Shown one piece after another: positions 1 to 64,000 of a stretch of DNA of 64,000 nt. The notes under the pieces are model-generated. The model ran no database searches, was not told the origin of the DNA, and worked only from the letters and a program-made list of their open reading frames with translations. A program made the position numbers and the translations under genes. This DNA comes from Roseibacillus sp. (GTDB taxonomy: Bacteria; Verrucomicrobiota; Verrucomicrobiia; Verrucomicrobiales; Akkermansiaceae). How positions within the stretch are numbered: position 1 is the first letter of the stretch; every line of letters begins with the position of its first letter. The stretch spans positions 416,001 to 480,000 of the forward strand of contig JBPOGI010000002.1 of the NCBI GenBank assembly GCA_051251855.1. Reading direction: 5' to 3'.

Positions 1-1774
1 TAAGTTCGAATACGACTTCGGCTTCGAATCAGCGGCAGCTTGTCCTAGTGTTTCAGTGGTTGATCTCAATGGAGATGGTTGGGATGATTTTTATTTGATG
101 GCTCGGTGGGGGCGCAATCAGCTCTTTATCAATCAGCAAGATGGCACCTTTAAGGAAAGCGCCGCTGAATTCGGACTCGATATTCTCAATCACTGCACGG
201 GAGCAGCCTTTGTTGACTTTGATAATGACGGGGACAAGGACCTCATCCTCAGCCGGAGCTACGCGCGCAGCCAAATCCTTGAAAATGTAGGAAATAGGTT
301 TCACGATGTCAGTCGTTCCTGCGGGGTCGAACTTCCTGCGATGGCGACCTCGGTTTCTGTCGCCGACTATAATAGGGATGGTCTGCTTGATGTCTTCTTC
401 ACTACCTACGGGAGCGACCGGCTCCTTCGTGAGTTTCTTCCCATGTCGCAGCAGGAGGAGCTAGCGGCGATATCATCTCAGGGGAAGCATCATCCGGTCT
501 TGAATGCCTTGGGGGCTCCCAATGTCCTATTGGTCAATCGTGGGGGAGGGAAGTTCAAGGTGGCACCCGAGTCACCTCAATTGGCAGGATGGAAGACAAG
601 CCTTTGCAGTGTGTGGGCGGACTATGATCAGGACGGAGATGCGGACCTCTATGTCAGTAACGACTTCGGTCCAGATGCTCTGATGAGGAACGACTACCCG
701 AACGGGTTCAAAGATGTGACTCTCGAGGAGGGGCACGAGTCCATGGCTGGATTTGGGATGGGAGTTTCTTGGGGAGACTACGACTTGGATGGGGCACAGG
801 ATCTCTACATCTCTAACATGTATAGCAAGGCTGGTCTCCGCATTGGGAAGCAGATTGAAGGGATAGACCCGCGATTCGAGAAGTTTAACAACGGCAACCG
901 TCTCTACCGTCGAAAGGAGAATCACTTTGAGCTCACTTCAGGCTTAAAGCCACCTGAGCATCTTGTGGCGAAAGTCGGTTGGTCTTGGGGAGGGCAATTT
1001 GCGGATTTTAACAATGATGGCTTTTTGGATATTTATGTGCCGTCCGGCTACTTCACCGCGCCCGATGCGGTGGCGGGCGGCGATGATTTGTGAAGTGTCT
1101 ATTGGCGCGGTGCAGTTTGCACCGACCCCGGTTTGGAGAAAGGATTTCGCAACAACAAAGGATGGAAGGACGTCGACTTTGATAGCTTCGTGGTTCAGAA
1201 GCAGGACGCTGATGGCAAATGGTTTGCGCAATCCTTTAGTGGTCATGAAACCAATAAGCTCTTCATGAATCAAGGAGGGGAATCTTTCTTCGATATGTCA
1301 GCTTTAGCCGGTTTGGATAGTGATGCCGATGGGAGATCTTTCGTCCTTTTGGACTACGACCGGGATGGTTGGCAGGATTTGATTCTAGTGAATTCGAACT
1401 CTCCTCAATTGGAAATTTTCCACAATGAAATGGGCCGAAGGTCATTCGGAGGGCGGAGTATCGTGTTTCATCTGATTGGAGGGAATGAAAGTTCGGAGGC
1501 GAGCGAAGAGTGGTCGAATCGAGATGCCCTGGGTGCTGTTGTGACCGTCAAAGTAGCTGGGAAAACAATCATGCGGGAGTTGCGTTGCGGAGAAGGACTC
1601 GGTGCGCAAAATTCTGGAATGTTACTGGTCGGTATCGGCGAGAACGAGATGATTGAATCTGGTGAGGTGAGATGGCCCTCGGGTAAACGTCAGACGCTCG
1701 ATGCTCTCGAAGCAGGAATGTTGGTCACGATAAAAGAAAGAGGCGGAATTGCCGTAAGGACCTATAACCGTTGA
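1..1774 (+). CDS. FG-GAP/VCBS-repeat + ASPIC/UnbV (CRTAC1-like) protein, 5'-partial, with in-frame TGA at 1091-1093 (putative selenocysteine)
   Basis: The frame is open from position 2 (KFEYDFGFESAAACPSVSVVDLNGDGWDD). It has repeated DxDxDGxxD motifs. ORFs 56..1093 and 1133..1774 are in the same frame, joined by TGA-SVYWRGAVCTDPG, and a hairpin follows the TGA. The C-terminus has an ASPIC/UnbV-like segment (NRDALGAVVTV...GEVRWPSG). Confidence 0.85.
1108..1124 (+). promoter_or_regulatory. Putative bacterial SECIS hairpin 1
   Basis: CGGTGCA-GTT-TGCACCG is a perfect 7-bp stem. Its loop starts with G after a 21-nt spacer from the in-frame TGA. Confidence 0.75.
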
Positions 1775-2013
1775 GGTTTAAAGGCCGCTTTTACAGAATG
1801 ATTAATGATTCTTAATCGCTTGCTTCCCGTCATAAGTATCCAAATTTCAATGGGCTGCATCTTTCTTTGCAGAAACCACCATGAACTTTGTCAAAACGGG
1901 TCAAATACTCCGCTTTTACGAGAAAATCGTTGTGCTCTGCTATCTGATTTCTATTATCGCGAAGCTGATTTTGTGGTGTTTGCTTAAACGCCCAATGGCA
2001 ACACCTAGAACTC

Positions 2014-2859
2014 ATGAAAAATAAAACAATACTCGCCTTATTAGCGGTTTCAGCAATTGGCGCGCAAGCAGCGGCGATTCATACTGGGCTTCTGAACTAT
2101 TGGACCTTAGATGGTAATGGAGAAGATTCAGCCAGCGACTTCACAGAAGGAACTAGCACCGTCGAAGATGATATGACAGCGGGTGGCGCTGTTGGAACAA
2201 CGACTATTCTTTCTACTGGAGGCTTGTTTGGGGGCGCCGTTGATTTTGAGGTGGGTTCTGGCGTTGATGGTCATCTCGCTGCGACAGCAAGCGCTGATAC
2301 TCAGTTCGCAGGAGAAAGTATTACTGTCTCTCTTTGGGCTCAGTTCGAAGACAATAGCACTGGCGACTGGCAGTCCCTGCTGGTGAACGGAGAAGGCAAC
2401 AACTACCGCATCTCGACTAACCGCAATAATCCTGGTCGCAACCAAGCAAGCGCAGCCTTCGGAACGGGTGACCTTAACTCAGGGGTGGATATCCGTGCTG
2501 CTGGACCCGTTTCTGGTTTTCACCACATCGTGGTCACTGCAGTCAATGGAGCTCCTGTAAACATCTACGTTAATGGTGTTCTCGAAGGCACTTCCGGCGG
2601 GAATTCTGCAATTACTAATGATGACCCAGGGGTACCCGACGAACTCTGGATTGGAAACAATGTCGATGATCCAGATCGTCAGTGGGACGGATTGATTGAT
2701 GATGTCGCCCAGTGGGATCGTGCTTTGACTGCTGCTGAAGTTACTGAAATCTATGACGCAGGAGTTCTCGGCATCAGTTTGGGTGCCATTCCTGAGCCGA
2801 CTTCAGGACTTCTTCTTGGTCTCGGTGGTTTGACTGTGCTTCTTCGCCGTCGCCGATAA
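2014..2859 (+). CDS. PEP-CTERM protein with LamG/concanavalin-like domain
   Basis: N-terminal signal peptide. LamG motifs FHHIVVT...IYVNG and WDGLIDDVAQWDRALT. C-terminal IPEPTS-hydrophobic-RRRR sorting signal. Confidence 0.92.
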   Translation: MKNKTILALLAVSAIGAQAAAIHTGLLNYWTLDGNGEDSASDFTEGTSTVEDDMTAGGAVGTTTILSTGGLFGGAVDFEVGSGVDGHLAATASADTQFAGESITVSLWAQFEDNSTGDWQSLLVNGEGNNYRISTNRNNPGRNQASAAFGTGDLNSGVDIRAAGPVSGFHHIVVTAVNGAPVNIYVNGVLEGTSGGNSAITNDDPGVPDELWIGNNVDDPDRQWDGLIDDVAQWDRALTAAEVTEIYDAGVLGISLGAIPEPTSGLLLGLGGLTVLLRRRR

Positions 2860-2899
2860 ATTCTCATACCCTTCAAGGGTCGTACGTAATTTTTCTAGG

Positions 2900-2930
2900 A
2901 ACGACCGGTCGCAAGATCGGTCGTTTTTTT
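2900..2930 (+). terminator. Rho-independent terminator-like hairpin
   Basis: AACGACCGGTC-GCAA-GATCGGTCGTT followed by a T run, 40 nt after the PEP-CTERM stop. Confidence 0.8.
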
Positions 2931-3013
2931 ATTCCCCTTGAGAGTCCAAATTGGGCACAGTATTGCCAGTTCTTTCGATGAAGCCGAGAGAGATTTCGCT
3001 CACCTATTCTTCG

Positions 3014-6000
3014 ATGCAATCATACACGTTATTTCAAAGCCTTGTTTTCGCTTCGGCTTCGTTTTTCTGGGTAGCTCCTCTTCAGGCTATTCCCAAAGTT
3101 TTGGAAGACGAACCCGAGATCATTGCTGCTCCAGGTTTAGAAAATAGGGAACTCGTCGGACCGCTGTCAGAGGTCATTGATCGCTTGTCTCCCAAAGATG
3201 ATGGCTGGGATACCGAGGCCTTTAGTGAGGCCGCTTCCGCTCAGTTGTATCGCTTGGGCGCTCTCTTGAAGTCTCCCGAGAGAGAGGACTCTGCTTACGC
3301 ATCCCTTGCCGATGAGGAATTCACTTCCGCTGTTCTTCGCCCTGATGAGAAGAATCTGGACCTTCTGGAAGGCGACGAATTTCAGGTTCGAAAATGGAAT
3401 GGCGTCATCGATTCCTCAAAGACCCTTTCTCTTTCGGAGGCTTGCAACCAGTTCCGCTCCGCCTTTGCAGCAGACGAAAAGTTGCAACTGGCAAGCAAGC
3501 TCTACAAGGTGATGCCGCAGGGCGAAGGAGTGACCCAGACTGATGTCCTGGTGGAGGCTGCGGGCAAAGCGCCTGCTGCCGGACGCCGCCAGATCAATGC
3601 CGAATGGAGATGTCATTGGAAGGATGAGGAAGGCCAGCCTCAGCTCACGAAAATCGAGCTTCTGAGTTATCAAGAAGTGACTCGTCCCTTGGGGGAAGGA
3701 AAGCCCCTCTTCTCCGATCGAACGAAGGAGGCTTTGGGCCGCAATGCGAGCTTGCAGGAGCAACTCCTTCATTCCTCGGATCATTGGCGGGCCCGATTTC
3801 CGCGGGACCTCGGGCTGGACGTGGTCGCGAACGTGGGCTTCGTGCTGGCAGACCTCAATGGTGATGATTTAGAGGATCTCTATTTTTGCCAGCAAGGCGG
3901 CCTTCCCAACCTGCTCTTTCTTCGGCAACCGAATGGCACCTTCCGAGATGCTTCCGAAGGGAGTGGGGTTGATTGGCTTGATTTTTCTCCCAGTGCGTTG
4001 GCCATTGATCTCGATAAAGATGGCGACCGCGATTTGGTGGTGGCCTTGCAGTTCGAGTTGCTCTTGATGCGCAACGATGGTCAGGCCAAGTTCGAGATCG
4101 TGACCCGCGTTCCGGTTCTGGCGCAGACTTTCTCAATCAGTGCCGCGGACTACGATCTCGATGGCGACCTGGATCTTTTCTCGTGTGGCTATAATCCAAC
4201 GATGGAAGACTTGGAAGAGAGCGGTGCCTTAGGTTCTCCTACCCCGTTCCATGATGCAAACAATGGGGGACCCAATACCCTGCTGAAAAATGTCGGGCCC
4301 TTTGAGTTTCGAGATGCGACTGTGGAGAGTGGCTTGAGCGAACAGAGCAACACTCGCTTTAGCTTTGCTTCTGGTTGGGAAGACTATGACCGGGATGGTG
4401 ACCCTGACCTCTATGTTGCCAACGACTACGGTCGCAATAATCTTTATCGCAATGATGAAGGGAAGTTTGTGGACGCTGCTGGTGAACTGGATGTGGAAGA
4501 TATGTCCTCGGGAATGTCGGTGAGCTGGGGTGATGTCAATCGGGATGGAAAGAGTGATCTTTATGTGAGCAACATGTTTTCTTCGGCGGGCAATCGGATC
4601 ACCTTTCAAAAGCAATTTCAAAATGGAGGGGCGGGGGAAGCTTTGGATACTTTCAAACGTTTCGCACGAGGTAACGCCCTCTTTCTAGGAACTCCAGAGG
4701 GAGATTTTGATGATGTGAGCGAGGAAGCCGGAGCGACGATGGCACGTTGGTCTTGGGGGTCTCGTCTCGCGGATTTGAACAATGATGGGTGGGAGGATAT
4801 TCTCGCGGCCAACGGTTTCATTAGCACGCCCGATACGGGAGACCTCTGAAGTGTCTATTGGCGACAGGTCGTGTCGCTCTCTCCGATTGATGACTTTAAT
4901 GAGCAAGCGTTGCAAAAGTATAAGCACCGCTGGAGTGCCTTGTCTCGCTTGCTTCATGAAGACCGTTCCTTCAGCGGGGGGGAGCGGCATAACGCATTTC
5001 TCAATTTGGGGGAGGGCCGTTTTGCCGATATCTCGGCGGTGACCGGTTTTAACTTTGCGGAAGATGGCCGGGCTTTGGTGACTCAAGATTGGGATTTTGA
5101 TGGCGACCTTGATGTCTGGGTCACGGCACGGACAGCGCCCCGAGTGCGTCTTCTCGAAAACCAATCGCAGAACAGTGGAGAGTCCGTCTTCATTCGTTTG
5201 CAGGGGAATGGAACGACTTCGAACTCAGATGCGGTCGGGGCTCGTTGCGAAGTTTGGTTGGTGGATGATGAGCGGCCTCTGACTCGTTCTCGGACCGCAG
5301 GAGATTCCTTTCTCTCGCAAGGAAGCTCTTGGCTTCACTTTGGACTGGGTGCCGAGCCTCAGATTGCGCGGGTCATTGTTCATTGGCCCGCTGGTCAGAG
5401 TGAAGAGTTCACCGGGATCGAGAGTGGGGGGCGGTACTTGCTCCATCAAGGACAGCCCCAAGCGAAACAGTGGAGTCCTCCTGCCCAAGTGAAGCTCGCC
5501 GAGGCCAGTCCGCTTGAATTGCCTCATGAGACCGAACAAGCCCGGATTGTGCTCCCCAACTCTTTGTTGTTGCCCCTCCTGGAAACAAACGAAGGCGAGG
5601 CGATTTCTGACCCGAGCAAAAAGGGTCCAATAGTGATTAATTTATGGTCTCAGACTTGTTCTTCTTGTCTCGAGGAACTGAAGGAGTGGACCGAGTTCGC
5701 TCCTCAATTGAAAGCGGCCGGCCTTCGGGTCTTGGCCCTCAATACTGATGCCATTGCTCAGACTGGCGATCTTCCAGAGGGACAAGAATTTTTGCGCGAG
5801 ATCGAGTTTCCCTATTCTTCCAACTCCACCAACGAGGACACTCTTCAGCGATTAGACATTTTTCAGCAGAGCTTACTGGACCGATGGCTTCCACTCCCTA
5901 TTCCTTGTAGCTTTCTTGTGAATGCTTCTGGCAAGGTGGCGGTGGTTTACAAGGGTCCCGTTGCTGCAGAGACCTTGCTCGCGGATTTAGCTCTGCTCGA

Positions 6001-6811
6001 AGCTGATTCTGTCACCTTAAGGAACAAGGCCACTCCCTTCTCCGGTAGGTGGGCTGCTGGCCCTCCTCTGATTGGTCCGAAAAGATACGTCGCACGACTT
6101 CTTGATTTCAAAAAAGTTGTCGATGCTGAGCGCTACTATCGGCGCTATCTCGAGTTGGAACGTAAGTTTCCTGACTCGCCGTCGGGTCCGAGGGCCTCTG
6201 CTTTGAAGTTTCTCGCCTTTGTGGCCTCGGGGCGAGAGGACTATGCCTCAGCAATTAGCTACCTCGAGGAGGCTGTTTCTCTCTTTCCTCAGGAACCGGA
6301 ATTTCAGCAACTCCTGAAAACGGCTCAAGACAAGAGGCGACTCTCGTCTCCTAAAGAGACTTTAAAGCCCCTGTTGGCCCAAGTGGAAGCAGAGCCCAAG
6401 AACGGTCAGGCTCATTTGGCTCTTGCTGATGGCTATCGCGACATGGGAGAACCCGCCAAAGCAATCGAAAGTTACAAGAATGCATTGAGACGCGAACCAG
6501 GATTGTTCGTGGCGGCAGGAAAGCTCGCTTGGATTCTAGCAACTCATCCGAGTCCTGAGATTCGGGAGCCAAAAGCAGCCTTGGAGCTGGCCAATCGGCT
6601 CATGTCCCTGAACGCAGCGCCGAATCCCAACTTCTTGGACCTTCAGGGAATCGCGCTCGCTGCTAATGGAGACTTCGCTGCGGCCGTTAAAAAGGCTCAA
6701 GCGGCCTTGGTGCTTTTGCCGGAAGGCTCTCCTTATCAGAAGGAAGTGAGTTCCCGCCTTGGTCTCTATAAAGAAGGAAAAGCCTATTATGAGGGTAAGG
6801 CTTCCAAGTAA
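3014..6811 (+). CDS. 1265-aa FG-GAP + ASPIC/UnbV + thioredoxin-like (CxxC) + TPR protein with in-frame TGA at 4847-4849 (putative Sec612), paralogue A
   Basis: ORFs 2951..4849 and 4871..6811 are in frame, linked by TGA-SVYWRQV. ATG 3014 was chosen by homology to ATG 7063. Features: hydrophobic N-terminus, DxDxDGDxD repeats, UnbV motif WLHFGLG...VHWP, redoxin motif NLWSQTCSSCLEEL, C-terminal TPRs. Confidence 0.85.
4861..4877 (+). promoter_or_regulatory. Putative bacterial SECIS hairpin 2
   Basis: GCGACA-GGTCG-TGTCGC. The loop begins after a 17-nt spacer from the TGA, and the CAGGTC apex resembles the E. coli fdhF SECIS apex. Confidence 0.75.
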
Positions 6812-6945
6812 TTGCGAGTTGATTCGAGTTCCCGCTAGTCGCTGAAATCGCGCTCTGCTTTGCGGGCGTCGAGGTCAGTGAATTCTTTTTAGGTGGCTTC
6901 AATTTCAGCTTCTTCAGAAGGGAGGTAATCAACAATTTTCTATAG

Positions 6946-6975
6946 AACGATTGGTTGAAAGATCGGTCGTTTTTT
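6946..6975 (+). terminator. Terminator-like hairpin, duplicated copy of 2900-2930
   Basis: AACGATTGGTT-GAAA-GATCGGTCGTT plus a T run. Stem substitutions relative to the first copy retain G-U pairing. Confidence 0.7.
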
Positions 6976-7062
6976 ATTTCCTTTTAGAGTCCTCACTGGA
7001 CACATTGATGACAACCCTCTTGATGAGGTCGTTCGTAGATTTCGAGTCTCACTTATTGTTCG

Positions 7063-10000
7063 ATGCAGTCATATAATTCATTTTCAAGCCTTGTTCTGGT
7101 TTCGACTTTTTTTCTCTGGGCGGCTCTTGTTCAAAGTGCTCCCCAAGCTTCGCAAGACGAACCTGAAATCATTGCTGCTCCTGGGTTGGATGAGAGAGAG
7201 TTGGTGGGGCCGTTGTCCGAGGTGCTCGATCATATGTCTCCCAAGGATGATGGCTGGGATACCGAAGCCTTCAGTGAGGCCGCATCTGCACAATTGTATC
7301 GCCTAGGCAACCTCTTGAAGTCTCCCGATATGGATGCCGCGACTCTCGCGGACCTCACGGATGGTAGTTTTGTGTCCGCAACTCTCCGACCCAAGGAAGC
7401 CTCTCTCGATCTCTCGGAAGAAAGCGAGTTTGAGGTTCGCAAATGGAATGGCGAACTCGATTCAACAAAGGCTCTTACTCTTTCTGATGCCTCTCTTAAA
7501 TTCCGCGCTGCCTTTGCTCCCGAAGAGGTTTTGCAAATCAAAACCAAGCTTTACAAGGTGATGCCGCAGGATGGGGGAGTCACGCTCACCGATGTCTTGG
7601 TGGAGGCCTCTGCCAAAGCTAGCACCTCTGGACGCCGCCAGATCAATGCCGAATGGAGGTGCCATTGGAAGAGCGAGGACGACCAGCCGTTGCTCACTCG
7701 AATCGAGCTTTTGAAGTATGAGGAGGTGACCCGTCCCCAAGGGAAAGGCCAGCCTCTCTTTGTTGACCGGACCAGAACCGCGCTCGGCAATAACGCGAGC
7801 TTGGATAAGCAACTCCTGCATTCCACGGACCATTGGCGGGCACGGATTCCGCAAAGTCTGGGTTTGGATGTGGTGGCGAACGTGGGTCTATTGCTCGCGG
7901 ACCTGAACGGTGATGATTTGGAAGACCTTTACGTTTGCCAACAAGGAGGCTTGCCCAACCTGCTCTTCCTGCGTCAACCGGATGGCACCTTTGTCGATGC
8001 TTCCAAAGAGAGTGGGGTTGATGTCCTTGATTTTACAGCGAGCTCCTTGGCCATCGATCTCGATAAGGATGGCGACCGCGATTTGGTGGTGGCTTTGCAG
8101 TTCGAACTCATGTTGATGCGGAATAATGGCCAAGCGAAGTTCGAGCTGATGGCTCGGGTTCCATTAGCCGCTCAGACTTTTTCGATCAGTGCCTCTGACT
8201 ACGACCTGGACGGCGATCTCGACATTTTCACCTGCGGTTATAATCCGTCATTGCAAGAGGCTGAAGAAAATGGAGCGTTAGGTTCTCCTTCTCCCTTTCA
8301 TGATGCCAACAATGGCGGACGCAATACTTTCTTGAAGAATGTGGGAGCCTTTGAGTTCCAGGACGTGACTGTGGAAAGCGGCATCAGTGAGCAGAACAAC
8401 ACTCGCTTCAGTTTTGCTTCTGCTTGGGAAGACTATGATCGTGACGGCGATCCCGACCTTTATGTCGCCAACGATTACGGGCGTAATAACCTTTACCGTA
8501 ACGATGGCGGAAAGCTGGTAGATGTCGCCGCTGAATTGAAGGTAGAGGATATGTCTTCGGGGATGTCGGTGAGTTGGGGCGACCTGAATCGTGATGGTCG
8601 AAGCGATCTCTATGTGAGCAATATGTTTTCTTCGGCAGGGAATCGCATCACCTTTCAAAAGCAGTTTCAAAATGGAGGGGCAGGGGAGGCCTTGGATACT
8701 TTTCAACGATTCGCGCGAGGCAATGCTCTCTTCCTTGCCACTCCCGATGGAGGCTTCGATGATGCCAGTGAGGATGCGGGAGCGACCATGGCTCGATGGG
8801 CTTGGGGCTCTCGTCTGGCGGATTTGAATAACGATGGTTGGGAGGATGTCCTGGCTGCCAACGGCTTCATTAGCACCCCCGATACGGGAGACCTCTGAAG
8901 TGTCTATTGGCGACAGGTCGTGTCGCACTCTCCCATTGATGACTTTAGTGAGCAGTCGGTGCAGAAGTATAAGAATCGTTGGAGCGCCTTATCGCGTTTG
9001 CTCCGCTCTGATCGCTCCTTCAGTGGCGGAGAGAGGCATTGTGCTTTCCTCAATCTGGGGGGAGAGCGTTTTGCCGACATCTCGGCGGTGACGGGTTTTG
9101 ATTTTGCAGAAGATGGTCGCGCCTTGGTGACCGAGGATTGGGACTTCGATGGCGACCTCGATGTCTGGGTCACCGCACGAACGGCTCCACGAGTGCGCCT
9201 CCTTGAAAATACTTCTCAGAATGCGGGAGAGTCTCTTTTCCTCCGCTTGCATGGGAACGGAACCACAACGAATCCAGACGCGGTGGGGGCTCGCTGCGAA
9301 GTCTGGTTAGAGGGAGATGACAGACCTCTCACCCGTTCTCGCACTGCGGGAGACTCCTTCATTTCTCAAGGGAGTTCTTGGTTGCACTTTGGGCTCGGGG
9401 TGGAGCCGAAGATTGCGCGAGTGATTGTTCATTGGCCTGCTGGTCAGAGTGAAGAGTTCACAGGGATTGAGAGCGGAGGACGCTACCTTCTTCATCAAGG
9501 GCAGCCGCAAGCGAAAGGTTGGAGTCCTCCAGCGCAGGTGAAGTTCGCAGAAGTCAGCCCTCTTGAGTTGCCTCATGAGCCCGAACAAGCCCGTATTGTT
9601 TTACCGAACTCGCTTCTATTGCCTCTCCTGCAGACTCATGAGGGTGCTGCTATTTCTGACTTCAATAAAGAGGGGCCAACGCTCATCAATTTGTGGTCTC
9701 AGACTTGTTCTTCATGTCTTGAGGAGTTGAAGGAGTGGACCGAGTTCAAACCTAAATTCGAGGCTGCGGGTTTGAGGGTGATAGCTCTCAATACCGATGC
9801 TATCGGTCAAACTGACGAGAGCTCTGAGGGGCAGGATTTTCTGAGCGAGATCGAGTTTCCTTATTCAGCTCAGTCCGCCAACGTGGAGACCCTGCAGCGA
9901 TTGGATCTCTTTCAACAAAGCTTTCTCGACCGATGGCTTCCGTTGCCAGTTCCATGCAGTTTCCTGCTGGATCGTTTCGGTAAGGCGGCGGTGATTTATA

Positions 10001-10860
10001 AAGGCCCTGTCGCAGCAGAGACTTTGCTCGCGGATTTGGCCCTGCTTGAAGCCGATTCTGAGACGTTGAGGAGTAACGCCACCCCCTTCGCCGGTATCTG
10101 GGCTGACGGTCCACCTCTAGTGGGACCGAAAAGCTATGTCACCCGGCTTTTGGACTACAAGAAGCTGGCCGATGCCGAGCGTTATTACCGGCGCTACGTG
10201 GAGATGGAGCGCAGCCTTCCGGACACCCCTTCGGGACCCATGATTGAAGCCTTAAAGTTTCTCGCTCTTCTTGCTTCTCGAACAGAGAACTTTGCTCCCG
10301 CAGTAGCGCATCTTGAAGAAGCAATTTCTATCGTTCCAGAGGACCCTGAGCTGCAACAGCTTCTTAAGGAGGCTCAGGAGAAGCTTAAAGGTGCCACTCC
10401 GACGGATCTGTTATCGCCCTTGCTGGCCAAAGTGGAAGCCGAGCCAAAAAATGGGAAAGCTCATCTCGAACTTGCGGATGCTTATCGTAATCTTGGAGAA
10501 GCAGCGAAAGCGGTCGAAAGTTATAAGAACACGCTGAGGAACGATCCGAAATTGTTTGTGGCCGCTGGGAAGCTGGCTTGGATTCTCGCAACTCACCCCA
10601 GCCCAGAGATTCGTGAGCCAGAGGCGGCTTTGCAGTTGGCGAATCGACTCGTGGCGATGAACGGAGCAATGAATCCAAATTTCTTGGACCTTCAGGGAAT
10701 CGCGCTGGCAGCTAATGGTAAATATGAAGCGGCCGCAGAAAAAGCTGAAGCGGCCTTGCCGCTCGTGCCAGAAGGCTCTCCTTACCAGAAGGAAATTCGT
10801 TCCCGCCTGAGTCTCTATCAAGAGGGGAAGGCCTACTTTGAGGGAAAGGATTCTAAGTGA
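7063..10860 (+). CDS. 1265-aa FG-GAP + ASPIC/UnbV + thioredoxin-like (CxxC) + TPR protein with in-frame TGA at 8896-8898 (putative Sec612), paralogue B
   Basis: ORFs 7063..8898 and 8920..10860 are in frame, linked by TGA-SVYWRQV. The gene is collinear with 3014..6811 and has the same length. Confidence 0.87.
8910..8926 (+). promoter_or_regulatory. Putative bacterial SECIS hairpin 3
   Basis: GCGACA-GGTCG-TGTCGC, identical to 4861-4877. Confidence 0.75.
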
Positions 10861-10948
10861 TCCTTGATTGGCCCAAGTGACTTTCCATTGCGGTTTCCAA
10901 ATTCCGATTTGTTGTGTCGCCTTGTTCCTGTGAGAAAATGCGGCGGCT

Positions 10949-11638
10949 TTATAGGCGGTTTCTTCGGAAGAAAAAGATGCCCAAAGTCATTGAGGCGAAG
11001 AGGGGAAGGCTGGGCTCGGGCACGGCAGAGAAGGTGCCAAGCATCCTGACGGAGAAATCACCCGCCGGGCCGTTGTTAAAACTAAATTGCAAGCTATCGA
11101 CTTGCGAGAAGTCGGTGGCGCTCGCATTGGTGAAGGAGGAGAAGGGAAAGTCAATGAGGGTGTCGTTGGTGAGGGCGCTCGCTTGAAGGATTTGGAGGCT
11201 AGCGACCTGACTGTTGATGTCGGTTACTGAGACGCTGATTTCGAGATTTGCATCAGAGTCGGCAACGAGGAAGGCGAGCGAGGTAGCGCCACCTGCCGAG
11301 AGGTCGAAGCCACCGAGTCCGGCGCTATTGGCATCATAGGTGAGGGAGAGGTCGGCGGTGAGACCGGGGCCGAGTTCGGCAAAGTATTGGCCTGTGACAG
11401 AACTGACACCCACATTGGCAGTACGCGCAAAAGGGTTAGAGGTGACTGTTACCTCGATATTGCGCCAAGCTCCTGGAATGGAGTTTGAGGGATCTTGGAA
11501 GCTCTGTTGATGGGAGCCGGAGGAAACGGAGAGAGGGCTAGGGCCTGAGTCAAAGTTGTCGAGCGCCTGAACCAAAGTCAGTGCGGCTGGGCAATTGAAG
11601 GAGACGGCAAAAGTGCAAAGGAGAGTAGGGCGAATCAT
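10949..11638 (-). CDS. PEP-CTERM sorting domain protein
   Basis: Signal-like N-terminus and C-terminal VPEPS-hydrophobic-RRNR. Confidence 0.88.
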   Translation of the reverse strand: MIRPTLLCTFAVSFNCPAALTLVQALDNFDSGPSPLSVSSGSHQQSFQDPSNSIPGAWRNIEVTVTSNPFARTANVGVSSVTGQYFAELGPGLTADLSLTYDANSAGLGGFDLSAGGATSLAFLVADSDANLEISVSVTDINSQVASLQILQASALTNDTLIDFPFSSFTNASATDFSQVDSLQFSFNNGPAGDFSVRMLGTFSAVPEPSLPLFASMTLGIFFFRRNRL

Positions 11639-11686
11639 GTGGGGGAGGGAATCAGTTGGCTGAATAACAACTCCCTCTATGATGGG

Positions 11687-12430
11687 CTACAAGCCTTCTC
11701 GACGCCGTCTGAGACATACTCCGAAGCTAGATATTGCAATGAGTATCAAAGAAGAAGGCTCTGGAATCGATTGAGTGTTAACTGCTCTGACAGAGACTTC
11801 AGATATCACGATGTCGGGGGCTCCTTGGCCGGTAATATTGTGCACTTCTACCTGCAGGGAGGTGAGATTTTGCATGTCGATACTCTCAAAGACATCATAA
11901 GGAATGTCGACTTGCTGGCGAGAATAGTTGGCTTCTTGTCGGAAGACGTGGGTCTCAGGGAGTCCACCGAGGGATTCCATGGAGATTTGGATTTCGAAGG
12001 GGGCTTGTGAGAACTCGACTAAGAGTCCAAGGCAATTGGCGGCGTTCGACATGGTCATATCGAAGGTCATGCCGCTGGGGGCTTGATAGTCCAACCAAGT
12101 CCGAGCGCTCACCCCAGGGCCGTAGGAAAGCACGAAGATGCCATGTTCGGCGGCGATTTCGGCAGTGACGGATCGTTCTTCAGGGATGAGGTTCGCGTCG
12201 ATGCCTAAGTTGCGCGTCCATCCTTGAAGGAGGCTTTCATTCTGAAGAGGCATGGAACTTTGCTGGGCTTCGACGGTGCGTAGCGAGAGATTCTGAGAAC
12301 CTTGGGAAAAATTGTCGAGTTGACCAATGGTGACCGCGAAAGCTTGGCTAGAAAGGGAGAAGACAAGGCTCGGAAGTAGGCTTCTTGTGCGGAGGAGGTT
12401 GTTGAAAGAGGGGAAGGTAGGCATGAACAT
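11687..12430 (-). CDS. PEP-CTERM sorting domain protein, distant paralogue of the neighbouring gene
   Basis: C-terminal IPEPSS-hydrophobic-RRRR. It shares LDNF, GxxRN and GPG motifs with 10949..11638. The start is uncertain (12430 or 12424). Confidence 0.85.
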   Translation of the reverse strand: MFMPTFPSFNNLLRTRSLLPSLVFSLSSQAFAVTIGQLDNFSQGSQNLSLRTVEAQQSSMPLQNESLLQGWTRNLGIDANLIPEERSVTAEIAAEHGIFVLSYGPGVSARTWLDYQAPSGMTFDMTMSNAANCLGLLVEFSQAPFEIQISMESLGGLPETHVFRQEANYSRQQVDIPYDVFESIDMQNLTSLQVEVHNITGQGAPDIVISEVSVRAVNTQSIPEPSSLILIAISSFGVCLRRRREGL

Positions 12431-12680
12431 CAAGAGGACTTAAAAACTAAGAACCCTGAGAGCTGATTTCGTTCATGCTTTTGTTGAGATTTTTTAGAAG
12501 AGGAGGAGCCTACTGCGAAAGCAAGGCTGCAGAGTGAAGCTGAGTTGAACAAGTCGGGCTGTAGGACTATCAAAATGCTCTCCAAACCTCTTTTGTCATT
12601 GGAGTGCTCCGGAGAATCTTTTCCTAAAACCAATAGCTACCTCTCCATCGGGGGAAATCATGCTTTGGTGGACGACAGAG

Positions 12681-12937
12681 GTCGAATGGCACTGTGATAG
12701 GCAAAAAATCGAGAGCTTGCAAAAGCAGGGGCCGCAGGCTCGGGAGAGTGGCTTTCTAAGCTGCTGAGGTTGCTCTCGCTCATAGGGGGACGGATGAATC
12801 ACCGCAGGAATAGTAGCTTCGGGAAGGAACAGGCCTACCCTCAACATTCTTTGTTTTAAGGTAGCGGCTTAGAAAGACCACGTTCCCATTTCCTTGTCCT
12901 CGATATCACAAGGTCTCTTAGCACAGTGCCATTCGAC
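12681..12937. repeat. Fold-back repeat element, copy A
   Basis: Perfect 16-bp terminal inverted repeat GTCGAATGGCACTGTG/CACAGTGCCATTCGAC. An inner stem pairs 12742-12765 with 12863-12887. Homologous to 19050-19320 and 19430-19695. Confidence 0.85.
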
Positions 12938-12955
12938 TGAGGTTGATCCTCTTTT

Positions 12956-14857
12956 TTAGTCGGCGAGACCGAGCTCTGCCTTTCGGGCTTCGAGTTCTTC
13001 CCAGCGGGCGTAAAGGTCGGCGACTACTTTTTGTGCGGCTTCGACCTTGGCAGTTTCGGCAGGGAGGTCGTGAAGGTGTTCGGCTTGGAAGGCGGGGTCG
13101 TTGATTTTTTCGGCGATCACTTCGACAGCGACTTCGGCTTCTGCGATGCGGTCTTCGATGGTCTCGAGGTCGGAGCGCTCTTTGTTGGAGAGAGGTTTTG
13201 CCTTCTTACGAGGGGCTTCGGCTTCCTTGGTGGACTTACTGGATTTCTCGTAGGCAGCCAGTTGGAGGCGCTCGGCAGTTTCGCGTGCTTGGCGTTTCTC
13301 GAGGTAATAGGAATAGTTGCCGGGTTGCACGACGACGCCCCCGTCTTCGAAGGCTACGATTTGGTCGCAGATGCGGTCGAGGAAGTAGCGGTCGTGAGAG
13401 ACGCAGATGACAGTGCCTTTGAAGACGGCAAGGGCCTCCTCCAGCATGCGAAGAGAGGGCAGATCGAGGTCGTTGGTGGGCTCGTCGAGAACGATAAGGT
13501 TACCGCCGTTTTTGAGGACTTTGGCGAGCATGAGGCGGGCGCGTTCGCCACCGGAGAGGAGGTCGACACGCTCGTTGATGCGGTCGTCGCTAAAGAGGAA
13601 ACGTTTGAGGTAGGAGCGGGCGGAGATGGTTTGGTCTCCGAAGAAGATCTTGTCGTTACCGTTCGAGATTTCGTCGAGGAGGGAGCCGGTGCCATCGAGT
13701 TGCATGCGGCTTTGGTCGATGTAGTTGACCTTGACGCGCTTGCCGAGGGTGGCGTGGCCGGCGGAGGGCTTGATTTGGTCGAGGCAGAGTTTGAGCAGGG
13801 TGGTCTTTCCGGTGCCGTTGCGGCCGACGATACCAGTGCATTGACCGGGGCGGAACTCGAGGTCGAGGTTGCGGAAGAGCCAGCGGGGGTCGTTTTCGCT
13901 GCCGACATTGACGCCTGCTTTTTCGAGTTCGACGACCACGTTGCCGAGGCCGGGAGGCGGGGGGATGAGGAGGTCCATCTCAGCTTCCTCGACGGGAGCG
14001 TCTTGGTCTTTGACATCGTAGAAGGCGTCGAGGCGGCTGCGAGATTTAGTGGTGCGCGCTTTGACGCCAGCGCGAACCCACTCGAGTTCTTCTTTGAGGA
14101 ACTTTTGGCGCTTCTTTTCGGTGTTACTGGCGATGTCCTGGCGGATTGCCTTGGACTCGAGGAAGGCCGTGTAGTTGCCGGGGTGGGAGTAGGCTTTGCC
14201 GCCGTCGATCTCAATGATACGGGTGGCGATGGTGTCGAGAAAGTAGCGGTCGTGAGTGACGAAGATGACGGCTCCGGTAAAGGCGCGCAGGGTGCTCTCG
14301 AGCCAGCTGATCGATTCGGCGTCGAGGTGGTTGGTGGGCTCGTCTAACAGCAGGAGGTCGGGCTGCCGGACGAGAGCGCGGCAAAGGGCGACCCGGCGTT
14401 TCTCACCGCCGGAGAGGTCAGTGATGGGAGAGTCGAGGGCGGGGGCGCCGAGGGCTTCGGCTGTGGTCTTGATGCGGAGGTCGAGGTTCCAGCCGTCAGC
14501 ATGGTCGATGAACTGAAGCAGGTCGGCGAGTTCGTCTTCGGTGCCGAGGCCTTCTTCGTAGCGGGTGATGGCTTCGGCGAGGTCGGCGACGCCGGAGGTG
14601 ATGTTCTCGAGGACGCTGAGATTGGGGTCGAGCTCGAACTCTTGGGGGAGGTAGCCGACGCGGAGTTCGCGGCGGAGGGCGATGTCGCCAGAGTCGGGTT
14701 CGGACTCACGGGAGAGGATTTTGAGGAGAGAAGTTTTTCCGCAACCGTTGCGGCCCACCATACCGACTTTTTCGCCGGCTTCGACAGCGAGGGTGACGCC
14801 ATCAAGAAGGTTTTGGTGGCCGTAGGAGAGGGTGAGTTCGTTCGCAGAAAGGAGCAC
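12956..14857 (-). CDS. ABC-F family ATP-binding protein (Uup-like)
   Basis: Two ABC cassettes (GRNGCGKT/LSGGE/LLDEPTNHLD and GRNGTGKT/LSGGE/LDEPTNDLD), no TM segments, and a C-terminal coiled-coil ending LYARWEELE. Confidence 0.93.
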   Translation of the reverse strand: MLLSANELTLSYGHQNLLDGVTLAVEAGEKVGMVGRNGCGKTSLLKILSRESEPDSGDIALRRELRVGYLPQEFELDPNLSVLENITSGVADLAEAITRYEEGLGTEDELADLLQFIDHADGWNLDLRIKTTAEALGAPALDSPITDLSGGEKRRVALCRALVRQPDLLLLDEPTNHLDAESISWLESTLRAFTGAVIFVTHDRYFLDTIATRIIEIDGGKAYSHPGNYTAFLESKAIRQDIASNTEKKRQKFLKEELEWVRAGVKARTTKSRSRLDAFYDVKDQDAPVEEAEMDLLIPPPPGLGNVVVELEKAGVNVGSENDPRWLFRNLDLEFRPGQCTGIVGRNGTGKTTLLKLCLDQIKPSAGHATLGKRVKVNYIDQSRMQLDGTGSLLDEISNGNDKIFFGDQTISARSYLKRFLFSDDRINERVDLLSGGERARLMLAKVLKNGGNLIVLDEPTNDLDLPSLRMLEEALAVFKGTVICVSHDRYFLDRICDQIVAFEDGGVVVQPGNYSYYLEKRQARETAERLQLAAYEKSSKSTKEAEAPRKKAKPLSNKERSDLETIEDRIAEAEVAVEVIAEKINDPAFQAEHLHDLPAETAKVEAAQKVVADLYARWEELEARKAELGLAD

Positions 14858-14964
14858 GGCTTAGACTTGGAGAAAGCAGAGACTAGAGGCCAGACTTTTC
14901 TGTTCGCCCTCTTTCGAAGAGGAGACAGAAATCGAGCTTTTCGTTCCCTTAGCCCCTTCAAAGG

Positions 14965-15582
14965 TTATTGTTTTTCGCTCTTGGTTGCCTCGAGATTTTT
15001 AAGGGTTGCTTGAGCTTGTTCGCGGACGGTGGTGTCTTCGAACTCCAAAGCGATGAGTTCTTCGAGGGAGGTTTGAGCCTCTTTGATTTGCTTTGTATTG
15101 AGGTAGCAGCGTGCGAGATTGAGTAGGCTTTTGGCTTTTAAATCAGGCTTATCGGATTCGGCTTTGGAGATGAGGAAGTAGGGGACGGCGTCCGCAAATC
15201 TTTTGTCGTTGTAGGTCAAGGCTCCGAGGCGGAAGGCTGCGCTAGCGGCGTTCTGTCCGGAATTTTTGGAGGCCTTCAGGGTATTTTGAAAGGCTTTTTC
15301 AGCCGAGGAACGTTTGCCTGTGAGAAGGTCGCAGACTCCAGAGCGATAGTAGGCGCTGGGGGTTTCGGGATGATCGGGGTTTTCTGAAATGAATTGCTGG
15401 AAGAGCTCCTTTGCAGTTTGGAAAAGTTGACGTTTTTCCTCGGCAGTTTCGCCGGAGTGTCTTTCGGACAGTGCGAGCTTGCCGGCTTTGTAGGCTTTGT
15501 CCGCTTTTTGGAAGAGTTCGGGGGTGTCTGGTGCCGAAAAGGCTCCAAGAGCAGTGAGGAGGAAAGCGAAAAAGATTTTCAT
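14965..15582 (-). CDS. Exported tetratricopeptide-repeat protein
   Basis: Signal peptide MKIFFAFLLTALGAFS followed by several TPR-like helical pairs. Confidence 0.8.
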   Translation of the reverse strand: MKIFFAFLLTALGAFSAPDTPELFQKADKAYKAGKLALSERHSGETAEEKRQLFQTAKELFQQFISENPDHPETPSAYYRSGVCDLLTGKRSSAEKAFQNTLKASKNSGQNAASAAFRLGALTYNDKRFADAVPYFLISKAESDKPDLKAKSLLNLARCYLNTKQIKEAQTSLEELIALEFEDTTVREQAQATLKNLEATKSEKQ

Positions 15583-15780
15583 GATTTTTAGGAGGCGGTT
15601 TATCGAGAATTCTTTCACTCAACTAGCCAAGTATTGTGTCCAGTTTGAAAACAAGATCAAGGTCCCATAACGGTAAGAGCGCGCTCAGGCTCGGACCAGT
15701 GGGGCGGACTGAAGTTCCGCGGTCCGTTTTTAATGCCTGCTGCTGGCAGCATCAGGCTCGGACCGCTGCAGATGCGTTTG

Positions 15781-16563
15781 CTATTGTTGGTCGTATTCGC
15801 CGAGGTCGCGGACCCAGATGTTGCGGAATTCGATAGGGTCGTTGTGCCATTGGAGCATAATGGGACCTTTCTCGGGGTGGTTCTTGGGATAGCTGGCAGT
15901 CTTTTGGTGCTGGGTGGGACCTTGTAGCTCTTTCGCTGCTTGTACGACGACTCCGTTGAAGAGGACTGTGATCTGGGCTGGAGTGACGACCTTTCCGTCC
16001 TTGGAAACGGGGGCATTGAAGATAATGTCGTAGCTTTGCCATTCACCCTGTGGAGTGGCGGGGTTTACGAGGGGCGGGAATTGGCCGTAGATGGCGCCGG
16101 CTTGACCGTCGGGGTAGGTGACGTTGGTGTGGCTTTCTCCGACTTGGACTTCGTATTTTCCCATCAAAAAGATGCCTGAGTTGCCTCCTTTTTGCCCGTC
16201 GACTTTGCGATCAGAAGGCACGCGGTACTCGATGTGGACTTGGCAATCGCCGAATTGTTCCTTGGTAATGAGAGGCTTGGGGGAGGCGATGAGGATACCG
16301 TCTTCGACCTTCCAGTTACCCTTCCAAGCGTCGGTGTTGGTGCCGTCGAAGAGAACTTTGGCATCGGAGGGAGCTTTGACCGAGACTGCGCCTCCGCTTT
16401 CGACTTTGCGAGGTTGCGGTCGGGTGGTGTCGTGAACGGAATACTCGGAACCGGGGATGAGGGGGGCATTCGGGTAAAGTTTCTTGGTTTGCTGCTCACT
16501 ATGGTGATCCGCGAGAAGAAGTCCGGTAGGAAGAAGGGCGAGAATGGTGAGTTTTGTTTTCAT
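15781..16563 (-). CDS. DUF1080 / 3-keto-disaccharide hydrolase family protein
   Basis: Signal peptide; motifs LFDG, FGDCQVHIEY, GNSGIF, YEVQ, GEWQSYDIIF and IEFRNIWVR. Confidence 0.92.
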   Translation of the reverse strand: MKTKLTILALLPTGLLLADHHSEQQTKKLYPNAPLIPGSEYSVHDTTRPQPRKVESGGAVSVKAPSDAKVLFDGTNTDAWKGNWKVEDGILIASPKPLITKEQFGDCQVHIEYRVPSDRKVDGQKGGNSGIFLMGKYEVQVGESHTNVTYPDGQAGAIYGQFPPLVNPATPQGEWQSYDIIFNAPVSKDGKVVTPAQITVLFNGVVVQAAKELQGPTQHQKTASYPKNHPEKGPIMLQWHNDPIEFRNIWVRDLGEYDQQ

Positions 16564-16615
16564 AGAGCTGATTTAATAGACTGATGAAGAGGCGAGGATC
16601 TTTCAGAGGGAAAGG

Positions 16616-17266
16616 CTATCGCAAGATGAAGAGGACGACGGCTAAGGCGTGGCAGGTGGAGCCAGCAAGGACAAAGAGGTGCCAGATGGCGTGGTTGTAG
16701 GGGAGCTTTTGCCAGGCGAAAAAGATGACGCCGAAGGTGTAGGAGAGTCCTCCTGCGACAAGGAGCCAAAGGCCGGCAGGGGGGAGTTCCTTGATAATGG
16801 ATGGAAGGATGGAGACGATGAGCCAGCCCATGACGACATAGAGGGCGGTGGAGGCCCAGTGCTCGCGGTTGCCGCGCATAAGAGCCTTGGTGAGGATGCC
16901 GCCGATAGCGAGAAACCAGATGACGCCGAAGATGGTCCAGCCAAGAGGTCCGCGAATGGCGACGAGGGTGAGGGGGGTATAGGAGCCGGCGATCAGGAGA
17001 TAGATGGCCGAGTGGTCAAAGATTTGGAAGAGCTCTTTGATTTTGTGGCCCGTGAAGCTGTGGTAAAGCGTGGAAGAGAGGTAGAGCACGATCATGCTGG
17101 TTCCAAAGACGACTCCTGAGACCATGGCCCATGCGTCTTTGGCAACGATGCACATGAAGACGAGGCAAGTGATCGAAGCGACAACACCGATGCCATGGGT
17201 GATGGCGGAGGCGAGTTCTTCCCGAGGAGAGTCGCAGAGTGGGGAGCGTGGTTTCTTGGGGCTCAC
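16616..17266 (-). CDS. Hemolysin III / PAQR family membrane protein
   Basis: Motifs EELASAITHG, SSTLYH, DHSAIYLLIAGSYTP and HAIWHLFVLAG, with about 7 TM helices. Confidence 0.95.
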   Translation of the reverse strand: MSPKKPRSPLCDSPREELASAITHGIGVVASITCLVFMCIVAKDAWAMVSGVVFGTSMIVLYLSSTLYHSFTGHKIKELFQIFDHSAIYLLIAGSYTPLTLVAIRGPLGWTIFGVIWFLAIGGILTKALMRGNREHWASTALYVVMGWLIVSILPSIIKELPPAGLWLLVAGGLSYTFGVIFFAWQKLPYNHAIWHLFVLAGSTCHALAVVLFILR

Positions 17267-17425
17267 AGCGGGACGCTAGAGCGTTCTCCGGACCTTGGCA
17301 AGAAGGAGGGGCCAGAATACCAAGCCGATTTCTTCGTTTTTGCAGGTCGATTGGGTGGGTGACAACGGTATTTGAATTGAATGGTGACCATTTTCCTCCA
17401 AGAGCCTTCTAAAAGAAGACATTCG

Positions 17426-18964
17426 ATGAAACGAAATACAAAAACACATACGTTGATGCCTGCGCTTGGATTGGCCATGGCGATATCCGGCCCCAGTTTT
17501 GCGGGCGATAGCAGCCTTGGCGGCTACGGTGGAGCGCTGGGCGACTCTTCAGGCTTGGGCTCAAGCCTCTTGGGCGGAGCTTCGGCAGGAAATGCGAATG
17601 CATCAGGCTGGGAAGTTACGGGCGCAGCGGGTCTTTCTCTTGCAAAGGGAAATGCCGATAGCGTGGCCTATTCTGTGCAGGCTTTGGCTACTTACGAGGG
17701 CCGACATTGGGAAGGTCTCTTGGGCGCTGACTATTTTTACTCTGAAAACGACGGTGTCACTTCTACGGATTCGTTGCGACTCTATGGTCAAGGTCAGCGC
17801 TTGTTGACCGATCGTCTTTATTTGGGTCTCGCAGGGTCTTATTTGAAGGATGATGCCGCGGACCTAGACTATCGCTTCGATGTGGCGGGCGTTTTGGGCT
17901 ACCACGTCATTAAGTCTGACCGGACCTCACTTTCCTTTGAGGTGGGTCCCGGATATGCATGGGAGGAGCAAGGTGGGCTTGCTGACGAGTATGCGACTTT
18001 GCGGTTTGGCCAGCGATTCGAGCACCAGCTCAGTGGCCGTTCAAAGTTGTGGCAAAGCGCTTATGTGACGCCACAGATTGATGATTTTGATAACTATAAC
18101 CTCATTGCTGAGGCTGGAATCGATACTTTGTTGTCGGACAAGTGGTCTTTACGTACGAGCGTTCGTTACCTTTACGACAACACTCCTGCGGCGGGTCGAA
18201 AGAGTGAGGATATGACTTTGATGGTGGGGCTAGCTTACGCGCTGGGTGGTTTTCCCGAGCCTGAAGAGGCTGGTCGAGCGACGTTGAAGGCTGACCGTGT
18301 TGCTCCCGATGTGGCAGCGATGGGCTGGACGACTTCGGCCTCGTTGGGACTGTCGATGGCGCAGGGTAACTCCGAGAATTTGCAAGCTACGGTTGGATAT
18401 GATTCTGCTTACAGGACATCGACGGATGAGTTCTTTCTCAATGGACTCTATTCTTTCGGTCAGAATGATGGCAATACCTCCGCTGATGCTTTGCGCCTTG
18501 GCTCACGTTACAATCGCCTGTTGAGCGACCGTCTCTATGCTGGTGTTGGAGTGGACTATCTCCGTGATGATGTCGCTGACCTCGGCTACCGGGTGACTGG
18601 TGCCGCTGTCGCGGGATACTATGTGATTAAGTCGGACGAGATGTCTTTAGCCTTCGAAGCTGGTCCTGGTTACACGTGGGAAGAGTCTGCAGGAGTGGAA
18701 GATTCCTATCTCACCTTGCGTGGAGCTCAGCGATTCAGTTGGGTTTTAGGTTCACGCACGACTTTCAAGCAAGATGCGATTGTCGATGTGGATCCTGGAA
18801 ACTTTGACAACTATCTCCTGACGGTTGGAGCCTACTTGGACACCGACATTACAGACTCGTTGACTTGGCGTTTGGCTGGGACATACATCTACGACAATGA
18901 ACCTACGGGTAATTTGGAGAAGTCGGATACGACGCTCACTAGTGGTATTGCGGTAAAGTTCTAG
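17426..18964 (+). CDS. Outer-membrane beta-barrel protein with two DUF481-like domains
   Basis: Signal peptide. Two homologous halves (GLSLAKGNAD...FEVGPGYAWEE and GLSMAQGNSE...FEAGPGYTWEE). Terminal Phe. Confidence 0.85.
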   Translation: MKRNTKTHTLMPALGLAMAISGPSFAGDSSLGGYGGALGDSSGLGSSLLGGASAGNANASGWEVTGAAGLSLAKGNADSVAYSVQALATYEGRHWEGLLGADYFYSENDGVTSTDSLRLYGQGQRLLTDRLYLGLAGSYLKDDAADLDYRFDVAGVLGYHVIKSDRTSLSFEVGPGYAWEEQGGLADEYATLRFGQRFEHQLSGRSKLWQSAYVTPQIDDFDNYNLIAEAGIDTLLSDKWSLRTSVRYLYDNTPAAGRKSEDMTLMVGLAYALGGFPEPEEAGRATLKADRVAPDVAAMGWTTSASLGLSMAQGNSENLQATVGYDSAYRTSTDEFFLNGLYSFGQNDGNTSADALRLGSRYNRLLSDRLYAGVGVDYLRDDVADLGYRVTGAAVAGYYVIKSDEMSLAFEAGPGYTWEESAGVEDSYLTLRGAQRFSWVLGSRTTFKQDAIVDVDPGNFDNYLLTVGAYLDTDITDSLTWRLAGTYIYDNEPTGNLEKSDTTLTSGIAVKF

Positions 18965-18981
18965 GAGTTGGTTTTTCTTTG

Positions 18982-19017
18982 AAAGCGCGATCGGGTTTGC
19001 CCGGTTGCGCTTTTTTT
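18982..19017 (+). terminator. Rho-independent terminator
   Basis: AAAGCGCGATCGGG-TTTG-CCCGGTTGCGCTTT plus a T run directly after the stop. Confidence 0.85.
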
Positions 19018-19049
19018 GTCTCTCAAATAGATTTGCTGATGAGGTTTAG

Positions 19050-19320
19050 GTCGAATGGCACGAGTTTCAGCGTATTGCTCGAGATATTGCGGAAACAATC
19101 GGGAGAGCGGTCTTTAAAAGCCGCTACCTTAAATCTTGGTCAGTTGAGGGTAGGCCTGCTGACCTTCGAATCCTTGAATCAGTAGCCTTTGAACCAGCCT
19201 TTCGAATCGCGATCAACCCCAGCGGCTTACAAAGCCACTCTCCCGAGCCCTGCGGTCCTCACTTTCAATACAAACTCGCGCTTTGGACCAGTAACTGTCC
19301 TAAGCTCGTGCCATTCGGTT
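19050..19320. repeat. Fold-back repeat element, copy B (inverted relative to A)
   Basis: 13-bp inverted repeat CGAATGGCACGAG (19052-19064)/CTCGTGCCATTCG (19305-19317). An inner stem pairs 19099-19125 with 19221-19246. Confidence 0.85.
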
Positions 19321-19429
19321 TAGGTCGTTAATTTTCTCGAGTTCTCTCAGTAGGGAGGGACCTGGCCAAGTGTCGTAGAAGAATCGAAGGGAGTCTTCCA
19401 AAGTTGAACTTTGAAAGGAACCGGTAATG

Positions 19430-19695
19430 GACGACTGAAGTCGTAGGGCGCTGTGATGGGTGAAAAATTGGGAGCTGACAAGAGCAGTGGCCACAGGCTT
19501 GAGAGAGTGGATTGTTTGAGAACGGAAGGCGGACGAATTACCACAGGAACAGCGGATTCGGGAATGAGCAGGCCTAGCCTTAACTTTCTGTGTTTTAAGA
19601 TGGCGGCTTAGAAAGACCGCGCTCCCATTTCCTTACTTGCGATATGGTGAGGGTGAGGTGTCTTTAACACAGTGCCATTGGCTTGAAGTCGAGCC
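19430..19695. repeat. Fold-back repeat element, copy C (degenerate, same orientation as A)
   Basis: Collinear with 12670-12945 (shared GGACGAC, CAGGCCTA, TGTTTTAAG, GCGGCTTAGAAAGACC, TCCCATTTCCTT and CACAGTGCCATT). Confidence 0.8.
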
Positions 19696-19772
19696 TCCTA
19701 TTTTATCCGGGAATGGATGTTTGGATAGATGAGGGTGTTTAACTCTTGGGACTTGAGTGAGGGACTTTTGCC

Positions 19773-21515
19773 TCAATCCTGAATGGTGACGCGGTCGCCA
19801 ATCTTGGTTTGGCCCCAGAAATATTGTGCGGTGGAGCGGGGGAGGCGAATGCATCCATGGGAGGCAAAACGAGAGTAGGTGTTGCCTTCGTGAAAGCCGA
19901 TGGCTTTGCAAGAGAAACGCTGGAAGTAGGGCATGGGGGCCGCGTCGTAGATGTTGGACTTCTTGTGGCGGGTCTTGTCGGTGATAACGAAGTTGCCAGT
20001 TTGGGTTCGGAAACCGCGCATGCCGGAGGAGATACGCGAGGTTTTGGCGACTTCACCGTTCTTGTAGTAGGTGACTTTCTGTTCGGAGAGGTCGATCACG
20101 AAATTACGTTCTTGGTCTTCGTCGCGATACGAGACTCCGATGAGAAGCTGCTGCATTTTGACATCTCCATTAGCTGCGGCCATTTGGATGGCATAGACGC
20201 CCTTGGTCGTTCCGGCGAAGCGGTCCATTTCGAGTTCTAGCAGACGTTCGGCTAAGGGGAGGCTACGAAGCATGACGGCGGCCATCAATGGGTTGAGGCC
20301 GGTCTCGTTGCGGCAATACCAATCGAAGAGGCCTTTGCGAGCAAAGAGGTCGCGATATTCCTCGGAGACGGGGCTTTCCATCACGACGGAAAGGTCGGGT
20401 CCGTTACTGTGTTTAAGGAGGGCTAGGGTGGCGGCTTCTTGCTTGCAAGCAAGGGCGACGAAGATGGCGCGTTGACCTTCTTTTCCAAATTGGTTGGGGT
20501 TGGCATCTGCAGAGAGGAGAGAGGTGACGAGGTCTGCTTTTCCATGACGAAGGGCGTGGATGAGCGGGGTGTCTCCGTCGGGGCCGACTTCTTCGACGGG
20601 GGCTCCTTTGGCGAGAAGGTTCTCAATGGCAGCGACGTTGTTGTTATCGATGGCGAGCCAAAGGCAATCATCGACGTTTTTGATGCGGGGAAGGAGTAGT
20701 TCGAGAGTGGGGCGGAAGTCGTTCTTGAGGGCGATTTGGAGGGGTCGCTCGCCTTTGCTGCCGGGCTGCTCGGGGTCAGCACCGGAGATAAGGAGGGTGC
20801 CGATGACGCGCGTGGTAATGGGGATGTCGAGCTTCCAGTTTTGATACTCGTTTAAGAGGGCAACGAGGGCGGGCTCTCCAAAAATGAGGCCTTTGGGGTT
20901 TGCTCCTTTTTCGAGGAGTTGGCAGGCGAGTTCACCCTGACCGTCCTGCAGAGCAAGAGCGAGGGGGCTCTGTCCGTCCAAGGCAGGCGAGTCGGGGTTG
21001 GCGCCATGTTGGAGAAGAAAGGCGACATCGTTGTCTCGCTTTGCCTGATGATAGCCGGGGAGGGCGAGCTCGCCGCTGGGCAGGGTGAAGTCAGGGCTGG
21101 CACCTTCTGCGATGAGTTGGGAGGCGAGCTCGTGAAGGGACCGATCGAGAAGAAGGGAGAGGGGAGTGTTGCCTGCTTGGTCACGGGCATCGAGGTCGTA
21201 GCCTTGCTCGCGTAAGAGCGGGAGCGCGTCGAGGTGACTGCCTGCGATGGTGTGATGAAGGGCGGTGCGGCCGTGGTCGTCGGCTTGTGAGAAATCGACT
21301 TGCGCCCGGGCTAAGGTCTTGAGAACGGGGAGGTTTCCGGCAGCAGCTGCTTGATGAACGCTTACTACGCTGGCAGGGATTTCTTGCTTTTCCAACTCGC
21401 GCAGAGCGACCTGAGGATCGGCAAAAAATCCCTTCTGGTAGAGATATCCGAGGGTGACTCCGCTGCAGAGCAGGAGGACAGTGATAAGGATGAGAAAAGT
21501 CTTTAAAATGCGCAT
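19773..21515 (-). CDS. Membrane-anchored ankyrin-repeat protein with C-terminal L,D-transpeptidase (YkuD) domain
   Basis: N-terminal TM helix, many ankyrin motifs (GRTALH, GNTPL, GDTPLIHA) and the YkuD catalytic motif FHEG...ASHGCIRL. Confidence 0.92.
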   Translation of the reverse strand: MRILKTFLILITVLLLCSGVTLGYLYQKGFFADPQVALRELEKQEIPASVVSVHQAAAAGNLPVLKTLARAQVDFSQADDHGRTALHHTIAGSHLDALPLLREQGYDLDARDQAGNTPLSLLLDRSLHELASQLIAEGASPDFTLPSGELALPGYHQAKRDNDVAFLLQHGANPDSPALDGQSPLALALQDGQGELACQLLEKGANPKGLIFGEPALVALLNEYQNWKLDIPITTRVIGTLLISGADPEQPGSKGERPLQIALKNDFRPTLELLLPRIKNVDDCLWLAIDNNNVAAIENLLAKGAPVEEVGPDGDTPLIHALRHGKADLVTSLLSADANPNQFGKEGQRAIFVALACKQEAATLALLKHSNGPDLSVVMESPVSEEYRDLFARKGLFDWYCRNETGLNPLMAAVMLRSLPLAERLLELEMDRFAGTTKGVYAIQMAAANGDVKMQQLLIGVSYRDEDQERNFVIDLSEQKVTYYKNGEVAKTSRISSGMRGFRTQTGNFVITDKTRHKKSNIYDAAPMPYFQRFSCKAIGFHEGNTYSRFASHGCIRLPRSTAQYFWGQTKIGDRVTIQD

Positions 21516-21643
21516 CGTTGGGTGCGGGAAACGTTATTGGGTGAGGTAAAGATACCTTTTAGGGGTCTAACAGTCACCTTTCTTTCGCCCAAAGAGAAAT
21601 TCCGCATTGGATTTTGGCCTTATTGGGCCCAAAATTCGTCAGA

Positions 21644-22243
21644 ATGTCGGCTCCAGATACTCGGGTTAGCCTCATCATGCGCGTTCGAGACGTGGATGAC
21701 GAGCGCGCATGGAGCGAGTTTGTCTCCCTTTACTCTCCGGTGGTCTATGCTTTTTCGCGGAGCCGAGGGATGAGCGAAGCCGATGCGGAAGACATTACGC
21801 AGGAGGTGTTTCGAGCCTTAGCGAAAGCTTTACCAAAGTTCGAATTAGATAAGTCGATAGGGACTTTTCGAAACTGGCTTTTCACAGTGACGCGCTCGAA
21901 GTTGAACAATCACTTGGTGAAAAGTCGCAAACTACCGATTCCCACTGAAAATCTTCCCGACCGTGGTGACGTGTCAGATTGGGATAATCTTTATATGAAG
22001 GAGCTCTTTCGTCATGCCTGTGAGCAGGTGGAAGAGGCGGTGGAGGCTTCCAGTTGGCAGGTTTTCTGGCGGACAGCGGTCCAGCTGGAGAGTCCCGAGG
22101 CGGTGGCAGCTGCTCTGGGCCTGACGGTAGCCAATGTTTATCAGAAGAAGTCCCGGGTGGCATCGCGTCTCCGAGAGGCGATTCGCTTGGCGGATGAAGA
22201 AGTGCTGTCAGATCCACCCCCTGGGTCCGGTATGCCTCTCTAA
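21644..22243 (+). CDS. ECF RNA polymerase sigma factor
   Basis: Motifs TRVSLIMRVRD..DERAWSEFVSLY, DAEDITQEVF and FRNWLFTVTR, plus a region-4 HTH. Start placed at ATG 21644. Confidence 0.92.
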   Translation: MSAPDTRVSLIMRVRDVDDERAWSEFVSLYSPVVYAFSRSRGMSEADAEDITQEVFRALAKALPKFELDKSIGTFRNWLFTVTRSKLNNHLVKSRKLPIPTENLPDRGDVSDWDNLYMKELFRHACEQVEEAVEASSWQVFWRTAVQLESPEAVAAALGLTVANVYQKKSRVASRLREAIRLADEEVLSDPPPGSGMPL

Positions 22244-22264
22244 CATGAGCAGTGTTTTCCCCAA

Positions 22265-24334
22265 ATGAGTGATCCTTTACGAGATTTAGCCCCCTTTCTC
22301 GAACAGGCGCGCTCGAGTCAAAACGAGTTTACGCCTCCTGATTATCTGACAGTTCGCTTGATGCATTCAAGAGGGAGCGCAATCGAGCCGGCGGTGGCAC
22401 CGTTGCCAGAGGAGTTGGAATTACCGCGTTCGTTTGGGCCCTATATGTTGGAGTCGGTTCTTGGGCGAGGAGGAGCAGGGACGGTATATCAGGCTTACGA
22501 TGCCGAGTTGGAACGCTCAATTGCAGTGAAGGTTTTGTCTTCAGGGCTGATCAATGATCGAGAAGCGGGAGTGAGGTTTTTAAGGGAAGCTAGGGCGATG
22601 GCAAAGCTGAGTGACGATCATCTGATGCCTCTGTTGGCTGTTCATCAGGAGACGCCGGCGCCCTGCTTTACGATGCCTCTGTTGGCGGGGGAGACGTTGC
22701 ATGATCGCATTCGCCGCGAGGGAACTTTATCGTGTGATGAGGCGGTCCGTTTAGCAGAGCAAATTTGTGCGGGGCTGGCGACGGCTCACGAGGCCGATTT
22801 GGTGCATCGAGATCTCAAGCCTTCGAACATTTTTCTTGAGGAGACTGAGGAGGGGCCGCGCGCGCGGCTGATGGACTTTGGTCTCGTGAAGGCGGCAGAA
22901 GATCCGTCGATGACTCGCGAGGGTGAGTTGGCTGGGACGCCTTCGTTCATGGCGCCTGAACAAATCGATGGAGTTAATGTTGATGGGCGCTCGGACCTCT
23001 TCGGTCTTGGGGCGACGATTTTCATGTGCCTGACTGGGCGACCGCCTTTTGAGGGCGAGACTTTGACGGCGACCTTTCGCAAGATCGCGAGCGAGGATGC
23101 GCCTGCTCTTGCCAAAGTGGCTCCCGAAACTCCCGGATGGCTCTCGGGTTTGGTTGCGGAGCTTTTGTCGAAGAAAGTTGAAGAGCGGCCGAGGAGTGCT
23201 CGTTTGGTGATGGACCGGTTGAGGGAGAGAAGGCCGAGTGCCACTGCGACAGGAGGATTAATACAAAGGCGGTGGCTCGTTGGAGCGTTGGCGGCGGCAG
23301 TGATTTTTTCTTTGGTTATTTGGTTCTCGTCAGAATGGTTTCAGAGTCAGGAGCAGAGGGAAGACTTTGACTTTGTGAAGGCTTTAGCTTCTTTGGAGTC
23401 GGGGGATTCATGGAATGTGCCAGCGGGAACCATTTTCTTGGAGAGCCTCGACTTGGAAGGCAAGGACCTGCGTATGGAGGGGTCTGCTGAAGGAACGCGC
23501 CTGGTGTTTGTGAAGCTGGAGGGGCCGGCCATTGTGAATGCTGGGAATCTGGAGTTGGTGAACCTAACGATTGATTGCAGCCGCCTAGGTGAGGGAGAAA
23601 CGGTACCACTGATACAGTCTCAGGGTGAGTTGGTGACGCTGACGAATTGTCGTGTCGAGCAGAAGCAGTCCTCGAGTGAATTTCCAGGAAGCCGAACTCT
23701 GATAGAAGCGGCCGCAGACTCGCGAACGGTGCTGGATGGTTGTGAGCTTTATACCTTTCAGTCTATTATTTGGCGGATGAAGGGGGCTGCTTCCCTACTG
23801 GTGAAGGATTCTTTGGTGGTGTCGCCTGGAATCTCTTTCTCTGCGACGGAGGACGGGAGTCAGGGAGAGGTGGTGCTGAAGGGGTCGACTTGCATTCAAC
23901 AGGTGGTGTTCTCTCACTTCGATTCTTCCGATGACGGAAAATCGATCGATATTGTGGTTGAGGATTCTCTCGTTGAGAGCAACCACGCTTTAATTTGGCT
24001 GCCGCTGGGAGATGAGGAGACTTTGAGGGCTGGTCTCGACTTCCAGGCGGGTAATTCTCTTTTTCTCCTCGATAAAAATCTGCTCAATACCTCCACTCGA
24101 CCTCGAATTATTTCGCGGCGCCAAGGAACGATTGATGCTTGGCACCCTGACCAGTGGTCGGACTATTGGGGCGGGGGCGAAAAGGAAGTGACCTACACAA
24201 AGGGGTCAATATTCGAGCGTGATGGCATCACGGACCGCATGTTGGAGACTTTAAAAGCGAACGACCTTATTGCTGCGCCACGAGGTTTTAAAGATTTGGG
24301 CGTAGACCTCAAATCGGTGGGGCCATCAAAGTGA
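22265..24334 (+). CDS. Hanks-type Ser/Thr protein kinase with TM helix and extracytoplasmic beta-helix-like domain
   Basis: Motifs GRGGAGTVY, AVK, HRDLKPSN, DFG, GTPSFMAPE and SDLFGLG. TM segment WLVGALAAAVIFSLVIWF. Confidence 0.93.
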   Translation: MSDPLRDLAPFLEQARSSQNEFTPPDYLTVRLMHSRGSAIEPAVAPLPEELELPRSFGPYMLESVLGRGGAGTVYQAYDAELERSIAVKVLSSGLINDREAGVRFLREARAMAKLSDDHLMPLLAVHQETPAPCFTMPLLAGETLHDRIRREGTLSCDEAVRLAEQICAGLATAHEADLVHRDLKPSNIFLEETEEGPRARLMDFGLVKAAEDPSMTREGELAGTPSFMAPEQIDGVNVDGRSDLFGLGATIFMCLTGRPPFEGETLTATFRKIASEDAPALAKVAPETPGWLSGLVAELLSKKVEERPRSARLVMDRLRERRPSATATGGLIQRRWLVGALAAAVIFSLVIWFSSEWFQSQEQREDFDFVKALASLESGDSWNVPAGTIFLESLDLEGKDLRMEGSAEGTRLVFVKLEGPAIVNAGNLELVNLTIDCSRLGEGETVPLIQSQGELVTLTNCRVEQKQSSSEFPGSRTLIEAAADSRTVLDGCELYTFQSIIWRMKGAASLLVKDSLVVSPGISFSATEDGSQGEVVLKGSTCIQQVVFSHFDSSDDGKSIDIVVEDSLVESNHALIWLPLGDEETLRAGLDFQAGNSLFLLDKNLLNTSTRPRIISRRQGTIDAWHPDQWSDYWGGGEKEVTYTKGSIFERDGITDRMLETLKANDLIAAPRGFKDLGVDLKSVGPSK

Positions 24335-24772
24335 TTCTTGCAAGCCTTCGGCGTAGGCCTTGAAGACGAGAGCGATTTGGTCGCGGATGTTGCGAAAGAC
24401 TACGAGTTGCTCTTCCTCAGTCCCGTTGGCGAGGGCGGGGTCTTCGAAGCCCCAGTGATGGCGGTGGACTTGGCCGGGAAAGAGAGGGCAGGCTTCGGAT
24501 GCATTGCCACACACGGTGATGACGGTGTCGACTCCGTGTTCTAGGAAAGTGTCCCAGCTTTTTGAGGTGTGCGAAGAGAGGTCGATCTCAATCTCTTGCA
24601 TGACCTGGATGGCGAGAGGGTGAACGGAGCCGGAGGGGTGAGAACCTGCGCTGGAAACGGTGGCGAGGTTGCCGAGTTCTTTGCGAAGGAGGCCTTCGGC
24701 CATGTGGCTGCGGCAGGAGTTGCCGGTGCAAAGTATCAGGATATGGCGAAGATGTTTTTCGGGGAGAGTCAT
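24326..24772 (-). CDS. arsC: Arsenate reductase ArsC (thioredoxin-coupled, LMW-PTPase fold)
   Basis: CTGNSCRSHMAEG P-loop, VITVC...EACP and HWGFEDPA. Confidence 0.9.
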   Translation of the reverse strand: MTLPEKHLRHILILCTGNSCRSHMAEGLLRKELGNLATVSSAGSHPSGSVHPLAIQVMQEIEIDLSSHTSKSWDTFLEHGVDTVITVCGNASEACPLFPGQVHRHHWGFEDPALANGTEEEQLVVFRNIRDQIALVFKAYAEGLQESL

Positions 24773-24903
24773 CGCTTTCGAATTTGCGGAATATTACGCG
24801 TTTTCAAAGGTCAGACTTTGTTCCGATTGGTCATGAAGGATGAGTAGAGTTGACCTAGGAACACGGTGATCCTCACCGTATTCCTATTAGAGTTGGGGAG
24901 AGC

Positions 24904-25050
24904 TTAGTGGGAGCCACAGCTAGTGCAGCCTGCTTTGCCACAAACAGCACAGGAAGCGTCTCCATGAGAGCAATTGGGACCGTGTTGATGCGCGCAAGAA
25001 GAGAGGGCGACGGTGGCGGCAGCGGCGATAGCAATAGCGATGGTTTTCAT
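24904..25050 (-). CDS. 48-aa Cys/His-rich lipoprotein (not in ORF track)
   Basis: Hand translation gives MKTIAIAIAAAATVALSSCAHQHGPNCSHGDASCAVCGKAGCTSCGSH*. It has a signal peptide II with an LSSC lipobox and two CxxC motifs. Confidence 0.8.
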   Translation of the reverse strand: MKTIAIAIAAAATVALSSCAHQHGPNCSHGDASCAVCGKAGCTSCGSH

Positions 25051-25159
25051 AGTTTTCGTTTTTAAAGGCCTGTTTGGCATCTATAGGACGATGGAGGGCG
25101 GAAGGTATTCCCGACAAGTGCGAAAAGGCGCGATTTAGGTTTTGCGGAGGGAGGGGGAG

Positions 25160-26548
25160 ATGGCAGGTTGCGGCGTGAACTTGTTCAGTCATCCTTCATC
25201 CAGTGGCAACGAAGAGAAGCGTGAGGCTTTGCCGGTGTCGCGTCTATTAAGGCGGATGCGCAATTTGTTGGAGATTGAGATTGGCGAAATCTGGGTGGAG
25301 GGTGAGGTCTCGAATTTACGCAAGCAGGGGAGTGGGCATTGGTATTTTTCTCTGAAGGACGAGGGGGGGCAAATTGCGTGTGCGATGTTTGGGGCCAAGC
25401 GTCGGCCGGGGAGCGAGGTGTTAGAGGATGGTGCGAAGGTGAGGGTCTTTGGGGAGGTGACGATATATGAAGCACGCGGAACGGCACAGCTGGTGGTTCG
25501 CGAAGCAGAGGCGGTGGGAGCTGGTGCCTTGCAGGCGCAGTTTGAGGCTTTGAAGAAGAAGTTGGATGAGGAGGGGCTTTTTGCGCAAGGATTGAAGAAG
25601 CCGCTTCCTAAGTTTCCGACAAGGATTGGGATTGTGACTTCGGGCAGCAGTGCGGCTTTGCAGGATATGATCAATGTGCTTTCGCGTCGGGCACCTTGGG
25701 TCACGGTTCATCTCGCTGACGTGATGGTGCAGGGGAAAGGGGCGGAGAAGGGAATTGCGCGGGCGATCGAGAGGATGGGGAACTGGCAGAAGAATGGTCT
25801 CCCCGAATGTGAGGTGGTGATCGTGGGCCGAGGCGGAGGTTCCATGGAGGACCTTTGGAATTTTAACGAAGAGGTGGTCGCACGGGCGATTGCGGCTTGC
25901 CCGATTCCGGTGGTGAGCGCGGTGGGCCACGAGATTGATTTTACGATAGCAGACTTTGTGGCGGATATGCGGGCCCCGACCCCCAGTGCGGCGGCGGAAT
26001 TGGTGGTGCCGGATCAAGCGGAGTTGGTTGCGCGTTTTGCGACTTTGGAAGGGCGGCTGGAGCGTCGAGTATCTGATGGCCTTCAGAGACGAGAGGAGAC
26101 TTTGCGGTTTTTGAAGCGGACAGCGGTAGCGGTCTCGGCGGAGAGTGTGTTACGCGAGCCTATTACGCGCTTGGATGAAGCTGCTGATAGTTTAGAGCGT
26201 GGACTAAAGAGTGGAATGGTGGAGCAGATTTCAAAGGCGCGCGAATTGGCTGTGCGATGGAAGTCGAACCGACCTTCGGCGGTAATGGACCGCAAGAGTG
26301 AACGCTTGGAGTCTTTGAGGGGACGGCAAGAAAAGACAGTGGATAGTCAGCTTAGCAAGAAGGAGTCTTATCTCGAGCGTCTGCAGTCCTTAGTGAAGGC
26401 GTTGGGTCCGGAGTCGGCCTTTGAGCGAGGTTTCTCGATTATGGTGGGTGAGGATGGGAAGGTGATTAAAAATGCCAGCGAAGTGGAGAAGGGGATGCGA
26501 CTGGAGACCATTATGAAGGGGGGAGTGGTCAATAGTGTGGCTGATTAG
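25160..26548 (+). CDS. xseA: Exodeoxyribonuclease VII large subunit
   Basis: Motifs IWVEGEVSN, GHWYFSLKD, GRGGGSMEDLWNFNEE, SAVGHEIDFTIADFVAD and RAPTPSAAAE. The start is uncertain (25160 or 25175). Confidence 0.96.
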   Translation: MAGCGVNLFSHPSSSGNEEKREALPVSRLLRRMRNLLEIEIGEIWVEGEVSNLRKQGSGHWYFSLKDEGGQIACAMFGAKRRPGSEVLEDGAKVRVFGEVTIYEARGTAQLVVREAEAVGAGALQAQFEALKKKLDEEGLFAQGLKKPLPKFPTRIGIVTSGSSAALQDMINVLSRRAPWVTVHLADVMVQGKGAEKGIARAIERMGNWQKNGLPECEVVIVGRGGGSMEDLWNFNEEVVARAIAACPIPVVSAVGHEIDFTIADFVADMRAPTPSAAAELVVPDQAELVARFATLEGRLERRVSDGLQRREETLRFLKRTAVAVSAESVLREPITRLDEAADSLERGLKSGMVEQISKARELAVRWKSNRPSAVMDRKSERLESLRGRQEKTVDSQLSKKESYLERLQSLVKALGPESAFERGFSIMVGEDGKVIKNASEVEKGMRLETIMKGGVVNSVAD

Positions 26549-26602
26549 GTGTCTTGGAGTTTAAGAAGGAGAGTGCGGCGAGTGAGGGTGCCCGCGGTCC
26601 TT

Positions 26603-28330
26603 CTAAGGGCGAAGGATGATGGCTTCGATCCAAGAAGAGGTGCCTGGTGACCATCCTGAGACGAGGGTGCCGTTGTTGATTGTTTCTTCGCCAAAGAGCT
26701 CGATGAGTTGTTTGGTGTTGTCGTCGGCGATGGGAATGTCCTTCTTGAGGGTGAGGAGAGGGAGGGTGGATTCGTCATCGATACGCCAACGCTTTTTGAT
26801 GGCGATGGTGAGGGAGTCTTTCTTGGGGGTGAGTTCTTCGAGATTGCGAAAGCTCCAAATGCCTCGTTTTTCTTTGTCTTGGAAGTCGTCAAAGTACCAG
26901 ACCATAGAAGGTTCTTTGTAGCCGCTTGCAGCCATCGGTCCGGAAGGGATTCCGGCTGCTTCGACCAAGCGGAGCGAGAGGTGGGCATGGCGACCGACAG
27001 CGGTAGCAAGGGTGAAGAATAGGATAAAGGCGGCAAAGGAAGAGACGGCGGCAAAGCGGGCGATCTTCTCGTGACGGAGTCGCATGAGGGCTCCGCCGAG
27101 AATGGCGAGTGAGAGCATCACACCGCCGAGGAGAGTGACGAGAAGAGCGAGGTCGAGAGCTTCTTTGCCTCGAGTTGTTTGCGAAAGGCCGATGATGACC
27201 AAGAGGAGTCCGAGGACAGCTGGGACGATGAGGGCGGTATTTCGAACGATGCGACCGAAGCGTTTGAGTTCGGTTTCTTGACGGAAGGTGAGAGCCAACA
27301 GGAGGAAGAAGGCGGGATAGCCGGGAAGGATGTAGTGAGGGAGTTGGGTGGCGTAGAAAGAGAAGACCAGGAAGGGGGCGGCGAGCCAGCCGAGGAGGAA
27401 GTAGCTGTCGAGGGTGCGCGTTTGGAAGGACTTTTTGAGGGTGGCGGGAAGTTGTGCGGTCCAGGGGAGGAGAAAGGGAATGATGATGAGGAAGTAGTAG
27501 AGGCCAGGGAGGAAGAAGCGTTTGTTCATGGCTCCGGTGCCGCGTTCGACGACGTGCTTGCCAATGCCGATGCCGAAGTAGGCGCCCTCGGTATCCTTGA
27601 GGGCAGGGATGCCCCAGATGGCGACTAGGAGGAGGGAAGGAATGAGGGTGATGAGGAAGGCCTTTTCAGCGCGCCAGAGAGTGCGGGTTTGACTCTTGAA
27701 TTCGGTGGTGAGTGCTTCGTCAGCTTTGCGTTTTTTCCACCAAAGGGTGCCGAAGGTGACGAGGAGAGCGGCTTGTGGAATGGCGTAGATGAGAGGGCCT
27801 TTGGCGAGGAAGCCTAAAGCGAGCCAGAGAGTGAGGAGGAGGTAGTTGAGATACGGTTTGCCATGGTCGTGCATCACCTTGTGAAGGGTGATCATGGCGA
27901 GCACGATGAAGAGGATGAGGGGCATGTCCGCGACGGCGAGGCGCGAGTGAATGAGGACTTGGAGAGCGGTAAGCCAACCGGCTCCGGCGAGGAAGGAGGC
28001 CTTACGATCGAGGCCGATTCGTCGGGCAAAGAAGAAGAGCAGGATGGCGATGAGCCAAGAGGCTTGTACAGAATGCATACGGGCTCCGAGCTCGTTGATG
28101 CCAAAGACTTGGAAGTTGGCGCGCATCCACCAATAGGTGAGCGGGGGTTTGTCGAAACGATACTCGTCGTTGAAATAAGGCACGACCCATTCGTCGCGGT
28201 CGATCATCTCCACAGTGGCGTGGGCAAAGCGAGGCTCGTCGCGGTCAACGAGGGGGAGTGACCAAATGCCCGGGATGAGGGCAACGATGGCGAGCAAGGT
28301 GAGACCGAGAGGTGAAAGAAGTTTGTTCAA
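26603..28330 (-). CDS. ArnT/PMT-like (GT-C fold) membrane glycosyltransferase
   Basis: Motifs DRDEPRFA, RFDKPPLTYW, LAKGP and LPHYILP, with many TM helices. Probable TTG start at 28330, because the longer ORF overlaps the upstream gene. Confidence 0.9.
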   Translation of the reverse strand: MNKLLSPLGLTLLAIVALIPGIWSLPLVDRDEPRFAHATVEMIDRDEWVVPYFNDEYRFDKPPLTYWWMRANFQVFGINELGARMHSVQASWLIAILLFFFARRIGLDRKASFLAGAGWLTALQVLIHSRLAVADMPLILFIVLAMITLHKVMHDHGKPYLNYLLLTLWLALGFLAKGPLIYAIPQAALLVTFGTLWWKKRKADEALTTEFKSQTRTLWRAEKAFLITLIPSLLLVAIWGIPALKDTEGAYFGIGIGKHVVERGTGAMNKRFFLPGLYYFLIIIPFLLPWTAQLPATLKKSFQTRTLDSYFLLGWLAAPFLVFSFYATQLPHYILPGYPAFFLLLALTFRQETELKRFGRIVRNTALIVPAVLGLLLVIIGLSQTTRGKEALDLALLVTLLGGVMLSLAILGGALMRLRHEKIARFAAVSSFAAFILFFTLATAVGRHAHLSLRLVEAAGIPSGPMAASGYKEPSMVWYFDDFQDKEKRGIWSFRNLEELTPKKDSLTIAIKKRWRIDDESTLPLLTLKKDIPIADDNTKQLIELFGEETINNGTLVSGWSPGTSSWIEAIILRP

Positions 28331-28449
28331 GATGGCTGCGGTGGGCGGTATTTTGAACAGAAGGAGGGGAAGGAAGCAAAGTCGGAACTCGTTTGTTTTT
28401 TTGCCGCGAAGAGGCTCAAAAACCGCAAAATCGGTTCTGGAGCAGGATT

Positions 28450-28848
28450 CTAGGCTGGGGGTTCTTCTTTGTCCTTTCTGGAGGCGGGGCCTGTCTTGAG
28501 ATCGAGAAAGAGGTTGTAGAGGCCGACGAAGGAGGGGAAGAGATTGGCGAGGACGCCCACGGAGTCCGTTTTTCCGAAGGTGAAGTAGCTGAGCAACGAG
28601 ATGGAGCCGAGGACGGACATGATCCAGAAGATACGCGGCATCTTGACCTGCTTGGCCTTTTTGGAGGCGAGGAGCTGTGGAAACCAGCGGCCGGCGAACA
28701 TAAAGACGCCAAAGTAACCAATGATCTTCCAAGGGTATAAGACCACTTCTTGGCCGAAAAATGCTCCTTTGAAAAAGGGGGTATGCATGAAGCCGTTGCC
28801 ATCGGGCACATCAGCCGCCGCTTGGGCAAGAAGGAGAAGGTCGAACAT
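28450..28848 (-). CDS. Lipid A biosynthesis N-terminal (LAB_N) domain membrane protein
   Basis: Pattern WKIIGYFGVFMFAGRWFPQLLASKKAKQVKMPRIFWIMSVLGS...DSV...YNL, located between GT2 and ArnT genes. Confidence 0.82.
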   Translation of the reverse strand: MFDLLLLAQAAADVPDGNGFMHTPFFKGAFFGQEVVLYPWKIIGYFGVFMFAGRWFPQLLASKKAKQVKMPRIFWIMSVLGSISLLSYFTFGKTDSVGVLANLFPSFVGLYNLFLDLKTGPASRKDKEEPPA

Positions 28849-28921
28849 GCTAAGGATAAAAGCGGAATTAGCCCTCGATGAACACTGGCTTGCTTGTCTG
28901 TATTGAGAGGCGGTAGCTCTG

Positions 28922-29458
28922 CTAAGAGTGTTGCAGAAAGGCGAGAATGGCGGATTCCTCATCTTCAGCTTCGAGCCAAGTCTTGAACTCTAGCACTTTG
29001 GTGAGGGAGTCTTCGCCGATACGATTTTTGAGGTTGTCGATGACGGCTTGAGCGCTGGCTTCTTGGCGGACGCTTCTTTGCCAGGGAAGGGTGAAAATGA
29101 GGTGGAGCTCGTCGTGAAAATTGTGGGATCGGAGCGCTTCCCATTCGCCCTTGTCGAGCCAGATGCCACCGGTGGGGGAACGGTCGATGGTGAAGGTGAA
29201 GCCGTGGCCCACTTGGTAGCGGAGCATGGGGGCCTGGGTTTCGGGGCAAGGGCGGATTCCTGCAGGTTCTTCTTCATTGGGGAGAACGTCGCTTGAAACG
29301 GGAAGTTGAGGGAGGCGACTGGGATTTTTCCCTAACCAGCGCCAGTAGGATGCGGCAGGGATGTAGTGTCCGCCGGACTCAGGGCAGTGGTAGGCGATGA
29401 GGTTGGGCTCGAGATCGCTTTTGACGAGGGCGGTTTTTGGTGAGGTGGGGCTTTTCAT
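28922..29458 (-). CDS. zf-TFIIB-like zinc-ribbon domain protein (degenerate)
   Basis: Motif CPETQAPM...IDRSPTGGIWLDKGEW. Start at ATG 29458. Confidence 0.7.
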   Translation of the reverse strand: MKSPTSPKTALVKSDLEPNLIAYHCPESGGHYIPAASYWRWLGKNPSRLPQLPVSSDVLPNEEEPAGIRPCPETQAPMLRYQVGHGFTFTIDRSPTGGIWLDKGEWEALRSHNFHDELHLIFTLPWQRSVRQEASAQAVIDNLKNRIGEDSLTKVLEFKTWLEAEDEESAILAFLQHS

Positions 29459-29510
29459 CGACGTGATTACTGGAGTAATTGAGGGAGAAGTTTGGTGGCG
29501 CTTTTGGTGA

Positions 29511-29591
29511 AGGGCAAGGCCCTGATCCAAGATAGCCTAGGGCATCGCCCTAGGTGCGAGTCGAAAAATTAGTAGCAAGGGCCGAAGGTCT
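29511..29591. repeat. Three-hairpin REP-like unit downstream of tnpA
   Basis: AGGGCAAGGCCCT, 12-nt spacer, CCTAGGGCATCGCCCTAGG (29536-29554), spacer, AGGGCCGAAGGTCT. Confidence 0.75.
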
Positions 29592-29612
29592 GGCCAAGGC
29601 GATGAGCCGGTA

Positions 29613-30065
29613 TTAGTCCCAGACGTATTGTTCATCAAAAGAGATTTTGTGCAGTTCCAGCAAGATACGAAATTCGTCTTGGAAGGTGTTCTTTTGATGG
29701 TGCTCTTTTTGGTTGGCGATGTATTGGGTGGCTTTGTCAATTTGCGAGACTGAAACCGCGAACGCTCCGTAGCCGGATTGCCATGAAAATTGAGCGAGCG
29801 ATGGGTGTTGGTCTTTCATCCATTTGGAGGAGGACTTTTTGAGTTCTTCGACGGTTTGGCTGATGGAGACGGTGCGAGCGAGGTCGAAGAGGAGATGAAT
29901 GTGGTCTTCAACGGAATTGATGATGACAGGGTGACACTTGAGATTGGTAAGGACTTTGCCGAGATAAGAATGGAGGGTAGGGCGGATGTCGTCTGTTAGG
30001 AAAGGAGCGCGGTTTTTGGTGCTGAAGACGAGATGGACGTGAAGACGGGCGAGTGATTGAGGCAT
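29613..30065 (-). mobile_element. tnpA: IS200/IS605-family Y1 (HUH) transposase, stand-alone (no tnpB), REP-associated-like
   Basis: Motifs HLVFSTKNR, HUH (EDHIHLL), WQSGYGAFAVS and catalytic YIANQKEHH. Confidence 0.92.
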
Positions 30066-30085
30066 GGCTTCGTGGGGATTTGGCC

Positions 30086-30162
30086 GCCCTTTCAGGGCTC
30101 GGTTTTGGGGAAGGTGGACCTAGGGCGTTGCCCTAGGCTGTCATAGTTTGCCCCTTTGGGGC
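30086..30162. repeat. Three-hairpin REP-like unit upstream of tnpA (inverted relative to 29511-29591)
   Basis: GCCCTTTCAGGGC, 20-nt spacer, CCTAGGGCGTTGCCCTAGG (30119-30137), 12-nt spacer, GCCCCTTTGGGGC. Confidence 0.8.
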
Positions 30163-30234
30163 GATAGGATATTGGTCTTGTGAGTTGGGACTCAGGGCTC
30201 TGGATTCTTTTGGGCCCAATCGAATTTCGAGCAC

Positions 30235-30933
30235 TCAATCTTTCTTTGCTTCCTCGATCCCAAACGGGACTTTCCGTTTCACGAGCCAACTCACACCAAT
30301 CAAATCATGAATCCCTCTCAGGGCTCGATCCCAGTTGGTGTATTTGGATTCGCCGGCGAGGCGGTGGCGGTGGTTGACGGGGATTTCGGAGAAGTCGTGT
30401 TCTGCCTGAAGAAGCAATGCAGGGATGTAGCGGTGCATCCCATTGAAGGAGACGAGAGCGTCGATGCACTCGCGCTTCATGGCTTTGAGAGAGCAGCCGG
30501 TGTCGCGGACGCCGTCGTGGAGAAAGCCTCGACGAATCGCGTTGGCAAATTTGGAGGCGTAGCGACGGGAAGCTGTGTCTTGACGATTAGCGCGGTAGCC
30601 GCAGACGAAGTCCTTTCCTGACTTTTCTAGCTCGGCGATGAGCTTGGGGATTTCGGCAGGATCGTTTTGGCCGTCGCCGTCCATAAGGGCGACGAGGGGT
30701 TGGGTAGAGTTGCGCAAGCCGGCATACATGGCGGCGGATTGGCCCTTGTTGACGGGGAGTTGAAGGGCGCGAATTTGCGGCACAAAGGTCTGCATGATTT
30801 CCCATGTCTTGTCTGCGGAGCCGTCGTTGATAGCGATGATTTCGGCCCCGGGGTTGGTGGCGATAATTTCTTCGAGGACGTCTTTGGCGGTTTCTTCCTC
30901 GTTATAGAAGGGAACAATGATGGAGTAGGACAA
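30235..30933 (-). CDS. GT2 polyprenyl-phosphate glycosyltransferase (DPM1/ArnC-like)
   Basis: Motifs [41 protein letters not shown] and [13 protein letters not shown]. Confidence 0.93.
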
Positions 30934-31064
30934 GGCGGTGGCGCGGTTTGGTTGCCCGAAAGACTAAGGCTCAATCACCTCTGGGGCTAGGGTTTTCCTT
31001 GTCCGTGAGGGGGGGCGAATCTGTTTCTTGCGTGACCTCAAATCGGTGCCACGTTGGCTGAATT

Positions 31065-31661
31065 ATGAAAACTCCTTTAATTTCATTGGTTTCACTCGGT
31101 CTTTTGGTCGCTTCTGGCTGTGCTGAGCAAAAAGCGGTCGATCCGCAGGCGAAGGAAGTGAGCTATGTGGATGAGGCCCAACTTCCCAAAGGCTGGCCAG
31201 CGCCCGGTCCTTACGGTGAGGTGGCGCAGAAAGAATATCCAGTCTATCGAGTGGCGTTCACGGAAAGTGGTGGGCGGACTCGCTCTTTTTGGACTCTTTT
31301 TCAGCATATTCAGTCCAAGGATATTCCGATGACCGCTCCGGTGGAAATGAAGATGGGTGAAAAAGATGGCGAAATGGAAATGACCTCGATGGGATTTCTT
31401 TATCAGGATACCACCGTCGGCGAGGTGGGCGCAGACGGGGAGAGGGTGGAGGTCACCGACGTGCCAGCGATGACGGTCCTATCCTACGCTTGGATGGGAC
31501 CTAACAACGATGAGGCGGTGGAGAAGGCCCGTCTCGCTTTGGATAGCAAAGCGGCTGAGCAAGAGTTGAAGGTGGAGAGCTATCGTCTGTTAGGTTACAA
31601 TGGCCCTAGTGTTCCTAAGGCGAAACGAACCCATGAATTACAGGCGATTTTGAAGAAGTAG
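31065..31661 (+). CDS. SOUL heme-binding family lipoprotein
   Basis: Lipobox ASGC; motifs FWTLFQHI, IPMTAPVEM, MGFLY and GYNGP. Confidence 0.85.
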   Translation: MKTPLISLVSLGLLVASGCAEQKAVDPQAKEVSYVDEAQLPKGWPAPGPYGEVAQKEYPVYRVAFTESGGRTRSFWTLFQHIQSKDIPMTAPVEMKMGEKDGEMEMTSMGFLYQDTTVGEVGADGERVEVTDVPAMTVLSYAWMGPNNDEAVEKARLALDSKAAEQELKVESYRLLGYNGPSVPKAKRTHELQAILKK

Positions 31662-31664
31662 CTT

Positions 31665-32294
31665 CTACTCTTCGGAGCTTTCGATTGATTCAGTTGCTTC
31701 GGACTTCACTGTTATCACTTTGGTTTTGGCAAAGTCATCTCCGAGTCTCAAGCCTGCATTTGGAGCCTTTTCGCGGGTGTGGAGGATGAAAAGCTCGACG
31801 AGCGCGAGAGGGGGAATGGCGGTGAAAACGTTACGAACGATGCCCTTAGTGAAGTCTTTGGTGAGGGGAACTCCATCTTCGGTAACGGCCTGAATTTTCA
31901 TGGCTTTCTTTCCCACGCTTTGCCCGCCTAAGAAGGGGAGACTATCTTTGAAGAGAAGGTAAACAATGCCGAATGCGTTTGGCATGATTCCAAGGAAATC
32001 AGGAAGGACGAGACCGGCGGCCCAGATAAGAACTGCAGCAACAATACCGTCGATGAGGCCTGCCAAAATCCGCTGAGGCAGGAGGGTTTCGGAATATTCT
32101 ATCGAGGAGATTTTTTCTTCTTCGGCGGGGGCTGGCTTGGTAACGGCAGTCTCCATTGCTCCCGTCTCGACAGCAGAAATAGGGGGGCCGGAACTCGCTC
32201 GGTCAAGGTTGGGAGCGGGAATGTTAGGCTTGGGAATACTAGGCTGGGGGATATTGGGTTTAGGAATATCCGGAGTCGGAGTAGAGTCGCTCAT
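31665..32294 (-). CDS. RDD family membrane protein
   Basis: Motifs RILAGLID, GQSVGKKAMKI, RN and RLGDDFAKTKV. Pro-rich N-terminus. Confidence 0.9.
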   Translation of the reverse strand: MSDSTPTPDIPKPNIPQPSIPKPNIPAPNLDRASSGPPISAVETGAMETAVTKPAPAEEEKISSIEYSETLLPQRILAGLIDGIVAAVLIWAAGLVLPDFLGIMPNAFGIVYLLFKDSLPFLGGQSVGKKAMKIQAVTEDGVPLTKDFTKGIVRNVFTAIPPLALVELFILHTREKAPNAGLRLGDDFAKTKVITVKSEATESIESSEE

Positions 32295-32509
32295 TGGCAG
32301 TTAGAACAGCGAATTGAGAAGGGCGCGTCTATCTCTTTTATACGAATTGAAGACTTAATTTGAATTTCACCTCCTGATGTATATGCTATGCATTCTCAGG
32401 GGATTTAAAAGGTAGATTCTCGCTGGACAAATAGTTCTCGAGAGGTGCTCTTGATTTAGCGGGAAAGAGCCGAACGAGTGGAGTCGAATTTTCTGCGGGA
32501 GACTTTTCA

Positions 32510-34723
32510 CTAAGGGAGCCACTTGGATTTTCGAGGTTGGCTCTCTCTTTCAGGTAGGACCTGGGTCTTTGCCCAATCGTCACCAAGTCGTTTGCCTTTG
32601 CTCTCTTCATCTTCGCGAACGTAAAGAATGGCAAACTCGATGGGAGCGACAAGCCATGAGAGATTTCGCAGGAGTCCAGTTTTGTAGTTCCCGGAAAGAC
32701 TTCGGTTGTTGCGGTTGACGGTCCGAAGTTTCATGAATTTCTTCCCGATGCTTTGGCCGTTGAGGATTCCTAGGGAATCTTTGGTAAGAAGGTAGAGGGC
32801 GGCGAACACAAAGGGCAAGACGCGAGGAGGGTTGGGGAAGAGGAGCAAACCTAAGACAAAAAAGGAACTAGCGACACCAACGTCGATGAGGGCGGCAAAA
32901 GAGCGGGAGCGAAAGAGGGAGGAATGTTGCTCGCTTTGTAAATCGGGAGGGTTCTCTTCCTCTGTGGCGAGAGAGTTGTCTTCCGCGAAAGCTGGAGAGG
33001 AGAGTTTTACGACTTGGGTCGATTGTTCTTGGGATAGAGAGCAGGCCGCGAGCGGTTCTTCTGGGAGAGAGGGGGCTTGGTTTTCCTCTGCTGGAGGGGA
33101 GGGCTGGTTGGAAGAAGCTGCGATGTCGCGGTCTCTCGTCTCTAACTGCAGAGAAGGAGGGGTGGCAGGTAAGATGTCCTTCGCGGTGAAGGGGGACTTG
33201 CTTTCGACTGGCGAGGTCTGCGTTTCTAAGTGAGGGGGCTGGCTCTCATCTTCGATGAACCTAAGCGGGTCAGCAGAGACTTCCCTCTTCGTAGGAAGGT
33301 CACAGAAAGGGGGAGTAGTGGGCGCGATGAGAGTGTCGTCGTCTCCTGTAGAATCGTTGGGTGGCTGTGCGTTTTTCAGCTGGAAAGTCGCGGAACCAGT
33401 GGGGGCCTTGCTTTCGGAAGGAGAGGTGTTATTGATGGACTGAAAGAGCGAGTTGCCTCCTTCGGTTTGTAGTCTGGAAGGGGAGGCGTTCTTGTCTTTA
33501 GGTCCCCTCAAGCCCTCTTTGGGAGCAGCTTCCGAGGAAGGAGGATTTTGAGGTGAATGGGAGTGTTTGTTGTTATCTAGAATGACGGGGCGGTCAGCGA
33601 GAGGGGTATCGCCACTTCGTCTTGATTCTTTTGTAGCTGTGTCGGTTGCTTCAAGAGTCCCATTGTGCTCTTCGTTGGTATGGGGGGGGGCAAAAGAGTC
33701 CCCTTGGACTTTGGTTTTTGACCCGAAGGTCTGGCCTTCCTCGGTTGTGGGAAGAGGTTGAACTGAAGGAGTAGGAGAGTTGGTGTCTCTATCGGGGTTG
33801 ATTTCTTCGACGGAAAAAATACTCGAAGCGAGATGAGCGCTCTCTTTGGGGGCCGTTGGTTCCTCTTTTCGGGCAACTAAGCTTTCGTCTGCTGGAGAGG
33901 TTTCACTCTGTATGAGTCGGCTAGAATGAACATCAGCTGGACTTCGGGTGGTAACGAATTCTTTGGAGGAGTTTTGAGGGTGTTCTTGAGCGGCTTTGTT
34001 GAAGAGAGCTGTTGCGATGAGTCCTATCTGATCGGTGGAGGTGCTCCCGCTGGATTGAGGTGATGTCTCGGAAGAAGGCTCTTCCTGAGTGGCGCTTTCG
34101 GGGGCGGAGAGGGGGCCGAGGACAGGGGCTTGCCGGCCTCGTTCAGAGATGTCAGGAGTTGCTTCCGCTGCAACGAGAGTGTTGTTGTCTTCGTTGTAGG
34201 CGCTGAGTTTTTGTTTGGGTGAGGCTTCTTGGGAGTTGGCCTTTGTTGGGAGAGGGCTTGGGTGAGTTGTGGAGAGTAGAAGGGTGTTAGATGGAGAGCG
34301 CTTTTGGCTTTGGATAGGAAGGCTGGCTTTGAAAAGGTGGAGGGCCGAATTAAAGACTCGAGGTCTGGCAGGGGTGTCGAAGGCTGATGGAGCAGAGGGC
34401 TGCTCTTGAGCTGGCTCGTGCGCGTTGAGCGTCGGCGCTACGAGTTCCTTGGGGTAGGTGGTTTCAAGGAGGAGGGGCGGGGTGGTGTCGGTAGCGTTGT
34501 CGCTGTCGTTTTTAGCGACTTCGATGGACCAGCCGAGCTTGAGGCGTTGGACCATTTCTTCGCTGACTTCGACTTCGATTTCGCCGAGGGGTTCACCTGC
34601 AGGGGTGGCTGGTGCGGGGTCGATGGTTTCGAGGTATCGCTCCTCGTTGGTGATCTTCTTTCCTTTGATTCCCAAGGTCGGCACAGAGATGGTCGCTACC
34701 GCCGAGAAGCGGTTGCGATTCAA
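32510..34723 (-). CDS. RDD family protein with ~600-aa low-complexity N-terminal region
   Basis: C-terminal motifs RSFAALID, GQSIGKKFMKL and RLGDDWAKTQV. The N-terminal region is P/S/T/E-rich. Confidence 0.82.
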   Translation of the reverse strand: MNRNRFSAVATISVPTLGIKGKKITNEERYLETIDPAPATPAGEPLGEIEVEVSEEMVQRLKLGWSIEVAKNDSDNATDTTPPLLLETTYPKELVAPTLNAHEPAQEQPSAPSAFDTPARPRVFNSALHLFKASLPIQSQKRSPSNTLLLSTTHPSPLPTKANSQEASPKQKLSAYNEDNNTLVAAEATPDISERGRQAPVLGPLSAPESATQEEPSSETSPQSSGSTSTDQIGLIATALFNKAAQEHPQNSSKEFVTTRSPADVHSSRLIQSETSPADESLVARKEEPTAPKESAHLASSIFSVEEINPDRDTNSPTPSVQPLPTTEEGQTFGSKTKVQGDSFAPPHTNEEHNGTLEATDTATKESRRSGDTPLADRPVILDNNKHSHSPQNPPSSEAAPKEGLRGPKDKNASPSRLQTEGGNSLFQSINNTSPSESKAPTGSATFQLKNAQPPNDSTGDDDTLIAPTTPPFCDLPTKREVSADPLRFIEDESQPPHLETQTSPVESKSPFTAKDILPATPPSLQLETRDRDIAASSNQPSPPAEENQAPSLPEEPLAACSLSQEQSTQVVKLSSPAFAEDNSLATEEENPPDLQSEQHSSLFRSRSFAALIDVGVASSFFVLGLLLFPNPPRVLPFVFAALYLLTKDSLGILNGQSIGKKFMKLRTVNRNNRSLSGNYKTGLLRNLSWLVAPIEFAILYVREDEESKGKRLGDDWAKTQVLPERESQPRKSKWLP

Positions 34724-34780
34724 ACTGGGACCTACCTGCGCCGGACCTGACTCAGGGCTCGCTTGGAGCTTGGTGTCCGG

Positions 34781-37700
34781 TCAAGCGTCGAGGCGTTCGG
34801 CGGCTTTTTGGCCAGCGGTTTTGGCTTCGACCTTGTTCTCCTCGGTGGTGAGACGCATGCCGACGGGCTTGGAGACGCCGAACTCTTCCATGGTGACACC
34901 ATACATGATGTCAGCGCGGTTCATGGTGCGCTTGCTGTGGGTGACGATGATGAACTGGCTCTGGTCGATGAAGGCGTCGAGCACCTTGAGGAAGCGGCCG
35001 ATGTTGGATTCGTCGAGGGGCGCGTCCAGCTCGTCAAGCACACAGAAAGGGCTGGGCTTGACCTTGTAGATGGAGAAGAGGAGGGCGACTGCGGTCATGG
35101 AGCGCTCGCCACCGGAGAGGAGGCTGATGCTCTGAAGCTTTTTGCCGGGAGGTTTGGCGATGACTTCGATGCCGGATTCGAGGGGGTCGCTTTCGTCGAG
35201 CAGGACAAGGTCGGCTTTGCCTTGTTCGCCGAACAAAAGCTTAAACATATCGCGGAAGTTCTTGCGCACGGTGGCGAAGGTTGCAGCGAAGCGTTTGGTG
35301 GTTTCGTCGTTGATTTTAGCAATGACTTCGAGGAGCTCGGTCTTGGAGTTGACGAGGTCTTGGTGCTGGGTGACGACAAAGTTGTGGCGCTCTTCGAGTT
35401 CTTCGAATTCTTCGATGGCGTCGACGTTGACGGGGCCCATGGAATCGAGCTTGCGCTTGAGTTCCGTGACGAGAGTTTCGACGAGCTTCCAATCGGGGCC
35501 TGCGACTTCGAGTTCGGGGATGGAGTCGTCGTCGTTAGCCTCAGTGAGCGCCTCGACTGGCGGGGTGTCGGGAGTGTCTGGTAGTTCAATGCCGCGAGCT
35601 TTTGCCTTTTGCTCATTGATGCAAGTGAGGAGGGCGTGAGCATCGGGGCGGAAGAATTCGAGCTCGATCTGGTGGCGCTCCATGACCGCTTCTTCGAGGT
35701 TCTCGAGTTTGAGGCGAACTTTGGTGTGAGCTACTTCTTCACGTCCTCGGCGTTCGGTCGCTTTGTGGATGCGAGATCGGATGGAGGAGAGTTCGGTTTC
35801 TTTTTCCTCGATGGCGGTGCGGAGCTGCAAGCGACGTTCGTCGAAGCCGGTGAGGTCCTTCTCCAGTTCAGTGGCGGCGTCTTGGTTTTCGAGCATTTCC
35901 ATCTCGAGGGTGCTGTCGTCTTCGCAGTCGTTACCGATGCGGTTTTGGAAATCGACGATTTCAGCCTCACGCTTGACCATGAGGTTGCTCAGCTCGTCGA
36001 TTCGGCTTTGCATCGGGCGCTGTTGGTCCTGCTCGGACTGGTGGGCGCGGCGCTCGACAGCGAGTTCGGTTTGGACTTCGTTGAGTCTTTCGCTTTGTTC
36101 TTGTAAGCGCTGTTCAAGGCCGTCGGAGTCGTTTTGGAGGTCGGCCAGTTCGTTTTCGAAGATACTTACTTGGCCTTGCGCAGTGATGAATTCTGCTTCG
36201 CGGCTGGCGCGGGAATCGGTGGCGCTTTGAACGCGGTTGCCGGTGTTTTCGCGCTCGGATTGGAGTCGCTCAAGCTTACCTTCGAGGTTTTTGATCTCGC
36301 GCTCGGCGAGGGAGGTCTGGCCTTGTGCTTGAGAGACTTCGAGGCGGACTTCGTTGAGTCGGCTCTTGCACTGCTCCACTTCTTCGCGGGCGGCGTAGGA
36401 CTGAGCGTCGAGCTCTTCTACCTTTTCGCGCTCGGCGGCGAGGTCTTCTTCGAGCTGGGTGACTTCTTTAGCGAGGGCTTCGACTTCGTTCTGACGCTTG
36501 AGGACGGAGTTCCCGTCGCCCTCGGATTGGCCGCCACGGAGAATGCCGTTGGGGAAGAAGAGTTCGCCGGCAGCGGTGACGATGGTGATGTCGCCGAAGG
36601 ACTTGCGTAGCTCGGCGGCGACTTTGCGGTCGGGGACGATGAGGGTTTTCTCGAGGAGAGTTGAGACGAGGTCGGTGACGGCGTGGTCGGTTTTCACGGC
36701 ATCGGCGGCCCAGCAGAGGGCGCCTTTGGGGACGGCTTCGATTTGGTGCGCTTTGTCGAGGCCAGCGAAGTCCTTGGGAAGGAGGGCGACTTTACCGAGC
36801 TTTTTGTTGACTAGGCGGTCGATGATTTCTTCTGCAAAGTCGCTGTCTTTGACGAGGACGGCTTGCAGGGTGTCACCGAGGACTGCTTCAATGGCGACGG
36901 CGTATTCGTCGTCCACCTTGAGTCGGCTCGCGAGAACGCCATCGACTCCGGTGCGAAAGAGGTCGGGGTCGTCGAGTCCCTTGAGGACTTCTTTGGTTCC
37001 TTTGAGCAGACCTTCGCCGTTTTCGAGAACTTGCTGGAGGACATCGAGTCGGGACTGCTTTCCTGTGAAAGTGCGGTGAAGTTCGTCGGAGGCTTTCTTG
37101 GCTGCGTCGAGGTCGCCACGATTGTGTTGGTGCGCGCGCTCGGCGGTTTCGAGTGCTTCAGTGAGATCGGCTTGGCGAGTCTGAAGATCACTAAAAGCGC
37201 CGTTGGCGGTGTCTTCGCGTTCTTTCGCCTGGGCGAGTTCGTGCGCAAGGCGTTGTTCTTCTTCTTCAAGCTGCTTGGCACGCTCGCGGCTGGCTTCGGC
37301 TTGGGCGAGATCGGATTCGATTTTTGCCTGAATGGTGGCAGCGAGTGTGCGGGTGGTTTCGGCTTTGCGCCGAGTGTCACGCAACTGGGCGTTGAGTGTG
37401 TCGCGGGCGGCTCGGGCGGAGGTCACCGCCTCTTGTTGCTCGGCGACGGCTTCTTCGCTGGTGGCGATGCGCTGCTGGCGTTCTTCGCTTTGGGTTTGAG
37501 ATTCGGCGAAGTCGAACTGCTGTTGGTTGAGGCGTGCTTTCGTTTCCTCGATTTCGACACGGTGCTGTTCGATGCGCTTGTTAAGTTCGTTGCGGCGCTC
37601 TTCGTTGAAGCCCATGCGGGATTGCGCAGAGTCGGCGGCGGAGCGGTGCGAGGAGATTTGTTGGCGAAGGTCGGAGAGCTCGCTTTCGAGTTCCTGCGAG

Positions 37701-38524
37701 GCGTCGCGAGATTCAGTGACCGCTTTCTCGAAGGCTGGAAGTTCGATCTCGAGACAGTCGACTTCGTTTTCAAGGGACTTGAGATTGGTTTCGAGCTCGG
37801 ACTCGCTCGCTTTGAACTCAGTCCAGTTCTTGTGCGAAAGGTGGGTGTCGAGAATGTGAACCGAACTAGAGAGCTCTTTGTAGCGGCGGGCCTTGGAAAC
37901 TTGGCGCTTGAGAGAGTTCATGCGGCGCTCTTGCTCGGCAATGACGTCGCCGGTGCGGAGGAGGTTGGCCTCGGTGTATTCCAGTTTGCGAAGGGCTTCC
38001 TTCTTGTCCTTCTTGAACTTGGTGATGCCGGCGGCTTCCTCGAAGACGGCGCGGCGTTCTTCGGGCTTGGAGGAGAGGATTTGGTCGATCTGACCCTGGG
38101 CCATGATGGAGTAGGCGGAGCGTCCGATGCCGGTGTCCATGAAGAGCTCGTGCACATCGCGCAGGCGGCAGGCTTTGTCGTTGATGCGATACTCGGATTT
38201 GCCATCGCGGAAGACACGGCGGGTAATGGCGACTTCGTTGAACTCGGTTTTGAGCGCGACTTCGCAATCAGCCATGGTCATGATGACCTCGGCCATGTTG
38301 TGGGGCTTGCGACGGTCGGTGCCGTTGAAGATGACGTCGGCCATTTCGCCACCACGGAGGGCTTTGGCGGAGGTCTCGCCGAGGACCCAACGGATGGCGT
38401 CGACGACGTTAGATTTGCCGCAGCCATTGGGGCCAACGATGCCGGTGACGCCTGTGTCGAATTCGAAATGGGTTTTATCGGCGAACGACTTGAAGCCTTG
38501 GATATCGAGGGATTTAAGGTACAT
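34781..38524 (-). CDS. smc: Chromosome segregation protein SMC
   Basis: MYLKSLDIQGFKSF, GPNGCGKSN, long coiled coils, a hinge region, LSGGE and LDELDAPLD. Confidence 0.97.
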   Translation of the reverse strand: MYLKSLDIQGFKSFADKTHFEFDTGVTGIVGPNGCGKSNVVDAIRWVLGETSAKALRGGEMADVIFNGTDRRKPHNMAEVIMTMADCEVALKTEFNEVAITRRVFRDGKSEYRINDKACRLRDVHELFMDTGIGRSAYSIMAQGQIDQILSSKPEERRAVFEEAAGITKFKKDKKEALRKLEYTEANLLRTGDVIAEQERRMNSLKRQVSKARRYKELSSSVHILDTHLSHKNWTEFKASESELETNLKSLENEVDCLEIELPAFEKAVTESRDASQELESELSDLRQQISSHRSAADSAQSRMGFNEERRNELNKRIEQHRVEIEETKARLNQQQFDFAESQTQSEERQQRIATSEEAVAEQQEAVTSARAARDTLNAQLRDTRRKAETTRTLAATIQAKIESDLAQAEASRERAKQLEEEEQRLAHELAQAKEREDTANGAFSDLQTRQADLTEALETAERAHQHNRGDLDAAKKASDELHRTFTGKQSRLDVLQQVLENGEGLLKGTKEVLKGLDDPDLFRTGVDGVLASRLKVDDEYAVAIEAVLGDTLQAVLVKDSDFAEEIIDRLVNKKLGKVALLPKDFAGLDKAHQIEAVPKGALCWAADAVKTDHAVTDLVSTLLEKTLIVPDRKVAAELRKSFGDITIVTAAGELFFPNGILRGGQSEGDGNSVLKRQNEVEALAKEVTQLEEDLAAEREKVEELDAQSYAAREEVEQCKSRLNEVRLEVSQAQGQTSLAEREIKNLEGKLERLQSERENTGNRVQSATDSRASREAEFITAQGQVSIFENELADLQNDSDGLEQRLQEQSERLNEVQTELAVERRAHQSEQDQQRPMQSRIDELSNLMVKREAEIVDFQNRIGNDCEDDSTLEMEMLENQDAATELEKDLTGFDERRLQLRTAIEEKETELSSIRSRIHKATERRGREEVAHTKVRLKLENLEEAVMERHQIELEFFRPDAHALLTCINEQKAKARGIELPDTPDTPPVEALTEANDDDSIPELEVAGPDWKLVETLVTELKRKLDSMGPVNVDAIEEFEELEERHNFVVTQHQDLVNSKTELLEVIAKINDETTKRFAATFATVRKNFRDMFKLLFGEQGKADLVLLDESDPLESGIEVIAKPPGKKLQSISLLSGGERSMTAVALLFSIYKVKPSPFCVLDELDAPLDESNIGRFLKVLDAFIDQSQFIIVTHSKRTMNRADIMYGVTMEEFGVSKPVGMRLTTEENKVEAKTAGQKAAERLDA

Positions 38525-38703
38525 GAGGAACTTGCCCCCTATCCTGAGGAATTCGCTCTCATTTCGCAAGCAAACGGGCTTTCATGTCCACATTTAGTAG
38601 TGTTTTTTAAAATTTATACCAGATATTGATAAGCGAGGCTTAGGGGTTGTGAATAACTTGGATCCTTCTTTGGGGAAGTTTCTCGTCAGATTCCGATTTG
38701 CTC

Positions 38704-40773
38704 TCAATTACCGCTCTCGAGAAGCTCCAGCTGTTCTGTCACCAGCGCATGGATCTCTCGAGTGTATTCTTGGTAGAAATCCTGTTCTTGGCGGGTCGTG
38801 TAGGGGCCGGAGTTTGCTGCGGCAAAAAAGGTGTCTCTTTGGACGGCCCGATTGGTTTGGTGAGTCAGGATTGGGAGTAGGCAGGCGAGAAGAAAGGCGG
38901 CGAAGAGGAGGGAGTGCCCAATGGACTTTGCAACGAAGAAGCGAGCGAGGCGATTTTCAAGTAGGGTGAATGAGCTGCGGAAAATTTTAACCGAGAGGTA
39001 GGTGAGAGCAGGAAACGCGAGAAAGGATGGCCAGAACATTTGATGCTCGGTAGGCCAAAAGGGGAGATAGCGAAGGATGCCGTAGAGGGGCAAAATTAGG
39101 GCGACTGGTAGGATGAAGAGCCAGTCAAGTTTGCGAGCGGGTGTCGAAAGTCCGATGCTGGCGAGGCGGCGATGGAAGATGTGTCGGTTGAACCAAATTA
39201 TGAGGCAGAGCATTAGGAGAACGGCGGCTCCGACTTGAGGGCCTACAGGGAGGGTGTCACGCCAACCAAGGCCGTAATCGCGGCAGCCCAGCGGAGTGAG
39301 GCGGGTGATAAACAAGTACCATAGTGCTGCCAAACCAACGGTGAGGGCTGCGATTCCGAAGTAGTCGCGTGCGGGGTAGAGGCCGCTGAGAGTAGCGGTC
39401 ATTTTACGCTGGTTCTTGGTCCCCGGTGGTCTGAGAAAGAGGAAGAAGGGGGCGAGGAGTAAGCAAAGAAGGGCCGCGCAGGTGAGATAGAATTTTTCAA
39501 GGGTAAGCTGCCAAAGGGTGCGCTCAGGCTCGAGGTCATCGACGGTTGTTAGAGTGATTCCAGGGATAGATATCCAATAGCTTTCTCGGCTGCTGTAGAA
39601 ACCACCATGGTCAGAGCCGAACGCTGCATAGTTGCCATAGCCCTGAAGATCCCGGATCTCTTTGTAGCTGGTATCCAAGGCATCGACCGCAAGAGCATGC
39701 TTCGTACTGAGATGACCGTTGGCCTTGAGTGACTGGTATACTCTGGAAAGCCCGGAAAGAGTGAAAAGGGTAGTCGATAGTTGAGGCTGGAATGCTGGTT
39801 CGGAGCTTTGAAGCTCGGTGATACGGAGAGCGTTTTGGTAAAGTTCCCGCAGCCCCTCTTGATCGCCGTTTTGCGATAGTTCGAAAGTGACAATCTCAAG
39901 AACGCTTCTCAGCCTTAGATAACCTGAGCCGGTGGTCGCAGCCAACTGGCTTTGATAGATGATGTTTTCCTGAAATTCAGTTGTGTTTTGAGGTGACGGA
40001 AAAAGCTCGCTACGGTCATGCGTTCGTTCCACCGAATAGGCGGTGAAATGGGGGAGAGTTGCGGCTTCTTTAAGGAGGCCTACCGCATGGTGAAAATCTT
40101 TGGAATCAGTGACTCGATAGTGAAATGTTCCTGGAGGGGATCGGCTTCCGCGGTAGGTGGGGTCTGCTTCGAGGCTGGATTCGAATAGGAGACTCGCTTC
40201 TACTAGGAAGAACAATGCGTTTTGTGGATCGAGCTCCTGCCCTTTACGTGCTAGCCCGAGCAATTCGTCCATTGAGGGCTTTCGAGGATACGAGTTAGAT
40301 CGGGCCAAGAGGTGATCTGACAACGTTGCTGGATTGGAGGGGTCTTGTTCGTAGGCTTTTTTGAACCTGAGCGTTGGGTCTTGCTCATCGGGATCTCCGA
40401 GTAAAAAGAGCCGTTGCTCATCGCTCAGATGCTGAGTTCTCTTGGTGAGAGACTTGATGACAGCTTGATTGACATCGCCGTCGCCTCTGAGGGCTGCTCG
40501 TAGGTATCGAAAATCCTGGTAGAGGGAAGCTCCCGTCAATGCGACGAGGACAAGGGTGACAAGAACAATGACGAGGGGGCCGAAGAGAAAAAGCTTCTTG
40601 GGTCGAGGAGAAGGGGTTTGATGAAGGCGGATTCGGACGAGTGCTGAATGGACTGCACCTTCATTGGCTTTTCGTATTCTTGGCCCCATGAGATCCTGAG
40701 TCGATAGAGCGGCTTCCGCATTTCCTTCGAGAGGTGCGGTGAGGTGTTCGAGGAGCTCATCGGTTGTATCCAT
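38704..40773 (-). CDS. Hypothetical multi-pass membrane protein
   Basis: 689-aa ORF with one N-terminal TM helix, a large soluble domain and about 6 C-terminal TM helices. No family recognised. Confidence 0.75.
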   Translation of the reverse strand: MDTTDELLEHLTAPLEGNAEAALSTQDLMGPRIRKANEGAVHSALVRIRLHQTPSPRPKKLFLFGPLVIVLVTLVLVALTGASLYQDFRYLRAALRGDGDVNQAVIKSLTKRTQHLSDEQRLFLLGDPDEQDPTLRFKKAYEQDPSNPATLSDHLLARSNSYPRKPSMDELLGLARKGQELDPQNALFFLVEASLLFESSLEADPTYRGSRSPPGTFHYRVTDSKDFHHAVGLLKEAATLPHFTAYSVERTHDRSELFPSPQNTTEFQENIIYQSQLAATTGSGYLRLRSVLEIVTFELSQNGDQEGLRELYQNALRITELQSSEPAFQPQLSTTLFTLSGLSRVYQSLKANGHLSTKHALAVDALDTSYKEIRDLQGYGNYAAFGSDHGGFYSSRESYWISIPGITLTTVDDLEPERTLWQLTLEKFYLTCAALLCLLLAPFFLFLRPPGTKNQRKMTATLSGLYPARDYFGIAALTVGLAALWYLFITRLTPLGCRDYGLGWRDTLPVGPQVGAAVLLMLCLIIWFNRHIFHRRLASIGLSTPARKLDWLFILPVALILPLYGILRYLPFWPTEHQMFWPSFLAFPALTYLSVKIFRSSFTLLENRLARFFVAKSIGHSLLFAAFLLACLLPILTHQTNRAVQRDTFFAAANSGPYTTRQEQDFYQEYTREIHALVTEQLELLESGN

Positions 40774-40860
40774 GCGTTCGAAGATGGAAATTGTAGCAGG
40801 GATTATTCGAAGCCCTAACCTGTAAATCTATAGGGCTTGATTTTCATGCTCTCGTTCACG

Positions 40861-43800
40861 CTACTTTCCCGATGTCATCGTGACTTCGAGGCGGAGGAAT
40901 TCTCGCTCGCCGAGATCGGTCTCTACTGTCACCCACTCAAAGTCATTATCGATGGCGGTGGTTCCTACTTCAATGAGCCCGAGGGTGTCCCACGAACTGA
41001 GGTCGTTGCAGTTGGTGACAAGGTAGTTGAGGCCGCGTTCCTCAGCATCGAGCCGGCGACGGTAGCTGAACTGAAACTTCCCCTCGTTTTCCAGCAGTTC
41101 GCAGCTGGTTAGAATCGCTACTTCGCTAGGATTTACAGCGTCCCCTCCAAGGGCGTATTCGAGGAGATTTGGAAAGGTGTCGTTGTCGGGATTGCCCGTC
41201 CAGGAGCTATCGAAGGAGGAGAGACCTTGGTCTTCGGCCCAATTGAGATAGGCGAAGGTGGAGCCTTGGTAGAGGTCGTTCGCTTGGGTGAGGGTCAAAG
41301 CCTTGTCGTAAAGCACGATATTATCGAGCGAGCCCTCATAGGTGACGGTGCCGCCATCGCTCCCGAGAAAGACGGTGGCGATTGGGGAAAGGGATTTGGT
41401 CTTGCCGGTGCCGGAGTGCCAGAGGGCGCCATTGAGGTAGATTTCCATGCTGCCAGCGGTTGCGTTCTTGGTGAAGACCCAGTGATTCCACACGCCAGAG
41501 TAATTAGCTGCGGTGGATTGTTTATTGATGCGGTCGTATCCCGAACTGTCTCCTGCATCCCAGTAGATTTGTCCATTTCCCCAAGGGAGATGAATGTTGA
41601 GGAGGCGGTTACCTGTGCTGTTGGTGGCTCGAAGAACGCAGGTGTCATAAGGAAGGCTAGCACCGCCGCGGGCCCAGAAGGAGATCGAGATTTCATCAGA
41701 GATGCCGCTAAAGGCTGAGGCCGCGAGGGTCGTATTGGAGGTGGTGCCATCGAAGGAAAGGCCGGTTCCGCCATCCGCCCCTGTGGACCAGAGAGGGTTG
41801 CTTACAGGTGCGCTTCCAAGGGAACCGTGATGTCCGTTGCCCGAGGCGTCTGTGAGGATGGCGCCAGTGCTATCTTCGAGGAACCAACAGGCGATCGGAG
41901 TGGGAGCGACTTCGACGGGGATGATGGTCTCGCTATTGAGAAAGACCTCGGTGAGGTTGTTCCAATCGTCGACGGTGCTGCCTTGCCCAGTGACGCGAAT
42001 GAAGCGGGCTTCGATGGGAGGGAAGGCGTATTCTTCGAGGTCATTGGTGGTGCCGCTACTCGCTCCGGAATAGACGGTGGCGAAGGGGCCCATGGGATGG
42101 TCGGAGACTCCGATTTCGAAGCCATAAGAGCGGGAGGTTCCGCTGTGCCAGGCAAGTGCGACGCTGTTGACGCGCTCGCTGTTGAGGAGGTCATATTGAA
42201 TCCATTGCCCCGCGCCTTCGGCAGACCAGCGGGTGCTCAGGTCTCCATCGAGAGTGTTTTGGGAGGTGAAGTTAGAGCCTGCTTCTGACTTGGATTTCAC
42301 CATCGCAAAGCGGTCTTTGAGGTCGAGGTCGAAGTCGATAATTTGGATTTTGTTGTCGAAGGAGTTTCCTTGGCCGACCACTCGTAGATAGCGCGAGTTT
42401 TGAGTGTGAAAGTTGTAGTCTTCAAAGTCGAGAGTGCCATAGCTGGTGCCTGCGTAGACTGTGGTCCAGGGGCCGGACGAGTTGTTGGAGACTTGAATCT
42501 CGAAGTCATAGATACGCGAGGTCCCGTCGAGCCATTGGATAGAGGCTTGATAGAGGTTCCGCGAGGTTCCGAGGTCATAGCGAATCCATTCGCCGATCCC
42601 ATCCGCAGACCACGAGGTAGAGGCATTGGCATCGAGGGTGTCGGCGGCCGAGCCTGCGGAGGTAGAAGAGGCTGAGGCGGAGGAGGAGTTCTGGGTGGAA
42701 ACGCTGTTACCCGAGCCCGTGTTGGTGACTGGTCCGAAACTGCTCACGTTATTGCCGCTGGCATTGCTAGAGAGGTTGACGGGTTGGTCGGTCCAGTTGG
42801 TGAGGCTGCTGTTGGTGAGGTTGAAGGTTGTGCTACCATCGAAATAGCGCAGGCCGGTTTTCAGTCCGCCCATCTGGATGGTTTGGCTGATAGGGGTGGG
42901 TTGTAGGGAAGAGTTCCACAAGGTGATGTCGTGGTTGTTTCCTGCGAAGTAGGTTAGGAGGTCGTTTCCGTAGATCGGAGTCTCTTGGAGGAGGGTGATG
43001 GAGAAGTCTTGATTGCTGTCGTTCTGGTAGGGGTTGTCTACCATGGACTGGTTAGGCGCTTCTCCTTGGCTGTGGTCAACGCTGTCGCCATTGCCTGGCC
43101 AAAACCCGGCTTCTACATTGATGGTCGTGCAGCCATAAATTTCGTTGGCTCCATCTGAAAAGCCAATGACGACACCGGTGCGCATGTTTTCAACCGTGCA
43201 ATTGCGGACCGTGGTGTTGGCGGTGGAGAGGCCGTTGGCTCCACTGTTATAGCACCTGATGCCATCTTCTTGTCGGGAAAAGGCGTAGCCAGGTGGCACA
43301 GTCCAACCCCAGACCGTCATAAAGTCTACCAAGTCTGCCTCCGAACCTGTTCCTGCCTCGGCGAGGATGTTGTCGGTGGTGTTGAATTCATCGCCTTTCA
43401 CGTAGCAGCCTTCCACTAGAGTGCCGATGGCCCCTTGCATGAAGATGCCATGCCCGTAGCTAGCGAGTTCGAGATAGCAATTGAGGAGGTGGCAGTTGGC
43501 CCCGTTGACGAGGAGAGCAGCATGCTTGTCGTGCCCGATGACTGAGCCGGACCCTTTTCCGAACAAGTCTCCGTATCCATAAGGGCGAGAGCCTCGGGTG
43601 TAGAGACTGAATTCTTCCACTTTGTTGGCGTCACCGACTACCGCCATGTTGAGCACGCCGACTGAGTTGATGGGCTCGTCTCCGAGGTCCTTCTGGGTCA
43701 TGCCGTAGTAGTGGTTGTTGCTGCCATTAAACTCGAAGACGCGCACTTCTTGGCCAGGCCATTCGTTGTAAAGATTGGTATGAATATTGAAAAGGACTCC

Positions 43801-45507
43801 AGTGAAGTCGTAGCTGGAGTTCGAGCCGCAAAAGTCAAAGAGAGTAGGCAGGGGGAGGAGGCCCGAGTCCTGATCGGTCTCGTCGATATCATAAGTGCCG
43901 GGCGTCATCTTGACGTTGACGTTGTCCTTTCCGATCTGGGCAAGGAGTTCGATGATGGAGCTCACGATGATTTGAGAACCCGCGGTTTCGATATCGATTT
44001 GGTCTTGGATAGCTGCGTTTTGCCCGTTGTTGAAAGTGATGTCGTCGACATCGAGCTGGAGTTTGATGCTGGCGCTGGCTGGGATGGCGAGTCCGTCAAG
44101 AGTGAGGGTGCTGAAGGTGGTCCAGCTTCCTGTGGGAGGAAAGTAGACGGTGCCGACATCGGTATTGTTCTGATAAAGGCTGAGGCGGGTGGTGGATGCT
44201 CCATTGGCGTAGGTGATTTTGAGGGTGTCGCTGGAAGGGAGGTTTGAGTAGGTCACCGAATCGCCGGCAGTGTTGAATCCGTCGAGGGCTTGCCCATTGA
44301 AGGCGGCGGTAGTGCTCGTCGTGGTCACTCCTGAATAGGTGGCGCTCTCGGCTTGATAAGGACTCGCGGCGGGCATGCCCTGAATGATTTGAAAGCCATT
44401 CAGCTTATCATTGGAGTCGATGGCAATGCGCCCAGCGATGTCGGCAGTGGCGGTAAAGGTCTGATAGTTGACCCCGAGGCTGAAGAAGTCGGGATTGCCG
44501 GAGTTCGAGACCGACTTTGTGACGCCGTTAATGGTGATGGTAGAGCCTTGGCCAGACTGGTCGCCGGCAGCGTAGACATAAAGGGTGTAGCTACCTCCGG
44601 GGTTCAGCCCTCTGATGAGCGAGGTGGTATCATTGTAGAAGTAATCGCTGAGGAGATGATTGGTTTTTCCTGAATCGACGAATCCGCTTCCGCCAGCAAT
44701 GTCGACGTTGAGCGGTGTGGTCGTGATACCGTCAGAAGCGATGAGGCCTTTGAGAGCGCGATTGTCGGTGGTGAAGGTGTTGTTCCAATAGTCGTTTCCA
44801 GTATCGGGGTGAGCTCCTTGTCCCGTGTAAGGAGTGGTCGAGCTGTCGCCCCCACCGAGGTCGACATTCACGACATACTCCTGCTGCGAGGCATCCAATT
44901 CGAGCTCGATGATTTGCAGTCCATTGAGGACCGAGAAGCTGCTGCCGTTTCGTGCCATCGTACCCGTGAGGTTTCCACTACTGTCCGCAGTGGCCGCAAT
45001 CGCCACAAAGTTAGCGCCCTCTGCGATGGTGCCATTCAGCAGCCCGCTAGTGGATTTTGATTGCCCGCTGAAGGTGACCGTTGATTTTTGAGAGAGACTG
45101 TCGCCTTGGCCATAGAGATAGATCAGATAGTTGCCGTTTGAAGTGAGTCCCGAGATGTCGACCGTGGTATCGCCGTTTCTCAGATAGGAGTAGTCGCCCA
45201 CGAGTTCGCTATGGGACTGACCCGCAGGCACGTTACCTCCAGTGGCATTGAAGCGACTATTGGCGGATAGAGTCACGTCGATGGTTGTCGCTGTAGTGCC
45301 ATCGGAAGCAACGAGGTCAGTCATCGTCGTTTCTGAGCTGTTCCAAAAGTTATTCCCAGGGTCGGAGTAGCCACCTTGGCCGGAAAAGGTATTGGAGGCA
45401 TCGAGTTCGACATCGAGATTCACCACGAGGGCTTGGATGAAGCTGAGAGACAGGCCAAAAAAGAAGCAGGTAGCCTGAAAAGGAGAGGGGTTTTTGGGTT
45501 TGGGCAT
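40861..45507 (-). CDS. Large secreted multidomain carbohydrate-active-like protein (2 repeated beta modules, CBM6/35-like, beta-helix core, 2 F5/8 type C, LamG, C-terminal domain)
   Basis: Signal peptide; YQAESA (CBM); beta-helix-like NTTVRNCTVEN; discoidin motifs TLD...WSA.G.G.WI.YDL twice; LamG motif WNHWVFTK...IYLNG; C-terminal YLNWA...NLLEYALGG...FSYRRR. Confidence 0.85.
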   Translation of the reverse strand: MPKPKNPSPFQATCFFFGLSLSFIQALVVNLDVELDASNTFSGQGGYSDPGNNFWNSSETTMTDLVASDGTTATTIDVTLSANSRFNATGGNVPAGQSHSELVGDYSYLRNGDTTVDISGLTSNGNYLIYLYGQGDSLSQKSTVTFSGQSKSTSGLLNGTIAEGANFVAIAATADSSGNLTGTMARNGSSFSVLNGLQIIELELDASQQEYVVNVDLGGGDSSTTPYTGQGAHPDTGNDYWNNTFTTDNRALKGLIASDGITTTPLNVDIAGGSGFVDSGKTNHLLSDYFYNDTTSLIRGLNPGGSYTLYVYAAGDQSGQGSTITINGVTKSVSNSGNPDFFSLGVNYQTFTATADIAGRIAIDSNDKLNGFQIIQGMPAASPYQAESATYSGVTTTSTTAAFNGQALDGFNTAGDSVTYSNLPSSDTLKITYANGASTTRLSLYQNNTDVGTVYFPPTGSWTTFSTLTLDGLAIPASASIKLQLDVDDITFNNGQNAAIQDQIDIETAGSQIIVSSIIELLAQIGKDNVNVKMTPGTYDIDETDQDSGLLPLPTLFDFCGSNSSYDFTGVLFNIHTNLYNEWPGQEVRVFEFNGSNNHYYGMTQKDLGDEPINSVGVLNMAVVGDANKVEEFSLYTRGSRPYGYGDLFGKGSGSVIGHDKHAALLVNGANCHLLNCYLELASYGHGIFMQGAIGTLVEGCYVKGDEFNTTDNILAEAGTGSEADLVDFMTVWGWTVPPGYAFSRQEDGIRCYNSGANGLSTANTTVRNCTVENMRTGVVIGFSDGANEIYGCTTINVEAGFWPGNGDSVDHSQGEAPNQSMVDNPYQNDSNQDFSITLLQETPIYGNDLLTYFAGNNHDITLWNSSLQPTPISQTIQMGGLKTGLRYFDGSTTFNLTNSSLTNWTDQPVNLSSNASGNNVSSFGPVTNTGSGNSVSTQNSSSASASSTSAGSAADTLDANASTSWSADGIGEWIRYDLGTSRNLYQASIQWLDGTSRIYDFEIQVSNNSSGPWTTVYAGTSYGTLDFEDYNFHTQNSRYLRVVGQGNSFDNKIQIIDFDLDLKDRFAMVKSKSEAGSNFTSQNTLDGDLSTRWSAEGAGQWIQYDLLNSERVNSVALAWHSGTSRSYGFEIGVSDHPMGPFATVYSGASSGTTNDLEEYAFPPIEARFIRVTGQGSTVDDWNNLTEVFLNSETIIPVEVAPTPIACWFLEDSTGAILTDASGNGHHGSLGSAPVSNPLWSTGADGGTGLSFDGTTSNTTLAASAFSGISDEISISFWARGGASLPYDTCVLRATNSTGNRLLNIHLPWGNGQIYWDAGDSSGYDRINKQSTAANYSGVWNHWVFTKNATAGSMEIYLNGALWHSGTGKTKSLSPIATVFLGSDGGTVTYEGSLDNIVLYDKALTLTQANDLYQGSTFAYLNWAEDQGLSSFDSSWTGNPDNDTFPNLLEYALGGDAVNPSEVAILTSCELLENEGKFQFSYRRRLDAEERGLNYLVTNCNDLSSWDTLGLIEVGTTAIDNDFEWVTVETDLGEREFLRLEVTMTSGK

Positions 45508-45699
45508 CCTTGGGGTTGGAGTGGGTTCAGTAATACTTTGTAAATACTAATTCGTGTTGGCCAAGTCTGCCATCTCAAATTCTTCACCAATTTCGTCGAA
45601 AAGGGGGCTCACTAGTTGGAAAGGAGCTTGGGGTGGTGACTCCTGTTGATGAAATCCGTTCTCTCTGTTATCCAATGGAGAGAGTTTCCCCTCAAAAAT

Positions 45700-46428
45700 A
45701 TGACTAGATTCAGAAGCCTAGGACAGGAATTATTGGAGAAAGAAGACGGAGAAGTTTCAGCTGCGATCTTGCCTTTCGACCAAGTGAATGTAGCTACCGC
45801 CTTCGAGACGGCCACCTTTGGGATGGGATGATTCTGGGGGCCGGATTCCGAGTTCGGAAGCCTTCCTGGAGTTTTACGCACACGCGCTGGTTATTGTGGT
45901 GGCGAGAAAGTGAAGCCGACCTATCGCTCGATGGGGGATCATACCGAAGCAGTTTCGATTGATTACGATCCGATGGTGATGAGCTATCTTGATTTACTGA
46001 AAGAGTTTTGGGCGGGGCATCGCTGTGATTCGCTGAATCGGAGCACGCAATATATGAATGCCGTTTTCTATCGTGATGAATCTCAGAAGCAGGCGGCGTT
46101 GGAGTCGTTGGATCGGGAGGCGCATCGTTTGGGGTTAGCAAGCGCGCGGGTGGCGACCAAGGTGGTGCCGGTGAATCACTTTACCTATGCTGAAGGGTAT
46201 CATCAGAAGTATGCGCTCTCGAGGACGAGCGAGTCGCGGCTTTTTCTGGAGAGTGTTTATTCGACAGCCAAAGAGTTGGCCGACTCCACGGTAGCAACGC
46301 GGCTCAATGCTTACTTGGGAAGTGGGATGGAAAGAGACTGGGGGGCTTTCGCGACTGAGTTGCCTGAGTATGGGTTGCCCGAGGCGCTGGAGAAGAGGCT
46401 TTGTGAGCTGGCAAAAGAGCGGGTGTAA
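45700..46428 (+). CDS. msrA: Peptide-methionine (S)-S-oxide reductase MsrA, selenocysteine-containing (TGA 45829-45831)
   Basis: ORFs 45646..45831 and 45910..46428 are in frame and read ATFGMG*FWGPDSEFGSLPGVLRTRAGYCGG...PTY...DHTE...AEGYHQKY. The TGA occupies the catalytic Cys of GCFWG. Confidence 0.93.
45836..45865 (+). promoter_or_regulatory. Putative bacterial SECIS of msrA
   Basis: Upper stem TTCCG-AGTT-CGGAA (45846-45859) and lower stem GGGGGC/GCCTTC. The loop G follows a 20-nt spacer from the TGA. Confidence 0.78.
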
Positions 46429-46513
46429 GGTGTTTCAGGGAGAGTTTCAATTCTTCATCAATGGTGTTCTTTATTGTTTGCTTATCGCAGCAAGGAAGGA
46501 ATAAGAAGGATTA

Positions 46514-48424
46514 GTGCCCATCAATTTAGTCTCTTTATTTCAATCGTCTTACATGCTTCTCTGCGGGGCCTTTGTGCTGGGGCTTTCGTGTTCTTCCGTC
46601 TTCGGTGAAGCGCGGGTTTTTCACAGCAGCGATGGTGTCGAGTTGGAGGCCGTTTTCAAGGGGACAGACGGCAAGGCTGCGACGCTGGAGCGCGCGTCGG
46701 ACGGCAAGGTCTTCGCGGTTCCGCTTGAGCGTCTGAGTAAAGAGGATCAGCGATGGATCCGAGATTGGGAAGAACGGCGGCGACCCGATGAGCCTATGCC
46801 GGCCGTGGTGCATCCCCTTGGCTGGACGCAGCTGACCATTCATGATCTTTCCCGGCAAGCGACCTGTAGCTTCGTCGGTGTCCAGAGCGCGAATGCGTCG
46901 AGTTATGCCTATACTGCAAATTTGTATCTGCCCAAGGGAGTTTGGCTTAGTCTGGGAGGTGACCAGATGAAGGGTGCTTCTGATTCCTTAGTTCTTTTTG
47001 ACGGAGAGAGAGATTGGTTCGTAGAGCAAGGAGAACGGGAACTCCGGCTCAAGACTGCGCCGGAGGGAGTGGCGCGAGTGGTGGGAATCAGTTGGGGAAA
47101 TCGAACGACCCCCGAGCAAAAGGAGCGAGCGGTGGAGGCGATTGAGCTGGGAGCTTGCGTGGAAATCTACAGTGAGGATCTTCCTGAAATGGTGGCCCAG
47201 AAATTGAAGCCGATCGCGATGGTTTTAAATCAACGATCAGAAGCGGTTGATTGGAAATCTCTCCCGAAAAGTCTGCGCGCCTTGCACCTGAATGCTAGCA
47301 ATCCTGAGGTGAGTCTCGCGGGCATCGAGCAGCTTGAAAATCTGGAGTATTTTAAATTCTGGGGTGGATCCCTCAAGGGCTTGCCCACGCTTTCCGAGTT
47401 GCCCGAATTGAGGTCTTTGGCAGTCGGCGGCATCTTGAGCTTGGAAGAAATTAAGAGCTTGGGGACGTTGACGGGTCTGCGGCATCTGGCGGTGAGCGAA
47501 CGAACAAAAGAGAATTTGCCTGCCGATACTTTCAATTGTTTGGGTCAACTCAAGGAGCTGGAAACGTTTTCGATGGGTTCCCACTGGATTCACGATAAAT
47601 ACATCAGTCCCGATAGAACTCTAGAAAATAGTCCTAGGCTGACCACTTTCGAATTTAATACCAAATTTTTTGGGGAGGGGCGGTTCTTAGAACATCTTCC
47701 AAAACTCTTTTCGGTGGAATTGCTCAATCAGCGCATAGACGCCCCTTTCATTGAGAGGTTGATGCAGGAGGGGCACTTCAAGCATTTGCAGAAGTTGGAA
47801 ACGAGGAGCTCGTTACCCGTTGGCGATTTACCGCAACTACAAGAACTAACAATAGCCTGCCTTCCTGGAGCTGATTTTCGCTCGGTGGGAAGTCTTCCTC
47901 AACTGCGAACGCTTCAGCTGCAATTTGCGACCACAGAGCATCTTGCATATTTGTTAGAGCATCCCAATCTCAGTGGGGTGGAGTCACTCTCTCTTCTGGT
48001 TGCGGAGGAGACTCAGCTTGAGGCCTTGGCGGCAATGCCAAATTTAAGAAGGTTACAGCTTGAGCTGGGAAAGAGGGAAAGCCTCGACCTCTCATTATTC
48101 AAAGGGTTGAAAGCGGTCGAGTTGTTCCGGGGAAAGCAACTCAAGAAGTTGACCCTTCCTCCACAGCTGCAAGAATTGGGGGTAAGAAATATGGATGCCC
48201 TTGATTTTTCCGAGGCTACGCCTTTGCCTTATCTGCGTCGTCTAACGGCGGATCGCTGTCAGGGGCTTCTTTCGCTAGACGGATTAGGTGCTTGCCCCGA
48301 ACTTACTGATTTGAGACTGCAATACTGCCCCGAGCTTCGTTCGACTTCGGGGCTGGATGAGGTGAAGAGTTTGGAGCGTTGTTCTATTAGGGGGTGTGGA
48401 GAGGTTGCGAATCAGAACCGCTAA
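46514..48424 (+). CDS. Exported SHD1-like + leucine-rich-repeat protein
   Basis: ARVFHSSDGVELEAVF...VPLERLSKEDQRWI (SHD1-like) and many LxxLxxLxL repeats. The start may be about 46553. Confidence 0.8.
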   Translation: MPINLVSLFQSSYMLLCGAFVLGLSCSSVFGEARVFHSSDGVELEAVFKGTDGKAATLERASDGKVFAVPLERLSKEDQRWIRDWEERRRPDEPMPAVVHPLGWTQLTIHDLSRQATCSFVGVQSANASSYAYTANLYLPKGVWLSLGGDQMKGASDSLVLFDGERDWFVEQGERELRLKTAPEGVARVVGISWGNRTTPEQKERAVEAIELGACVEIYSEDLPEMVAQKLKPIAMVLNQRSEAVDWKSLPKSLRALHLNASNPEVSLAGIEQLENLEYFKFWGGSLKGLPTLSELPELRSLAVGGILSLEEIKSLGTLTGLRHLAVSERTKENLPADTFNCLGQLKELETFSMGSHWIHDKYISPDRTLENSPRLTTFEFNTKFFGEGRFLEHLPKLFSVELLNQRIDAPFIERLMQEGHFKHLQKLETRSSLPVGDLPQLQELTIACLPGADFRSVGSLPQLRTLQLQFATTEHLAYLLEHPNLSGVESLSLLVAEETQLEALAAMPNLRRLQLELGKRESLDLSLFKGLKAVELFRGKQLKKLTLPPQLQELGVRNMDALDFSEATPLPYLRRLTADRCQGLLSLDGLGACPELTDLRLQYCPELRSTSGLDEVKSLERCSIRGCGEVANQNR

Positions 48425-48689
48425 ATAGGTTCGCCAACTGGCAAGATTCGCCTTCGGTTTATGAGGTTTTTAGGATGGTTAGAGAAGATTCAGGGAAACG
48501 GTTATGGAGAGTTGAGTTGTTGGAGGAACGGTTGTGAGAGTTATTGTTAAGTGGATCCTCTGTTGGGACAAAAGAACTTCCGCGAGGACTGCTTCCACGC
48601 TCACTGTGCGTAGGTCTATGCTGCCGCTTGCACTCTTTGGTGTGAGGTCTATTCTCTGAGGGAGAGATTGGAGCTCGCGACTATCCTTT

Positions 48690-49337
48690 ATGAAAGACAA
48701 CTCACAAGAACTTGCTAAGCCGGCTGTTTCTCCGGTAACGGTGCATCGACAGAGTTTTCAGACGGGGGTCTTTGAGTTCGTGCCTTTGCCCTTTGTGGAT
48801 GATTGGCTGATTGTTCGGGAGCGGCGTTTGTTGGTGGAGAAGATTTTGAAGGGAAGGGGTGTTTCTTTTGAGAAAGGGGTGCCCAAGTTGCTGGCGGATG
48901 GAGGCAAGAAGACACTCATGGGGAGGATGGGTGGTTTGGTAAAAGCGCTTGTTCTGAAGCCGCTGCGCAAGGTGTTGCGGACGTTTCTGTTTTGGCTCGC
49001 GATTCGGCGGGCGGTTCTCAATGTGATCGAGACCTACTTCCTCGCGCGTTTCGTCAATTTGGCAGAGGTTGATTCTGATTCCGGCCCTATCACGGCAGCT
49101 CAGGCGGCGGCTTGGGGAAAGTTGTTCATGCAAGTCGTTGCTAAGTCAGATCAGCGTTTTGCAAGAGAGGGGACTCGGCGGTTGTGGAAGCTGATGAAGC
49201 AGAAAAAGAAGGCTCAAAGTGAGAGGCTTTCTCGCGAAGAGGTGGAGGCTGAGTTGGAGAAAGAGGCGCCGGGGATTTTGGCGGACTTTGACCAGAGGGC
49301 ACGTGAGGGGCTGAAGGCTGTTTCACTTTTGGCGTGA
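48690..49337 (+). CDS. Hypothetical protein
   Basis: 215-aa ORF filling the gap, with a hydrophobic FVPLPFVDDWL motif. No family assigned. Confidence 0.7.
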   Translation: MKDNSQELAKPAVSPVTVHRQSFQTGVFEFVPLPFVDDWLIVRERRLLVEKILKGRGVSFEKGVPKLLADGGKKTLMGRMGGLVKALVLKPLRKVLRTFLFWLAIRRAVLNVIETYFLARFVNLAEVDSDSGPITAAQAAAWGKLFMQVVAKSDQRFAREGTRRLWKLMKQKKKAQSERLSREEVEAELEKEAPGILADFDQRAREGLKAVSLLA

Positions 49338-50414
49338 GGTGGATTCGCGCACGATGAGTTGGCCTTGAAGGGTGATGCGTTGGATGGGGGTGTCGGGATA
49401 CTTGATGCGGTGCATCATCAGTTCGGCGGCGACACGACCAATGTCGCGGCAGGGTTGTTGATAGGTGGTGAGGGGAACACTGAGGAGGGAGGCGTATTCG
49501 ACGTCATCGAATCCTGAGACTTTCACTTTCCCTGGAATGTCGGCTCCTCGGTCAATAAGGCCGCGCAGGATGGGGCCAGCGGTGACGTCGTTGGCGCAGA
49601 TGATACCGTCGGCTCCGCTTTCGAAGAGTTCGCTGGCCGCCTTTCCTGGTTCGTCGCTGGGGTCGATGACCGTGAGTAGGCTGCTCGCCTGCAAACCGTG
49701 TTGAGTGAGGGCTTCACGACAGCCCATACGGCGAAGCTGCACCGTGACTGCTGGGTTCTCGCGGGTGACGAAGACGAGGCGTTTGCATCCTTGGCTGAGC
49801 AAGTGGCTGGCGATGGTGTAGCCGGCTTCGATGTTGTCGATGCTGACGAGATCGTTATGAGTTTGGCGTGGCCAGCGGTGAATGTCGCGGTCGATGAGGA
49901 CCACTCGGATGTTCTCTTTGGTCAGTCTTTCGATCACTCCATCGTTGAACTCCGAAGGGCTGTCGAGGTGCTCGGTGGGAGCGAAAAAGACGCCGCGCAC
50001 CCGGGCTTCGATCAGTTGGTCGGCGAGCGAGTTGGTTCGCTTTTTGAGATCGGCGCCAAAGTCTAATTCGGAAGGAAGAATGACCCGCATGCCTCCCATT
50101 CCTGAGGTCTCGGCGATGGCGGCGGAGATGGGCTTGAAAATTTCGATTTCGGAAAGCTGTGGAATGAGCAGTCCCGCGAGAAGGGCGGACTTCCGCGGAG
50201 CAAGAACCTGGGTGCCGAACCCTGCCTTTCTCACCACCAGCTTCTCATCGCTTAAGAGCTTGAGCGCTCGCGCGATAGTGGGTCGGGAGGTTTGGTATTT
50301 TTTACACAATTCTGCCTCGGTGGGGAGGAAATCGCCGGGCGAAAAGCTCTGATCATGGATCTGATGCTGGATTTCTTTGTAGATTTGCAAATACCTTGGC
50401 TGAGCTTCGTTCAC
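49323..50414 (-). CDS. GntR-HTH + LacI-type sensor transcriptional regulator (AraR-like architecture)
   Basis: N-terminal LPTEAELCKKYQTSRPTIARAL; C-terminal IICANDVTA, VSGFDD, LTTYQQP and LIVREST. Confidence 0.92.
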   Translation of the reverse strand: MNEAQPRYLQIYKEIQHQIHDQSFSPGDFLPTEAELCKKYQTSRPTIARALKLLSDEKLVVRKAGFGTQVLAPRKSALLAGLLIPQLSEIEIFKPISAAIAETSGMGGMRVILPSELDFGADLKKRTNSLADQLIEARVRGVFFAPTEHLDSPSEFNDGVIERLTKENIRVVLIDRDIHRWPRQTHNDLVSIDNIEAGYTIASHLLSQGCKRLVFVTRENPAVTVQLRRMGCREALTQHGLQASSLLTVIDPSDEPGKAASELFESGADGIICANDVTAGPILRGLIDRGADIPGKVKVSGFDDVEYASLLSVPLTTYQQPCRDIGRVAAELMMHRIKYPDTPIQRITLQGQLIVRESTSRQK

Positions 50415-50453
50415 GGATGAAATGTAATTAAAATGAAAAGTTTTATCAAGGTG

Positions 50454-50477
50454 TTTGTAACGTCAATTGTTTACAAA
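50454..50477. promoter_or_regulatory. Candidate operator in divergent promoter
   Basis: Inverted repeat TTTGTAA-N10-TTACAAA between the regulator and the sugar operon. Confidence 0.45.
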
Positions 50478-50564
50478 TGATTCCTGCCTGAGTATCAATT
50501 CTGTGGCGAGCGGCGAATGGGTTGTTGAACCCGAAGTCAGCCGATAGCCGGAAAGTTGAACTAG

Positions 50565-51461
50565 ATGAGCAGAAATCATAAAATTGCGGGAATCGGAGAA
50601 ATTCTGTGGGACTTGTTTCCTGACGGCCGACGTCTTGGAGGGGCTCCGGTCAATTTTGCCGCGCACTGTCATCAGCTGGGTTGCGAAGCCTATCCGGTGA
50701 GTATGGTGGGACCTGACCTCGTGGGGCTGCGGACTCGGGACCGGCTTGCAGAGCTCAAGATGAGCGACCGCTTTATTCAGGAAAGCTCGGATCTCCCCAC
50801 GGGCCGAGTGTTGGTGACTGTTGATGGCGCGGGTAAGCCCACTTATACCATTCTTGAGAACGTGGCATGGGACGGTTTGGTCTTTTCTCCAGAGTTGGGT
50901 GAGCTGGCAGCGTCTTTGGATGCAGCTTGCTTCGGGGTTCTGGCGCAGCGTTCCCCGATAACGCGAAAGACAATTGGGCAGTTTCTCTCCGCCATGCCTC
51001 AGGAGTCGATCCGGATTTGCGATGTCAATTTGCGGGAGCCGTTTTTCTCGAAAGAAATCGTCGAAGGCTCATTGAAGCAGGCGAGTATTCTGAAGCTGAG
51101 CGACGAAGAGCTTCCCGTTCTCGCCGACTACTTTCAATTGGAAGGAAGCGTGGTCGAGCAACTCAAGGCGCTGCACCAACAGTTCGCTCTCACTCATGTC
51201 GCCTATACCCGCGGGGGTGAGGGGAGTCTGATTATTTCCGCTGATGAGGTGAACGAGTGCGCGGGGATTCCGGTCAAGCCCGTCGATACCGTGGGGGCAG
51301 GGGACTCTTTCACGGCAGCCCTTGCTTGCGGCCTCTTGAGGCAATGGCCGCTCGAGAGAGTGAACTCTTTTGCCAACCGGGTGGCCTCCTTTGTCTGCTC
51401 GCAGAAAGGCGCGACCCCGAATCTTCCCGCCGAACTCCTCGATGAGATGAACCAAGACTGA
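50565..51461 (+). CDS. PfkB family carbohydrate kinase (fructokinase-like)
   Basis: Motifs GIGEILWD, GGAPVNFA, DVNLR and DTVGAGDSFTA. Confidence 0.93.
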   Translation: MSRNHKIAGIGEILWDLFPDGRRLGGAPVNFAAHCHQLGCEAYPVSMVGPDLVGLRTRDRLAELKMSDRFIQESSDLPTGRVLVTVDGAGKPTYTILENVAWDGLVFSPELGELAASLDAACFGVLAQRSPITRKTIGQFLSAMPQESIRICDVNLREPFFSKEIVEGSLKQASILKLSDEELPVLADYFQLEGSVVEQLKALHQQFALTHVAYTRGGEGSLIISADEVNECAGIPVKPVDTVGAGDSFTAALACGLLRQWPLERVNSFANRVASFVCSQKGATPNLPAELLDEMNQD

Positions 51462-51512
51462 ACCTTTTTCCCAAGTAACAAAAACTAACCTAAGCAACCA
51501 AACGATAGAACA

Positions 51513-52457
51513 ATGAAAAAACACATATCCACCCTCCTAGCCGTCTTTGCCGCATTTGCGATGACCGCCTGTGATCGAAACAAAGATGGCGAAGGCCAGA
51601 TTAAGATCGGGATGACCGTTCAGGATCTGAGCAATCCCACCTGGTCCGGCTATTGCCAGACCATTCAAAAGAAGGCTGAAGCCAATGGCGCTAAGATGAA
51701 CTATGTGGCCTGCGAGAGCAATGTCTCCAAGCAGATTATGCAGATCGAGAACTTTGTTTCACGTGGTATGGACGTGATCATTGTTCATCCGGCTGACCCG
51801 GCGGGAATCGAATCCGCTTGTCGTGAGGCCATGGCCGCAGGGGTGAAAATCATCTCGTGGGATGATGATATCAAGAACGCCGACGTCCGCTGGTTGATTG
51901 ATAACAAGGCGCTGGGGTCTGAAGTGGGTAAAGAGGCTTCGGCCTTTATCAACGAAAAGCATGGCGGCGAGGCTGAAGTGGCGATTCTCAATTACCCGCA
52001 GCTTCCCGTCCTTTTGGCGCGAGGCAACGGAATTCGCGAGGCGATTACCGAACTGGCGCCGAACGCGAAAATCGTCGCCGAGACGAGCGCCATCAATCCT
52101 CAAGAGGGTATCAGCAAGATGGAAACGATTTTTCAATCCAACCCCAATGTGAAGGTCATTTGCTGCATCGGCGGCGGTGGTTCGGTTGGCGCTAACGAAG
52201 CAGCCAAGGCGGCTGGCAAATTGGGTGACGACTTCGGAATCTTCGCGGTCGACGCCACTGAACCTGAGCTGGCGGCCATTAAGAATAACGAGGGAGTTCG
52301 CATGAGCGTGATTGTGACGGGAACCAATGACGATGTTGCCAATGAGGTTTACGGCTTTGTTGAGAAGCTCGCTGCAGGCGAAGAGTTGCCTGCCAAAATC
52401 TACCGCGATGTCATCCCTGTCACCGCTGAAAACGTGGACCAATATTTCCAAAAGTAG
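51513..52457 (+). CDS. Sugar ABC transporter substrate-binding lipoprotein (RbsB-like)
   Basis: Lipobox MTAC; motifs IGMTVQDLSNP and QIENFVSRGMDVIIVHP. Confidence 0.92.
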   Translation: MKKHISTLLAVFAAFAMTACDRNKDGEGQIKIGMTVQDLSNPTWSGYCQTIQKKAEANGAKMNYVACESNVSKQIMQIENFVSRGMDVIIVHPADPAGIESACREAMAAGVKIISWDDDIKNADVRWLIDNKALGSEVGKEASAFINEKHGGEAEVAILNYPQLPVLLARGNGIREAITELAPNAKIVAETSAINPQEGISKMETIFQSNPNVKVICCIGGGGSVGANEAAKAAGKLGDDFGIFAVDATEPELAAIKNNEGVRMSVIVTGTNDDVANEVYGFVEKLAAGEELPAKIYRDVIPVTAENVDQYFQK

Positions 52458-52468
52458 AAACCAAGACG

Positions 52469-53944
52469 ATGTTCCTGCAACTGAAAAACATTACCAAGAG
52501 ATATCCCGGAGTTGTCGCTCTGGATGATGTCAGCCTCGATATTATTGAAGGAGAAGTTCATGCCTTGGTCGGTGAAAACGGGGCAGGAAAGTCGACTCTC
52601 ATTAAGACCTGCACTGGAGCGATTTCTCCCGACGAGGGTGTTATCGTGATTCAAGGCCAAGAGTTCACCTCCCTGACCCCCAAGCTCTCCGAGGGCGCGG
52701 GGGTGGGGGTCATCTATCAGGAATTCAACTTGGTGGATGAACTCTCGGTTGCGGAGAATATTTTCCTTGGGCGTGCCCCTCGCAAGGGGCTGGTCATTGA
52801 CCGAAAGAAAATGGAGTCCGAGGCGGCCCAGATTTTTCAGCAGTTTGACATCAAGATCGACCCAGCGGAGTTGGTCGGAAACCTCACCGTGGGCTTTCAG
52901 CAGTTGGTCGAGATTGCGAAGGCTATCTCTCAGAAGGCGAAGATGCTCATCATGGACGAACCCTCGGCACCTTTGACTCAAACGGAAGCGAAAGCGCTAC
53001 ATCTCGTGGTGGAAAAGCTGCGGGATTCGGGCGTGACCATTGTCTACATCTCGCACCGCATGGATGAAATTTTCCGGCTCTCGGATCGCATCACGGTCCT
53101 GAGAGACGGGCAAAAAGTGGAAACGGTGAAGACCGCCGAAACCAACCTCGACGAATTGGTGAAGCTGATGGTGGGGCGTGAGTTGAAGGAGACTTATCCC
53201 GAGCGAAATCACCAGGTCTCCGAGGAGGTGCTTTTGGAGGTGGAGCATGTCTCTGGAACGATTGTCAAAGATGTGAGCCTCAACATCAAAAAGGGGGAAG
53301 TCCTCGGTTTGGCCGGTCTTATTGGTTCGGGACGCACCGAGTTGGCCGAGATTCTCTTCGGCTACAAGAAGAAGTCCGCTGGTCGGGTGACCTTGCAGGG
53401 GCGGGAGGTTGACTCCAAGACTCCCAAGCAAGCCATCGCAGAAGGCATCGCCCTTGTGCCGGAGGACCGGAAGAAATTGGGCGCATTGTTAGAATTCGAT
53501 ATCAAGGAGAACATCAGTGTCTCTGTCCTCGAGCGCATCTCGAAATTCTTTACTGTGAATCGAGGCACCGAAAAGGATGTCGCAGAAGGCTACCGCAAGG
53601 CGATGCGCATTAAGACCCCGAATTTGGAGGAGAAAATCAAGAACCTGAGCGGTGGAAATCAGCAGAAGGTCATCATCGCCAAGTGGCTGGCAACCGAGCC
53701 TACCTTGGTCATTTTCGACGAACCCACCCGAGGCATCGACGTTGGGGCCAAGTCTGAGATTTACGAGTTGGTCAATAGCCTCGTCGAGTCCGGTAAGTCG
53801 GTCCTGATGATTTCCTCCGAGATGGAAGAGGTCATGGGAATGTCCGACCGCATCGTGGTCCTCCACGAAGGGCGCGTAACGGGCGAACTGGCTCGTAAAG
53901 ACTTTTCACAAGAAGCCATCATGGGCTTCGCCTCACATAACTAA
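52469..53944 (+). CDS. Sugar ABC transporter ATP-binding protein (RbsA-like)
   Basis: Motifs GENGAGKSTL, VPEDRK, LSGGNQQKV and DEPTRGIDVGAK. Confidence 0.95.
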   Translation: MFLQLKNITKRYPGVVALDDVSLDIIEGEVHALVGENGAGKSTLIKTCTGAISPDEGVIVIQGQEFTSLTPKLSEGAGVGVIYQEFNLVDELSVAENIFLGRAPRKGLVIDRKKMESEAAQIFQQFDIKIDPAELVGNLTVGFQQLVEIAKAISQKAKMLIMDEPSAPLTQTEAKALHLVVEKLRDSGVTIVYISHRMDEIFRLSDRITVLRDGQKVETVKTAETNLDELVKLMVGRELKETYPERNHQVSEEVLLEVEHVSGTIVKDVSLNIKKGEVLGLAGLIGSGRTELAEILFGYKKKSAGRVTLQGREVDSKTPKQAIAEGIALVPEDRKKLGALLEFDIKENISVSVLERISKFFTVNRGTEKDVAEGYRKAMRIKTPNLEEKIKNLSGGNQQKVIIAKWLATEPTLVIFDEPTRGIDVGAKSEIYELVNSLVESGKSVLMISSEMEEVMGMSDRIVVLHEGRVTGELARKDFSQEAIMGFASHN

Positions 53945-53966
53945 CCTCAACACAGCAACAAAAACT

Positions 53967-54938
53967 ATGAACAAAATCACAACATTCAAGGGGGCCGGGA
54001 GCGGTTTTTCCGCCTTTGCCAAGCAGTTCGGGATCTGGCTGGTCCTGCTGGTGCTTCTTATCTTTTTCGCCATCGCTTCTGAGAATTTTCTCAATAGCCA
54101 CAACCTCCTCAATGTCGCGCGACAGGTTTCCATGCTGGGAATCGTGGCGGTTGGGTTTGCCTTTGTCCTTTTGTTAGGAGGAATCGACCTCTCGGTGGGG
54201 TCGGTGGTCACGCTGGTGAACATCGTCTGTGCCTGGCTGATGGTGAATGCTGGGTGGCCGCCAGCGGTCGCGGTTGTGGCGGCGCTCGCGCTTTCCGCCG
54301 CGATTGGTTTTATGAATGGTTGGATTATCGCCAATATTCAGATGCCTCCCATCATTGTGACCTTGGCGATGCTCATCATTATTGAAGGAGTCGCTTACCT
54401 CATTTGTGGCGGCCTCCCTATCTACGGTTTCCCTGAGTCCTTTGCGGTCATTGGTCAGGGTTACGTGGGGCCCATTCCGATTCCAGTGATTATCATGGCG
54501 GTTGTGATGGCCTTGGGTGGCTTCATTCTCAGTAAGACTTTCTTTGGGCGCTATTTCTATGCCGTGGGTGGTAACGAGGAGGCGGCTAAGCTCTCTGGTA
54601 TCGATGTCAATCGGGTGAAGTATCTCGTCTACACTTTGTCAGGATTCTTTGCCGGGGTGGCGGGAGTGGTCATTCTTTCTCGCACCAATTCCGGGCAAGT
54701 CCTTTCGGGCAAAGGCTTCGAGTTCGACGTTCTCACTGCTTGCGTGCTGGGTGGCGTCAGTGTCAGCGGGGGATTTGGAAAGATTTCTAACGTTTTGGCG
54801 GGAGTGCTGATTCTCGGGGTTCTGAGCAACGGGCTCGTCTTGCTGGACGTGAGCCAGTTTGTGCAAATGGTGATTAAGGGTGTCGTTTTGTTAGTCGCGG
54901 TTGCTCTCGATAGCCTCCAACACCGCAAAGCTGCTTAA
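53967..54938 (+). CDS. Sugar ABC transporter permease (RbsC-like)
   Basis: Motifs GGIDLSVGS, YAVGGNEEAAKLSGI and VLGGVSVSGG. Confidence 0.95.
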   Translation: MNKITTFKGAGSGFSAFAKQFGIWLVLLVLLIFFAIASENFLNSHNLLNVARQVSMLGIVAVGFAFVLLLGGIDLSVGSVVTLVNIVCAWLMVNAGWPPAVAVVAALALSAAIGFMNGWIIANIQMPPIIVTLAMLIIIEGVAYLICGGLPIYGFPESFAVIGQGYVGPIPIPVIIMAVVMALGGFILSKTFFGRYFYAVGGNEEAAKLSGIDVNRVKYLVYTLSGFFAGVAGVVILSRTNSGQVLSGKGFEFDVLTACVLGGVSVSGGFGKISNVLAGVLILGVLSNGLVLLDVSQFVQMVIKGVVLLVAVALDSLQHRKAA

Positions 54939-54941
54939 ATC

Positions 54942-56492
54942 ATGCCTGCTTTCAAAAAATCAAAATCTAGTGCATCCAAGATGAAAGCTCTGATTCCTCT
55001 CACTCAAAGTAACCTCGTTGAACTCCCCGAGGAGGTTGCTCGGCCGAGTTACGATCGCAGCAAACTCACCGCCGGCATCATGCATATCGGGGTCGGGGGC
55101 TTTCATCGTTCGCACCAAGCCTACTACACTGATCAGCTGCTTGCGGAGCCGGGCAATCAGGAGTGGGGGATTTGCGGAGTCGGTCTGCGCGATGCCGACC
55201 GCAAGATTGGTGATGTGCTGAAGCAACAGGACTATCTCTACACCCTGATCGTGAAGCACCCGGATGGTAGTATTGAGAACCGCGTCATTGGTTCCATCAT
55301 CGACTTCATGCTTGCCAGCGATGACCCCGCGTCGGTGATTGAGCGCATGGCGAGTGAGGAGACCAAGATTGTTTCCCTGACCATCACCGAGGGCGGCTAC
55401 CTTGTGAGGCCCGCTGATGGTGAGTTCGTTGATAGCGAGTTTGATGTCGATCACCCCGACGTTCAGCACGACCTTGCGAACCCCGAAAGTCCGCGCATGG
55501 TCTTTGGCTATTTGGCAGCGGCTTTGCGTAAACGACGTGAGAATGGTCTCCCTGCCTTCACGGTGCAATCATGCGACAACATCCAGCACAATGGCGCGGT
55601 CACCCGCAAAATGTTGTTGGCTTTTGCGCGGGAGCAGGACCCTGAGTTGGCGGCTTGGATCGAGGAGGAGGTGGCGTTCCCGAACGCGATGGTGGACCGC
55701 ATCACCCCGGTCACCACTCCGGCGGATATGAAGTATTTGGTCAGTGAGTTTGGCCTGCAAGACGAGTGGCCGGTCACTTGCGAGCCCTTTTGCCAATGGG
55801 TGATCGAAGATGAATTTTCCAATGGCCGCCCAGCGTGGGAGGCGGTCGGTGCCCAGTTCGTCCCCGACGTCACTCCCTATGAGAAGATGAAGATTCGTCT
55901 TCTCAATGCCGGTCACTCAGTGCTGGGAATTTTGGGTTCTATCGATGGCCATAGCACCATCGACGACTGCCTTGCAGACCCGCTTTTCGCAACCTACCTG
56001 CGGCGCTTCATGGATGTGGAAGTCACTCCAGTTCTCGACTGCGTGGATGGCATCGATTTGGAAGACTACAAAGCTTCTCTCATCGAGCGTTTTGGCAATG
56101 CCAACATCAAGGACAACCTCGCCCGCATTTGTTTGGAGAGCTCATCCAAAATGCCCAAGTTTCTCATTCCGACCATCAACGAGAATCTCGCGAGGGGAGG
56201 AAGCATCGAATACGCCGCTCTCGTGATTGCGGCCTGGTGCTACTACTCCGATAAGCACGCCAGCAAAGATGGGATGGCGCTGGAAGTCGTCGACGAGATG
56301 AAAGCCGAGCTCCGCGCCGCTGCGGTGGGAACCCGCAAAGACAAGCTCTCCTTCCTCAGAGTAGAGGCTGTCTTTGGCAATCTCTCCGAAAACCAAACCT
56401 TCACCGATGAATACGTTCGCATAATCGATTCCCTCTATGAAAACCCTAACATCGCTCGCCTGATGCAGGCCCTCCTCTTCGGGTGGGAATAG
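54942..56492 (+). CDS. Mannitol 2-dehydrogenase family (long-chain polyol dehydrogenase)
   Basis: Motifs HIGVGGFHRSHQA, SLTITEGGY, SCDN, FPNAMVDRITP and KIRLLNAGH. The start may be ATG 54981. Confidence 0.93.
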   Translation: MPAFKKSKSSASKMKALIPLTQSNLVELPEEVARPSYDRSKLTAGIMHIGVGGFHRSHQAYYTDQLLAEPGNQEWGICGVGLRDADRKIGDVLKQQDYLYTLIVKHPDGSIENRVIGSIIDFMLASDDPASVIERMASEETKIVSLTITEGGYLVRPADGEFVDSEFDVDHPDVQHDLANPESPRMVFGYLAAALRKRRENGLPAFTVQSCDNIQHNGAVTRKMLLAFAREQDPELAAWIEEEVAFPNAMVDRITPVTTPADMKYLVSEFGLQDEWPVTCEPFCQWVIEDEFSNGRPAWEAVGAQFVPDVTPYEKMKIRLLNAGHSVLGILGSIDGHSTIDDCLADPLFATYLRRFMDVEVTPVLDCVDGIDLEDYKASLIERFGNANIKDNLARICLESSSKMPKFLIPTINENLARGGSIEYAALVIAAWCYYSDKHASKDGMALEVVDEMKAELRAAAVGTRKDKLSFLRVEAVFGNLSENQTFTDEYVRIIDSLYENPNIARLMQALLFGWE

Positions 56493-56575
56493 ACCGTCCA
56501 TTTTAACGGCCTGAACCACAGGCTCTAGCTACCGCTTTACCTAAAAATCTAGAGTAACTCTCACTTAACAACACT

Positions 56576-57865
56576 ATGAAAACCAAAAAAACTAAGAAAC
56601 AAGAACTCGTCCCAGTAGTATTCTTCGCTGCTACGGCACTTACGCTGCAGGGCGACGTGGAGCTGAACGATGCAACCGAACCCATCATTGCAGACCAACC
56701 TACGCCCTTTGTATCGGACCCTGATTCACTCCCTTGGTATGAAAGCGACCGTCTCTTTGGACGAAATCAGAGTATGTTGGACAGCGGAATTTCGCCCTTT
56801 CTTTTTTGGGATTCCATCACTGCTGCTAACGTTTCTGGAGGCCGTGATTCCGCAAGTAACTTCACGGCCCAGACATACGGCGGAGTCGATCTCGACCTCG
56901 GCAAGCTTTTTGGATTTCAGGATACCATCGCAAAGGTCTCCTTTGTTGATCGGACCGGAGGGGGTATTTCAGGAGACGTTGGGGGCATCTTTGATCCGAT
57001 GACTATCAACGGGGGAGCCGACGGTCAAATCACCTGGCTCTATCAGGCTTGGATTGAGAAAACCTTTTCTGAGAACTGGGCGCTCAAGGTTGGACGGACT
57101 TCGATGGACGAGGATTTTGCAGAAAGTGGTCTGAATCGCTACTCACTCAGCACCTCTATCAACGGCCCAATTCGCTCGATGATGTTACAGAATCCTCAGA
57201 TTTATTCCTTTCCCTTAGGTAACTGGGGTGCTCGTCTGAAATACACTCCCAACGACGAACACAAATTCCAATTAGGGGCCTATCAGATCAATGACAATCC
57301 GTTTGGAAACAACCTTGGCGGAGACAACTTTGACATCAATAGCGGTGATGGAGTAACCGTTATGGGACAGTATGATTGGAGCCCACAGGTCTTTGGTCGG
57401 AAGGCTCTTTTCTATGCTGGATTTTCGGCATCCTTCTATGATTTTACCAACTTTGACGGCACGGAAGATGATAGCATGTTCAGCTTCTATGGTCGCGCTG
57501 AAGCGGAAGTTCTCGACGGCCTCAAGCTTTTCGGCTTTGCCTCCTATAATACGCAAGAAGAGTCTGCCATTGTGCCATTGCAAGTCAGCGCTGGAGCCAA
57601 CTGGAAGGGGCTCTTCCCAGGCCGCGAAAATGATCACACGGTCGCCTTCGCCACCTATGGAAAAATCAGTGACGACTACGGCCAGTTCGTGAGCAATACT
57701 GACGTCGATGCTGAGTTGGTCTTTGAGTTAGGTCATCGCTTTCAAATCACTCCCGCAACCTACATTCAGCCGTCCGTGCAATACATCGTGAACCCAGGTG
57801 GTGGCACCAATGGTGATATCGACGATGCCGTGGTGCTAGGCGCATGGGTGGGAGCCTCTTTCTAA
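56576..57865 (+). CDS. Carbohydrate-selective porin (OprB family)
   Basis: Signal peptide; motifs ANVSGG, LYQAWIEK, GLFPGRENDH and IQPSVQYIVNPGG; terminal Phe. Confidence 0.9.
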   Translation: MKTKKTKKQELVPVVFFAATALTLQGDVELNDATEPIIADQPTPFVSDPDSLPWYESDRLFGRNQSMLDSGISPFLFWDSITAANVSGGRDSASNFTAQTYGGVDLDLGKLFGFQDTIAKVSFVDRTGGGISGDVGGIFDPMTINGGADGQITWLYQAWIEKTFSENWALKVGRTSMDEDFAESGLNRYSLSTSINGPIRSMMLQNPQIYSFPLGNWGARLKYTPNDEHKFQLGAYQINDNPFGNNLGGDNFDINSGDGVTVMGQYDWSPQVFGRKALFYAGFSASFYDFTNFDGTEDDSMFSFYGRAEAEVLDGLKLFGFASYNTQEESAIVPLQVSAGANWKGLFPGRENDHTVAFATYGKISDDYGQFVSNTDVDAELVFELGHRFQITPATYIQPSVQYIVNPGGGTNGDIDDAVVLGAWVGASF

Positions 57866-57883
57866 GAAACGTCACCCCCCCAA

Positions 57884-57924
57884 CCGGCGTCTCCCGTTTC
57901 AGAGCGAGGGGGCGCCGTTTTTTT
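57884..57924 (+). terminator. Probable Rho-independent terminator
   Basis: CGGCGTCTCC...GGGGGCGCCG stem followed by a T run after the porin gene. Confidence 0.7.
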
Positions 57925-58212
57925 CTGATTAGCTTTCTAGGCCGGATTTTTCACGGAACGCGAGAAATCCGCCTGCAGGGCCGACTCTGGCGGGACGCGC
58001 CCTTAATCTTCATCCTCTTGGTCTGAAAATTGGGAGATTTCAGCACTTTCCCATATCAGAGATAGGCTCTGCTGGCGTGTTTTGGTCGCTCTGCGGTGTT
58101 TTCGATGAATCAAACTACTGGAAAACCGCTGAAACGACTCATTGTGGGCTTCATTCCACGCTTGCGGCCTTTGGTTGGGGGGCTTATAGCGCGCGGGTAG
58201 CAAACACACGTT

Positions 58213-59715
58213 ATGGCAGATAAAAAATCGGACATCGGATTGATCGGCTTGGCCGTGATGGGGCAAAACCTCGCCCTCAACATCGCGGACCATGGGTTCC
58301 AAATTTCAGTTTACAACCGCACCACGTCCAAGACGGACGCTTTCGTGGCGGAGAACCCCGACACTCCGGGTGGGGTGGTGGGGACTCAGACTCTTGAAGA
58401 ATTCGTTGAATCTCTCGAGCGCCCTCGCAAAGTCATCATTCTGGTTCAGGCCGGTCGCGCCACTGACGCGGTTATCGATGGCTTGACGGAGCTTCTCGAT
58501 AAGGACGACATCATTATCGACGGCGGTAACGCTCTTTGGACCGACACCATTCGTCGTGAGAAAGACCTCAACGAAAAAGGATTCCGCTTCGTCGGTTCCG
58601 GTGTTTCTGGTGGAGAAGAAGGGGCCCGTTTCGGCCCATCTCTCATGCCCGGCGGCAAGGAGTCTGCCTGGAACGAATTGAAGCCCATTTGGGAAGCAAT
58701 CGCTGCCAAAGTGGATGCCGATACTGGCAAGCCCATCGACGGCGCGACTCCCGGCAAGCCCGTCACAGGCGGTGTCACTTGCACCACTTACATCGGCGAG
58801 AACGGTGCTGGTCACTATGTAAAGATGGTTCACAACGGCATCGAGTATGGCGACATGCAGATGATTTGTGAGGCTTATCAACTCATGGGCAACCTCCTCG
58901 GGATGGAGCCCAAGGCGATGAGCGAGACCTTCGGCACTTGGAACGAGGGCGTCCTTGATTCCTTCCTCATCGAAATCACCACTGACATTCTTCAGCAGAC
59001 TGACCCTGAGACCGGCGCGCCATTCGTCGACATCGTTCTCGATACCGCTGGTCAAAAAGGCACTGGCAAGTGGACCGCCGTCAACGCCCTCGACATGGGC
59101 ATCTCAGCACCTCTCATTGCGGAGGCCGTATTTGCTCGCTGTATTTCTGCAGTGAAAGATGAGCGCGTGGCAGCTTCCGAAGTTCTCGGAGCGAACGTTC
59201 CTGGATTCGAAGGTGATAAAGAAGAGTTCGTGCAAGCGATTCACGACGCTCTCTACTGCTCCAAGATTTGTTCTTACGCCCAAGGCTTCCAGCTCATGCG
59301 TGAGGCGCAGAAGGAGTATGACTGGAACCTCAACTTCGGTGAGATTTCCATGATTTGGCGTGGCGGTTGTATTATCCGTGCCGCCTTCCTTCAGAAAATT
59401 TTCGAAGCCTATCAGCGTGACGAGAACCTCGCCAACCTCCTCCTCGACCCGTTCTTCAAGAGCGAGATTGAGCGTTGCGAGGCCAACTGGCGTAAGGTGG
59501 TTGCAGCAGGTGCCATCCACGGCGTGCCGATTCCAGCCTTCTCATCAGCACTCGCTTACTACGACAGCTACCGCAGCGCGCGTCTTCCCGCGAACTTGTT
59601 GCAGGCTCAGAGGGATTACTTCGGTGCTCACACTTACGAGCGCACTGATAAGCCACGCGGCGAGTTCTTCCACATCGACTGGCCCGAGGCTGACCGTCCT
59701 CAACTCAAGATGTGA
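58213..59715 (+). CDS. gnd: 6-phosphogluconate dehydrogenase, decarboxylating
   Basis: Motifs [36 protein letters not shown] and [12 protein letters not shown]. Confidence 0.97.
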
Positions 59716-59739
59716 GTCGTTGTTAGAAACTGATTTCTT

Positions 59740-59773
59740 AAAAGGGTCGCTTCGTTTCGAGGCGGCCCTTTTT
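59740..59773 (+). terminator. Rho-independent terminator
   Basis: AAAAGGGTCGCTTCG-TTT-CGAGGCGGCCCTTTTT. Confidence 0.85.
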
Positions 59774-59809
59774 GCTTTCTAAATTCATCAGTTCTGGCTC
59801 GATTGTGAG

Positions 59810-60076
59810 ATGGAATTTTTTAACTTTCCTCTCTTGGGTGACTTGTTCGTCCTTCCGCGGCAAAGATATGTGATACAGATCGTCTTTGGAGTGGGGGCCT
59901 TCGCGTCTGCAATGAATTCTGAGAATACCTGGGGGCGTATCACCGGTCTCGCTTTCCTAATTATTATCGGGGTCGTTTTTGGTCTGGCAGGATTGACTGG
60001 GGCGATTGGAGACTTGTTGTTAGGTCTCGTTGCCATCGGTGGCGCGGTTTACGCTTGGTGGTATCATCAGATGTGA
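59810..60076 (+). CDS. Small hydrophobic membrane protein (hypothetical)
   Basis: 88-aa ORF with about 3 hydrophobic segments filling an intergenic gap. The start is uncertain. Confidence 0.5.
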   Translation: MEFFNFPLLGDLFVLPRQRYVIQIVFGVGAFASAMNSENTWGRITGLAFLIIIGVVFGLAGLTGAIGDLLLGLVAIGGAVYAWWYHQM

Positions 60077-60140
60077 AATGCGAAGGTCGCTCCCCGAAAC
60101 CCTTTCGATAGCAGGGAGAAGATTCTCGTCTCAAAAAGAG

Positions 60141-62690
60141 TTATCGCCAGACATGACCGGGGAACTTCTTGGCGACGGTGGGGCGATACTTGCGCCACTC
60201 GCGGGCGAGGAAGTGCGGCCAGTCGGTGGTGGTGGCCACCTTCTTTCCTTTCGGATCACAGAGCTTGAGCAGGACGGGGAGGCGGCCTTCACAGAGGCTC
60301 GGGTGTTCTTCCAAGGCCCAGCAGTCTTGTAATTTGACTTGAGCTTCTGGCGAACCGGTGAGGTAAGAGACTTTGGTGGAGCCCTTTTCTAGCCAAGGGA
60401 TGGAGGCGGGGAGCAATTCATTGAGCCAACTGATTTGGCCATCTTCCAAATGGCGGTGGAAGGCGTTGAGGAGGGGAGTCGCTTGCGCTTCTTTGGCGAG
60501 CGAAAGTCCTTTGAAGGCGCGGGTGAGGCAGGTGGTGATGGCCGCTTCATCGAAGGGGGCGAACTCGAGCTCGGGCATGGTCTCGTGGAGGAGGTTGACC
60601 CGGGCCATGAATTGTTTGAGTCGGTGATCCATCAGCGGAAGATCGAAGGATCCCTTGCGTTGAGCTTCAGCAAGACAGCGTCCGCTGGCGACGGGGTCGA
60701 GGTCGTTTTGCTGCGCCTTCTGCTCAATCACGAGGTCGTGATAGCGCACTTGTTTCATAGCGGACACGCGCTTGTTCTTGGCATCGAAGAGGTGCTCCAA
60801 AGTGGTGCTGAGGTGCTGGGGAAACATTTCCGCGATCCAAGAAGGCTTCACCGCAGTCGCGATGCTGAGAAGAGTCAGTGGAATCGGGCCGCGCGAGGGA
60901 ACTTGATGCATGTTCGCGGCCACGAAGTAGGGGGCGTCCTGGACCACGCTTTCGCGCACGAGTTGGCCTTCTCTCTGCTCGGTGAGGTCGCAAGCAGGCT
61001 TGCCGGATTCGCGCCGTTTGGCGAGCTGATCGACGAAGCCGGACATCAGGCAACGAAGGAGCGCTTCTTCGTTCTTTTCCGGGGTTGTTAGACTGGCGTC
61101 GCGGTCGTAGAGGCGTTGTTGTTGGGCGGTGTGGAGAATCTGTTTGTAGGTTTCCTCCACTTGGCGAGCGACTTGGGGGTTGATGCCGTGGCTCCGGCAG
61201 CGGTCAAAGCTGAAGCGGTTCTCTTTTGCAAAGTCGAAAGCGCGCATCAGGGTGATGAAATCGGAGTCGTCGCTGTCCTCGAACATCTCCCGCGCGGTCT
61301 GGCTTTTGACATCATTCGGGTCGAGGCGAGTGAGCAAGTCGCGACCACTGACGAGGGCGGAGCACAAGGCGGCATCGGGGACGCAGTTGCGCTCGCTCGC
61401 TTCGATCAACATGCGTGAGTAGCGGGGGTGCATCGGGAGGCGCAGCATCTGGCGGCCGATGTCGGTGAGCTCGGTATCGAGGAGAGCTCCCAGCATGGTG
61501 AGGAGGCGTTCGGCGCGTTCGACTGCTTGAGTGTCGGGCTTGTCCAACCAGTCAAAGAGGGCCGCTTCCCTGATTCCGAGCGAGTGCAGTAGCAGCACCA
61601 CCTCCGCGAGGTCGCTGCGCTGAATTTCCGGGGTGTTCCGTTCTTCCCGACTCTTGTGCCCAATCTCAGTCCACAAGCGATGGCAGGTGCCGGAAGCGGT
61701 GCGGCCAGCGCGGCCTTTACGTTGGTCGGCGCTGGCGCGACTGATAGGTTCTAACAGAAGGGTGCCAATTCCGCGTTCGGCATCGTAACGGGCCACGCGC
61801 GCGACGCCACCGTCCACGACGTGGCGGATGCCGTCGATGGTGATGCTGGTCTCGGCGACGTTGGTGGCGACGATGATTTTGCGCAGCGCGTTCGGGGCGA
61901 AGGCGCGGTCTTGCTCTTGGGGTTCGAGCGCACCGTGCAAGGGGATACAAGTCACGCGCTCCTCGGTTCTCAGTCCGCGCAAGGCGTCGAGGGTGCCGTT
62001 GATTTCGCCGCGCCCTGGCATGAAGACAAGGATGTCGCCTGAGTCGCCGTCGTTGATAATGCCTTCAACCGCATCAGCTGCCTGCACCGTGATAGGGCGC
62101 TGATCGGGGAGGGGGAGATAGCCCACTTCCACGGGATAGCTCTGCCCTTCCGAAATGAGAATGGGGCACGGTTCCAAATAGGTGGCGACAGGCTCGGCAT
62201 CGAGGGTGGCAGACATCACTAACATCGCCAAATCAGGGCGCTCGTTCTGCTGCAAATTTTTCACCAAAGCGAGGGCGACATCACTGAGCAGGTTGCGCTC
62301 GTGGAACTCATCGAAGAGCACCGCCCCGACCTTGGACAGGGTGCGGTCGTCCTGCAGCCAGCGTAGGAGAATGCCCTCGGTGACAAAACAGATCCGAGTC
62401 TTCGCGCTGGTGCGATCGTCGAAGCGGATTTGATACCCAATCTCAGCCCCGAGCTGACCCTTCCGCTCCGAGGCCACGCGGGTGGCGACGGTGCGGGCGG
62501 CAACGCGTCGGGGTTGCAGCACCACGATCATCTTGTCTCCCGCTATTCCGGCATCGAGCAGCATCTGCGGAACCTGCGTCGTCTTACCCGAGCCCGTCGG
62601 CGCAACGAGCACCAGCCGATTGCCGCCTTGCAAGGTGCGCACGATCTCGTGGTGGATCTTCCAAATGGGGAGGGAGTGAGGGTCAGGCAT
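60141..62690 (-). CDS. hrpB: ATP-dependent DEAH-box helicase HrpB-like
   Basis: Motifs APTGSGKTTQVP, QPRRVAAR, DEFHER, MSAT, ATNVAETSITI and QRKGRAGR. Confidence 0.9.
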   Translation of the reverse strand: MPDPHSLPIWKIHHEIVRTLQGGNRLVLVAPTGSGKTTQVPQMLLDAGIAGDKMIVVLQPRRVAARTVATRVASERKGQLGAEIGYQIRFDDRTSAKTRICFVTEGILLRWLQDDRTLSKVGAVLFDEFHERNLLSDVALALVKNLQQNERPDLAMLVMSATLDAEPVATYLEPCPILISEGQSYPVEVGYLPLPDQRPITVQAADAVEGIINDGDSGDILVFMPGRGEINGTLDALRGLRTEERVTCIPLHGALEPQEQDRAFAPNALRKIIVATNVAETSITIDGIRHVVDGGVARVARYDAERGIGTLLLEPISRASADQRKGRAGRTASGTCHRLWTEIGHKSREERNTPEIQRSDLAEVVLLLHSLGIREAALFDWLDKPDTQAVERAERLLTMLGALLDTELTDIGRQMLRLPMHPRYSRMLIEASERNCVPDAALCSALVSGRDLLTRLDPNDVKSQTAREMFEDSDDSDFITLMRAFDFAKENRFSFDRCRSHGINPQVARQVEETYKQILHTAQQQRLYDRDASLTTPEKNEEALLRCLMSGFVDQLAKRRESGKPACDLTEQREGQLVRESVVQDAPYFVAANMHQVPSRGPIPLTLLSIATAVKPSWIAEMFPQHLSTTLEHLFDAKNKRVSAMKQVRYHDLVIEQKAQQNDLDPVASGRCLAEAQRKGSFDLPLMDHRLKQFMARVNLLHETMPELEFAPFDEAAITTCLTRAFKGLSLAKEAQATPLLNAFHRHLEDGQISWLNELLPASIPWLEKGSTKVSYLTGSPEAQVKLQDCWALEEHPSLCEGRLPVLLKLCDPKGKKVATTTDWPHFLAREWRKYRPTVAKKFPGHVWR

Positions 62691-63006
62691 GGAGCAAGAC
62701 GCACAGACTACGGCTCTGCGGGGACGATGGAAATGAGATTGCGCTCAGAAGAGCAGATGACGACTGGGAGCGTTGAGGGACGAAGCGGTCGAAAGGGGGG
62801 AGGGGACAATTCGTTCGAGCTCGCTTGCTGGGTAATCATTTGCCTGTCCAACTACGACGACGGGATGAAAATGTTCCGATGCGCGGACTGACCCGAATGG
62901 CTGCTCGTCCAACGGTTTGCGGTTCTTCAAGCTGCGCTTTGCCGCAGTCGATTCGAGGTGACCTGTTTCACACCGTTTTTCAACGTAGTTTCGGACCAGC
63001 GAGACG

Positions 63007-63095
63007 CAACACCTTTGGTGTTGAAGAAACGATGTGGGGAGATCTCAGGGTATGCTACGCCAATCCTGGGCTGAGAAACGGAACACCTTTGGTGT
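63007..63095. repeat. Orphan three-hairpin REP-like unit
   Basis: CAACACC-TTT-GGTGTTG, 20-nt spacer, CTCAGGGT..ATCCTGGG, 12-nt spacer, ACACC-TTT-GGTGT. Confidence 0.65.
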
Positions 63096-63187
63096 ATTTG
63101 AGGTGGGAGTCCGATGGACTTCAGAGAGAATGGACAAGTCTCGATAATCAGTGGCTGACTGAACGGGAGATGGGCATAGTCGCTTCG

Positions 63188-63222
63188 TGATTCGGCTGAT
63201 TCGGCTGATTCGGCTGATTCGG
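63188..63222. repeat. 9-bp tandem repeat (TGATTCGGC) x3.9
   Basis: Read directly from the sequence. Confidence 0.9.
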
Positions 63223-63256
63223 AAGCGAAGAAGTGGAAGAGGAAGTGAGAAGAACT

Positions 63257-64000
63257 GTGAAAACGCAAGAATTGACCGGAAGTGGTGATGGGGGCGGGGC
63301 TTTGCATCCGCGGAATCCTCATCGCGGGCGCTACCGCTTTGATGGGCTGTGTGAGGCTCTTCCGAGCTTGCAGGGGTTCTTGAGGTTGAATCCGAGGGGA
63401 GAGCAGACGATTGACTTTGCGGATCCGGCAGCGGTGGTGGCTTTGAATCAGGCGCTTTTGTCCCAGTTCTATGGCGTGAAGCATTGGATGATTCCGAAGG
63501 GGTATCTTTGCCCGCCGATTCCGGGGCGGGCGGATTACATCCATTATCTGGCCGACCTCATCGGCGAGAAAGATGGAGTGACGGTGTTGGATATTGGGAC
63601 GGGGGCGAACTGCGTCTACCCGATCATTGGGAGTCAGGCTTATGGCTGGAAATTCGTTGGCACAGACATCGATCCAGTGTCGGTGAAGACTGCGCGCACG
63701 ATTGTGGAGGTGAATCCGTGTCTGAGAAAGAAGGTGAAAATCGTTCTACAGAAGTCCTCGCAATCTTATTTTGAAGGAGTGATTCGAGAGGGCGACTGCT
63801 ATGAACTCACGATGTGCAATCCTCCCTTCCACTCCTCGATGGAGGATGCGCAGGCGGGAAGCCGGAGGAAGGTTCGCAATCTTCAGAAGAGTCAATCAGC
63901 GAAGGGGAAGCTGGCCTTGAACTTTGGAGGTCAAGGGGGAGAGCTCTGGTGTCCGGGAGGCGAGCTGGCTTTTTTGAAGGGGATGATTCGAGAGAGTCAG
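63257..64000 (+). CDS. rlmF: 23S rRNA m6A1618 methyltransferase RlmF, 3'-partial (not in ORF track)
   Basis: Hand translation gives LHPRNPHRGRY...IDFADPAAVVALNQALL...GYLCPPIPGRADYIHYLADL...LDIGTGANCVYPIIG...MCNPPFH. The GTG start is uncertain (63233, 63245 or 63257). Confidence 0.93.
   Translation, partial: MKTQELTGSGDGGGALHPRNPHRGRYRFDGLCEALPSLQGFLRLNPRGEQTIDFADPAAVVALNQALLSQFYGVKHWMIPKGYLCPPIPGRADYIHYLADLIGEKDGVTVLDIGTGANCVYPIIGSQAYGWKFVGTDIDPVSVKTARTIVEVNPCLRKKVKIVLQKSSQSYFEGVIREGDCYELTMCNPPFHSSMEDAQAGSRRKVRNLQKSQSAKGKLALNFGGQGGELWCPGGELAFLKGMIRESQ

Follow-up and report, generated by a model that had tools for sequence, protein, structure and literature searches.

A candidate family of exported FG-GAP/ASPIC-UnbV selenoproteins in a three-gene cluster of Roseibacillus

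The first 10.9 kb of the Roseibacillus DNA analyzed here, a window of 64,000 nucleotides (nt) located at G000:C6:416001-480000 (G000 being the source genome), raises the question of whether it encodes six proteins or three, and of what kind. Under genetic table 11, the region contains six open reading frames (ORFs), which merge into three if TGA is treated as a sense codon. The first-pass annotation of this DNA had resolved the six ORFs into three genes, each interrupted by one in-frame TGA at the motif DL*SVYWR, and the comparison of table-11 and read-through ORFs confirmed this structure (Table 1). It had also noted an identical stretch at all three TGA codons despite the divergence of gene 1; indeed, the same 17 bases, TGAAGTGTCTATTGGCG, are found at the TGA of genes 1, 2, and 3, although gene 1 is only about 32% identical to genes 2 and 3, which share 78% identity with each other. 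The question is therefore whether this TGA is decoded as selenocysteine (Sec), as the annotation proposed, or has some other meaning.

All three proteins open with a hydrophobic, signal-like segment (judged by eye), and the genes are surrounded by PEP-CTERM genes. Contigs from the X1 and X4 runs carry the same letters at all three codons; these runs are possibly the source of the DNA itself and are not independent of it.

Table 1. Features of the gene cluster; positions are those of the window
Feature	Position	Strand	Remarks
Gene 1, 3′ part	1..1774	+	ATG 752 bases upstream of the window, at C6:415249; read-through length 841 aa; FG-GAP propeller and ASPIC/UnbV, N-terminal hydrophobic segment, probable Sec at residue 615
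Gene 1 TGA, probable Sec	1091..1093	+	
Gene 1 SECIS-like hairpin	1108..1124	+	7-bp stem, 3-nt loop starting with GU, 21 nt after UGA, −9.6 kcal/mol
LamG and PEP-CTERM gene, between genes 1 and 2	2014..2859	+	context
Gene 2	3014..6811	+	read-through length 1265 aa; signal-peptide-like start, N-terminal domain, FG-GAP propeller with probable Sec612, ASPIC/UnbV, TlpA/ResA-like domain, TPRs
Gene 2 TGA, probable Sec612	4847..4849	+	
Gene 2 SECIS-like hairpin	4860..4878	+	7-bp stem, 5-nt loop starting with GG, 17 nt after UGA, −9.5 kcal/mol
Gene 2 CxxC of thioredoxin-like domain	5657..5668	+	residues 882-885
Gene 3	7063..10860	+	read-through length 1265 aa; architecture of gene 2
Gene 3 TGA, probable Sec612	8896..8898	+	at the beginning of a helical insertion in FG-GAP repeat six of the propeller
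Gene 3 SECIS-like hairpin	8910..8926	+	6-bp stem, 5-nt loop starting with GG, 17 nt after UGA, −7.9 kcal/mol
Gene 3 CxxC of thioredoxin-like domain	9706..9717	+	residues 882-885
Convergent gene for exported protein	10949..11638	−	context; PEP-CTERM-like end (by eye), without Pfam match

The TGA codon, its hairpin, and the selenocysteine machinery

The codon at the alignment column of the TGA was collected from 40 relatives and from the best 80 of 227 confirmed genome-contig matches. This yielded 139 alignments in 110 loci, of which 35 with E values above 1e-12 were dropped as internal repeats or distant paralogues. Among the 104 sites that remained, the source genome's own four included, 101 carried TGA and three carried TGC (99 and 3, respectively, of 102 distinct sites), while TAA, TAG, and TGG did not occur at any of them; the column thus holds TGA or a Cys codon, a point that the first-pass annotation had put forward as a check. 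TGA was present in all of the 80 retained genome-contig loci, and in each of them the frame stayed open for hundreds of codons 3′ of it. The TGA sites span several families and two phyla, Verrucomicrobiota and Planctomycetota, together with a few unplaced records, and the highest number per genome, about ten TGA paralogues, was found in G040. A search of 200 genomes from across the phylum with gene 1 as the query, at an E value of 1e-15, returned no match outside the source genome.

The genome itself encodes what would be needed to read UGA as Sec. The selA, selB, selC (tRNA-Sec), and selD genes were each found above cut-off, which settles in the affirmative another point raised by the earlier annotation. 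In addition, selD has a TGA of its own, at CAG*A, and the FdhA gene (G000:C1:1403243) carries one at CSRA*HAP that is followed 18 nt later by a hairpin with a GG loop. Since release factor RF2 is encoded in the genome and 363 of 1599 long ORFs end in TGA (627 end in TAA and 609 in TAG), TGA otherwise serves as a normal stop codon there. A genome-wide code in which TGA means Trp was considered and rejected on the same two grounds and because TGG never occupies the column.

The distribution of the TGA form across genomes follows that of selA. Among the 40 relatives, it occurred in eight, all of them within the 20 selA-positive genomes; in a sample of 251 genomes, it occurred in 29, again all within the 73 that are selA positive. 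The first-pass annotation had proposed to test whether TGA forms are confined to Sec-encoding genomes, and this was borne out, with selA as the sole marker of the pathway in the large-scale comparison. The Fisher p value for the co-occurrence, 2e-18, overstates the association because the genomes are kin and hence not independent. The Cys form alone was found, with the query used for it, in six genomes, two of which, G305 (86% complete) and G313 (89% complete), lacked a match to selA. Moreover, in G033 two TGA-bearing genes flank a stretch with a selD fusion, selB, selA, and selC, all within 25 kb, and in three further genomes of the same genus selA is located about 10 kb from a TGA-bearing gene.

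Each of the three genes also carries a hairpin downstream of the UGA. According to section 5 of a 2026 review (PMC13188914), the consensus bacterial SECIS element (bSECIS) has a loop of 3 to 9 nt, a G in the first two loop positions, and a spacing of 16 to 37 nt, and the hairpins of all three genes, predicted by our own script, fit this model (Table 1), in line with the earlier annotation's expectation of a SelB-read hairpin at this place. Their stems start 13 to 17 bases after the T of the TGA, so that the shared 17-mer lies mostly outside the hairpin. In gene 1 the hairpin has another 7-bp stem, shifted four bases in the 3′ direction, that codes for other residues than in genes 2 and 3. The thresholds of the script were set after the hairpins of genes 1 to 3 were known; with these settings, a hairpin was detected at 98 of the 101 TGA sites and at none of the three Cys sites, compared with 33 hits among 484 genuine TGA stops and 231 among 4659 Cys codons. 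In the set retrieved with the Cys-form query, it was detected at 8/8 TGA and 0/22 non-TGA sites.

The hairpin region also bears marks of constraint at the nucleotide level. Silent positions within it are fixed (CAG in 95/95, GTC in 98/100, GTG in 98/100, and TCG in 92/95), and the third base of the hairpin Arg codon is A or G, both of which pair with U, in 95/100, while the codons that flank the hairpin vary freely. Between genes 2 and 3, the longest identical run, 49 nt, spans the TGA and the hairpin. The 51 distinct 34-mers fall into three hairpin registers with 46, 4, and 1 members, gene 1 being the sole case of register C, and register A contains double-sided pair changes, such as C-G to A-U. 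Two results speak against the hairpin: in many homologues the upper stem reaches only −7.3 kcal/mol, slightly less than the published −7.5, and folding of the 60 to 80 nt after the UGA showed no gain over shuffled sequences (z of −0.9 to 0.4).

Could the UGA nevertheless be a true stop, with chains of 611 and 646 aa that build one propeller together, or a leaky codon at which Trp or Cys is inserted independently of SelB? In the protein collection, genes 2 and 3 are indeed each represented by two separate entries, one per half, and both genes have an in-frame GTG 21 nt after the TGA. That GTG, however, is part of the hairpin, no clear Shine-Dalgarno sequence precedes it, and the second half has no signal peptide (the last two points judged by eye). 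A plain stop would furthermore be expected to vary among TAA, TAG, and TGA, which it does not do at any of the 104 sites, the link to selA would be left without an explanation, and a leaky reading as Trp sits poorly with the presence of RF2 in a genome that does not use TGA for Trp. We regard this explanation as very improbable. The idea that these are pseudogenes in which a nonsense mutation has been passed on, or that the TGA is an assembly error, accounts for the single stop that breaks each frame, but we give it practically no weight, given the 99 distinct TGA sites in several families of two phyla, the frames that remain open after TGA in 80/80 loci, and the excess of silent over replacement codon changes (243 versus 143) between genes 2 and 3 in the part 3′ of the TGA. 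The earlier claim that these are neither pseudogenes nor two-gene operons is supported.

The sel genes, the TGA/Cys column, the link to selA, and the hairpin together support the first-pass interpretation of the three genes as full-length selenoproteins, and on this sequence evidence we consider, with strong confidence, that Sec is inserted at the UGA in a SelB-dependent manner and that the full-length products are exported. Each gene would then give rise to one long exported protein, with SelB bound to the small in-frame hairpin 17 to 21 nt after the UGA delivering Sec-tRNA, so that the UGA would be translated as selenocysteine. Such a mechanism resembles the SelB/bSECIS-dependent recoding of bacterial FdhA in its in-frame UGA, in a hairpin of bSECIS geometry inside the ORF, and in the full selABCD set. 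It differs from the FdhA type in the site of the residue, which would be placed on a loop helix of an exported FG-GAP propeller protein of 841 to 1265 aa rather than in an active-site motif of the molybdopterin or thioredoxin kind.

Cys-containing relatives

The source genome also encodes two paralogues that have Cys at the column and no hairpin. When such a Cys form was used as the query against 251 genomes of the order, 30 loci were retrieved, of which 21 had Cys, eight had TGA, and one had Asp at the column; a search of the ESM Atlas with the Cys paralogue returned FG-GAP/ASPIC clusters only. The motif C-x4-C-H-D is present in 20 of the 21 Cys forms, an NGH or NGF precedes it in the Cys clade, and this clade is without the CxxC tail. 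A quick tree was built from 43 of the 45 rows selected, the motif having missed L021 and L152. In it, one branch with a support of 100 parts the TGA from the Cys forms, gene 1 forms a separate TGA subclade, and no Cys orthologue was found within the TGA clade. Because the two forms fall on opposite sides of a single branch, the Cys forms are, as far as this sequence tree goes, paralogues and not orthologues in which Sec was lost. The usual Sec/Cys exchange is therefore visible only between paralogues, which may be the reason that searches based on Sec/Cys pairs pass this family by.

Predicted fold and possible role of the selenocysteine

All three proteins matched FG-GAP repeats and UnbV_ASPIC in Pfam above cut-off, and those of genes 2 and 3 additionally matched an AhpC-TSA/redoxin domain and TPRs, while gene 1 has no thioredoxin domain, CxxC, or TPR tail. 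The C-terminal domain of genes 2 and 3 matched PF00578 (above cut-off) and PF08534 as well as the structures 2f9s, 1st9, and 4txv; among NCBIfam models none scored above cut-off, and all matches lay far below it. With its CxxC and thioredoxin fold, this domain resembles the extracytoplasmic thioredoxins of the TlpA/ResA/DsbE type. Unlike in catalogued TlpA/redoxin selenoproteins, the Sec of genes 2 and 3 would lie outside the thioredoxin-like domain.

An AlphaFold2 model of gene 3 residues 229-1000, computed from a 26-row alignment (A1), reached a pLDDT of 89.3 and a pTM of 0.90. Its closest fold is murine CRTAC1 (PDB 9etn; Foldseek E value of 2.5e-27; VIA Z of 40.9, rmsd of 2.4, 454 residues). 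Model residues 1-489 are covered by alignments to single propellers of about 330 residues, and the Sec corresponds to model residue 384; since these alignments run across that residue, the Sec is predicted to lie within one propeller. In the model, it follows the sixth Asp-rich FG-GAP loop, precedes the seventh, and opens an inserted helix, and a stop at the TGA would, by this model, remove more than one blade together with the UnbV domain. The proteins share the core of a propeller and an UnbV beta-sandwich with CRTAC1 (9etn) and with bacterial FG-GAP/ASPIC proteins (PF13517, PF01839, and PF07593), but differ from them by an identity of merely 16 to 21%, an extra N-terminal domain, and the helical insertions that would bear the Sec, and, in genes 2 and 3, by the added TlpA-like domain and TPRs. 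UnbV proteins may also be linked to enediyne clusters, a connection for which the literature search gave no match and that plays no part in our argument.

In several repeats, the second strand is followed by an insertion with many residues that are invariant in A1. From the general build of FG-GAP propellers, these insertions should sit on one face of the propeller, where they could form a pocket. Both Cys residues of the CxxC are invariant in the 26 rows of A1, whereas the remaining propeller cysteines are not invariant (22, 23, and 19 of 26 rows). A CxxC was found downstream in 76 of the 80 loci; of the four loci without one, three are truncated at a contig end. The source genome also has a DsbD-family gene.

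Taken as a whole, the explanation that we find best, and highly probable, is that the UGA is recoded as Sec and that the product is an exported propeller protein; a redox role is its most likely function. In the proposed mechanism, the Sec would begin a helical insertion in repeat six of a CRTAC1-like beta-propeller with seven repeats, as modeled, and thiol/selenol redox chemistry would take place outside the cytoplasm in a pocket formed by the conserved loop insertions on one propeller face. The TlpA/ResA-like CxxC domain, supplied with electrons by DsbD, would return the Sec to its reduced state; this domain is fused in genes 2 and 3 and would presumably be supplied in trans for gene 1. The TPRs may bind partners. 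For the specific proposal of selenol redox chemistry in a propeller pocket with re-reduction by the TlpA-like CxxC, we see the chances as even.

The Sec might instead be inserted to bind a metal or to serve as a non-redox catalytic nucleophile in the pocket of the propeller, with the thioredoxin domain otherwise employed, for example, in holding the exported protein reduced or folded. The C-x4-C-H-D and NGH/NGF motifs of the Cys clade resemble a ligand cluster, with the second Cys present in 20/21 sequences, and the Sec is outside any UxxC or CxxU motif; the TGA is, moreover, kept without the CxxC tail in gene 1 and the homologues L020, L021, and L022. On the other side, the CxxC domain is fused in 76/80 main-clade loci, and section 7 of PMC13188914 holds that a redox function is to be expected for most uncharacterized selenoproteins. 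We consider a metal-binding or non-redox role, the main rival of the redox model, rather unlikely. The TGA carriers that are devoid of CxxC (gene 1, L020, L021, and L022), the CxxC-less Cys clade, and the incomplete conservation of the other propeller cysteines count against the redox model.

Relation to known selenoproteins and significance

The first-pass annotation had not recognized the family among bacterial selenoproteins, an assessment that is mostly right. The catalogue of 119 families in the 2026 review (PMC13188914, whole Table 1) has no FG-GAP or ASPIC entry, and its text makes no mention of ASPIC, UnbV, CRTAC1, or FG-GAP. The same four terms are not mentioned in the text of BSepDB (PMC13326102) or in the part of its supplement other than the Table S2 family list, in the supplements of deep-Sep (PMC12013277), or in the text of SelCysML (PMC13745706). 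Among the matches listed in a search of literature other than subscription journals and bioRxiv supplements, none that joins selenoproteins with ASPIC, FG-GAP, CRTAC1, or UnbV was relevant. What limits the assessment is Table S9 of Kim et al. 2016 (PMC4807772), which contains four ASPIC-UnbV/FG-GAP selenoprotein candidates from planctomycetes, each annotated as two genes, three of the four with a bSECISearch match; the homologous residue is listed there as G, not C. Neither ASPIC nor FG-GAP is mentioned in the main text or S2 Text of that study. These candidates, compared by description only, resemble genes 1 to 3 in their domain label and two-gene annotation. The family is thus a large and barely documented, though not wholly unreported, one of exported bacterial propeller proteins.

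With this multi-copy family, the bacterial selenoproteome would gain a member that the 2026 catalogue omits and that the protein collection cuts in two. Sec would here be carried by an exported beta-propeller and not by a classical redox fold, and its position marks a probable active site in CRTAC1/ASPIC-UnbV proteins, a family for which we found no bacterial function in the literature searched. The locus is also a handy test case, as it offers three Sec paralogues, two hairpins, and two architectures in one genome, in which the two hairpin-less Cys paralogues provide natural controls. More tentatively, we picture a large, lineage-expanded family of exported selenoenzymes that carry the selenol on a CRTAC1/integrin-like beta-propeller and have it recycled by their own fused thioredoxin. 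If this is true, bacterial ASPIC/UnbV propellers would gain their first chemical function, and the scaffold would be new to the selenoprotein catalogue of PMC13188914. Given that a single genome can hold about ten TGA paralogues and that a sel operon lies between two such genes in another, propeller selenoenzymes may then be a main reason why these Verrucomicrobiales keep Sec.

Sequence context of the probable Sec codon and Cys paralogues

Among the 101 homologous sites bearing TGA at the probable selenocysteine (Sec, U) column, those of the genome under study (G000) included, the Ser codon directly 3′ of the TGA was AGY in 99 of 99 cases and never TCN, a pattern that would be in line with selection for a context in which termination is weak. 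The homologous loci L020, L021, and L022, which lack the thioredoxin (CxxC) tail, read U-S-C, with Cys at the second residue past Sec. Both Cys paralogues of G000 (see the table) fall in the clade with C-x4-C-H-D, whose carriers are mostly selA-positive genomes, too.

Features of the Roseibacillus sp. genome (G000; C1 and C7, contigs)
Feature	Position	Length	Hairpin	CxxC tail
Cys paralogue L129	G000:C7:336007-338454	~810 aa	absent	absent
Second Cys paralogue	G000:C1:591381-593813	~810 aa	absent	absent
PEP-CTERM or PEP-CTERM-like gene	window 2014-2859			
PEP-CTERM or PEP-CTERM-like gene	window 10949-11638			
PEP-CTERM or PEP-CTERM-like gene	window 11687-12433			
PEP-CTERM or PEP-CTERM-like genes, two	upstream, about -3795 and -1669			
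Stem-loop with terminal T-run, upstream of gene 2	window about 2895-2930			
Stem-loop with terminal T-run, upstream of gene 3	window about 6940-6975			

A further selenoprotein candidate and tRNA-Trp calls

Judged from its sequence, the gene at G000:C11:191993 (− strand), which we take to be MiaB-like from its motif, is a candidate for a further selenoprotein of G000: an in-frame TGA lies within KTYG*QMNE, 10 codons from the start, and a scan with our own script found a hairpin for it. Besides the normal tRNA-Trp at C1:1605262, ARAGORN called a second tRNA-Trp(CCA) of 87 nt at G000:C1:686953-687039, which is atypical in appearance and may be a false call.

Genomic surroundings of the TGA-bearing FG-GAP genes

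In the relative G033, two TGA-bearing FG-GAP genes flank a selD fusion, selB, selA, and selC (G033:C1:4457335-4483073, loci L127/L128), and large exported proteins surround this entire set of genes. A TGA-bearing FG-GAP gene also lies ~10 kb from selA in three other genomes (G241, G274, and G277). In G000, the same stem-loop with a terminal T-run, which may be a terminator or a leader, precedes both gene 2 and gene 3 of the three-gene FG-GAP/ASPIC-UnbV cluster and was probably duplicated along with the gene. Because five PEP-CTERM or PEP-CTERM-like genes lie around genes 1 to 3, the surroundings of the cluster suggest a cell-surface gene island.

Follow-up and report, generated by a model that had tools for sequence, protein, structure and literature searches.

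In the 64-kb window (the whole stretch of DNA that was analysed), four genes are each interrupted by an in-frame TGA and split in two by annotation, and each TGA is followed at a short distance by a compact hairpin. This raises the question of whether the TGAs are read as selenocysteine (Sec), whether the hairpins have been selected as RNA structures, and whether they define a SECIS (selenocysteine insertion sequence) class of their own lineage. As argued below, the four hairpins are very probably ordinary bacterial SECIS elements, directing the upstream UGA to be read as selenocysteine.

Genes interrupted by an in-frame TGA

Gene 1 (2..1774, forward strand; its frame begins some 750 nt upstream of the window) encodes an FG-GAP propeller with an ASPIC/UnbV domain, of the CRTAC1-like type. 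It contains one in-frame TGA, which together with the preceding Leu codon TTG occupies 1088..1093 (forward strand) and would place Sec in the motif D-L-U-S-V-Y-W-R. Gene 2 (2978..6811, forward strand, start approximate) adds thioredoxin-like and TPR parts to the FG-GAP and ASPIC/UnbV domains and has its TGA at 4847-4849, and gene 3 (7063..10860, forward strand) is a duplicate of gene 2 whose single in-frame TGA lies at 8896-8898. In the fourth gene, msrA (PF01625; 45700..46428, forward strand, start approximate), the TGA at 45829-45831 lies in a G-U-F-W motif and is preceded by the Gly codon GGA (45826-45828). Across each of the four TGAs the frame is open and the Pfam domains are continuous. 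For the propeller part of genes 1 to 3, CRTAC1 (9etn) is the sole relative with a solved structure. An assembly error at the gene 1 site is argued against by a 211-nt contig from another study (depth 2), which is identical over 1028-1238, a segment holding both the TGA and the hairpin. Small exported proteins are encoded between and beside the three CRTAC1-like genes (2014-2859, 10949-11638, and 11687-12433), two of them with PEP-CTERM tails.

The hairpins are found exactly where the original prediction had placed them, 17-21 nt after the in-frame TGAs. The gene 1 hairpin (1108..1124, forward strand; CGGTGCA-GTT-TGCACCG) has 7 Watson-Crick pairs and a GUU loop, with the apex G at 1115, on codon +8, after a 21-nt spacer from the TGA at 1091. 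The gene 2 hairpin (4861..4877, forward strand; GCGACA-GGTCG-TGTCGC) has 6 Watson-Crick pairs and a GGUCG loop whose first G, at 4867, follows the TGA at 4847 by a 17-nt spacer; an identical hairpin is found in gene 3 (8910..8926, forward strand), with the first G at 8916 and the same 17-nt spacer after the TGA at 8896. The msrA hairpin (45846..45859, forward strand; TTCCG-AGTT-CGGAA) has 5 Watson-Crick pairs and an AGUU loop, its G at 45852 following the TGA at 45829 by 20 nt. The loops thus span 3-5 nt and the stems 5-7 bp, with no bulge, and all four stems are present in both the predicted minimum-energy and the centroid folds of 45-nt windows (-15.3, -10.0, -10.5, and -18.3 kcal/mol). In the window, Rfam gave no match at gathering thresholds. 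Intrinsic terminators were considered and rejected, as by inspection no U run follows any of the four stems; a strong hairpin with a U run does lie downstream of the terminal TGA at 59713.

It had also been claimed that three different stem sequences converge on one geometry. Around the site, genes 2 and 3 share 82.5% identity over 601 nt, and the first 14 nt after the TGA are common to genes 1 to 3; these genes are paralogous, so the window holds two independent families rather than three, and the claim has to be narrowed to that extent. What stands is that the gene 1 hairpin is genuinely remodelled. The alignment of family members with gene 1 is ungapped (W-R-A-V-V-R-T-D-P vs W-R-G-A-V-C-T-D-P), and the other members fetched carry the apex on codons +6/+7 (17-18 nt), in contrast to codon +8 (21 nt) in gene 1. 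From this alignment we infer that gene 1 has re-formed its hairpin, with no indel, one codon downstream; no close orthologue of gene 1 was found, the best match being 55%. The gene 1 hairpin also encodes a Cys (1118-1120) nine residues past the predicted Sec, at a position mostly occupied by Arg or Ser in relatives, and this Cys is a possible resolving partner for the predicted Sec.

Decoding of the UGA codons

The genome encodes the complete Sec machinery: tRNA-Sec (selC), selB, selA, and selD all score over the cut-off, selD with an in-frame TGA of its own. The C-terminus of SelB aligns with the solved winged-helix structures of SelB (1lva/2uwm/2ply/1wsu; E 9e-8). According to the available text of two sources, SelB-GTP-Sec-tRNA is already bound to the hairpin, through SelB domain 4, when the ribosome arrives; Sec is then delivered at the UGA or, should delivery fail, RF2 terminates translation (PMC7026636; PMC13188914). 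By the same route, SelB would very probably bind each of the four hairpins, and the UGA just upstream would be read as selenocysteine.

The distribution of the TGA is consistent with such decoding. One TGA is present in 89 of 97 CRTAC1-like family matches from 61 related genomes (the 8 matches lacking it are the weakest or partial), in 45/45 matches to the gene 1 query, and in 15/16 MsrA matches. selA is present in 29 of 60 relatives; all 16 other genomes with TGA-bearing members of the CRTAC1-like family have selA, and no family match at E<=1e-10 was found in the 31 relatives without selA, counts that come from kin and are not independent. Likewise, all 11 other genomes with a TGA form of MiaB have selA.

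The UGAs might instead be read by another route, such as near-cognate read-through as Trp or Cys or a recoded genome, or the genes might be pseudogenes or truly split. UGA followed by A is a leaky context in E. coli, and 80 of 81 UGAs in the CRTAC1-like family are followed by A. Moreover, UGA-to-Trp reassignment has been reported in some Verrucomicrobiota, according to the consulted part of PMC13462651. Against this, TGA terminates 661 well-scored genes in this genome, and the residue aligned with the UGA in stop-free homologues is Cys (D-Y-C-S in four stop-free members of the CRTAC1-like family and G-C-F-W in a stop-free MsrA), observations on which a UGA-to-Trp recoded genome was rejected. 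The TGA is furthermore kept across phyla and, among the relatives, occurs only in genomes with selA. Together, these points leave any such route exceedingly improbable. Two further observations on the tRNA genes are a second tRNA-Trp(CCA) call of 87 nt (G000:C1:686953-687039) and ten tRNA genes clustered in a 1.5-kb stretch (G000:C10:114076-115599).

Hairpins at candidate Sec and terminal TGAs

Two rules were used to score hairpins. The literal rule follows the original prediction, that is, an A-G(G)U apex, a spacer of 17-21 nt, and a perfect stem. The generic rule takes its terms from the published consensus: an unbroken stem of at least 5 pairs, at least 4 of them Watson-Crick, a loop of 3-6 nt whose first or second base is a G with G or U after it, and a spacer of 16-37 nt (the folds of the held-out sites described below had been inspected before this rule was coded). 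None of the control TGAs at 1772, 10858, 51459, and 59713 passes either rule. The literal rule is passed by 0/661 terminal TGAs and 3/4000 sampled Cys codons, and over the window by 8 of 2265 TGA triplets, namely the four sites and 4 out-of-frame or antisense triplets. It was, however, fitted to these four sites, so that the weight rests on held-out and cross-species tests.

Held-out sites were obtained from a scan that was blind to hairpins, which combined our own gene caller with coding scores computed to either side of a TGA (22 of 85 rows were kept, the others being set aside on visual inspection as antisense frames or ordinary junctions between genes), and from a search for selD. This yielded 19 further candidate Sec sites, 14 of them supported by a family match and the other 5 by a motif alone. 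The family-supported sites belong to FdhA, SelD, DUF3179, thioredoxin/TlpA types, peroxiredoxin, VPGU, deiodinase-like, SelW-like, and MiaB proteins; one of the 14 is a weak metal-binding match and two are paralogues sharing one hairpin. The generic rule is passed by 11/14 family-supported sites and 14/19 held-out sites overall (5/19 fail), compared with a background of 50/661 terminal TGAs and 271/4000 sampled Cys codons. Hairpins of this kind are thus not equally frequent after ordinary terminal TGAs (11/14 vs 50/661; Fisher p 4e-10), an outcome on which the original prediction had staked its case. Folding energy, by contrast, was rejected as a discriminator, as its z-scores do not separate recoded from terminal TGAs, and against shuffles the four window hairpins are ordinary (z -0.06 to -1.74).

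Selection on the RNA structure

A hairpin located inside a coding region may be nothing but a by-product of a conserved peptide (here W-R-Q-V-V-S and D-S-E-F-G) and of GC content, in which case the UGAs could be recoded while the structure is unselected. The weak folding z-scores agree with that view, and synonymous shuffling of the four window sites gives a passing hairpin in 10-18% of trials. Several comparisons nevertheless speak against it. The generic rule is passed by 78 of 81 distinct CRTAC1-like contexts (three of which are the window's own) compared with a synonymous-shuffle mean of 18.7%, by 15/15 MsrA contexts compared with 12.8% under synonymous shuffling, and by 18/23 sites of this genome compared with 2.6 expected. 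In the CRTAC1-like family, third codon positions are close to invariant within the hairpin (Gln CAG 42/42, GTC 70/78, Val GTG 69/71, Ser TCG 45/46) and only there, those adjoining it being mixed (GAT 41, GAC 40). Two ungapped family alignments of 47 and 27 sequences show pairing of 99.3% and 98.1%, with 2 and 4 compensated pairs; this pairing is reached by 0-1 of 500 shuffles and lies above all slid registers, p values being overstated since the sequences are related by descent. The G-U of the apex is invariant in 47/47 gene 2/3-type and 15/15 MsrA sequences.

For MsrA, a pairing test in one register is not above shuffles (137/500 reach it), because the family uses two registers, with 4 of the 15 sequences, including that of the window, in the other one. 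The Gly codon of MsrA switches with the register, being GGA in 4/4 Glu forms and GGG in 11/11 others, a point against a mere by-product of the peptide.

The clearest contrast is provided by MiaB, in which the peptide after the Sec/Cys position is near-identical in the Sec and Cys forms. A hairpin passes the rule in 12/12 TGA forms vs 1/33 Cys forms (45 copies read of 59 matches), three Cys-form congeners being among those without it. The near-constant peptide, combined with a hairpin found only rarely in Cys forms, supports selection on the structure; the one Cys-form MiaB with a hairpin is a point on the by-product side. In SelD, all 22 TGA forms have a rule-passing hairpin, at 33 nt, and one Cys SelD lacks it. 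Similarly, no hairpin passing the rule follows the site in four Cys-form CRTAC1-like genes and one Cys MsrA (in one fetched set of stop-free CRTAC1-like matches, 3 of 5 went unscored because the motif could not be placed). A similar contrast between Sec and Cys forms has been published for hydrogenases, as described in the part of PMC13582414 that was available. As a side observation, a switch between Sec and Cys forms of MiaB is found inside one genus, with 6 TGA and 3 Cys forms among 9 genomes, all of which have selA (L153, L210-L259).

Considering the 78 of 81 hairpins kept, the compensatory changes, and the MiaB contrast, selection on the RNA structure of these hairpins, as originally proposed, is well supported by sequence comparison, and we consider an origin as mere by-product to have next to no probability. 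The reading as SECIS elements also suggests why their sequences differ: since a hairpin must encode protein as well, each family would build it from the codons that its peptide permits, so that stem sequence and spacer would be family-specific and only the N-G-(U/G) apex common.

Candidate Sec sites across the genome and the lineage model

Beyond the blind scan, a hairpin-guided scan added 7 candidate sites in 6 genes, including ArsC; these sites are circular for any hairpin count. In total, approximately 30 candidate Sec-UGA sites in approximately 28 genes were collected, a large selenoproteome for a 5-Mb genome. In the 30 candidate sites, the spacing from the UGA to the apex G ranges over 18-34 nt (10/30 within 17-21 nt), and the base preceding this G is G in 13, A in 10, C in 6, and U in 1; at 5 of the 30 only three unbroken pairs are present, so the apex call is uncertain there. 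The loops are mostly 4-5 nt long with G in second place.

These data bear on the draft SECIS model that had been put forward for the lineage, with an A-G(G)U apex at 17-21 nt on a perfect stem, and on the related idea of a distinct class read by a specialized SelB. Such a class fits all four window sites and almost nothing else in the genome, and the recognition stretch of SelB does read S-R-R-I where the solved structure has S-R-K-Y. The draft model, however, fits 0/14 family-supported and 0/19 held-out sites, spacers range over 18-34 nt with four different bases before the G, and all four window hairpins fit the published generic model. A covariance model, which had been envisaged as the next step, did not transfer either: built from the gene 2/3 family, it recovers genes 2 and 3 and, weakly, gene 1 (E 0.029), but misses msrA and every site in 24 other Sec-candidate loci, the search covering the window and 26 loci (88,905 nt) while the whole genome was scanned by rules instead. 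A lineage-specific class is accordingly very unlikely, and the draft model does not hold beyond the window. The element shared by the candidate sites of the genome is the generic N-G-(U/G) apex of ordinary SECIS elements.

Several of the collected sites deserve mention on their own. The arsenate reductase ArsC (L260, G000:C9:312528), missed by the blind scan, has a TGA in its N-terminal U-x-x-S motif and a 7-pair hairpin. A membrane protein without a family match (L155, G000:C1:1073661, minus strand) has an in-frame TGA in a Gly/Gln-rich linker; of the 7 congener loci with orthologues (L158-L164), 5 retain the TGA, followed after about 22 nt by a GGUC apex, and in one congener (L162) a single hairpin is preceded by two TGAs spaced six codons apart. 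This protein is a candidate for an unlisted selenoprotein. In a small membrane protein, also without a family match (L263, G000:C6:322786 and 322750, minus strand), two in-frame TGAs lie 12 codons apart, each with its own hairpin. The other hairpin-guided candidates (L261, L262, L264, and L265; G000:C1:1055439-, C1:1392628-, C8:392860-, and C9:357797+) include one U-x-x-C near the C-terminus, one U-x-C in a large membrane protein, and two thioredoxin-like N-termini recognized by eye, one with a weak Pfam match.

Natural variation on this scale is of practical interest. The genome would offer about 30 SECIS variants read by one SelB, and the Sec/Cys pairs of MiaB isolate selection at the RNA level while the peptide stays constant, making the tolerance for apex and spacer directly testable.

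The codon preceding candidate Sec-UGAs

A bias of a different kind is found immediately 5' of the candidate Sec-UGAs. A four-fold codon precedes 18 of the 30 sites (4 of these 18 being hairpin-guided candidates); its last base is a purine in 16 and A in 14, compared with 48/130 and 25/130 for terminal TGAs without start overlap and with 6.5% A before Cys codons. Terminal TGAs in ATGA start-stop overlaps were excluded from the control because such overlaps create an A excess of their own (44/57 overlapping vs 25/130 not). On the 3' side, U follows the UGA at 1/30 candidate sites vs 150/670 terminal TGAs.

The bias recurs within families, where the counts come from relatives and are not independent. 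In MiaB, the preceding codon is GGA or GGG in 12/12 TGA forms vs 15/33 Cys forms; in the TGA forms of SelD (L266-L287), it ends in a purine in 18/22 vs 39% in the gene body; and in the CRTAC1-like family (L029-L084, L181-L209), Leu before the TGA is TTG or TTA in 71/80 vs 18% gene-wide. Counterexamples exist, as MsrA shows only 8/14 and window genes 2 and 3 use CTC.

Folding as the sole cause of this bias was rejected. In the CRTAC1-like family (n=76), the mean predicted stem probability is 0.35 with CTG and 0.43 with TTG, yet CTC and CTT score higher (0.53 and 0.52) and are rare, and at 21 genome sites the preceding codon has no effect on stem probability (mean difference -0.03). According to these predictions, folding may account at most for the avoidance of CTG. 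In yeast and mammalian cells, an A or purine just before a stop raises read-through, and in bacteria upstream positions matter (PMC4615788, in the portion available). On the codon before the bacterial Sec-UGA no literature was found, most older subscription papers lying outside the search, and of all the leads this bias alone may be new.

We put forward, with somewhat less than even confidence, that the P-site codon acts as a second cis signal besides the SECIS element, purine-ending codons and mostly those in A (GGA, ACA; TTG/TTA for Leu) being selected, with CTG further avoided in the CRTAC1-like family, where GAYCTG would pair with the apex CAGGUC; this proposal goes together with the selenoproteome of about 30 sites and its several unlisted families. 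As a guess, a purine-ending P-site codon would weaken RF2 termination or favour delivery by SelB. Sec insertion is incomplete: in E. coli about 40% of ribosomes achieve it, according to the consulted part of PMC7026636. If functional, the purine bias bears on this partial insertion and provides a design rule for recombinant selenoproteins.

Comparison with known systems

The apex of the E. coli fdhF element, which we take to be CAGGUC as quoted in the original prediction, is the same in genes 2 and 3, and the fdhA and selD genes of this genome have similar G-G-U-C-U loops. The E. coli fdhF SECIS has a bulged U, whereas the window stems are unbulged, and the spacers in this genome extend up to 33-34 nt. 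In the bacterial consensus (the bSECISearch model, as summarised in the available text of PMC13188914), an in-frame hairpin has a 3-9 nt loop, a 4-16 bp stem, a G as first or second loop base with G or U next to it on the 3' side, a spacing of 16-37 nt, and an energy below -7.5 kcal/mol. All four window hairpins agree with it in every term and show no defining difference from it; the loops of this genome, mostly 4-5 nt with G second, occupy a narrow part of the allowed range.

MsrA is listed as an experimentally verified selenoprotein family in the consulted part of PMC13188914, and the window's msrA, with its TGA in G-U-F-W and a Cys in the stop-free homologue, shows no difference from selenoprotein MsrA (PF01625). 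Neither the 119-entry table of PMC13188914 nor the available main text and four supplements of deep-Sep (PMC12013277) include the CRTAC1-like family. The present analysis would secure four genes split by annotation as single selenoproteins, including this family that is absent from the 2026 catalogue table. The closest precedent is that of Kim et al. (2016), whose Table S9 (PMC4807772, as far as available) contains ASPIC/UnbV FG-GAP selenoprotein candidates from Planctomycetes P1 and P2. These belong to the same domain family, are likewise split in two by annotation, and have a SECIS called in 3/4; Table S9 gives Gly as the homologous residue and lists the candidates without sequences or structures, whereas Cys forms of the family were found here.
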